Assembly (NCBI RefSeq): GCF_035594765.1
Contig: NC_085841.1
Coordinates: forward strand, 62,231,636-62,295,635
Source of the DNA: Anolis carolinensis
Taxonomy: Eukaryota
Direction: 5' to 3'
Length of the DNA stretch: 64,000 nt
Shown here: in pieces, positions 1 to 64,000 of the stretch
Layout: every line of letters begins with the position of its first letter
Numbering within the stretch: the first letter of the stretch is position 1
Notes under the pieces: generated by a model
What the model was told of the DNA's origin: nothing
Databases searched by the model: none
What the model saw: the letters and a program-made list of their open reading frames with translations, nothing else
Position numbers and translations under genes: made by a program

Positions 1-12143: not shown

Positions 12144-13898
12144 TTGGCCACAATTCTGTGCTAAACACAAGGTGAGCTACATCTATTCATCTTTGTCTTA
12201 TTATTCAAATATGTGAATAGATGTGTAAGTTTTATTTACTTACTTAAAATATGTTACTTTATTTTTAAAGGCAAACCTAACCCAATGCCTCTCATTCCTT
12301 TTTAACATCCAGCACAAATCTGCTGTGTTCTGCTCTTGCCAGAAATGGGGAACGTTTTTTAAGAAGTAAGCTCACAGAAATTTTCAGCCATCATGATTAG
12401 GGATATGGGGATGCAGATGAACAACTGATCTCATCTATTGAGAGAAGTCTAACATGCATATGTTTCCTTTTATTTATTCTCTTACATATTGTTGAGTTTA
12501 ACAAATTGTATGGTCAGGAACATTGCATTGTCCTAATCACGCCTCCATGCTGAATTGGTATGGGATAACCAAGAAAGTAAATGAATGCTTGATTTGCAAG
12601 TCCTCTTTTTCTTAATTTCAGGGCACCAACTGAGGGGGCTATGCCAAGTGCCTCCAGGAATCTGTCTCACCTCTACCTCTTGCAAGAAATATTCTAATGT
12701 GAGTGGTGAAAACATGGCCATTTCCCTGTTTGGTTCTGCATTTGCTACTGTGCTTCCAAATTTCAACAGTGTGGCATTGGCAACTTCTCCGCATGGCAAA
12801 TGGGGAGTGTGGACCTTGTTTGTAAACTGACACATGTTTCCTAAGGTTTCCTAGCGGATGTGTTCTGAGGGGATAGTGTCTCTCCCTGGTTGCCAAAGGT
12901 TTCCCTCATTGGTCTAGTGATGGATTCCAGCCAAACCGTTACTTTTTTCGTGTCAGGAGCAACTGGAAAAACTGCAGGTCGTTCTGGTGTGACAGCTACT
13001 CTTCTGGCTGTCCCATGCCTCACAATTAGACACAAATGTACCATTCTATTTTGCATGCCACAAAAATATCAAATAAAGTTACTTCTTACACCATATGCTC
13101 TACTGGAGCATCTACTCAAAGTATGCTACTCATTCATATATTACATCCTCCACAATAGGAAGAAACAGTGGCATTAAGGTATGAAACTAACAAAGCATTA
13201 AGTTTGTGGAAAACTCTTGCTATCATTCGGATGCAGTCTATAACTCTGCCAATCTCCAAATGACTCTGCAAACCACAGAGGAATTGTGGGTAATAGGCCT
13301 GTGTAATCAATGAAATATTAATACTCATTACAAAATGGAGGGATGCTGGTGAGTCGTTTCTAAAGTGTTTCTAAAATATCGTAATTGTCTATTTTGTTAC
13401 TATAACGAGAGTAACTAATTTTTGTTAGCATTTTGTTAAAGTAATTGTGAGGGTGGGGGGCTTCCGGGGCATCTTTTCTCATTCATTTTTAGAGCTATTG
13501 TGGCAACCAACACTCACAAAATAGGCTGGCAGTAGCCTGAGAAGATAGTGATACTCTCAAAATGAACCAGAAAAGGATTCTGCCTGCCTCAAACAGGGTT
13601 GTGGCAACTAACGCACACAAAATAGGCTGGCAATCCCTAGAAGTGCTGCAAAATGCTGCAAAAAATGAACGGCAAAAGGCGTGCACCCACTCCCAAAAAG
13701 AAGCAAGCAGTAAAGCCTCAGCTTCAAGCTGTCATCGACTCCTTCTCTCTTTCTGGTGTTAGTACCCTAGTGCTTGCCTTCCTGCCTGCAAAGCTAACTA
13801 ATTGAATCCGGTGTGAAGCTCCATCATTTCCCTTTCCATACCCAATTGCAAATGGAGGCGAGTTGCTTGGGAATTTAAACAGCAATGGCCATGGCTCC

Positions 13899-14588
13899 TG
13901 TGCCGTCGCGCCTGGGGCTGTACTCTTAGTGAAAGAGGCATGGATGTGACTTCTTTCCCCAGGGGATTGCTTCTTGCCCTCCTTTAGGGAAACTGGAACT
14001 CCCAAGGACCAAAACACTGTAGTTAACTCAAAAACTGGGTTTATTCTTCACAAAGGGGGTAAAAGAAAATATACATTACAGTCTTTGGTTGTTTAAGTCC
14101 ATGAAGCTTGTCCAGATCCCTCTTTCTCTGGCTGTGAATGCCGGAGCAAACTCAGCCTCAGTCCAATGACCTATATCTGAAGACAAGAGTCTTCCTCTGT
14201 TGCCAAAGGACTGATGTGAAGGCGCTTGAGACTCCTCAACGTTGTTCAGGTTGGCCCTGAACATGAAGTGTGAGTCCCAAGGGTAAGAACCTCAGAATTG
14301 GTGCTGAGAGGTAACTTTTGAAGGGCTTTCAGAGCCAAGCCTCTCTTTCACGTCCATCCAATAGAGTGGAATGAAAAGGAGGAAACACAGTCCTACTCCA
14401 GGAAGAGGTGGAGCCAAACAGTTTTGCTGAGTGAGCAATGTAACAGGTGCAAACAACATTGATTGACAGATATAAATAACCAATCCAACTACATTTACAG
14501 GGTAAGGGCAAAATCAGGCATGATACAACAATTCAAATCTTGAAACTTATAGTTCCAACACATAGATGGCGCCACTCGCGCCGTCACA
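13899..14588 (-). mobile_element. Solo LTR (690 bp; Gypsy/BEL/ERV class not resolved)
   Basis: TG...CA ends, imperfect terminal IR tgtgccgtcgcg / cgcgccgtcaca, 5-bp TSD gctcc (13894-13898, 14589-14593), AATAAA on the minus strand near 14040. Confidence 0.85.
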
Positions 14589-16399
14589 GCTCCACCTCTG
14601 CCTGCTCTCCCCCCTCCTTCAGCCCTGATTGGCTGAAAGGCAGAGCAAGAAGTTTGGCTTCACCTTCAGGTAATGCTTGGTTGCTCTGTGAATTAAAACT
14701 GCATCACAGAGAGTTACGACATTTACGTAATTTACAAAAAAATACCAGGTAAAAGTTTTTATTCTTAAATTTTTGGCGTAGGTGATGCCTGCATGTTGCA
14801 TCGTATGCATGGATCTAACTTATGATGGAGAATCAAAATTCTGCACAGCCCTAATGGGTAAGTCAAAGCCTTGTTTCAGATTGTTTGCCTCATCATCCAT
14901 TATAAGAAAGGTGAAGATGCCTTATACAAGGTAAGACTATTGCAATCTAAACACACCTGGGAGGCCATAGCTTTCTGCATCATCCCAAATGTTTTCAGGC
15001 TATTGGCGTTCCTATAATACAAAATCTCTTGCAGAACCCAACCTCCTTAGTTTCAGTATCCATGATTTTCTATGAGAAATATGCAAAGACACACATGCAA
15101 GTTTCTCAAACAGAAATACTATTGATAGGAGGGGGGCGGAATCCAACTCTGTTTTCTGTGGTCCTGAATTAATAAAACCAGTTTGGTAAGTAGCCCTTGT
15201 CCTTCTGAAAACCAATAATCCTACAAGGAATTTGACCAGGGAATGCTCCGGTTCCTCTGTTGTAGTTGGTGAGGTTATATTTGTGTCTGAGAAAAACCTA
15301 GTATTTCAGTGTTGCTACAGCCATGGGCCTTTCTCTATCTGAAATGTAATTGGCGCCCTTATGTGAAATGCCATGCTCCTGCATGTCATTTTCATAAAGA
15401 GAGCAGAGATGAAAATTTGCCATGGTAGCATAATGGAGTGGATCTATCATTTTAATTAGTAAATGCTTATCTTTCGCAAAGATACCCTTTTTCAGATTAA
15501 AGAGCACCTGGTTCAAGCTGCCATCATGGGAGACCTTCAGCTAACTCAGTGACATTTGTGCTGCATGGCTCCCCCAGCTCCAGATCTGTTGAAGATTTGA
15601 GCAGATGGTAAGTATCAAATGCTTTCTTAAGGTGTCATTTACTATTAATTAATTGAAGCTTTGTTGATGTGAGTCCTCATTTTCTTAGACCTTCACCAGG
15701 ATCAAAGGATATATGGATGTCGTAAAGAAACAGAAGCTTATTTACACAGCTTCTCTCTCTCCCCCCCCCCCCCCCAAAAATCCTTCCCATCTTCCTCTAT
15801 CCAGGGCATTATTCTCTTCTGATGGCCGGAACAACAGTAAAAAAGCTTGTGTCCCCTTCACAATTAATATACCCCACCTTAGTCAGCAACTTGGAGCTGT
15901 CTAGCAAGCTGTTTCACACAAAGAGCGTAATGTGAGCTGCAGCCTTCCCAACCATGAACGGAATCACTTAGCATGACACAATGTCATCCAATATTCATTC
16001 CAAACTGGATTGCAACTCATCTTTAATAATTTTTAAAGCCTTCCCCAGTTTGTGAGATTTTGAACTTGTAGATTGTGTAATTCTCTGATGGGATTAAAAA
16101 TATGGACATGGATAAATGGGCAATGCAAAGATTTTGAGAAGACAAGCTTCAGTAATTGGGGTAAGCTAAAAGGTTTTGCTAGTTTCATCAAGCACTTGGA
16201 GAACTGATTGGTGCAATGAGAAGAGTGGCTATTCTGGCATGCTCCAGCTGAAACCTGAGATGGGTTTGCAATGCCAGACCCATTTGTAGAGTCTTATGTG
16301 ATAATGTTCACAGATGCAGTTAGTGGTACATACAAAATACCCGTAAACAAGAACTGAGGAGTAAAGCAAGGGAAGTATGGAGAGGAGTTGCTGTGGGAG

Positions 16400-16596
16400 A
16401 AAATGGTTGCAGGACACACACCCCAACCCATGTGGATTCCAAAATTTGTCAATGCTCAAGTTCCATTATATACAATAGCACAGTAAAATAGGATCCCTTA
16501 TATAAAATAGTAAAATCAAAGTCTGCTGTTGGGTTTTTTTCAAAAATACTTTTAAGTTGTAGATGGTTGAATACATGGATACATGGTCAGCTGTAC
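16400..16596. mobile_element. Degenerate Tc1/mariner (Tigger-like) MITE fragment
   Basis: Similar to copies at 41316-41468 and 51845-51957/53515-53610 (atgctcaagttccattatatac..., ggttgaatacatggatac...ctgta). Confidence 0.55.
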
Positions 16597-19500
16597 TTCA
16601 TTACAGATATACAACTGATGTAGAATATTGGCGATATAATTATATCATGACATGAAATCCTTTCTCACATGGTGTAGCAATATCACTGCATTGTAAAACA
16701 TGTGTGAAATGAGGGATGGGCTGTTGTGGTATATCCACTCCAGCCTCTGTCATGCGCCACATTGCCACTATTTTGATGCCAGTGTGGTCCATAGGAGAGC
16801 TGGATCCTTCACAGCTACTCCCACCTAATTTCACTCATGATTTACAATAAGTGACAAGTCATTTCTGGTTGCCTTCCCTTTTCTCTCCCCAATAGATTAG
16901 GCCCTTTAGGGTGTCTTTAAGCTTAAAACAGTCAGAGGGGGGATAATTGGACCTCTGGAATCCTTGGCTTCAGGATTCTGGAATTTTATTTGTTAACTCA
17001 TGTGGTGATGCTTATTTGTCCTTTTGGAAAATATTAAACAATATTTCTGCTTGCTAGGCAGGGCTCAGAGAAAGGGTTAATGCACCACTCAGCCAGCACA
17101 CCGCGACATACCTACTAGGCAGCCAGGTAACCCCTCTTTTCCTCATTAACCATAAGCTTCTCTGTCATCTTTTCTTTAATGGATTTCACCAAGCTTTCGT
17201 TCTGCAGATGAGCTATATGCCTTTTCAGTGACAGGAACCAGTATTCGTCTAGGGAATGATACTTAAGCAGATTGTGGATTAATTTCCACTTTTGCAAAAG
17301 GATGCTTTGCAGACTGGACAGTTTATTTGCAGGAGAGATTTAAAACAATTTATTGGGTTTCCAGGGTTACTTTGTGACAGACTTCACAGAAGAGCATGCT
17401 TACTATGGGCTTGCTCTAGAAAATATAGACATGAAATATACAGAGGCAACTGCCTTGCTCTCCTGCATTTACTTTTTAAATTGATCAATGTCTTGGTTGT
17501 GGGCTTTTCCAGGGGCATGTGTTTGTCTGCTGAGGGAAACAAGATGCCTGTTTAGATAGGCTTTTATTCTGATTTTGGAGAACTTTTCTTACATTAAAGT
17601 TGCTCTCATTGACACAAATCCCTTCTCTGGAGAATTGCAATAAATGTTGTCTAATATAATTATACACAAATAGTAGGGATGTAAAACTTCAACTATTTCA
17701 TCTTCCTATTCAAGGAAGAATACTTATAGATGCTTTCTCAGAACTGCAGGATGTTTTTACACTATATTTTCCCCATTTTGAATGTTCCAAACTGTTGTGG
17801 AGGAATTATTTTGTACAGAAAATCATGTGAGGATTTTTCTTTTATCTTGTGCACAAAAAAGGAGAGTTTTTCCTTTTTTTTCCTGACCTGCTTCAGATGT
17901 GATTCTGGCCATGAAAACCTTCAACAACACAATGCTTTATGTGCTTGCTCTTAACCTACAGTATTTGTGTTTGCTCCTTCAACATATATTCTTCCTTCAA
18001 CATATATTCACAGCAATGGGAACTATATTTAGTATAGAAGTGCCTTATTGTTTCCCATAAACACTCCTGGCTCCTGTCTTTCTACCAGTCACCACTGAAG
18101 GTATCTGTTTCCATTTCTTCCACCTTCTCAAGCCTTGAGCTCTTCTTTTCATAAATCCATACCAGTGCAAATATTTTACTAATTTAACTCGACAAAATAA
18201 AACCTGCAAACCAACAAATAAGAAACCAAGCCCTGGGCCCTAAATCATAGGTGGCTGATGTGTGGCATGTGGTGGTGGGTATTTGCATGCAGGGTCTGGG
18301 GGTATACATGTCATGGCAATGATGTGCAAGGGAAAGCCTTGAACAAGTGGGCAGAGAGCAGTGGTGGGTGGCACTCAGTGGGCCACACCAACAGCTGTGC
18401 AAGCCTCATGTGGCCCATGGATCATATGTTGGGCAGGCATGATCTAGGATGACTGACAGCCTAAGTAATTTGCAAAACCCCAAAGCTTTGGCCTCACAAC
18501 AGCTTCTATTGGTATAACATTGGTTCAGCTAACCCTTGGCCATTTTAGCTGGTTATGACCATTCTCCAACCCACATCCAGGTTCCAGATCAGGGGCAAAT
18601 ATACAATGTTCAGTAAAAATTTTACTGACTGCTTAAATAAAGCGACAGGTAAAATGCTTTTAGGAAAACCAAATTCCTCGGGGCTACTGATTTCATTTGT
18701 ATGCCAAAATGGAATAACTTGTTATTGAGAAAGCAGATTGAGAAGGACAAGAGCGTCAGTGTGCGCATAGCATGAGAAAGTAAAATTGGCAGGAATGCAA
18801 CATTTAAATTATGTTTAAAGATAACATGACAAACAACAATCTGAGAAGTCTCTATGAAAAAAGAAAACAGACATATTTGACAACCTATTATTAGACTGAG
18901 AGTTAGACAGAGTGAGAGACATTCTTCTGCATTCTACATTCACAGCCAAACATTTCCTAAAGGAATAAAGGGACAGAAGGTGCAAAATGATATGAATCAT
19001 CTAATGTTCTACAACTATCAGCTCTCCTGAATGGCAAATATGACTCAAATGCTGTTGATGAAACAATAAATGTGTTGTACTATGTATATGACTGTCACGG
19101 GATTTGATACATTCATGTTATTATGCTGAGGGGCATAGTGAAGGAAATATACCGGATTTCTTGTGGTTCCAATCCTTCCTTCCTATTCCTGCAGTTTCTG
19201 GCATCCCCAGGGCTTCAAGTTATACATTTAGTTGAATGCATACTTCTTTCCTAGGGTGCAATCCAGCCAAATGTTCTGAAGGGCTGCACATTTCATTGGA
19301 TGAAATCTAAGCATGTTTTCATTGGCTCAAATAAAGCTTAAAAATTCTGCTCTTTGTTTTTGATCAAACCAGTCAGTTGGCTAATTCCTCCTTTAATTCA
19401 TAGAAGTGTTTTTATTGCCTTGTCCATTATTTGCAGTTGCTTGGGATATTGATTTGGAACATTTAGCGTGTGTAGTCTCTACTCCAGAGTGGCAGCGCAG

Positions 19501-19696
19501 CATTTGAAAATATTACTTTTTTGGCAACAGCTCCCTACATTTCCCAGACACCATAGTTTGTGGGATTCAGGAATTTGTGCCCCCCCCCCAATAATGCTTC
19601 TCTAACTGTGGTCAAGGTAGTAATAATATATTAAGATTTAAGGTGATTAAAAAGAAACGTGGCAGTGATTGTTTAAGCATAGTGCATACACATTGC

Positions 19697-19833
19697 CATT
19701 GTAGTTCTCAGCTTGTGGATCCCCAGATGTTTTGGCCTTCAACTCCCAGAAATCCTAACAGTTGGTAAACTGGCTAGGATTTCTGGGAGTTGTAGGCCAA
19801 AGCATCTGGGGACCCACAGGATGAGAACCACTG
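19697..19833. mobile_element. Palindromic hAT MITE (~135 bp)
   Basis: Near-complete foldback ccccagatgttttggcc...ggccaaagcatctgggg; ends gagaaccactg; same family as 57509-57643. Confidence 0.85.
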
Positions 19834-20251
19834 CATTATATAGTATAGTGTGGAGTATAAATTATTTGCCTTGTAAAGGAAATGAATGCAGTGAATGAGA
19901 AAGGAGAATGTCATGTTTAAAAGTGGCAACATCATGGAGATGAGTGGTGAGGAGTGAAAGTTATCCAGCTGGCTCTTTAACTGCTTGGAAAGCAACACAA
20001 CAGTTTTGTTTGGCAACAGAAATGTCTTTCTCTGCTGTTCCCTCACCTCCATCATACAATATTTCAGAGGTAGAGTTCAGCAATTCTGTTTATGGAGTAT
20101 GGAGAGCAATGGTTAAATAAACATATTGAAGACTTTGTAGTACAAATTCCATCTAAAATAGCAAATGTGTTGTCGAAGGCTTTCATGGCCGGGATCACAG
20201 GGTTGTTGTATGTCTTTCGGGCTGTGTGGCCATGTTCCAGAAGCATTCTCT

Positions 20252-20292
20252 CCTGACGTTTCGCCCACATCTATGGCAGGCATCCTCAGAGG
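20252..20292 (-). ncRNA. Minimal type I hammerhead ribozyme in the Penelope pLTR
   Basis: Mirror copy of 23817-23857. Confidence 0.85.
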
Positions 20293-20405
20293 TTGTGAGG
20301 TATGGATAAACTAAGTAAGGAAAGGAAAGAATATATATCTGTGTCCAAGGTGTGGCAAGAGTCCTTTGTCACTGGGAGCCAGCATTAATGTTTCGGTTAA
20401 TCACC

Positions 20406-22055
20406 CTAATTAGCATTGGAGATGTTTTGTCCCTTGCCTGGGGGCATCCTTTGTTCAGTCAAGCCTTCATTGTGTTGGTTCCCATCTACTGTTTTGATTT
20501 TGGAGTTTTGTAATACTGGTAGCCAGATTTTGTTCATTTTCATGGTTTCTTCCTTTCTGTTAAAGTTGTCCACATGCTTGTGGATTTCAATGGCTTCTCT
20601 GTGTAGTCTGACATGATAGTTGTTGGAATGGTCCAGCATTTTTGTGTTCTCAAATAGTATCCTGTGTCCAGGCTGGTTCATCAAATGCTCTGCTATGGCT
20701 GATTTCTCTGGTTGAATTAGTCTGCAGTGCCTTTCATGTTCTTTGACTCTTGTTTGGGCGCTGCGTTTGGTGGTCCCTATGTAGACTTGTCCACAGCTGC
20801 ATGGTATCCGGTAGACTCCTGCAGAAGAGAGAGGATCCCTCTTGTCCTTCGCTGACCGTAGCATTTGTTGGATTTTCTTCGTGGGTCTGTAGATAGTTTG
20901 TAGGTTGTGCTTCTTCATCAGCTTCCCTATGCGGTCAGTAGTTCCCTTGATGTATGGTAAGAACACCTTTCCTCTGGGTGGATCTTTGTCTTGACTCTCA
21001 TGGCTTGTTCTTGGCCTTGCAGCTCTTCTGATGTCTGTGGTGGAGTATCCATTGGCCTGTAGAGCCCAGTTTAGGTGGTTGAGTTCACCTTGGAGGAGGT
21101 GAGGTTCGCAGATTCTTTGTGCACGGTCTGTCAGGGCTTTGATTGTGCTCCTTTTTTGACTTGGGTGATGGTTGGAGTTTTTATGAAGGTATCTATCTGT
21201 GTGTGTAGGTTTTCTGTAAACTGTGTGGCCCAATTGTTGATTGGGTTTGCGGATGACCAGAACATCTAGAAATGGCAGTTTTCCTTCCTTTTCTTTTTCC
21301 ATGGTGAATTGGATGTTTGGGTGGATGCTGTTAAGATGGTCCAGGAACTTGCTGAGTTCTTCCTCTCCATGGCTCCAAATTGTGAAGGTGTCATCTACGT
21401 ATCTGAACCAAACAGTTGGCTTTTTTGGTGCTGTTTCTAGGGCCTGTTTTTCAAAGTATTCCATATAGAAATTTGCTACTACTGGGCTGAGAGGGCTCCC
21501 CATGGCCACTCCATCCTTCTGTTCATAGAATCCAGTGTCCCACTGAAAGTAGCTAGTGGTGAGGCAATGGTGAAACAGGGCTGTGATGTCTTCTGGGAAG
21601 TTTTGTTTGATTAGTGTGAGGGTGTCAGCTACTGGGACTTTGGTAAAAAGGGACACCACATCAAAGCTGATCAGGATGTCCTTGGTGCTTAGATTGAGGT
21701 TGCTGATCTTTTCTATAAAGTGTGTAGAGTCCTTGATATAATGTGCAGTGAGCCCAATGTGGGTTTGTAGCTGTGTAGCCAGAAATTTTGCCAGGTTGTA
21801 AGTCGGCGATCCAATGGCACTTACAATGGGTCTGAGTGGGATGGAGTCCTTGTGGATTTTGGGGAGTCCGTAAAGCCTGGGTGGGAGGGCTTCTGATTTG
21901 CACAGCTGTTGGCGTATGTCAAAGTTAATGGAGGAGTTCTTGATTAGAGTGTTCGTTTTTCTGGTGATTTTGTTAGTGGGGTCTTGTTTCAGTTTCTTGT
22001 AAATTGTGGGATCTAGAAGTTGTCTGATTTTTTCCTTGTATTGTTTTGTAATCAT
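20406..22055 (-). CDS. Penelope RT + GIY-YIG endonuclease ORF, N-terminally truncated (549 aa from the junction ATG)
   Basis: RT motifs LYGLPKIHK, LRPIV, SFDVVSLFT, GVAMGSPLSP, RYVDD, LPFLD; GIY-YIG GVYRIPCSCGQVYIG; no internal stops. Confidence 0.9.
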   Translation of the reverse strand: MITKQYKEKIRQLLDPTIYKKLKQDPTNKITRKTNTLIKNSSINFDIRQQLCKSEALPPRLYGLPKIHKDSIPLRPIVSAIGSPTYNLAKFLATQLQTHIGLTAHYIKDSTHFIEKISNLNLSTKDILISFDVVSLFTKVPVADTLTLIKQNFPEDITALFHHCLTTSYFQWDTGFYEQKDGVAMGSPLSPVVANFYMEYFEKQALETAPKKPTVWFRYVDDTFTIWSHGEEELSKFLDHLNSIHPNIQFTMEKEKEGKLPFLDVLVIRKPNQQLGHTVYRKPTHTDRYLHKNSNHHPSQKRSTIKALTDRAQRICEPHLLQGELNHLNWALQANGYSTTDIRRAARPRTSHESQDKDPPRGKVFLPYIKGTTDRIGKLMKKHNLQTIYRPTKKIQQMLRSAKDKRDPLSSAGVYRIPCSCGQVYIGTTKRSAQTRVKEHERHCRLIQPEKSAIAEHLMNQPGHRILFENTKMLDHSNNYHVRLHREAIEIHKHVDNFNRKEETMKMNKIWLPVLQNSKIKTVDGNQHNEGLTEQRMPPGKGQNISNAN

Positions 22056-23703
22056 GGAAACAAAACAATACAAGGAAAAAATCAGACAACTTCTAGATCC
22101 CACAATTTACAAGAAACTGAAACAAGACCCCACTAACAAAATCACCAGAAAAACGAACACTCTAATCAAGAACTCCTCCATTAACTTTGACATACGCCAA
22201 CAGCTGTGCAAATCAGAAGCCCTCCCACCCAGGCTTTACGGACTCCCCAAAATCCACAAGGACTCCATCCCACTCAGACCCATTGTAAGTGCCATTGGAT
22301 CGCCGACTTACAACCTGGCAAAATTTCTGGCTACACAGCTACAAACCCACATTGGGCTCACTGCACATTATATCAAGGACTCTACACACTTTATAGAAAA
22401 GATCAGCAACCTCAATCTAAGCACCAAGGACATCCTGATCAGCTTTGATGTGGTGTCCCTTTTTACCAAAGTCCCAGTAGCTGACACCCTCACACTAATC
22501 AAACAAAACTTCCCAGAAGACATCACAGCCCTGTTTCACCATTGCCTCACCACTAGCTACTTTCAGTGGGACACTGGATTCTATGAACAGAAGGATGGAG
22601 TGGCCATGGGGAGCCCTCTCAGCCCAGTAGTAGCAAATTTCTATATGGAATACTTTGAAAAACAGGCCCTAGAAACAGCACCAAAAAAGCCAACTGTTTG
22701 GTTCAGATACGTAGATGACACCTTCACAATTTGGAGCCATGGAGAGGAAGAACTCAGCAAGTTCCTGGACCATCTTAACAGCATCCACCCAAACATCCAA
22801 TTCACCATGGAAAAAGAAAAGGAAGGAAAACTGCCATTTCTAGATGTTCTGGTCATCCGCAAACCCAATCAACAATTGGGCCACACAGTTTACAGAAAAC
22901 CTACACACACAGATAGATACCTTCATAAAAACTCCAACCATCACCCAAGTCAAAAAAGGAGCACAATCAAAGCCCTGACAGACCGTGCACAAAGAATCTG
23001 CGAACCTCACCTCCTCCAAGGTGAACTCAACCACCTAAACTGGGCTCTACAGGCCAATGGATACTCCACCACAGACATCAGAAGAGCTGCAAGGCCAAGA
23101 ACAAGCCATGAGAGTCAAGACAAAGATCCACCCAGAGGAAAGGTGTTCTTACCATACATCAAGGGAACTACTGACCGCATAGGGAAGCTGATGAAGAAGC
23201 ACAACCTACAAACTATCTACAGACCCACGAAGAAAATCCAACAAATGCTACGGTCAGCGAAGGACAAGAGGGATCCTCTCTCTTCTGCAGGAGTCTACCG
23301 GATACCATGCAGCTGTGGACAAGTCTACATAGGGACCACCAAACGCAGCGCCCAAACAAGAGTCAAAGAACATGAAAGGCACTGCAGACTAATTCAACCA
23401 GAGAAATCAGCCATAGCAGAGCATTTGATGAACCAGCCTGGACACAGGATACTATTTGAGAACACAAAAATGCTGGACCATTCCAACAACTATCATGTCA
23501 GACTACACAGAGAAGCCATTGAAATCCACAAGCATGTGGACAACTTTAACAGAAAGGAAGAAACCATGAAAATGAACAAAATCTGGCTACCAGTATTACA
23601 AAACTCCAAAATCAAAACAGTAGATGGGAACCAACACAATGAAGGCTTGACTGAACAAAGGATGCCCCCAGGCAAGGGACAAAACATCTCCAATGCTAAT
23701 TAG
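22054..23703 (+). CDS. Penelope RT + GIY-YIG endonuclease ORF, N-terminally truncated (549 aa)
   Basis: Translation identical to the minus-strand arm after residue 2. Confidence 0.9.
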   Translation: METKQYKEKIRQLLDPTIYKKLKQDPTNKITRKTNTLIKNSSINFDIRQQLCKSEALPPRLYGLPKIHKDSIPLRPIVSAIGSPTYNLAKFLATQLQTHIGLTAHYIKDSTHFIEKISNLNLSTKDILISFDVVSLFTKVPVADTLTLIKQNFPEDITALFHHCLTTSYFQWDTGFYEQKDGVAMGSPLSPVVANFYMEYFEKQALETAPKKPTVWFRYVDDTFTIWSHGEEELSKFLDHLNSIHPNIQFTMEKEKEGKLPFLDVLVIRKPNQQLGHTVYRKPTHTDRYLHKNSNHHPSQKRSTIKALTDRAQRICEPHLLQGELNHLNWALQANGYSTTDIRRAARPRTSHESQDKDPPRGKVFLPYIKGTTDRIGKLMKKHNLQTIYRPTKKIQQMLRSAKDKRDPLSSAGVYRIPCSCGQVYIGTTKRSAQTRVKEHERHCRLIQPEKSAIAEHLMNQPGHRILFENTKMLDHSNNYHVRLHREAIEIHKHVDNFNRKEETMKMNKIWLPVLQNSKIKTVDGNQHNEGLTEQRMPPGKGQNISNAN

Positions 23704-23816
23704 GGTGATTAACCGAAACATTAATGCTGGCTCCCAGTGACAAAGGACTCTTGCCACACCTTGGACACAGATATATATTCTTTCCTTTCCTTACTTAGTT
23801 TATCCATACCTCACAA

Positions 23817-23857
23817 CCTCTGAGGATGCCTGCCATAGATGTGGGCGAAACGTCAGG
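23817..23857 (+). ncRNA. Minimal type I hammerhead ribozyme in the Penelope pLTR
   Basis: cct-CTGAGGA-t-gcctgc[catagat]gtgggc-GAAA-cg-TC-agg: core boxes, 3-bp stem I, stem II, palindromic ACGT stem III. Confidence 0.85.
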
Positions 23858-23974
23858 AGAGAATGCTTCTGGAACATGGCCACACAGCCCGAAAGACATA
23901 CAACAACCCTAAAATAGCAAAGCTCTCTGCTAAACCAACATCAATACAAACTAAACATTTCACTTTTAATAGAA

Positions 23975-24375
23975 TTATAGGATCATAGATTTGAAAGAGA
24001 CCGCAAGGGCCATCCAGTCCATGCCACTGTCATTAAGGAATACACAATGCAGGAACTTCTGATAATGGCAATCCCAGCCTCTGTTTAAACATGTCCAGGG
24101 AAGGAGACCCCACCACATTCTGAGACAGCATATTCCACTGCTGAACAACTCTTACCATCAGGAAGTTCTTTCAAATATTCAATTGGTATCTCTTTACTGC
24201 AGTTCGAATCTATTGCTCTGTGTCCTAGTCTTTAGAGCAACAGAAAACAAGTCTGCTCCATCTTCAATGTGCCATTTTTCAAATACTTAAACATGACTTA
24301 AACCTCGATACCTTCTCTTCTTCAGGTTAAACATATCCAGCTCCCTAGGCCACTCCTCATAGGACTTTTCTTCCA
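23975..24375 (-). mobile_element. Old CR1 3' fragment
   Basis: CR1 3' UTR (catagatttgaaagagacc...catccagtcc); remnant EKSYEEWPRELDMFNLKKRR. Confidence 0.85.
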
Positions 24376-25729
24376 AAAATGGTAGAATAAGATGAATAGA
24401 AGATAAAAAGTAAAAAGATACAAGTACCAGTTCACACTTCAGAGGTGGAAAAGAGATGAGAAGACTGGTCACTGAAATTTAATTTATCACTGCTGCCGTT
24501 TCAAAGATATTTTAACACTTTAAACACAGACTGTTCTTGTATTTCCAAAAGTATAGCAAACTGTTACACGAAATGTAAATGGCCAACAAAATTCCTGCAT
24601 ACCCCCTTACTTTCCCTAGCAAAAAGAGGAGAATTAAAACAAATGTTGCACATTTAAAATTTTAAGTTTATAGTTATAGATGTTGGTGATACAATAACAT
24701 GAATATGAATGAACTTAAATTTTACATAGACTCTTAATAAAGTGGGGGAGGGAACAAGTTATCTGTGCTGCTGTTGTCACTGTCTGACTACAACTACATC
24801 CTGAAGCTTTTTCTCTGGAACTGGTGCTGAGCACAGCTTGGGACTGGGCAGGAAGCATGGCACAGTGAACGGCTTCACAGGCTTACGCATTGAAGCCAAA
24901 CCTTTTAATTAAAACATGCCTTTCACCTCCCCTTCACTCTCCAAATTTGCTGGATTAAAACAAACAGTTCCTTATCTAAAAATTCAGAATGGTAACCCAG
25001 ATGAGTTTTGATCAGTGTTGCAATGAATCAAAGAGAAGCTCTCAGTGTTTTTTTTTTAAAAAAAATTTACTTAGGTTTTGAGGACATGATTCTATGTACT
25101 GCTACATAGACTTTGTTGAAATAATTGGAAGTTGTACAAAAACAATGTTACAATTCTCATACAGATCACATTTCTTTTCTGTTGCATTTGCATAGAATTA
25201 CTTCTGGATGAATTAGGTCTTCAAAGGAAACTACTTTCTTACTGGGACATCATGGCAGGACAGCTCCTAACTTCAACAGTTCCTTCTCCTCCTTTCTACT
25301 CTGCTTTATCTCGCCAAAAAGGAAACCAAAGTGGCTAACAATGAAAGAAAAATAATATATAATTTTAAACCTAAAAACCATACAAACATTAAAACAGAAT
25401 TAAACATGGAAATATTAAAAAAAATACACTGTTAAAAGCAATAACACCATAAAAACTTTGCAGTTGTATAGAGATGGAATGAATACCTGAAAATATTTGA
25501 AAGAGGGTTTGAAAACATGTTTTCAAGTATCGGAAATCCTTGGAAATGAAAATCTTGCCTTCACAAAAACCATTACTCAATACAGAACTATCATGTGGTT
25601 ATAATATTGTTGTTGTGGTTGTTGCTGTTGTTCTTATTTTACACATCAAATTGAATTTCCTGTCCTAATAGATGCATTTCCTTGCACAGAAAATGCTGTT
25701 TCCTGCAAAAAAAAAGTTTTTAATTCGTT

Positions 25730-25897
25730 AAATGATTTATATGTGTTTAATTACTTATATATTTAGATTGTTTATATTTTGATGAGATGTGTTTTATTGT
25801 TTACCTGTGAAGCACTTAATTTTTTCCGGATCTGTAAGCCGCTTTGAGTCCCCTCTGGGGTTAAGAAAGGCAGGGTAAAAATGAAGTAAATAAATAC
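25730..25897 (+). mobile_element. L2-type 3' tail
   Basis: tgtaagccgctttgagtcccc...aaataaata. Confidence 0.7.
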
Positions 25898-26807
25898 ATA
25901 ATATTTATTTTGTGGCTAAGCAATCATGTATAAATTTTGTGCAGAATAAGGAACTGTAAATCTACTCCAAAAACTGCAGTTTTTGATTACTTCCTTGTAT
26001 TGACTAAAGAACTATTAAAATTATTTGTTGTTTCTTTTGAGACTAAATGTATTTACATATCTATTCTACATGCTGTCTTTCTCCCAACATAGGACCAAAG
26101 GCAGCTCACAAACATTAAACAGAATCAGCAAAATCTCATTAAATGCATATATTTTTAAAATATAACACTAATTCAAAAGAATTAAAAAGTTTGAAATAGA
26201 GCATTTCCTAAAAAGCTTTAAAAGCCTGTTTGAACATGGTCCTTGCTTGCGAGAGGAAAGAGAGAAGTGAGGGGGCTAGCATTTTTAATTTTTGCATTTC
26301 AGAATGCTTTCGCTATATGGTTGAAATGTATAGTGTGAGTCGCTTTGGGTTTCTTACAGATGAAAACAGGGATATACATTAAACAAAGAAGCAAATAATA
26401 TTCTTTTATTGTTTTTCTGTCAGCAGACAGCCTTTTTATACCGCAGATCTTAACTATGGACCTTATCAGATAAGCAAAATTGCCTGTCCCAGGATGTTTG
26501 GACTTCAGTTGGGGCACGGAGCCCACCGGCTTCCATCACATGATGTAAAACAACTTCCAGCAGGGCTCTATGCCTCAACTGAAGTCCAAGCATCGCAGGA
26601 AGCAGCAGCGGCAACATGGGAGGTTTCCCGAATTGCATAAGAAACAACGGGGGGAAGCTGGGAGGCAATGCTTCCACCGGTGGGATGGGTGAATGGTGGG
26701 TGATGCAGGGCAACAGATTCCTCCTACCCTCTACCAGGCCCTGCCAAATTCACCACAATCTGTCACAAATTGGGGGGTGAATATGACGTGGTCATATGTA
26801 GATTAAC

Positions 26808-27120
26808 TACTGTATATAATCAGGTAAAAGGGCAGTTTTGGGGTAAAAAATATGGATTTTGAAATGGCCTATGGATAAGCAGAGTGTTGTTCCACAGAGA
26901 GGGGAAAATGTCAGTGCTGTCTTAATGCCTTGGTGTTTTCCCACCAAGACATTTAAAAAGCCAGAAGTGGGATCACAGCACACAGAGCAGAGCCCTTAAC
27001 TTCTCTATTCAGAATTATTTCTTTTTTGATAAGATTTAAGGTAAACAACTTATACTGACCCTTAGCTTTGTGGGTCAATTTTATCTAAAATCTCTATACA
27101 TATACCTGAATATTTCCAGT
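26808..27120. mobile_element. Degenerate pogo/mariner-like MITE
   Basis: Decayed TIRs tactgtatataatcaggta / tacctgaatatttccagt. Confidence 0.45.
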
Positions 27121-27181
27121 GCTCAAAGCACCCTCTGAAGTTCTGAGGAATTGCTGTTTTGTGGATGACCAGTCAGGGGAT

Positions 27182-27683
27182 TTTATTTATTTCATGTCAA
27201 AAGCATTGCATAATAAATAAATTTAAAAGTGATGAAATAAAGGAAATCACAAGCAGCTAAATAGTTTTAGACCAAAAGTGGGCAACAGCGACCACGTTGT
27301 CTGTAGCTTTAAACAACTTCTCCTCCATACATGAGGCAGGACATTGTGGGCAAGCATACATATGCGGAGTTGTTTGTTCTGCTCCACAGTCACACAAAGG
27401 TCCTCCAGGTAGTGCCACCTTGCCAAGTTGTCTTTTGATCTGCCCACTCCGCTTCTGAGTCTGTTTAGGGACTTCCAAGTTGCCCATTCTTGGTTTGCCC
27501 CTGGAAGAAGACCCTCATGGGGGGCCATCCAGTTGGAATTGCCTGGTTTAGCTGCCCAGAGGGACATTCTTGCTGTTGCTGGAGGAACATCAAGAGGAGT
27601 GGTGGTTCTCATGAAGCTTTTCCTTGATTTGAGTCTACTGGGAGGAGGCTGATAGTCATGCAGTGGGTGGCTTTCACAATGTT
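27182..27683 (-). mobile_element. Vingi/Ingi-type LINE, 5'-truncated
   Basis: WATWKSLNRLRSGVGRSK and CDCGAEQTTPHMYACPQCP C-terminal motifs; (aaat)n tail; 16-bp TSD tgaccagtcaggggat (27166-27181, 27684-27699). Confidence 0.88.
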
Positions 27684-29437
27684 TGACCAGTCAGGGGATG
27701 AGTGAGGATGAGGAATAAGTCTCAACTGCTGTCCAAGGGGGAAACTTCTGATTTGCCTCTAAGGCCTGAATGTCCAATGCTATACGTTTCCAATTGTCTT
27801 CAGGGTTCACTGGCTCAGCATGAGTCTTTTCTCTTATTTCTATTGTAAAAGATAATTACATACCACCTTTCATCAAAATTTATTTTATGGCAGTTCATAA
27901 CAATCCAATAACATTTAGAAATGTCCAAGTTATGTTAGTTTGTTGCTGCAAAATCACCAAGGAATTTTGTAGAACTTGTAGGCTGACCAGGTTTATCTGG
28001 CATAGTCCTTAACGGTCTCAAGTCCATTTGTTCTGATGATTATATAATGAATGCATTTTGTAATATTTCATGTTCCCCTCACCATATGTATACACATTTC
28101 AGTCTACTGAACTCCATCTAAAAAAGTGGAGTTCACAAATGCTTGTAACAAATAAAACATATAGATCAAGAACCTGCATTGTGAGAGTCACATAACTATG
28201 TCTACATGGTATCTATCTACATTTCCCAGTGCTACCCACAAAAGCCATCCTGTAAGATGTACCTTGGTTGGCATAAAATAAGAATTAAAGATTCAGCTGC
28301 ATGCTCATCTGTTTTAGTGAGCCTGATCAACTCCAATTTGACAATAGCTGACATCTCCCCATAGCTTACATTGTTTGCTGAGCTCTGTCATTTGTGCTAT
28401 GCTAGAAATGCTGCAACTGCAATATTATGTGTCCAGAGCCAACAATCTGATATTATGGCTACATACAGAACCAGATCCCGAGAAACAAAATCTTAATGCA
28501 ATATGTGCTAATTCCATAGATCTCAGATAAGGATTGCCATGTATATATTAGATATTCCTCACACACGTTTCTCCATTGTCTCTATAGCTCTGAAATTCTA
28601 TAAAATACTGATGCTTGGAATCGACTTTAGTTTTCTAGGCCAGTGCTGTGAGTAGGTTGGACTGAAAGCCGTCCTGGCACTTGGTAGATTCATTGGTGAA
28701 AGTTATGGTCTGTTTGTCTTCCTGCTTGGTTTCAGAGATCATCTCAGCTCCACTTGGGAATTGGGAAGTACTTGGGAAGTACAGTTGGGGTGATTATTCA
28801 GTCCTACCCCTGCCCCCCCCCCCCCCCAATTGGTTATTTCTGGATTGTCAGAGAATAATGGGGTTATTGATAAATTTTCATTTAGTTGGTTTTATTGTGA
28901 TAGGTATCGCCAGTGAGCCCAGGGAATCCCTGGGATGACACAGATGACACAGATTTAGAGCATTATCACGTGCTAACAAGTTGCCATCTGTGAGTGTATG
29001 ACTTCTATGAGACTGGGTTTGTTGATAAATAAAGCTCATAGATGTTTAAATCCTGAAAAGTGGCCATGCAGTAGATCTTCACTAGGTTTTTGTGAAGTAG
29101 TGAATGAATATCCCAATACATACCCAAGAAAAATGCATTTTTAAATGGGCTTCAGTCATTTTTAGGCCATTGCTCAGATTAAATTATTCATCATAATGCT
29201 TTTTAATGAGAAATTAAATATGCTGTGTTTGTGAGTAAAAAGGATGAATCTTACATAATTTGTATGAACACCTTAAAACACTTTAGTGTAAATCTGTGCC
29301 CAGATGTTGTAATTTTAAAATAATTTCTTATCTTACCCACACATATATTTGGGGAGAAAAGATACTCACTATTTACTGGTTCTAAAGATAATTTAGCATT
29401 TGAGTGGGCAAGCTTTTTCACAGTCTCTAGTCAAATG

Positions 29438-29772
29438 ATGGGCCCCTGGTGGTGGCTCAGTGTGTTAAAGCGCTGAGCTGCTGAACTTGCAGACCGAAAG
29501 GTCCCAGGTTCAAATCCCAGGAGCAGAATGAGCCCCTGCTATTAGCCCCAGCTCCTGCCAACCTAGCAGTTTGAAAACATGCAAATGTGAGTAGATAAAT
29601 AGGTACCGCTCCGGCGGGAAGGTAACAGTGCTCCATGCAGTCATGCCGGCCACATGACCTTGGAGGTGTCTACGGACAACGCTGGCTCTTCGGCTTAGAA
29701 ATGGAGATGAGCACCAACCCCCAGAGTTGGTCACGACTGGACTTAATGTCAGGGGAAAATCTTTACCTTTAC
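29438..29772 (+). mobile_element. Sauria SINE, full length
   Basis: A box tggctcagtgtg, B box ggttcaaatcc, (accttt)n tail; TSD ctagtcaaatg (29427-29437, 29773-29783). Confidence 0.93.
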
Positions 29773-31074
29773 CTAGTCAAATGGCAAGAAAGATTGGGTA
29801 AGATTTATTTAAAGCTCAGAAATTTAAAGCATATTTATTAGTAAATATGTAAATATTTATTAGTATATGTGACGCTAAGCATATTTATTAGTAAATATGT
29901 CAATTGTGTTCTCAACTGAGCTTGTTTCTAAAGCTGCATCAAATTGTAGCAATAAATTCCATTCACTTCAATGGAATGTCTCTCCAAATAAAACCAATGG
30001 TCACAAAGTATTTAGGGCTGTAATTCAGAATCTAATTGGACACCTCAAATGTTCAGGAGTTTATAGCTTTTAGACTTCAGTCACCTTTTATAAAAGTTAT
30101 CAGTATTTTGATTAATGACTTCCAGGTTGAGAATTTTTAGTAACATCTCAAGCAGGTGAGTTGCCAGAAGCATAAAGCTTATTCAAACATATGGCTAGTG
30201 ATATGATGTCTCAATCTACACTTCTTGCTTGTTTTAAGGAAAGCCAAAGTTAAGGACTAAGATCTTGCCAGCCATGTTGACTAGCAATGTGTTTAATTCA
30301 GTCATATGAGCTATGTAATAAATCACTGGTGAACAATGTTTAAGGCAGGCTTGTTGAATATCACACCCTAAGAATAGAAAAATGGCTATGATAATATCAT
30401 TGCACTCCCTTCATTCCTATTCCTCGGTGTGGCTTTGTTTTTGGTTTATGGAGGTGAAGATCAGTTGTCCATTCATACTACACAATTATTATGCCATTTG
30501 CATGGCTGTATCCAATGAAATTTGCCTGAGATTCTATTCCTAGATAAAGCCAAGTTATAACTCCAATACAATAAATAAGTACATAAATAAACCTGAGATT
30601 TGTAGTTTGAGGATTCTAGATATTTATAAATAATCCTGGGTTTTGTAGTCTGAGGATTCTAAATGCTTCTCCCATTGTTGCCCATCTCATGATTCTATGG
30701 GATGGAAAACAGCAGTTAAATTGGAATAAATAATGCTATAATTGTTTAGTGTGAATAGGTCTGGGCCTGGGCCTGCAAGAGAATTGTGTGTCATAAAGAA
30801 GCTAAAGCTTTGTGATTCCTGGCAAGTCACATAATTCAACTGTCTTGCTACATGAGGCATGCACTTTGCAGGTTTCCTAGCCATGAAATAATTAATAACT
30901 AACTAGAGGATGAGTTTTATGAAGTCTGTTACTTGGGACCTTATTTTCACATGGAGAATGTTCTCCTGTGACTTGCTGGAATCCTGTTGCTTATTCCCAG
31001 TGAGAGTAGACCCACCAAATCCACTATTGAATGTTGAGTAAATCCTAAAAAAATCTGCCCACGCTCAATGTGAT

Positions 31075-32270
31075 GAGGTCCCTAGTGCCCAGGGCAGCAA
31101 AAAAACAAGCCTGCTCCCTCTTCCTTGTGACATCCTTTCAAATATTATGTCTCCTCTCAACATTCTCTTCTTCAGGCTAAACTCTTTAAGCCGCTCCTCA
31201 CCAGGCATGGTTTCCAGACCTTCTATCATTTCAGTTGCCCTCCTCTGAACACCTTCCAACTTGTCAATATATTTCTTAAATTATGGTGTCCAGAATTGGA
31301 TACAATATTCAAAGTGAGGTCTGACCAAAGCAGAATAGAGAGGCACCATTATTTCCCTCGATCTAGACACTCTAATCCTTTTGATGCAGCCCAGAATCCC
31401 ATTGGTTTTTTAGCTGCTGCATCACACTGTTGCCTCATGTTCAACTTGTTGTCCGTTCAGACTCCAAGATCTTTTTCACACACTGTTGTTGAGCCAGATG
31501 TCACTCATCCTGTATCTGTACATTTCATTTTTTTTCTGCCCAAATGTAGTATCTTACATTTCTCCTTGTTGAAATTCATTTTGTTAGTTTTAGCCCAGGT
31601 CTCTAAACTGGCCCAGCTCTCTAATATGTTAAGGTCGTTTTGAATTCTGATCCCTTCCAATTTTATGTCATTGCAAACTTGATAAGCATGCCTGCTAAAC
31701 CTTCATCCAAGTCATTAATAAAGATGTTGAACAGTATTGGACCCAGAATCAAACTTCGCGGCATTCCACCAGTCACTTCTTTTCAGGATGAAGAGGAACC
31801 TTTGGTGAGTACCCTTTAGCTTTGGCCACTTAACCAATTACAAATCCACCTAACAGTAGTATTACGTAGACCACATTTGGCTAGTTTGTTTTCAACAAGA
31901 TCATAGGGGACTTTGTCAAATGCCTTACTGAAATCAAGATATGTTAGATCCACAGCATTCCCTGCATCTACCAAGCTTGTAACTATAAAAAAAAGATAAG
32001 ATTAGTCTGGCATGACTTGTTTTTAAGAAATCTGTGTTGATTACAGCATTCTTTTCTAAGTGATTACAAACTGCCTCCTTAATGATCTTCTCCAGAATCT
32101 TTCCTGGAATTGATGTCAGGCTGACTGGATGGTAATTGTTTGGATCCTCTTTCCCCCCCTTATTGAAGATACGGGCAACATTTTCCTTCCGCAAGTCTGA
32201 TGGAACAGGATTTCTCCAAGAATGCTCAAAGATTATTCCCAGTGATTTTGAAATGACTTCTGCTAGTTCA
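31075..32270 (-). mobile_element. CR1 LINE fragment (degraded RT)
   Basis: EDPNNYHPVSLTSIPGKILEKIIKE and [11 protein letters not shown] remnants; co-linear with the 10961-11842 copy. Confidence 0.92.
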
Positions 32271-33429
32271 CCCTAAGAGGTCACCCTACTCATACATCCT
32301 TATTTCAACACGTTCCCCCACCTCAATGTACCTGACTGTTGAAGAGACAAAAAAGCAGGTGTATCGATACTCCAGATACTGCATCATTGGCCCTAAAATG
32401 CAACTAATCTAAACAATGCTCTGTCTTATGCTGCTCTGTCAGCAGGCCAGGAAAGGAGTTGTACTGGCTGCAATGACATCCTCCCTTTCAGCTCAGTTTC
32501 ATAAGCAACTTAGCGTGCCATAAGCTTGTTGTATTTTGAAAAAGCCACATCATGTGTGGAAAATACTTCACACAATAATGTGGATCCTGGGTATAGTCTA
32601 TTTCTGCCACAGTTTTCTCTTGCATACATTGCCCCAGGCCAACTGAAACCTGAAAGTTGGCATTCAGCTTGACCTCCTCACTGTCATTGTTACTTTCCAT
32701 ATCTTGAACAGGCTCCTGTGTCTACCTTTAGCAACAGATGGATTCCCTTTGCTAGAATAGGTAAGTGTAATGTGTTTTTATAGAAAGGCACATCAACTTT
32801 ACTGGTATGAACTGAGGACAACTCAGTTCAGTTTGGTTCATCCACCGCTTCACCTTGTGTTATCCCTTATTACAGATTGGGAATTAACTTTGATGCAATG
32901 TTGACGCAAAGCACTTTAAACTAATCCTAGAATCAAAGTATCAAAGAAAAGGCAGGATATTTTGTATGAAATCCAATAACAGGAGTGGAATTTTAATGCG
33001 TTAATTATTCATACTCAGCTGGTGTTCTTAGAATGTCTTCCTGTTCGGTACATGTATTATGAATGGCCCCTTCTATACATAGAAGGGCCTGGGAGGCCAC
33101 TGCTTCAATTACCTGCCATAAATTAGCTGCCTGCTGCCTTTGAAAAGGATTACCCAGGCTGGAGCATGTGAAAGAAACATATGGGTAATGTGAAGCAACA
33201 GCCATCCTACATAGGCTAATCTTTAAACAGTGGGCTCAAATTTGAAACTGAAATAGGGTAGTGTCTGTGTAGCTTTTCCCCACAATAGGAAATGCTTCGG
33301 GCATCATGCAGCCTTGCATCTTAGTAGGAGAAGTCGAATAGACTTGCCAGCATTAATGAAAGCAAGTAAAGATACCGAATATTCTTTTACTCCCCTATAT
33401 ACCATGTATGGTTTTTATAAATCCAAACC

Positions 33430-33870
33430 ATATTTTTTTCATTAGTTTCCTTTCTCCCTAAATGAAAAAAGGCCCAGATGCTCTTTCATTACAAAAGGTT
33501 ACTCCATACCCCTGCTCATTATAGTTGCCCTTGCTGCAACTTCTCAAACTATAATTATTTTTGAAAGGGGATGACTGCAAATGTATGTTGCATTCCACGC
33601 ATAAAGGGATTTCTACTCCTTTTCCTAGCAACTCTTAGCATGCAATTCACCTTTTTCTCAGCTGCTACATACTGGATCAATATTTTCATTAAATTACCCA
33701 CCATGACACCAAGATCCCTTTTCTCATTAGTCACAATCAGCTCAGATTCCATTAGGATATGTATTGCGTTTTCTCTCTCTTCCAAATGTTATCACTTTGT
33801 GTAACTTATGTTTAATCAGGTCTATCATTTTGTTGTCCATTCTCCCAATTTTGAGATGTTCTTTTGAACC
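33430..33870 (-). mobile_element. Very old CR1 fragment
   Basis: Remnant EKRDLGVMV...AAEKKVNCML. Confidence 0.7.
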
Positions 33871-34596
33871 TTTTTCCAATTCATGTTGGCAGATTATTCC
33901 TCTCCCATCCACCCCTTACTGCTTCCATTTCTTTTACCAGTTTGTGCCTCCTTTTGCTTTCATTTAGGTAAAGTTTTTGTTTTCTGAGGGGGGCTAATAT
34001 TAATAACTCTTTCCATTAACTGGAATTCTGCTAGGCTTTTTTCACACTACACCATTAAAGCTCTATCATTTCACACTAAATGCCATAACTGCATTCTATG
34101 ATATCCTGGGGTTTGCAGTTTAGTGAAGTAATGGACTCTATTTGAGAATTTGAAATAACTCTTCCTAAAATGCAAATCCTAGCCTATATTAAAATGGTAT
34201 CAAAATGCTATCTTGTGTTGAGTCGAAGTGCACTTAGTTCTGGTAGTGACATTCCAGATCAGTAGTATATAAACTAGCTGATTTTCTGTGGACCTTATTT
34301 TATAATTGTGACTTCCCAAAGGAGTTTAGTTGGTCACAATGGAAAGTAAATTTCTGGACCAGATGCACATTTGGGCAAGCTCCATGGACCTTATATTTAG
34401 TAGAGCCTTTATTTTGTGAACTTCTTGTGTACATCATCAAGCATAGTCCTGATGCAAAGTTGCAGAGCCAATTCTGTCCGATAAAAGAGATTTGTGTGGG
34501 AACGGGAGGCAAAGACTGCATTAGGTTTGAGTACAGTCAGAGAAAAGCATTCCCTAACAGTGTTGCAAAAGGGTGGATTTTTCTTGCTCTCTAGGT

Positions 34597-35301
34597 CAGC
34601 GTTTTTCAATCTGGGGATTGGGACTCCTGGGGTGGTAGTGAGAGGTTGCCAGAGGGGTCACCAATAAACACCATAAAAAAACACATGTGGCAGATAAATC
34701 TTCCCTTTTTGGAAATAGATGGCGAATCCTCCCACCAAAAGCCCAATTTGCCCAATTCTATTGTTGGTGGGGTTCAAGGGGCTCTTTGATTGTAGGTGAA
34801 TTATAAATCCCAGCAACTACAACTCTATTTTCCGCAAACTCCACCAGTGTTCAAATTTGGGCATATTGAGTATTCGTGCCAAGTTTGGTCCAGATCCTTC
34901 ATGGTTTGAGTGCACAGTGCTCTCTGGATGTAAGTGAACTACAACTCCAAAACTCAAGGTCAATGCCCACCAAACTCTTCCAGTATTTTCTGTGCCAAGT
35001 TTGGTTCAATTCCATCATTGGTGGAGTTCAGAATGCTCTTTGATTGTAGGTTAACTACAATTCCCAAAATAAATCCCCCCACCCAACCCCACCAGTACTC
35101 AAATTTGAGCGTATACAGTATTTGTGCCAAATTTGGGCCAGTGAATGCATCCTGCATATCAGATATTTTACATTACAATTCATAACAGTAGCAAAATTAC
35201 AGTTATGAAGTAGCAACAAAAATAATTTTATGGTTGGGGGTCATCAAAACATGAGGAACTGTATTAAGGGGTTGCAGCATTAGGAAGGCTGAGAACCACT
35301 G
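34597..35301. mobile_element. hAT non-autonomous element with internal tandem repeats
   Basis: TIR cagcgtttttcaa / ctgagaaccactg; TSD ctctaggt / ctctagat; repeated gtgccaagtttgg units. Confidence 0.88.
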
Positions 35302-35344
35302 CTCTAGATCCACATGTCCTGCAGGCATTATTGCTGTCTGCCTG

Positions 35345-35480
35345 TAATAATAATAATAACTTTATTTTTGTACCCCACCACCATCTCCCCAAAGGGATTT
35401 GGGAAGGTTTGCACATGGCACAAGGTGCCCAAAACAACACATAAAATAAACATACAGTACAATACAAAATAAAATCACTA
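35345..35480 (-). mobile_element. L2-type 3' tail with (taa)n
   Basis: taataataactttatttttgtaccccaccaccatctccccaaaggg. Confidence 0.65.
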
Positions 35481-36567
35481 GTATATAAACAACAATTTGA
35501 AATCAGAACAGCATCAATAACCTATAGTGTCATCTTTCGTAAAAACATGGCTAACTGTAAACAAGAAGAAAGGAAAGGGATAGTGCAAGTTGTAGCTAAG
35601 GAACAAGGGAATGGGATAAAAGTGCTGTGCTGTCCAATCAGGCCATGAATTCATATAGTGTGAACAAGTCAGAGTCATTTACATGCTATTCAAGTCTTTA
35701 TGTTCTTTCAGCACTAGTGCTGTATTCTATCTTTTATTGCATCAAAAAGGATAATCCAGAGAGATTAATTGTTGGTTTCTTCTTTTATTCACAGAAGTGT
35801 ATGACAAGGAAAGAGTGAGCTACTATGATGAGTTACTTCACACCCTTTTCTGCTTATAGTAACCAGAGAGCAGCATGGCTTAAATGAAAACCAGAATTCT
35901 TTCTTTCACTTGAAATTTTTAAAAGACAAACATATTCTAGATGTCATGAACACAAGTTAGGGGTCCAGCAACATGTAAAAAAAAAGAGATCCTGAAAATA
36001 TTTTCTCCCAAGGATTGGAGAATGATAACATAGAACATTAAACTTCAAAGTTGAAAGTGATACAAATAGTCATCTAGTCCAGGCTTCTTCAGTCACTGTC
36101 CTTTTAGCCCAAGAAATTTTTACATGACCCCAGGTATATAATATTGATTTTATACCTAACATTTACTGATAACAGATCAGCATTTGCCAGGCTTTCTAAG
36201 CAGGCTGGTTTTCCTTTTAAAAAACTACAGTGGAAGCATCTTGTGCAGGGCCTACTGTAAGCACTGAACAACAGAATGGGACCCCATTTGGGGCCAGGAC
36301 CCCCAGTTTAAAAAGTAGTGATCAAGTTCAGTGCTTCTTTAAATATCCAGTGTAGAGGACAAGCAATCCTACCCCCTTCCCCTGTGTGACAGGGACCAGT
36401 GCCATGCTTCTGAATTTATTTTCTGGAAGCTCTCCAAAAACTAGCAGCGGATGGTTCAGGAACCTGCACCATGGACCAGCACTCTGATTAGCATTTATCA
36501 ATCCAACATTTAATACATATCAAAGTATTTTATAAGGAGAGCAGTCTTATGATTCTTTCCTTTATCC

Positions 36568-36745
36568 CTTATCACACTACACTGATACAGTGCTATATTC
36601 CATTTTAGTGGATATGGCAGCATATGGAATTTGTGGAATTCTGGGTTCTAATGCCCCTCTGTAAACTTACAACCCTAGAATTCCATAAGAAGTTGCCATT
36701 ACAGTTAAACTTGAATATAGTGCTATAACAGTGTAGTGTGATAAA
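36568..36745. mobile_element. Palindromic MITE
   Basis: ttatcacactacactg ... cagtgtagtgtgataa; related decayed copies near 30480-30770, 34040-34230 and 38790-38950. Confidence 0.65.
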
Positions 36746-39700
36746 AAGATATTGTATATCTCTTTTTCCATACTGCCATCCACTTATATGATGGTGGGAA
36801 AAGTGGGATAAATCCAGAAAGACACTGTGTTTGGAAAATACATTTTTTGCATTATTAAAATAAGTTTCATTTTCTGTATCACAGGAATAAGTTCTGTGTA
36901 GAACTCCTCAAATACCCAGAAACTATCTGGTCTGAGGGATTCTGGCATCTGTAATCAGAAAAACAATAGCTAATAAGGTGTCCAACTTGCGGGGTATCAT
37001 AATTGCTAATCCCTATTTGAGAAGATTAGTTGAGTCAAGGGGATTTATTAGAGTGTTGGTTTATTCTTCAGTACTTTGGCTAGAATGGCAACTCAATTTA
37101 AGTAGAACAAGTAGGAAAAGAACCATATGATATGCATATCATGTTCCTAATAGCTAAAAATGAGAGCGGGGGAGGGGGAGGGAGGGAGGGAGGGAGAAGG
37201 ACCCATTTGCTTGTCGAGCCAAAAAGAATATTGTAGAGGCTTATTCTTGGAATACACAGAAGAATATCTCTGGCACGAAAGCTCCTGTGCATGGTTGGAG
37301 ATAACATGCCTACAGGAGAGATTAGAAAGAGCTGTGTTGTGTTACAGCATGTGAAATTCCACATTTACTGAATCATTTGAGCTGCTGACCAACTGTAACA
37401 AGTCAGAAAGTGGGATGGAAGGGAGAGAGAAAGAGCGACACCAAGCTTGGCAGGAATTTGTTCTGGAGGAGAGTGTAATTAGAAATTAAGGAAACCTCGT
37501 CTCCCATCATTACCTCCGTGTCGGTCTCATTTGCGGGATGTTCTCTGTGGTTCCTGCTACTGGTGCTAAGAATCTAATTCATCAGCATTACTGCAGATGG
37601 TGTCATCCACGGGGGACTACAGTTGGTTCCATAATTAGCACCAGCATCTTCACTCAGAGGGGGAGCAGAGAAGATGGGGAAGGAGGACGTTGGTGGCCTC
37701 CTACATGATCTGGGCTTGGAAGAGCACAGTTATTTTCCTTGTCCACCTTTCTAGCAATCTGGACTTTTTGTGCTCTTACTTATGTCTCATTTAACAAAAG
37801 GAGGGGGGAAAACCTAGAGTTCTAGGGGAAGTGGAGATGGGGAGGGGGAGAAAGCATGCCAGTGGGGTGGCTAGTAGAGACAGCTGCCTCTGCTTTGCTA
37901 ATGTCTTCTCCTTTCCTCAGTAGTCATGGCAGCCGCCGTGATGCAGAGCACTGCTTATTGTGGAGTGCACAGCACAGCCTTAATTAAACAGAAAGCTGCG
38001 GGAGAGAAGCTTGGGCAGGACATGCCTTTGGTTTGTGAAAAGAGTTGCAGCAAAATCATTTCGTCCTCCCCCTCCCCTTATTACTCCTCATTCTTTTGAG
38101 GAATGATAGAAAGAACACATTTTACTCTCTGCTGTTTGCTACTAGAGCTTTCCAGTGCCCCGCAGTTGGGTCATCAATAAACTTGGCAAATTTGGGGCAT
38201 ACAGTACACAAAAACCAGTGTGAGCTGGAATTGATGTCATTGTAGAATGAACTGGGAGCTGAATCTGTAATTACTTGCTAAAAGAAACACCGTCAGCACT
38301 CTGTTTTTGTGGGGATTGCGGGGCAGGACCCCCACCAAAGTGGGAAAAATGCAAATCTTACATGCCCATCAAACTGTATATAACACACAAAGATATAGTA
38401 CTTGTACTCATGTGGTGGCTGAGTCTGCTTGAAAACATGTTTCTTTGCACATTCATTCACTCCTATGTGGGAAAGGGGATGGGATGATGGGAACAGGATG
38501 AGGGAAGGCAGTGGAAGGAAGAGAGGGGCGAGGGAAGTGGGAAAGGGATGCAACAGCAGCTTATCTGGACTCACTGTCTGCCCCAGAGACCTGAGCACAA
38601 CCTGCCCTCCCAGACATACCCCACTCCCAAGTAAGTGAATGAGTGAATGCACACACACTAGCACCCTCCCCTTGTGTTCCCCAATCTCATCCTGAAGCAC
38701 TTTCCCAGTTCCCTGTTCATTGAGACCATCTTTTCTTCCCAGTCAAGAATAAAGTTTATGTTTACATGCACAAACAAAATAATGATGTTGATCTACACTG
38801 TAGAATTAATGTAGTTAATGCAATTAATGCAGTTTGATAGCACTTGAACAACGCTATCAAATTCTGGGAGTTGTCATTTGGTGATGCACCCACACTCTTT
38901 GGCAGAGAAGGAAAAAGACTTTGTAAAACGACTTCTGTGACTCCACAGCAATTCCACAAAGAAGAATTAGAAGAATACCACCTAAGGATAGCTCAAACTG
39001 TGGCAATGGCAATAAAACTGAGTTCGATCGATATTATACCCAACAAAGAAGGAATAACAGTATGCAATCAAAGGGCCCAAAAAGGCTGTTATATTAATGG
39101 TAGAAATTTAAAATCACATTTTTTGATATAAGTACTTGTCTACTTTTCTGCGCCAAAGAGGTGTACATCAAAATTGTTTGATCATGTTTTCTGACTTTGT
39201 AAGTTGATCAGGTTTTTAGTGTGCAGTTGCTCTGCTTCACTTATTGAATGTATATGTTGTCTTCATCCATTTGTTGCCTTTCTTTTTACTAGGAAATAAA
39301 ATCTATTAAAGAGAGGAAATACATGGAATAGTTGCTCAATAACTTTTGAGTGGCATATGAAACATGACTAGACTCCTTCATTCAACTTAAATTTCAGTGA
39401 AGGCAGTTTGAGCGCCTCTCTTAGCAGTTCTGCCAACTGCATAATTTTCACCTCCATAGTATTGTTTTGGAAATATCCCCCTGACATTCTACCTGTGGCA
39501 AAATTTAAACAGAAATTCATTATTTAGGTGAATTCTCCTTATATGATCAAGTGGGCAGGAACTGCCAGGAATCCTGCTTAAACAACTTCCAGAGTGTTGG
39601 AAAGTTTTTGATTGGACTACTGGCATGACCAGCAGCTCTGCTAAAGCTCAAGAAAATCCATATTAGACAACAAGCCCTACTTGAATTTCAGGTTCCAAGT

Positions 39701-42645
39701 ATTATAATTAATAGTCATATTTCAATATGCCCGCTTTCAAAATCACACTGTGATTATATTTTAAATATCATATTGAGTGGGTGAGAAGAATGTGCACATA
39801 GGTTCACTGCGGCACACACAGGGATTGTTTTCTTGGTTTCCCACCATCAATTTCAAACTGGGCCTCCATTCACACAGAGATAGATGTTGAAATGGCCCAG
39901 CATTTACTTTCAGTCTTTCTTGTTTACACATGATTTTGAGAACAATTTCAGGTGCAACAGTTTCTACATATTTAGATCGGGTACTCAGATTTGGACCTCA
40001 GTCTCAGGGCCTCCACTCCTAAGGGCCAGGGGAAGAAATCTCAGGGTGAGAGCGGTGCCTTGAGAAATGTGCATACTCTTCATTTTTATATTGTTTTTTA
40101 TTTGAATGGCATACTCTCTGCAGCAGTTGTTGATGCTTAGTGTGTCACACTCAATACTTTAAGGGTTACAAGAAGAGCTGCCTCATCTAACATCTCCCTC
40201 ATAACATCACCAGGAGTTATCTCCTGAGACATTAATGGAGATTGTCTCTAAGTATCAGGTTTAAGTCCCTGAAGCCTACAGTGATGGTCTTGAATTTTAC
40301 TTTCTTTTCAACAGTACTAGTGAGGCACCATATTAGATTAGATAGTACAAGGCGGGTTGCCAGGCACACACCAGCTCTGCCTTCCAGCACCACTCACAAC
40401 ATCATCAAGGGATCTACTGTCAAAAGCACCCTCTAACTCTACATGGTGATAGGGTAGGCCCTTAATCATACTTCGTATATTAGGAATATTCCCCACTAAA
40501 GGGACTTCTGGTCAAAGCTAAAGAGTTACATTTGGGACACATAGTTCTTTGTTATACCAGTGATCTGAGGTAGGAGATGACAGCTTATTCTTCTTTTCTT
40601 GATGCACTGTTGGGGAAATGTGAGTGATAATGGTGGATTTCTCTAGCAGAGAACTCAAACTAGGAAGGAAGAACAGCCAGTCCCACGTCCACCCATGCAG
40701 ACAGAGAACGAAACCAGCTTAGTCTTATTTGTCAAACATACACAAGTAAGCATTCTTTCCAGATCTGGGCATAGTCTATAGGCGAGAGCAATAGAAGAAG
40801 ATAATTGTTGCAGTTTACAGCAATGAAGAAAGACAGCAGGAGCAGTGTGGGTGGGTGAGTAAATCAAACAAATATGAAGTAAATATATACTATATCTAAA
40901 TTCCTAGAGTAGGGTACAAACTAGCAATCATTGGGTTTAGGCATGAAAATGTTGCTAACTCTAACATGTAAAGAGAGCAGAGTCTCCAGGAGTCACCTTT
41001 GTCCCCCAGCTGTTGGTTGGTTGGGAAGGGGATGCTTAGTTGCCATCTGACTGTTTTTACTCTCCCCAGAACAAGAGAAGAAACATCAATATCCCCTCTC
41101 ACACATGAAGATAGAAGCTGTTTCTTCATTCCTGCAGTTGAAGTCATTGTGGAAGGAGTACAGGACACTTATTTCCTCAATGCTCTTAAAAGTATTAATA
41201 CGGTCACAACCAAGAATTACTCTAGTGCAAGCTGCCTTTGAGATCCTTTCTCAAGTGGGCATTCTGAGGGTCTCCTCTAGTATTTCCTCTCAATATGCAG
41301 ACATCATTAAGATAAATACAGTGGGTCTTTCATATCCACAGGGATTTGATTCCAAGACCCACAATGGACACCATGAATGCTTGTTCCGTTATACACTATG
41401 GCATAGTAAAAAGTTTGCTTTTTTGGGGGGGTTTTGGAAGGGGGCTATTTTAAAACTATAGGTGGTTGCCAGGTGTAAAACAAAACCAGATAGAATAGCT
41501 GAAGATACAAGTCTGAAACATTAGAGTAGTCAGATACAAGACTGAGGCATGCAGATAGCATAGCTTTCAAACCTTTTCCAATGGTTGCACATAGCAGATT
41601 TATATCTGGCTTTCCCAACATTATTCATGTGATTTGGGATATTTGGCCATTTCCTCTCTTCTTTACTACACATGTTTCAAAGATGTGAATGGAAAGAAGC
41701 CAGGAACCCAAAAACTGACAAAAAATGAAGTGTATGTTCTTGAAACATATTGCACATCTGGGCCAAGTTTCCTGCACTAATATGATATACTTTTTCTGTA
41801 GATTTCAGGAGCAAATAGTTATGGTTTTTAAACACATTAATGCCCATTGTTCTCCTGTTTGACATTTCCATTACTCTGAGGAACTGGAGGTACAAGCAGG
41901 AACAAGAAATGGATTTGCATTGTATCTCATTAAGGAAGTACTAAGTTAAAAAAACATGCTGTGCTACTCAAATAACATAGCCACAATACTTGTAGTAATG
42001 CACCATAATGTAGAGCACCACAAGCTTCATTTCCCAGGGATAGAAATACTGGGACTCTGAAACAATGCACTAATTTCTGTCAGTGCTTCAAAGAGAACAC
42101 AAAGATTATTGAGGAAATGTGGAAGGAAGAGGAGGCATTGGTGACTGCACTTTAGAGATGCTGGGCACCCTGCTAAAGGGAATTAGGCTTGCACATGACA
42201 TCTTTAGTCAAGTACAAGATGTTTGTTTGTATAATATTTGGTTTCATTCAAAAACAGAGATATTAGCTTGCTTCATTATGCAGAAGCCCAAGTGTGTTTT
42301 ATTGTCTATCAAGTTTGTGAATTGATAATGCTATAAACTAATAGCAATTTTATTCAGAGTATAGATTCTTATCTAGTCAAAATGGCATCATCCACAAATG
42401 AGGTTATCAATAGAACTCTAAGGTTCAGAGATACAAAAAAAACTGTAGAAAAGAAAAAAAATGATTTGACCAAAAAAACCACACAGGTGGCATTCTGCCG
42501 ATGATTTAGGAATGGATAAGCCAGACTTATGATTCATAATTGCTGTGTATTCATGATCCCTTCCCTTCACAGTCACAATTGTGATGCTATTGCCATGATC
42601 ATAATTGTCCTCACAAACCCTCTCTACCGGGTAAAGTTCCTCTGA

Positions 42646-43763
42646 GGGAGCTTCCAGACAGCACCAAAATCCACATTTTAAGTGGGGGTTAAAAAATCCT
42701 GGGATCTGACTACAGGTCACCACACAGATCTGTTAGTCCCAGGATTGGGTCCCCCAATGGAATAATTTTTGAAAAAAACTTCCGCTGGATCTCTTTCTTT
42801 CCCCCAATTGTTAATTCAAGCTCTTTTTAAAAAAATAATAATAAATCTTTTCTGTGTTTTGAGCTTTTTGACTGTTTTACATACACCAGTATGGATAGCA
42901 ATTAAAACCCAATTTGCATAAATTGAAAGATGTTTAAAGTCATAATCAAATGTTTCATTAACATTATTACAACATATTTAACCTTTTCAGGAATCACTTA
43001 TTTCTAATTTTGTAACATTCCAGCTTGTCCAAATAGCATTACATATTTCTTTTTCTTTAAATATTTTTTTTCTTTTTCCTCTTCTTTTTCCCCTTCTCCC
43101 CACCTTTCCTTCCCTTCCTTTCCTTGACAACTGCACATAATACCTTTTCTGAACACAAACTTAATGTTCACATCTCAAGAGTTCTACCATAATACATATA
43201 CTAAAGAAAATAAAGTCACCTCAAATAGTTCCAAAGAATTCTTCATCATGACATTCTTCAGAAAGAAGTTAAACAATGTGATGAAAAATTAGCTTTTATA
43301 ATAGTCAAACTTGAAACCCCCACGTTGAAATAGTCTTTCCTTCTAAGAATCTTTTGAAGGACTCCCAGCTCTGTTTAATATTATCAGGTTTAAAATAAAG
43401 AGTTCAGAGAGTTCTAATTGCTTTCTCATTCTGTTTCCCTTGAGCCACCTGTGTGTCCATTTGACAGCCCAATCAGCTGATCAGTTGTTTTGGGCTTTTC
43501 AAAAGTACATGTGTGGTGGAAGTAGCCTCCATAGCAGGGAGGGAAGGAAATCATGTGTTTTTGTGTGTGAGTACAGGGATATACACCGATTTGAATATGT
43601 ACATTTTCTGGCTGAAATTGGGATGTAAGTGGACCTTTTTAACACGTGTTTTTCATCCATTGCTGTGAATCAGCACAGATTTACTGCCAGCATCATTTAG
43701 CCCCCCTCCCCTCCCCTTTTAACCAGGCAACTTTAACGTTTTAGGTGCTGTGTAGAAGGGCCC
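42646..43763. mobile_element. PIF/Harbinger-like non-autonomous element
   Basis: TIR gggagcttccagacagcacc / ggtgctgtgtagaagggccc; 3-bp TSD tga. Confidence 0.65.
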
Positions 43764-44536
43764 TGAGATAAAAGGGTCTGTTGTACTGGTGATTAGATTG
43801 CAATTTGATGAGATTTCTCTCCTTTGGCCAATGAGTGAGGCTGTGACAACCTGCAGGAGAATCCGTGTTGCAATTTCTTCTTCTAGCTTTATTAGATGAT
43901 GGTACAGGGTGGAAACATCCTCCTTCAGTGACCCAATTACCTTCTTCTCTATGCAGAACAAGTGTAACTCATAGATATACTTCTGGATTGACACAAGCTT
44001 AAGAGTTTATGGCTTGGAAAACAGTGGTGGCTGGTTGCTCTCCTGTTAGCAAGGCAGTATTTCCTCTCCAGGCTTTCATCCAGGCCTTCCTACTGACTTC
44101 AATACTATGTGTATTCAATGTGGTATGTATTCATTGCTTCACTGACAAGGGAGCCATCAACCACTGGTTGGAAGCTCTCTTTTAAAAAAAAAAGAAAGAA
44201 AAAAAAGCTGTCATTGATGCTTTTGTAATTCAGAAGAGGTTTCAAAAATGTTTCCATGTAATATTCTATGCAGCATTCTTAATCATTTACCATTGTCATC
44301 ACTCAGCTGTTCAGACAGCTGAAGTCTCTGTGTGCTGCCTTTTGCCAGATTGAAACACAAGCAACCGGCAGAAAGGGAAAAGAAATGACATAGTAGCAAA
44401 CCGACTTCAGTTTGACAACATTAATTTGAGGACAGGCAATGGAGGAGTATCATGACTGCCAGCGTTTCTATTTTAAAGGCATAAGTTCTTTAGTTCACCG
44501 GTGAAATGGCCAGTCTTTAGAGGAAAAACAGCCCTG

Positions 44537-44761
44537 AGGGTCCTTCCACACAGCCATATAACCTAGAATATCAAGGCAGATAATCTACATTATCTGCTTT
44601 GAACTGGATTATATGGCAGTGTGGACTCAGATAACCCAGTCCAAAGCAGATATTGTGGGTTATTCTGCCTTGATATTCTGGGTTATATGGCTGTGTTATA
44701 TGGCCCTGAGGGTTCTTCCACACAGCCATATAACCCAGAATATCAAGGCAGATAATCCACA
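44537..44761. mobile_element. Harbinger-like palindromic MITE followed by a tandem partial copy
   Basis: ccacacagccatataacc...ggttatatggctgtg foldback; left ~55 bp repeated at 44708-44761. Confidence 0.8.
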
Positions 44762-44917
44762 AGTATGTTTCAGTCTACTTGGAATACACAAAGTGTGTTT
44801 AAGAACCGGTCAAAGAGTCCAGAAGAGCCTTGACTCCCCATATGACCATCACCCCACTTTCTTTGCTAGTTAATTTGAACCCAGTATGCTTTATTATGCC
44901 AATTGTTTGCCTTAGAT

Positions 44918-45662
44918 CAGGCATGGGGCAAACTTTGGCCCTCCGGGTGTTTTGGACTCCAACTCTCACAATTCCTAACAGTTAGTCTCCTGGAGTGACT
45001 GCAGAAACAATAAAACCCTTCTGTTTTTTTCTCTTGGTCGTAGGAGTTCTGTGTGCAAAATCTGGTTCAATTCTATCATTGGTGGAATTCAGAATTCTCT
45101 TTGATTGTAGATGAACTATAAATCCAAACAACTACAACTCTCAAATGTCAAGGTCTATTTTTCCCAATCCCCACCAGTGTTCAAATTTGTGTATTTGTTC
45201 CAAGTTTGGTCCAGATCCATTGTGGTTTGGTTTCACATTGCTCTCCGGATATAGGTGAACTACATCTCCCCTAAATCACTGTCAATTCCTCCCAAACCTG
45301 CAAACCCCCAGTATTTTCTGTTGGTTAAGGGGGTTCTGTGTGCCAGGTTTGGTCCAGGTCTGTCATTTGTGGGGGTCTCAGTGGTCTGTGGAAGTCAGAG
45401 CTGTATTAGTTGAAGGTACTGCAAATCCCATCATCCGTTGTCCATACTCTCACAAACATATTGTTTTTGTGATTAATCTCTTTGCTTTAATTAAGTTCAA
45501 TTTGTAATAATGAAAATACATCCTGCACATCAGATATTTACATTGCTATTCATAACAGTAACAAATTTACAGTTGTGAAGTAGCATGTTATGTTGGGGGT
45601 CACCTCAACACGAGGAACTGTATTTAGGCATCACCATGCATTAGAAAGGTTGAGAACCACTG
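44918..45662. mobile_element. hAT non-autonomous element with mismatched (chimeric) ends
   Basis: Left end caggcatggggcaaactt, right end gttgagaaccactg; body homologous to 34597-35301. Confidence 0.8.
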
Positions 45663-45667
45663 TTCTT

Positions 45668-45930
45668 GAGTCAAATGGAAAATTGTTGTTACTCAGACCC
45701 CAGCCTCTTTACAGAAAAATGCAGGGGACAGAGACAACATTGAGTGCAAAGTTTCATCCTATTCTGATATGAACTTCTACCAGCTGATACCAGGACAAAA
45801 GCTACTGATTTAAGGAGCTACTAGCTGTTTTGAGGGGACCCCAGATGGCTTCAGTGGCTGAGGAAGTGGCACTGACTTCACCTTCACTATCAATGGTGTG
45901 CGTCCTGAGGGTGAAGGGGAGTATTACTGT
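45668..45930 (+). pseudogene. Immunoglobulin light-chain (kappa-like) V segment pseudogene
   Basis: ESNG/(fs)[81 protein letters not shown]; both V-domain cysteines (45745, 45928); stops at 45811 and 45859. Confidence 0.9.
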
Positions 45931-46883
45931 TTTACATCGCACCTCTGTAAAACTTAGCCGGACTTCTAATACAATCAACCTTGAGATCCAAAGGCAATAA
46001 GCACGACAAGTGGTAACGATTTCAGAAATCAGTTTATTAGAGAAAGAGACATGGTGACAAAAACAGAAGAAATAAGAACCAAGCAAGTTCTCCTCAATCC
46101 ATTTCTGGGAACCCCTTGAACGGCAACAAGGATGACCCCAGGCTGGCCACCAACATGCAGCATTCTCCTGGTCTTAGCCTGAATCGAGGTTCAACATTAG
46201 GCTGGGATGTCAGGATTTTTCTATCTTACTGAAGCCAAGAGGCTAATGGATCACATGCCTTTTAGATCAGCCAGCTGGACTCCCGCTCATTCCATCCCAA
46301 TTTGTTCTTAACAATGAAAGTAGGCATAAGAAAGAGGGGTAAAATGATATTTTTCACATAAAAGAGATTTCATTCCTTTAGGGTTTCTTTTGAAGGGGCA
46401 ATGGGTATAGAAAAATGGGATAACTGTGCACCCCACCTAGCTTGCCTCCTCAAGTTAACAATAGTCTTCCGCGAGTGCCCTCTACTCCACGCCCTGGGGT
46501 ACACAGTGGCCCATTTCAAGCACATTTGCCATTTGCCCTATTTGAAAAAGTATAAACCCCTTCAAACCCCTTCAAAACAAAACTAGCCTGATTCCAAAGA
46601 ATTGAGAAATACAATCTTTGGCCTGATATCCAATTGTAGCATCCATACAATATCCAGCAACCATGGTTCCTATGACAAAAGGTGTTGCTTGCACAAGGAT
46701 CGGGAGGTCATGTTGCCTACTCCTTGCAGCAGGGGTATGGATGCTTTTTCTTGTGCAGTCAGGTCAGCTGGCATCTGAGAAGGTGGTTGAAGTTTGATAT
46801 GTTGTAAAAGGCTTTCATGGCCAGAATCACTGGGTTGCTGTGAGTTTTTCAAGCTGTAAGGCTATGTTCCAGTAGCATTTTCT

Positions 46884-46924
46884 CCTGACATTTTGCCCGC
46901 ATCTGTGGCAGGCTTCTTCAGAGG
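46884..46924 (-). ncRNA. Decayed hammerhead ribozyme of the older Penelope
   Basis: cct-ctgaaga-a-gcctgc..gcgggc-aaaa-tg-tc-agg; GAAA changed to AAAA and ACGT to ATGT. Confidence 0.7.
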
Positions 46925-46938
46925 TTCTGTTGGCAATG

Positions 46939-47437
46939 ATCATCATCATTCATCATCATCATTTAATAACTTATTAATCGCCCTCCATCCACGATGCTCT
47001 AGGCGATTTACAAGATAAAATTGTAAAGGATAAAAATACATACATAAAAATATTAATAAAATTAACATAGATTAAAAGCTCTAGTAAAGAGCCAGGTCTT
47101 GAGTGCGAGGGTAAAAGGCCCTAACTCACGCATGGCTCTCATATAGGGCGGCAAGGCATTCCATAAGGCAGGGGCAGAAATAGAAAAAGCTCTGCGCCTG
47201 GTCCTTTCCAAGTGCACTTCTCTAGGACCCGGTACATAAAGTAAGTCTCGTTGGGATGGTCGTTGCGACCTCCGATGATGGGAGAAGGAGAGACGGTCCC
47301 TAAGGTGCGATGGGCCCTGGCCGTAAAGGGTTTTGAAGGTCAGAACTAGCATCTTATATAGACCACGGTAATCAGTTGGGAGCCAATGCAGATGCTGCAG
47401 CACTGGTGTTATGTGGCATTTCATGGGTGTTCTTGTG
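46939..47437 (-). mobile_element. L2 LINE 3' fragment (young)
   Basis: HITPVLQHLHWLP...RAFSISAPALWNALP...LKTWLFTRAF*; (atg)n tail. Confidence 0.92.
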
Positions 47438-48625
47438 GATGTTAGTGGAGTGTATATATATCTGTGGAATGTCCAGGGTGGAAGAGAAAACTCTTGTCTG
47501 TTAAACAAGTGTGAATGTTGCAAATTAGCAAGCATTGTGTAGCCATGAATCTGTAAAGTCAATCAGTGAAAGTATCTGCATAGAGGTAGCCTGGGCTTTG
47601 TTGCCTGGAGGCTGTCTGGAGTTCTCCTGTTTCTGAGCTGTGTTCTTGATTCTGATTTTTTTTAAATACTGGTAATCAGATTTTGTTCATTTTTATGGTT
47701 TCCTCCTTTCTGTTGAAATGACCCACCTGCTTGTGGATTTCAATGGCTTTTTTGTGTAGTCTGACATAAAGGCTGTCAGAGTGGTCTAGAATTTGTGTTT
47801 TCTCAAATATTAGTCTGTGGTTCCTGGTTGGTTCATCAAGCACTCCGCTATAACTGACTTCTCTGGTTGAATTAGTCTGCAATGACTTTCATGTTCTTTG
47901 ATTCATATCTGAGCGCTTCGTTTGAAGTCCCTGTATAGACTTGTCCACAGCAGCATGGTATACGGTAGACTTCTGTAGCGTTTAGTGGATCCTTCTTATC
48001 CTTATCTCGTGGCTTTTCTTGTTCTTGCAGCTCTCCTGATGTCTGTCATGGAACACCCATTAGCCTGTAGAGCACAGTTTAGGTGGTTCAGTTCACGTTG
48101 GAGCAGGTGGGGTTCACAGTTCCTGTTTGTGCGGTCTATCAAGGACTTTAATTGTGCTTCTTTTTTGACCTGGGTGATGGTTGGAGTTTTTATCTGGGTA
48201 TCCATCAGTGTGTGTAGTCTTTTTGTAAACCATGTGGCTCAATGGTTGATTTGGTTTGCTGATAACTAGAAATGGTTGATTTACTTCATGTTCTTTTTCC
48301 AAGGTGAATTGGATGTTTGGGTGGGTGTTGTTGATGTGATCCAGGAAATTGTTCCATTTTTCTTCTCCATGGCTTCAAATGGTGAAGGTGTCATCCAAAT
48401 ATCGGAACCATACGGGGGCTTTTTTGATGCTATTTCCAGGGCCTTTTTCTCAAATGGCTTTTCTTTCTTTTCTTGTTATGTTGCTGGAGGGATGCTTTGC
48501 TTCCTCAGGATCCTCAGTGTTACCCTCTAACTTCTGCCGCTTCTTCCTCCTTTTGCTCAGATGAATACTTCGCTGCCTGAGGGTTGACAATCGATCAGAA
48601 AATCATGGTCCGCAAATTATTCAGT

Positions 48626-49186
48626 TTAGATTAAGGCTGGGAAATGGTAAGGCCAGGGCACTGACCTGGAAGGAGGGGAAGGTGATAGGGTTGTTGTGGG
48701 AGGAGGGCGTGGACCTGCTCGAGGGAAGGGAATTATTTTTGCCAAGCTCCACTGGTCTGTGCTCGGAGGCATCTTTGGGAGAAAGGATTGTTGTCTTTTT
48801 ACTTCCGTTTCACCGACATTGGCCAGCCAGCACACAAACCCTGGCCGGAGATCCTTTTTGATGGAATCATGTTCCTTCTGGTCTTCTTTGCCGATCTTCC
48901 CAAGCCCGTGGGGCTTGCTTTGTAAGAAAGGGGGCTCCTGCCGTTTCTGTCTTCGGAGCTCCCTCTCCTCCCGCTGCTTCTTCACCTTCTCCCTCAGGAC
49001 TTCCGCTTGGGCAGCTTTTTGTGGGGCCAGTTCCCACAAGGGGCGCCTCTACCTGCTTGGCCACTGAGGCTGGACGGGTGGCCCTGGCCACTTGACGGGG
49101 ACTTCCTCAGGCTCAGGGGGGTGTAAATAGATCACCCTGATCTCCGGAAGCAGGCGGCCGGTACTCAGCATGTCAAATGTCTCCAT
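48626..49186 (-). pseudogene. Unidentified 186-codon frame with one internal stop (49049-49051)
   Basis: Track ORFs 49049-49342 and 48626-49039 are in the same frame; ATG at 49186 in gtaATGG context. Confidence 0.35.
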
Positions 49187-49194
49187 TACGTTTC

Positions 49195-49650
49195 CAAAAA
49201 AACAAAAACAAAACTCCAAACAAAACTCTAAACAAAAACAAATAAAACTCAAAACAAAAACAAAACAAACAAAAAACAACCAAACAATAAAGAATATAAA
49301 GAATATACGGTAAACAAAATAAACAAAATAAAAAGGATACAAACCAATAAATAAAAGTAATAAAATAAAATAAATGTATACTATATTTCAGAAAGAAAAC
49401 TAAATAATGAAGATTCTAAACTCTAACGAATATTACAAATAAATTTACTACCAAACACCAACTTAATAATAGGAATAAGAATAAATAACAAACACTACCA
49501 AAAAATATATTAAAAAAACACACTCAATAACAAAAACAATTAACAATCTAAAAAAATACAAACAAACCAATTATAAAAACAAATATCAAATACAACAACA
49601 ACAACAACAATAACAAAAGCAAACCAATAAACAAAAACTGAACACAAATA
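49195..49650. repeat. A/C-rich low-complexity tract (T/G-rich on the minus strand)
   Basis: Degenerate (caaaa)n/(aaat)n with almost no G on the + strand. Confidence 0.9.
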
Positions 49651-51224
49651 CTGGAAAGCGCAATAGGAGGCAAGGACAGAGGCTAAGGGTAGGCAGGGCA
49701 GGGCAGCGATGAGCGGAGGACGAGGGCAGAATGAGGCAAGAGGAAGCCCGGAAGAGGCTGAGAGGCAGCAACTGTCCAGTTGCCTGGGGAGACATTGTGA
49801 CATCAGAGGGAGGGGAGGGAGGGGGAGGGGGAGGGAGGGGGAGGCATCATGACATCATAGGGGAAGGGGGGGCTGTTGGGGGTTGTGGGTCCTGGGAAGA
49901 TGCTTGTGGAGAAAGAGAAGAATGGGGGGCATTCTGGGAGCCTTCTGAAGAGGGAGGCTGCCATCTTTGCCTTCCTCTGACTCTGAGAATGGGATTTGCA
50001 CCAGGGGCTTCCAATGGTAGAATGACACATCCCGGACCTTTTTTATTTTCCAAAATTGATAGTTTGCAAGTTGCAAATAGTCATATGAATCAGTCAATCA
50101 GGGAAAGATTATCTCACTTTCCACAGAAAGGAAGGGATATATTAGACATTCTGCCCATGTTTCTCCTTTGCTCTGTTATTATTATGTATGAAAAAATTGC
50201 TGATAAAATTTAGAAATGGCAACACTCGGTATTGTTGTTGTTTTTGGTTCAATAACTAACATGCAGTCTTATTGCTATAGGACCATACCATCTGCTAAGG
50301 AAAAAGTGAACTGAGGGTTGCATTTACACTAATGACTGTTTCACCATTCTTTACCTGAGCGAACAGACCATTTCCATTCAGGGTGGGTAACAAAGCATCA
50401 GCAGAAATAAATGTAGGATCTTATTTTATTCTGTGTGTGTCTGTATGTAGGCACTTCCTTTCATTTTTTTTAAATCACCTATTGAAAGGAAAATACTGTG
50501 ATTTTGTTTCAAAAGATCTTTTGTGCTGAGCTGACACTGTACATTTAAATATCTATTGCTTCCTCTATCATTTGCATTTTAATGTTCCAAACCAATAATC
50601 ATGAAACCTTCTGTGAAGATGTGGAATAATAAGAAGAACAGGAAGAACTTGGGATCTGATTGGTAGCCTCCTTTAAAATTATGCCTTAGAGGTGGCAGCT
50701 AGTTAATAGGCATTTCAGAAACTGTTTAAATTAATAGGGCACTTGTGGGTACTGCCTGGTAATGTCATGGGAGTCTGGAGCACTCTCATTTATCTGGCAC
50801 ATAGTGGATGGGCACTTTTGCTTCCAAATGAGTGGTGGGAGGCAGGAAGGAGAAAGGGATAATGTTGGCAGCCTTTCTGATGCATCAATTTGTTTTAAAT
50901 TTAGTGGCACAAGGCTAAGCATATGAAAATGATCCATTCTACGTCATCTTTGAGTTCTTTGCTCCTCCATGGTTTGTAGAGGAAGTGGGTAAGTACAACG
51001 TGGTAGAGTCTGTATTATTGTTTCACAGAAACAGGCAGCACAACATGCTCAGAAATAAGACCAGTTCATCTTGTATGGCTTCAAATCAAGCCATCCAAAA
51101 AGAAATTATGCACTACCCCAAAAATCAGGCACAGATCTGCATGAATTTTGTATATGCTAATTTATTTGCCCATGTCTAAATTAAATAATTGCAATAATTT
51201 CAATACATTGCACCATGGTGAAGA

Positions 51225-51550
51225 AATGTGGTGCCGGAGGAGACTTCTGATGATATCATGGATGGCTTAAAAGATAAATAAATGGGTCCTAAAGTAAATG
51301 AAGACTGAACAATATTTAAAAGCCATGAAGATTCAACTGAGGCTGTACATATCATGAAAAAGCATGATTTACTAGAAAAGACAAAGATGCTTGTAATGCT
51401 TGTAAAGGTCACAGGAAGCAGGAAAAGAAGACTGCATTACAAGTTGATAGACTCAATGGCCCTGTATTTTGGCTCCCTGAAGAGAGCTTTTTATGACTGG
51501 GTGACTTGGTACTCACATTCATAAGGTCATCATAAGTGGAATAATAATAA
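51225..51550 (+). mobile_element. Old RTE-type LINE 3' end
   Basis: ctagaaaagacaaagatgctt...ggaagcaggaaaagaag...cattcataaggtcatcataagt + (aat)n. Confidence 0.6.
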
Positions 51551-53034
51551 GAGTGAAGAAAACTATGACCAGGTGATCTCTGTGTCTGCTTAGTCTGTGG
51601 TCCAGGTGCTCTCTTTTTGTAGGCAACTTCAAGAACTCTACTTTCCCTTCTGATAGTTCTTTAACTTTAAACTGAATAAAAATCTACTCATCCTTGTTTC
51701 CTCATTTGGAGCCTGAGGAAAACAGCAAGAACAGGTATTCACATACCTATAATTTTATTTACAAAATATTTGAATGGCATGGCATGGCTTGAGCACTGAA
51801 CAGTAATATAAATTAAACACACATCATATTTTACTGAAATGATTTTACAGTTGATTCTCTGTATCTATGGAATTCTGCATCACAGATTCAGCTACACACA
51901 ACTGGAATTTTTCCAAAAATTAAAAAAGCAAACCTTGGCCATTTTTGCCATTTTATATGAGGCATGTTCAGAAAGTATCCAACCTTTACTGAGATACAAC
52001 AATCTTACATTAATCTCCTTCAAAGGAGTTCCCTTGGGCTGCCACACACTTCTCCCAACGGTTCTACCACTATCAAAAGCAGTGCTGAAATCCCCCTTTG
52101 GAGATAGCGCATAGCTCATCAATTGCATTTTGCACAATGTCTTTTCTGGACTGAAATCTGATTCTTTTCAGGGACATTTCAGGTTGCGAAAAAGACAGAA
52201 GCCACATGGAGCCATGTTGGGAAGGTAGGGAGCCTGACAAAGAATAGGTGTGCTGTATCAAACGGTATCAAATGTGAAGAATGGGCGGGTGCATTATTGT
52301 GATGGAGCTGCCAATTGCCCACTGCCCACAGGTCCAGCCATTTGTGTCTCACAGTGTTACGAAGGTGACACAGAACCTCTTGGTAATACTCTTTGGTGAT
52401 GGTTGTGTGGTGCATACTTGTGTCAAAGAAAATGGACAGTGTGACCTGCCTTGCTTTTTGGGGGGGGGGGGGCTAAGAGATGTTGGATGTTTCCATTGTG
52501 ATTCCTGCAACTTGGTTTCTGGGTCGAACCCATAAACCCAGGGCTCATCACCAGTGATCACTGTGTTGAGGAAGTAGGGATCACTATTCAGTCTGCAGCA
52601 TGTCCTGTGTGATCTCCAAATGGAGTTGCCTGCTTGGTCATTAGCAGCTTTTGCATGAACTATGTTGAGATTCTCCTGAAGCCCAAATCCTCAGTCAAAA
52701 TGGAATGCATGGATGCTGATGCTCGCCTTGTCTGCAAATTCTCTGATCATGATACGATGATCCTGTATCACCAGGGTCCTCACTTGGTCAAGGGCAATCT
52801 CATTTCTGGATGTTGAGGGCCTACAATGGTGCCCATTGCTTCATCCCCAAAGGCTTGTTGAATCTCGCAGATCATTTCCACTTGGGAGTCACCAAACTTT
52901 ACACAAAATGTAATACAGTAGCATTATTCAAGTTTTTCTGTCATTTTATCAAAAATAAAAATCAGACTGTGCTCACTTACACTTCCTCACTCATCAGCTG
53001 TCTACCTGCAAATGACAGCTTCTGCAGGCAGAAA

Positions 53035-53285
53035 TTTATTTATTTATTTATTATTTAATACATTTATATCCCACGCTTCTCACCCCGAAGGGGACTCCGA
53101 GCGGCTTACAAATTAAATTTACATACAATATTATATTATTAGCATAGCACAAGACTGGCAATAAATTACCATATTGTACTATATCTATATATTGTAATAT
53201 TATTAATAATATTACATGTAATATATAATATATAATTAATATTATTATATTGTATTATTAGTATTATATTGTATTACAAAATATT
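53035..53285 (-). mobile_element. L2-type tail with AT-rich body, inserted in the mariner and running into the gap
   Basis: (attt)n then tcccacgcttctcaccccgaaggggactccgagcggcttaca. Confidence 0.7.
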
Positions 53286-53414
53286 NNNNNNNNNNNNNNN
53301 NNNNNNNNNNNNNNNNNNNNNNNNNNNNNNNNNNNNNNNNNNNNNNNNNNNNNNNNNNNNNNNNNNNNNNNNNNNNNNNNNNNNNNNNNNNNNNNNNNNN
53401 NNNNNNNNNNNNNN
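53286..53414. other. Assembly gap
   Basis: Run of n. Confidence 1.
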
Positions 53415-54717
53415 CATTAGGATCACCTACATGTGTGTACCAAACCACACCTCCTTAGCTTCATTTGTTTATACACAGAAAAATTATGGTTGGGTAGTTT
53501 TTGAACACACCTCATATATGGTACATCATTTTATATGCCATTGTTTATACTGGGATTAGAGCATCCATAGATTTTGGTATTCACTTTGGTCCTAGAAGTA
53601 ACCTCTACTGCATTTAAATGGTACAATCATACTCAGCAGTGGTCACAAGAAAAAGTCTTGCAGCACTTTAAATACTAACATGTTTCCTCACAACCTTTCC
53701 TTGCTATCCAAGAGTGGTCCATGATGTGGGGAGCTTGCTCTTAAAATACCACCATCACTAGTTGAATCATGAGTCACCAGTGCAAGCATAATTGAAAATT
53801 GCCCAAGAGGTTCACAATAAGGATAACACACAGTAATCACACGGTTTAACCATCTGCATTCAATCTGTTTTCAGGCACAGATGCTTGCCCATTTTGAGCA
53901 TTGTGAGGCAACCTCCAAAGTGACCTTCACCTTCCTAGATAACTCCTTTAAACTTAAAATAGTAGCATGATGCATTTGGAGAAAGTATATTCCCATTGTT
54001 AGATGTGAAATTTCACAAATGACTTCTGCAGCAAAGCACAACCCATTCCCAAAATAAGATATTTTCCCCCATTGCACTAGACTTTCTATCATTCTGTGGG
54101 GCACTTTTATAAACCAGAAGGCATGTTTCTTTACTTGAGTTTGATCTAAATATCATGACAAAGTAGTCTGATATTTTGTCTCTGCAGACATAAGACTGTC
54201 ACAGAAGGCATATGTACTGTATGCAGTCACAATACACATCATAATCTCAAACAACTCATTAAAAATAGACCCTCTCCTTCTCTCCCTGGTGAATGATTTA
54301 CCCTTTAATGGAGCATTTGGTGTGCAGCATATAGCCTCAGGTTGTTTGATTTAAAGAAGATACATTTTTGATGGCTGATTTTAAGATATTTCCCCTGCCT
54401 CATTTTACACTTGAAACTTTCCTAATATTCCTACAGATGTTATTTTGAAAAGAAATCTCAACCAAAAGACCATTCAACAGAGCTATACATTTGTTTGGTG
54501 AAAAATTAAAAGTGTTTGTTTTCGTTATTATGGATGGCTTTACCTATTTGTCCATCTGTCTGTTTATCTATCTTCTCTGTAAAATCAGGAAAGGTTGTTG
54601 CTACAGGGAAGGGGGATCACTGCATCATATTTGGAAGGAAACACAAGCGCCATGTGGCCCAGCCCCCTTCCATGGAGGAATACAGAACTGCTGAAAGATG
54701 CTCATCCAATCAATTTT

Positions 54718-54858
54718 TCCACACTGCCAGATAATCCAGGTTATCAGCAGAAAATCCACATTATCTGATTTGAACTGGATTATCTTAGTCCACACTGCCA
54801 TATAATCCATTTCAAAGCAGATAATGTGGATGTTATACGACTGTGTGGAAGGGGCCTC
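54718..54858. mobile_element. Harbinger-like palindromic MITE
   Basis: Same family as 44537 and 59005; right end ctgtgtggaaggggcc. Confidence 0.75.
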
Positions 54859-54884
54859 CAAGTAAATATACAAGTGTTTTCATT

Positions 54885-55950
54885 TGTTCTTGATTTCCAT
54901 ACCTCTTCAGGACATGGTCCAGCTTGTCAATATCCTACTTATACTGTGGTACCTAGAATTGGACACACTATTCCAGATGGCCAAAGTACAATAGGGGGAA
55001 TAGTAGCTCCATTCCCAGAATTATATTGGTTGTCTTGGCTGCTGCATCATACTGTTGGCCCATATCGAGTTTGTGATTTACTAAGACTCCCAGATCCTTT
55101 TCATATATATTACTGTCAAGCTAGGTATTACCCATGCTATTTTTCCTGACTAGATGTAGTTCCTTACACGTATCCCTTTTGAAATTTACTTTGTTAATCT
55201 TTGGCTCTCCAAACTGTGATGGTCAGTTGGAATTCAGTTCCTGTCCTCTTGGGTATTAGTAACTCCTCCTAATTTGGCGTTATCTAAAAATGTAATATGC
55301 ATGCTTTCTATTCCAGTAAATTATTTATAAAGATATTAAATAACACTGAGCTCAGAATAAAGACCTAATGCACCCCACTAGTAATATCTCTCTATGATGA
55401 AGAAGAATCATTTATGTGTATTTTCTGAGTTTATTTTGCCAACCAATCACACATCTACCTAATTGTAACACTGTCTAGCTCACAATTCATCAACTTGCCT
55501 GCAAAAATATTATGGGAACCTTGTCAAAAAGCCTTAGTGAATCCAAGATATACTAAAGTAGATTATATCCCTTAATCTACTAAACTTGCATCCCAAGCAA
55601 AAAAGGGATTAGTGTAACATTATTTGGTTTAAGAATCTATGCTTAGTAATCTTAATAACAACAACATTCCTTTCTAAATGTACACAGAATGTTTAATTAT
55701 TTGTACAAAAACTTTCCTTGGTATCAATGCCAAGCTGGCTAGTGGGTACTTGATTGGGTCCTCTTCTTTGCCCTTTTGAAGTTAGGGACAACATTTTCCA
55801 TCTTCCAATCTCCTGGGACCTCTTTCCTCCAATAATTCTTAAACGTATTATTGACAGTGGTTCTGAGATTACATCTGTGAGTTCTATTAATACTCTTAGG
55901 TGCAGTCTGTCTGGCTCTGGAAACTAGGTTTCATTTAGAGTAGCTTAATA
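54885..55950 (-). mobile_element. Old CR1 fragment
   Basis: Co-linear degraded match to the CR1 at 31075-32270 (cagcttgtcaatatc...agaattggacac...ctaatttggcgttatct...). Confidence 0.8.
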
Positions 55951-57508
55951 TTTATTTATTTACTCCTTCTTTAACTATTGTAACTGTAGTCTCCTTATGG
56001 CATGGTTTCTCAGTTTCCATTGGTTACACCACTGTTTCTTTTAGAGGGGAAATGACACAAAAATTCTACTGAACAGTTGGGTCTTTTCTGTTTTTCCTCT
56101 GTAGCATTTCACCATCTTTGTTATGCAATGATCCAATTTTCTTGTTCTGGGTGGGTGGGTCCTCATGAAAGTAATCAGTTGCCTGACTGGCTGCTAAGAA
56201 TAAAAATGAAAGTAAAACCTTACATATTGTTATTGTTGTTATTATTTTTTCCTTCCTTGACAATAACTGGAAAACTCCTAAAGGACTGGGTATAAACAGA
56301 TTTAGAATGAAAGTATGATGAGCACATATGAGCAAAAGAACAGAAAGATATTAATGTATTTTAGGTAACATGGTTCTCATTTATTTCTTCTGTAAATAAA
56401 ATGAGAGAAAAAGTCATATTCCACTGACCAACAGGTCTATATGGGAAGAATTGATACAAGAGAACAAATAACTCCACATGGATTAATTTTGCATTTCAAA
56501 ATCATGAAAACATAACTCATGTTCGATGTAGCTATGATATTATTAATGTTTCCGTTTTGTTGTTCTACCTTTTTATGTTGATATTTGGCAGCAAATGTGA
56601 AGGGAAGGCAGGCCAGTTGGATGGAACAGCAGGTGGTTTGAATGACTGAGTACAGTAACTCATATTGTGTTCCTATATCACAAATTTGGCATTGTTACAT
56701 AGCAGCAGGGAAACTGTTTCTAGTGGGCTGTGGTGTGTGCGTGTGCCTTCTCCCCCATAGTTACCTCTTTATTTCGCTCCCTCTCTATAGACTGCAAAGG
56801 TCACAGCCGGAGAGTTCTGCTGCCTTCACTAATAAGTTTTTGAAATGGAGTACACTTCTCAGCCTGCTTTCCCCACACAGACATCTTGCAAAAGACAGAA
56901 TGATTAGCTTGTCTGCAGATGGGATTTGGAGAAATAGTGGCGCTGTTAGAAAGGCTCTGATATTCAGTGGATTGATTGAGGTACAGTAGATTCAAGGACA
57001 AGCTGACATATCCTCTGATTCTTGACAGGTTTTTAAGCAGGAAGAAATGCTGGTGGAGGTTAAAAGTGAAGCATGGATACATCCCGTGGACATAACTGGA
57101 TAGCTGTTCACTGCTTCAGCAGACTGTCATTCATGACTTGCTACAGGCAATAGCACCAGGAGGTCAGCACTGCAAATATAGCTCTATTAAATATGCAGTG
57201 CCACAAACGACAAGGTATGAATAAAAACTTCTCACCTGGAAAATGTGCCATGGAACAATACATTGAATACTTGAACATTAGGTTTGTTTTGCAGCAAAGA
57301 TTTATATTTCCTTTGGGCACTGATGCTTGCAATGTTTGGGCCGATGCCAGTATCTCAGCCAGATCCATTGGTGAAGTCTTCCCTAAATCCCACTTCAAGA
57401 ACAAAGAATTCCAAAACATCATTCTAGTGCCCTGAGCCATGTTTGATGGAATTGGATTTTGCCAACATTTGGATTTTCTACAGTGCCCCAAAGCAATTTC
57501 CTTTAGGG

Positions 57509-57643
57509 CAGTGGTTCTCAATCTGTGGGTCCCCGGGTGTGTTGGCCTACAACTCCCAGTGATCCCAACCAGTTTACCAGCTCTTAGGATTTCTGGGAGT
57601 TGAGGGCCAAAACATCTGGGGACCCACAAGTTGAGAACCACTG
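57509..57643. mobile_element. Palindromic hAT MITE
   Basis: TIR cagtggttctcaa / ttgagaaccactg. Confidence 0.88.
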
Positions 57644-57835
57644 AGCTAGAGCCTAATTTCCAGAACACTGTCCAACTATCAGTCAGGCCTAGATAGGTCC
57701 AACAAATCTCACTGACAGAGATGGGAGGTTAGGAAGGGAAGATTTTCTACACACTCTTCAAACCTGGCAAATGTGAGAGTAATAGCAATATTGTTGAAGT
57801 GGGAATGATTGTATATAGAGTTGTTTAAATGTAAT

Positions 57836-58061
57836 TGAGTCATGTGTGCAATGTGTGCTGGGGATTGCATCATACACTGTGATTGCATCATGCACTGTCT
57901 GCTGTTCACTATGCAAGTGTGTAAAGAGTTAACTGTGTGTTGCATCAGACAGCAGGGGTGATTATAAATAGGTTGCTGTGTTATCTGCTTTTCCCTCTGC
58001 CCTCTGCTCTCTGCCTATTTGCACTCTGTATGTATCGTCTTGTGGATTTCCGTTTGTAAGT
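57836..58061 (+). promoter_or_regulatory. Candidate TATA promoter with C/EBP-ATF (CARE/AARE) cluster and short first exon
   Basis: TGAGTCA 57836-57842; ATTGCATCA 57864 and 57882, GTTGCATCA 57939; TATAAATA 57963; GTAAGT 58056. Confidence 0.5.
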
Positions 58062-58589
58062 AAATCTTTTATAGATAGCCAAAAGGCTGCAGCCTCGTTT
58101 ATTGGTGCCAGCGTTTCTTCTTCGTTGATCTTCTGCTGCATGTGTGTTTATCCAAACCGCGCACTCTGACAAATATGACCAATAGAAGGAGACTAATGAA
58201 AACCTGGAATATGATGACAAACCACTGGAGACTATACACTGGGTCATCAATATGTGTCGCATATGTCGATGCTGATCTGCGATAGGGGTACTCGGGATTA
58301 CCATTACTATTGTTGAACTGGCCCTGGGGTTGATGGATGTCTGCACTAGCAGCTGGATGGTGTCCACACAGCCCAGTAGCAACAGAACCGCTTTGGGTAC
58401 TGCCAGACCTTCACCTTGCCCTTATCGATCTAGTGTTTGCAGCAACCCCCAGCATGAAAATGGTGATGGGTGCTGCTTGATGCATATTGTGACAATAGCT
58501 GGAATGACAGAGTAATCAGAGAGCAATTACTTTCTCCAATCACTGCATTGCTCAGGCTATCATCACAACAGTTCCTGAGCAATAACCAT

Positions 58590-58751
58590 TGCCATGGATT
58601 TTAACTGCAATTTTTAAAATACCTTTGATATTTAATTTTGTTTTAATGTTTGTATATTTGCAGATTTTAAATGGTATTGCAATGCTTTTAATGTAAGATG
58701 TTTTGAGTCTCATTGTGGAGAAAAAAAGTGGGATATATGTGTATCTATCTA

Positions 58752-58788
<37 letters not shown>

Positions 58789-58812
58789 CTGTCTATTTAT
58801 CTATATGAATAA
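58590..58812 (+). mobile_element. L2-type tail with (tcta)n microsatellite
   Basis: tgtaagatgttttgagtctc...(tcta)n...aataaata. Confidence 0.65.
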
Positions 58813-59004
58813 ATATTTTCATGCCGAGTGGTCACAGCAAAGCCCAGATCAACAGAGGGGTGTCAGTGCCATCCACTTTTCCAGGGCTGCCCAAGCTTGG
58901 GAAAGGGAACAAACAGTGGCAAATATTTCAAATAGGGATGGGAAGCTCTCATATTAAAGTAAATGGATGTCATGCATTGTCCCTTTCACTGTTGGGCTGA
59001 CTCA

Positions 59005-59152
59005 GGCCCATTCTACACTGCCACATAAAATCCAGATTATCTGCTTTGAACTGGGTTATATGGCAGTGTAGACTCATATAATCCAGTTCAAACGAGATAA
59101 TGTGGATTATCTGCTTTGATAATATGGATTATTTGGCAGTGTTGAAGGGGCC
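59005..59152. mobile_element. PIF/Harbinger MITE
   Basis: TIR ggcccattctacactgcca / tggcagtgttgaaggggcc; TSD tca. Confidence 0.85.
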
Positions 59153-59805
59153 TCAGATAGCCTATGTAGATGGGAGTAGCTATGTTTTTTCCCCAATGGG
59201 TCAATAGTAGCACTAATGCAAAGGTGTTGGATCATAAAACTGGCCTAAAGAAAACTCTGCATCCTCTAATTATATGTGGCATTTTATCAACAGCAGCAGT
59301 AGCACAAGAATGATCCTGGATCTTCTTTAATTGTGCTGAGATAAGCATTGGGATGGAGTAATTTAAAGTGGATTCAGTGCTTTGGGCATGAAAATTAGCT
59401 GGAGGGTTTCTTAAAACCAGTTCTAGTAGCATATGCAAAATGACTCACCACTAGAGATGAAGTGATTATAATTAATCTCTTGACAAAGCTTACTTAAGGA
59501 AGGAATCCTGCTTTGGGATGAATATCAGCCATAATGTTCCATGAAATCCTGCCTGTTTTATGCTATTTTACTAGCAAAACTTCAGAAACATTTGAGAGCA
59601 ATTGATAGAGAGGAAGCCATCATTCATTTAACGTTTAAAACAATACACTTTATTTGTAAGAATTGATAAGTGGAAATTAAGAGATAAATTTGTTGTTAAT
59701 TTGGGAAGAGCACAATTTAAATTGTTGTATTAATTGTTACATAATTATTTCATTAACTACATCACTGGTTTTTCAATAAACCATGTGATTTATAGAGAAT
59801 GATAT

Positions 59806-60122
59806 AGGTAAAGGTTTTCCCCTGACGTTAAGTCCAGTCATGTCTGACTCTGGAGGTTGGTGCTCATCTCCATTTCTAAGCTGAAGAGCCGGCATTGCCC
59901 ATAGACACCTCCAAGGTCATGTGGCCGGCATGACTGCATGGAGCGCCATTACCTTCCTGCCGGAGCGGTACCTATTGATCTACTCACATTGGCATGTTTT
60001 CGAACTGCTAGGTTGGCAGGAGCTGGAGCTAACAGCGGCCGCTCACGCTGCTCCCGGGGATTGAACCTGGGACCTTTCGGTCTCCAGCTCAGTGCTTTAA
60101 CGCACTTCACCACCGGGGCTCC
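59806..60122 (-). mobile_element. Sauria SINE
   Basis: Reverse-complement homolog of 29438-29772; imperfect TSD tagagaat(g/t)at..agg. Confidence 0.92.
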
Positions 60123-61765
60123 TAGAGAATTATTCAGGTCTACATCTTTGTAGACCTTTGTAGCTGATAGGAAAATGTAGTACAGGGAGCAACTATGACA
60201 ACTAAACATTGTAAGCCACCCTGAGTCCCTTATGGGGATGGGATACAAATAAAATTTGTACCCCACCCTATCTCCCTAAGGGGACTCATGGCGGTTATCA
60301 AATAAAGCACACCAAAAAATATAGAGATGAGTAAGATTAAATGCAATGGCAAAAGGATATCTTTGACCACTTAAGGGAGCACCGCTCCTAAAAATTCTCT
60401 ATTTTGCCCCTGGAATGCTTCTTTTAAGATGAGGCCTTCTAGTATACTGGGACATGATTTTAAAAACATGAAATACTTCTTACATCATAAATGTTTTGCC
60501 CGTGTGCAACTTTAGTGGAGACATCTGATGATTTCTGGACTTAAAATCAAGTGATACCTTTGTCTTTAATAATCTTGTAATCCAATTTTAAAGTACAAAG
60601 AAACCCCTCTCTGGATTAACATATGATGGATCTGCTTAGTGCACCAATCACTTCGTCAGTTGACAACTTCCTTGGTTGTTCAGTGATGGGTAAAGATGAC
60701 TGATGAAAGAGGAAGTCACTACAGGAGTTATAAATATGTAACCAAGAGTTATGGATCTTCCCCTGTGTAGACAAAAACAAAAAACAAATTGAAAGTTAAT
60801 ATGTCTTTCATGCCATTTCTTTAAATTTACCAGAGAGCTGACTGTCTTTCAGCTAAAGACAAAGAAACATAGTCTATATTTAATTTTAAAATGTGTAATA
60901 AATATCTACTCAGTCAGTCTATAATATGAGCCAGCAAAGGAATTCTTGATTTCAAAGCTAGTCTTCATAAGGACCTACCCATCAGGCATCCAGATTTTGC
61001 CATATGTGACATTTTCTACAAATGCATCGAGGCTCTCAAGATAGCTCCAAACTACACTTTTATCTATTAATTTTCTGTCTTTGTTATTGTCAGGAAAGGC
61101 AGAATTGACGTGGCACGCAAATAGCTTGCAGCAAAACCTGATTGGTTCCATCAGAGGTGCTGAAAAGGGTTTCACTAAAGTGTAAGCTTTACCGCTTGCT
61201 GCCTACATCTATGGATCAGTGATAATACTGAGAGACAGGGCTGCTGGAGCTTTGAGCCAAGCTGCTGCATTTGTAAGGCTCAGGGCATACTGCCGTATGC
61301 AGAAAAAAGCCCCATGTATGTACTGTATTAACATAGATCTTTGCTTTGCCTAACAAAAGTGGAAGCTTTCATGGTCACAGAACATGATCTGCCCTTCTGT
61401 CAAATTGCCATTGTTTTGTATAGGCGCACTCGGGAAAACAGTAACACCCATAAGGCATGGCAGAGTCAGAAGCTTTCCTTAGAATTCTCCTATCTAGCTT
61501 TCTTTGAACCTCCTCAGGCAACTTGTTTTCAAACAGCATTCCCATGAGAAATTGCTCTACAGTTTAACAGCAGGTCCCCTTATAGTTCTCTCTTGGCTTT
61601 ACAACCTGTGTTTCTCCCTCCTTCACTGAATTTATTTCTATAGCTGAGTATCTCTGTCGCCCTGTTGACAATAAGATATGGAAATGTGGACCCTGAGAGC
61701 TATTGAACGAGATGGTATTCAAGGATGCAAAAGTGTGAGATTATCTGTAATCCTCAGGTGTTATA

Positions 61766-62109
61766 CAGTAGAGTCTCGCTTATCTAACATAAACGGGCCG
61801 GGAGAACATTGGATAAGCGAAAATGTTGGATAATAAGGAGGGATTAAGGAAGGCCTATTAAACATTAAATTAAGTTATGCTTTTACAAATTATGCACCAA
61901 AACATCATGTTTTACAACAAATTGACAGAAAAAGCAGTTCAATATACGGTAACGTTATGTAGTAATTGCTGTATTTATAAATTTAGCACCAAAATATTGC
62001 AATGTATTGAAAACATTTGACTACAAAAACACTGACTACTAAAAGGCAAACTGTATTGGATAATACAGAACATTGGATAAGGGAAGGTTGGATAAGCGAG
62101 ACCCTACTG
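61766..62109. mobile_element. Tc1/mariner (Tigger-like) MITE
   Basis: TIR cagtagagtctcgcttatc / gataagcgagaccctactg; TA TSD. Confidence 0.92.
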
Positions 62110-63349
62110 TACTTACAACTATAAATATACACTTTTCTTTAAACCTTGGGATCACAAGCCACAGTTCCAACTCATCTTCTGCACAATGGCTCCTGGGATA
62201 TGTGTGCAGGAATATATTTCCTTCTGAGGCCTGCCTCTGAGCCATGTCCTGATTTTGTGAAATAAAGCAATGCTTCCTGATATGGGTCTTGGAAGACCGC
62301 TGTACCTGAATGCTCTGAGTATGTTGGCAGTTTTCCTTGGGCAAATCCGCTTGTGTCCTGAAGGCCTCATGCGCCTGCATTAATGGCCCTATATTGCCCA
62401 TCTGTGCACCATATGGGGCAATACCAGAGGCTTGGTTAAAAAAAGAAGCAGAACAGACATTTGCTTAGAAACTTTCAGCTTTATTGTTTCTGCAGGCTGT
62501 TCTGCATTTTACTTTGCCATCTCTTGTCAACTCACATAAAACCTTTATGCTTGAAAGCTAGGCAGGGAAGACAGAAGGACTGGGATGGGGGAATGGGACA
62601 GAAGATGCCTACATGAAACGTGGTTGTTTAAAAACATTTGAGTGCCATTAGGCAGTCATGTAAAGGCAGTAATAATCTTGCTAAGATAAACTGCTGTCTG
62701 CATCATTGTGCCGTTTCACAAATTGCTCTCACTGCTTTCCCAGGAAACCTGACTAAAAATAGCCCACAACAGTGATAAATGATGTTGAGCTGAAATGCTG
62801 TTACCAGCATGGCTTCTCTCTCTCTTGCAAGGAACTGCTACAAGGAATTTAAAACCAAAGAAAGCAAAATGCAAGCATTAATGAGAGTCACCTTAAAAAA
62901 AAAACCCAAAAACAATGGGTATTAATACAGGAAACCTCATCATGTAGTGTTTCCTTGTTAGTGGAAGATAGACTTCTTGTTCTGCTGCTGAGATTACTGG
63001 ATCACATTTTGTATATAAAGACTAGAATGCCTTTGTGATGTTGAGGAGACATTTTCTCTAGTGTATTTCAGATCATCAGGGATTATTTCTTCTCAATGTG
63101 CTGGTTCGAAACTCTTGATACTGCAAGCCTATGCTTGCCTGCTCAGATATAGTTCCCCTGTTGAGTTCAGTAGAGCTTCTGCCAAAGTAGATCTTGGGAA
63201 AGTTAGACTTTGATAATTTTTAATTTATTTATTTATTTTACATCCCAGCCTTCCTTCAGGATGGGAACAAAGGTGACTTACAAAAAGGGTAAACAAGACA
63301 AAGATCTAAAAAACCTTATGATTAAAAAGAGGCAAAACACAGTGTTAAA

Positions 63350-63518
63350 TTGGATGTTTTTAATTAATGTTTTAATTTGTTTTAATTGTAATTGTTATAA
63401 ATATTATGTTTCTTGGCATCTAATGGTTGCCAATTGTGAGGCCGCCTTGAGTCATCCTCCCCACCCCCAGGGGGTGAGAAGGACAGAATATAAATGTCTG
63501 AAAAAATTAAATAAAAAT
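63350..63518 (+). mobile_element. L2-type 3' tail (an oppositely oriented tail lies at ~63225-63285)
   Basis: tgtgaggccgccttgagtc...ggggtgagaaggacagaatataaat. Confidence 0.65.
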
Positions 63519-64000
63519 CAATTAAAACAAGTTATTGTATCAAAATGCCATTAATTTTTTAAAGTGTGAAATAATTTACGAACATAAGAATACAGTTTAA
63601 AAATGCAAATGACATACCCTGCTTGGTCCTGCTCTCACTGATGTGGTAAAAACATCTGTCACACTCCAAAATGAAGGTAACTTTTCACACAATTAAATTG
63701 TGCTCCTCACAAAATAGACATACGTACCTTTCTTGCACACAGTAAACACTGATGTTGGGGAAAGAAGTAAACCATGTCTCCCAGATTTGCTAGATTTTTT
63801 ATTTTAGTTGAATGGTGTTTAACCCAAGCACTCCTATGATCTCATCACATTGTCGAAAATAAGCGTCCTTGGATGCTTAGAGCCTTCTTTGGGGTCAGAG
63901 ACCCATGACAGCCATCACACAACATTGTGTGACTTCTGGCTGTGGCTCTGACCCCAGCCGGACTGAAAGCATTGCTGGACATGTTCCCAGCAACTCTGGG

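Follow-up and report, generated by a model that had tools for sequence, protein, structure and literature searches.

A near-symmetric Penelope palindrome in Anolis carolinensis, possibly built from two cDNAs on one RNA

The window, a 64,000-nucleotide stretch of the Anolis carolinensis genome, contains a 5′-truncated, Poseidon-type Penelope-like retroelement that lies head to head with an inverted copy of itself and very probably stems from a single insertion event. For the centre of the palindrome, we favor a route in which two cDNAs were made along one element RNA, to which we assign a probability of roughly 55%. The locus is a clean, fresh example of an already known structure: head-to-head Penelope copies, junction palindromes, tails on one side only, and siRNAs derived from these repeats have all been published. 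How Penelope-like elements build inverted copies is described as undefined (PMC8557442). A very young copy that keeps all four of its ends and its three 2-nt overlaps ties in vitro start sites to a real two-ended insertion.

Alignment of the two 1851-nt arms returned 0 mismatches, and the arms are separated by a spacer of 10 nt (Table 1). The whole palindrome is flanked by a 13-nt direct repeat, which is AT-rich (10/13); in a random control of 2493 position pairs in the window, the longest match did not exceed 9 nt. In addition, the left copy carries 33 nt that have no mirror counterpart. Within the ORF, the right copy opens at nt 856 (codon 286) and the left copy at nt 868; as the spacer consists of native element sequence, 12 nt separate the two 5′ ends. 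The 2-nt central overlap is real, since the copies start at these different positions and loose read ends in three of four runs continue with different native letters upstream of 22048. The earlier note had described two mismatch-free 1851-bp arms, a single enclosing target-site duplication, a left arm longer by a 33-nt tail, and a 2-nt microhomology beside a 10-nt spacer, and this description is borne out throughout.

Table 1. Features of the palindromic insertion (positions in the window; ORF positions refer to the element).
Feature	Position	Strand	Remarks
Left copy of the 13-nt target-site duplication	20153..20165		Final 2 nt are also ORF +119/+120 of the element
One-sided tail	20166..20198	-	Next tandem unit's ORF +86 to +118, between both reverse-transcription start sites (PMC11167929)
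Left arm	20199..22049	-	5′-truncated: opens at ORF nt 868 (codon 290), runs past the stop codon and the pseudo-LTR, and enters the next ORF as far as +85
Hammerhead-type core start, left copy	20274..20289	-	Overlaps the start codon of the ORF (ATG at 20283); layout as in PMC11167929; no Rfam hammerhead match
2-nt overlap	22048..22049		Common to the 5′ ends of both copies
10-nt spacer	22050..22059	+	Native element sequence, ORF nt 858-867; in the right, tail-less copy only
Open frame, residues 286-836	22048..23703	+	Reverse transcriptase, then GIY-YIG endonuclease; no stop or shift
Right arm	22060..23910	+	Reverse complement of the left arm without a mismatch, reaching ORF +83 (+85 counting the 2 nt common with the duplication)
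Pseudo-LTR and next ORF start	23704..23910	+	Stop to ATG (23826) 122 nt; hammerhead-type core 23820-23835
Right copy of the 13-nt target-site duplication	23909..23921		Opening 2 nt are also ORF +84/+85

The identity of the element is well defined. Its open frame differs at 1 of 551 residues from the full-length A. carolinensis protein P0126, and the right-arm frame is identical to the 836-aa protein P0001 at 546 of 550 positions. Reverse transcriptase lies in this single ORF (Pfam RVT_1, E 8e-14), while comparison with solved structures gave weak reverse-transcriptase matches only (best E 0.006). The residues of a predicted C-terminal GIY-YIG endonuclease domain of the CCHH type follow (GVY at 414, CxC at 420, YIG at 426, EH at 440 and 457); a Pfam search of the open frame returned no GIY-YIG, and there was an Atlas feature match of 0.97 to a cluster in which 19% of members carry this domain. 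An ATG 122 nt past the stop opens a peptide identical over 40/40 residues to the N-terminus of P0126, revealing a more-than-unit structure; this tail-region peptide also anchors the ORF numbering. A hammerhead-type core motif occurs in both arms, and its letters agree by eye with the template printed in PMC11167929. The hammerhead family is absent among 29 Rfam matches, and a monomer fold prediction did not form the ribozyme structure. With reverse transcriptase, GIY-YIG residues, pseudo-LTR, tail, inverted copy, and short duplication all present, the earlier assignment to the Penelope family is supported. The insertion is very young, because its frame is open and differs from P0126 at a single residue of 551, and the inserted product is a dead-end copy in which the first 285 codons are gone. 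Outside the element, none of 132 open frames of at least 62 aa (positions 5,000-44,000) matched Pfam; a host gene is therefore placed nowhere in this interval by Pfam, and an intron location is compatible with the result.

Comparison with the characterized Poseidon_Ac (PAc) element of A. carolinensis points to a sister subfamily. By eye, the ORF start, hammerhead position, and tail region resemble the printed template of PMC11167929; the ends found here coincide with the tail boundaries, and the target is likewise AT-rich. Protein P0130, whose C-terminus agrees by eye with the target in PMC11167929, has the same 40/40 tail-region residues, but over residues 286-836 the present element shows 25 mostly C-terminal differences from P0130, compared with 1 from P0126. 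The 5′ part of the pseudo-LTR also differs from Poseidon_Ac as printed there, and the passages of PMC11167929 consulted contain no model for head-to-head insertions. Membership in the Poseidon_Ac subfamily was rejected, as the C-terminus is unlike that of P0130-type copies. Canonical endonuclease-bearing Penelope insertions combine a 5′-truncated copy with an adjacent inverted one, a 30-40 nt tail at one end, and duplications of 8-10 nt (PMC8557442; Pen2a_Av, PMC3846280), and they share the truncated and inverted copies, the tail, and a palindromic inverted junction with the locus described here. In the canonical form, however, a short inverted pseudo-LTR stands beside a long unit, whereas at this locus the two copies match in length (1.85 kb) and are broken inside the ORF.

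The outer ends of the element map to positions +118 and +83 in the ORF of the following unit, or to +120 and +85 if the shared nucleotides are counted, and each has 2 nt in common with the target duplication. In the sister element, the main reverse-transcription start lies 111-118 nt into the ORF, the tail is the sequence between two internal start sites, the enzyme nicks and extends both target strands in vitro, and the protein is predicted to be a dimer (PMC11167929). The earlier note proposed that both nicks primed cDNA, from start sites 33 nt apart. The two-nick, two-start part of this proposal is supported, largely on the strength of that study; its spacing does less well. Depending on how the overlaps are assigned, the offset amounts to 33-37 nt, or 35 nt if both overlaps represent primer pairing, and start sites 35 nt apart are likelier than 33 nt because the overlap is exactly 2 nt at each of the three junctions. 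For the single junctions, the chances of such an overlap are 0.074, 0.074, and 0.18 (the last, ~18%, for a junction of the central type), with a product of ~0.001. The preferred ATT motif of PMC11167929 sits inside the duplication, away from the presumed nicks.

Both outer ends recur in other genomic copies: ends at 20165-20168 or 20200-20202 were found in 5 of the 15 joints listed, and in 5 of the 12 in a second listing. Ends at 20227-20239 (+45 to +57) accounted for 6 of the 12 joints in that second listing, so the wider family has further ends.

We propose that the element enzyme would nick both target strands, leaving 13-nt staggered 3′ overhangs, each of which could pair over 2 nt with element RNA. 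Each 3′ end would then likely prime a cDNA separately, the starts being +118 and +83 on what is probably one tandem RNA, with the enzyme begun at +83 leading and the one begun at +118 trailing along the same molecule. If the leader stalled or the RNA ended, the tail-bearing arm would stop 12 nt short of the tail-less arm; the two cDNA ends would likely be joined via the 2 shared bases, and the second strands may be filled in by host repair. The tail-less arm does extend further 5′, as the order of leader and trailer predicts, although at this locus the polarity is a single coin-flip. Against this route stands that a trailing enzyme could advance only by displacing 1.85 kb of cDNA, a step absent from the passages of PMC11167929 consulted.

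The scheme resembles the twin priming of LINE-1, in which both target ends prime one RNA, the cDNAs anneal at short complementarity, and microhomology occurs at the outer and inversion junctions (PMC2912911). In LINE-1, however, the second priming lies far upstream and the cDNAs cover different segments; here the two starts are separated by 35 nt and one segment is copied twice, which yields a palindrome. Unlike LINE-1 twin priming, the locus also has no poly(A). A structure of the LINE-1 type was therefore rejected, since both copies span the same 1851 nt, though the two may work similarly.

For the nearby stops of the two cDNAs, the earlier note had offered a shared template end or fold-back. 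The sequence at this locus would equally arise by fold-back, in which a long cDNA primed at +83 snapped back, pairing over 2 nt across a loop of 10 nt, and served as template for the second arm, while a short +118-primed cDNA provided the tail and connected the product to the remaining target end. We regard this as unlikely, yet as the most serious competitor to two cDNAs on one RNA. It accounts together for the tiny spacer, the native spacer sequence in one arm, and the perfect identity of the arms, which would be expected in 16% of twin syntheses at an assumed 5e-4 errors per base and in 69% at an assumed 1e-4. Frequent palindromes at inverted junctions have moreover been read as self-priming, on an antisense template (PMC3846280). 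On the other hand, fold prediction gives no hairpin where the cDNA terminates at its 3′ end (the final 40 nt score 0 kcal/mol; z-scores at three lengths are 0.4-0.6), and snapping back alone cannot yield the tail: a second priming is still required because the template arm lacks it. A second locus, known via gene model P0123 only (1 of 14 cluster members listed), has 5′ ends ~360 nt apart, an offset that would demand a long loop.

This offset means that near-symmetry of the arms is not a rule, and it shows that ends can differ, as they should if two separate RNAs were copied or the enzymes dropped off independently, the ends coming to lie 12 nt apart by chance, at a shared pause site, or through end trimming. 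There are many family copies, and a reader would choose the most symmetric one; separate RNAs could also look alike, as three donor-protein stretches differ by just 1-4 residues. We nevertheless consider this origin highly improbable. Under a uniform model, two independent 5′ ends fall within 12 nt with a chance of ~1%, and two cDNAs this long would be rare because read depth drops steeply toward the element's 5′ end. The arms also show not one nucleotide difference. A symmetry gained after insertion was rejected on general grounds, since central symmetry in palindromes is more often lost than gained. Rfam miRNA-hairpin models at the centre all scored below their gathering scores and are explained by the palindrome.

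It is highly improbable that the ends are real while the interior is an assembly product, through homogenisation of the arms or a wrong join at the centre of this high-copy repeat. Such structures do trouble assemblers (PMC8557442), and when reads from four public runs were compared with the left half (19300-22100), the central and right junctions were not among the rows listed. Over the same interval, no strand-changing joint occurred among the 15 of 355 joints listed, and no empty-site end among the 24 of 4127 loose ends listed. The junction-specific left-arm protein is missing from protein records as well. However, the mirror stops exactly at family-wide ends, the flanks differ, there is one duplication, and native sequence continues in frame at the centre, where the copies overlap by 2 nt. 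The left junction is present in run X1, in which one contig spans 19809-20187 without a difference, reaching 22 nt into the tail; this reach is short of the 31 letters required for bridging, and X1 may itself be the source sample. For the right-arm protein there is a record from a 369-Mb contig, though that record is not independent of the window. The only assembly gap lies at 53286-53414, with no N within 29 kb of the palindrome.

A broader and rather doubtful reading would make the locus the footprint of a dimeric Penelope enzyme that runs two tandem reverse transcriptases on one RNA. The tail would then mark the trailing enzyme, the 12-nt gap its stall behind the leader, and tail-only remnants (e.g., 17898-17931) would be leftovers of palindromes later cut out. 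If true, one testable rule would cover the Penelope tail, inversion, and palindromes. The locus suggests a simple genome-wide test, based on which arm bears the tail, the spacing of the 5′ ends, and private mutations shared by the arms. Of the gene-model proteins examined, 14 each from A. carolinensis and A. sagrei, an antisense N-terminus was found in 1 from the former and 0 from the latter; the listing covered 15 of 49 cluster members, and most of the models begin at a native Met that hides any junction.

That the palindrome may be unstable and may give rise to double-stranded RNA is reasonable by precedent (PMC7999016, PMC3681739). Inverted Penelope copies are a source of siRNA in Drosophila; they form long inverted repeats as here, with the same potential for double-stranded RNA. 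Among the public data sets listed as containing the sequence, none is on record as RNA. Should such palindromes persist or be cut out in the germ line, they could be a natural source of deletions and double-stranded RNA.

Elsewhere in the window, a decayed duplication around the solo tail at 17898-17931 was not above chance (13-21% of random sites were equal); the solo tail itself corresponds exactly to +85 to +118.

The palindrome at 20153-23921, a head-to-head Penelope insertion, is real, ordinary in kind and unusually clean as an example. Its two arms show 0 mismatches over their length and lie 10 nt apart, and the whole unit is flanked by a 13-nt direct repeat (20153-20165 and 23909-23921), compared with a longest repeat of 9 nt when the identical search was run on 2493 random position pairs. 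A 33-nt tail (20166-20198) is found on the left copy only, without a mirror image. The perfect arms, the single enclosing TSD, the 33-nt extension of the left arm and the central 2-nt overlap with its 10-nt spacer, all claimed in the earlier note, were thus borne out. Of its Penelope hallmarks, 5'-truncated copies lying inverted next to each other and a tail at one end only count as typical in the excerpted text of PMC8557442, and palindromes at inverted junctions are described as abundant in that of PMC3846280.

Features of the window
Feature	Position	Strand	Details
Left arm	20199-22049	-	1851 nt
Right arm	22060-23910	+	1851 nt
Solo tail	17898-17931	+	exactly ORF +85 to +118; 30/34 identical
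Older single Penelope copy	46797-48454	-	~81% identical; end at +119; interrupted by another repeat
PIF1-like helicase frames	1398-3540	+	Pfam E 5e-44 and 2e-11

Mis-assembly of the interior is improbable: the mirror breaks off at ends seen across the family, the two flanking sequences are unlike each other, and a single duplication assigns both flanks to one site. The sole gap in the window (53286-53414) is far from the palindrome. One contig of the public run X1, which might be the source sample, matches 19809-20187 without difference, reaching 22 nt into the tail, short of the 31-letter bridging rule. Among the rows listed for four runs, which covered the left half (19300-22100), none showed the centre, the right junction or the empty site.

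The open frame in each arm encodes a reverse transcriptase (Pfam RVT_1, E 8e-14), followed downstream by GIY-YIG-type motifs and CxC/H/H residues. The Pfam search of the arm frames gave no match to the GIY-YIG family; an Atlas feature search scored 0.97 against a cluster in which GIY-YIG is annotated on 19% of members. The best homologue, an 836-aa protein labelled Anolis carolinensis (P0001, from a cluster of 49 proteins), is identical at 546 of 550 residues, and the full-length A. carolinensis protein P0126 differs from the palindrome frame at 1 residue in 551. The stop is followed after 122 nt by the ATG of a next unit, whose peptide matches the P0126 N-terminus at 40/40 residues; the template was therefore a more-than-unit RNA. 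In both arms a hammerhead-type core overlaps this ATG. No hammerhead was among 29 Rfam matches; such ribozymes are already known in Penelope-type elements (PMC4209133, in part). Judged by its residues, the element belongs to a subfamily sister to Poseidon_Ac, differing from copies of the Poseidon_Ac type (P0130) at 25 residues, mostly C-terminal. Compared by eye, the P0130 end agrees with the target printed in the excerpt of PMC11167929.

The left copy ends at ORF +118 (counted in nt into the next tandem unit's ORF), with +119/+120 common to element and duplication. The right copy ends at +83 and shares +84/+85, where the limit of sharing is set by the next native residue in P0001. According to the excerpted PMC11167929, purified Poseidon_Ac protein, a predicted dimer, cleaves and extends both target strands; reverse transcription has two internal start sites, the main one 111-118 nt into the ORF, and the 30-40 nt tail is the stretch between them. 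The excerpt gives no position number for the second site. Together with the positions of the ends, these data make priming from both nicks well supported. This part of the earlier proposal stands, but its 33 nt between the starts is less likely than 35 nt; the sequence permits an offset of 33-37 nt and a stagger of 9-13 nt. If both outer 2-nt overlaps represent primer pairing, the nicks would be staggered by 13 nt, leaving 3' overhangs, and 35 nt would separate the two starts. The chance of sharing at least 2 nt is 0.074 at each outer junction.

Four public runs were aligned to 19300-22100, the left half only. Ends at 20165-20168 or 20200-20202 made up 5 of the 15 joints listed (of 355) and 5 of the 12 rows listed (of 568) in a second table of the same runs, and therefore both ends recur in other copies. 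Since 6 of 12 rows listed (of 568) stop at 20227-20239, related elements possess further ends. Summed contig depth, which is not copy number, was far above that of the ORF across the hammerhead and tail region (20146-20333); other upstream sequences attach at 20301-20303, and extra ends occur at ORF +45 to +57, all pointing to abundant short relatives. A small high-copy inverted-repeat element (19701-19834, 320 nt left of the insertion; second copy at 57501-57651) is joined elsewhere in the genome to Penelope ends at both start sites.

At the centre, the right copy opens with ORF nt 856 (codon 286) and the left with ORF nt 868, and loose ends upstream of 22048 in runs X1, X5 and X8 carry native upstream letters. 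The spacer is therefore element sequence belonging to the tail-less arm only. The 5' ends of the two copies, previously read as two cDNAs stopping within ~10 nt of each other, do lie close together, 12 nt apart; independent ends would be equally close in ~1% of cases under a uniform model. The copies overlap by exactly 2 nt, which taken alone is weak evidence (chance of at least 2 nt, 0.18); the product of the three junction chances (0.074, 0.074, 0.18) is ~0.001. Within the spacer, a 4-nt palindrome (22053-22056) supplies an in-frame ATG to both arms. The 549-aa right-arm protein predicted from it is recorded on 2 contigs (longest 369 Mb), and the protein database look-up returned no record of the left-arm junction protein; neither is independent proof.

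We favour a centre formed by two cDNAs made on one RNA. The enzyme started at +83 would lead and that started at +118 would trail, stopping 12 nt behind, after which the two cDNA ends would anneal via 2 nt. The tail-less arm does reach further at its 5' end, in line with this order. LINE-1 twin priming (PMC2912911, in excerpt) involves the same annealing idea, but in the palindrome both starts lie side by side. Against this mechanism, its polarity is one observation, the long strand displacement needed is hypothetical, and an error-prone enzyme would make identity of the arms less likely. Alternatively, the cDNA could have folded back and primed itself, which would explain the short spacer and arm identity directly and has a precedent in the excerpt of PMC3846280; however, structure prediction gave no hairpin for the cDNA end, and fold-back would still need a second priming to account for the tail. 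Literature searches, in which most hits were judged from their listings, turned up no paper proposing twin priming on one RNA for Penelope palindromes, a weak negative with the 2005-2006 reviews outside its scope.

A probable second head-to-head locus counts against two cDNAs on one RNA. In the gene model P0123, 55 residues read in antisense over ORF nt 863-699 are followed by sense sequence from codon 353 (shuffled maximum 8; the window's own junction was recovered as control), an arrangement that likely marks another head-to-head junction with 5' ends ~360 nt apart. Splicing possibly made the join; the window's copy has no AG immediately before codon 353. Among the proteins examined, 1/14 from A. 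carolinensis and 0/14 from A. sagrei had such a model.

Repeats that are long, identical and close together promote recombination, and fork stalling occurs at inverted Alus spaced by 12 bp (PMC7999016, in part). No decay is visible in the palindrome, which fits a young insertion. In Drosophila, siRNAs are reported to match inverted regions of Penelope copies (PMC3681739, in part). For the anole locus, no sequencing run on record as RNA was listed among those carrying the sequence. Here both pseudo-LTRs are oriented outward, so a hypothetical hairpin RNA could arise only by read-through or from an antisense promoter, the latter only suggested for Penelope-type elements in the excerpt of PMC3846280. 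Of 132 frames searched (at least 62 aa, 5,000-44,000, outside the element), 0 matched Pfam, so no host gene could be assigned.

Elsewhere in the window, the solo tail has no upstream element match, and its candidate decayed flanking duplication is not above chance; it fits either the residue of a deleted palindrome or extreme truncation. No inverted partner or convincing duplication was found for the older Penelope copy. The PIF1-like helicase frames are presumably a Helitron remnant.
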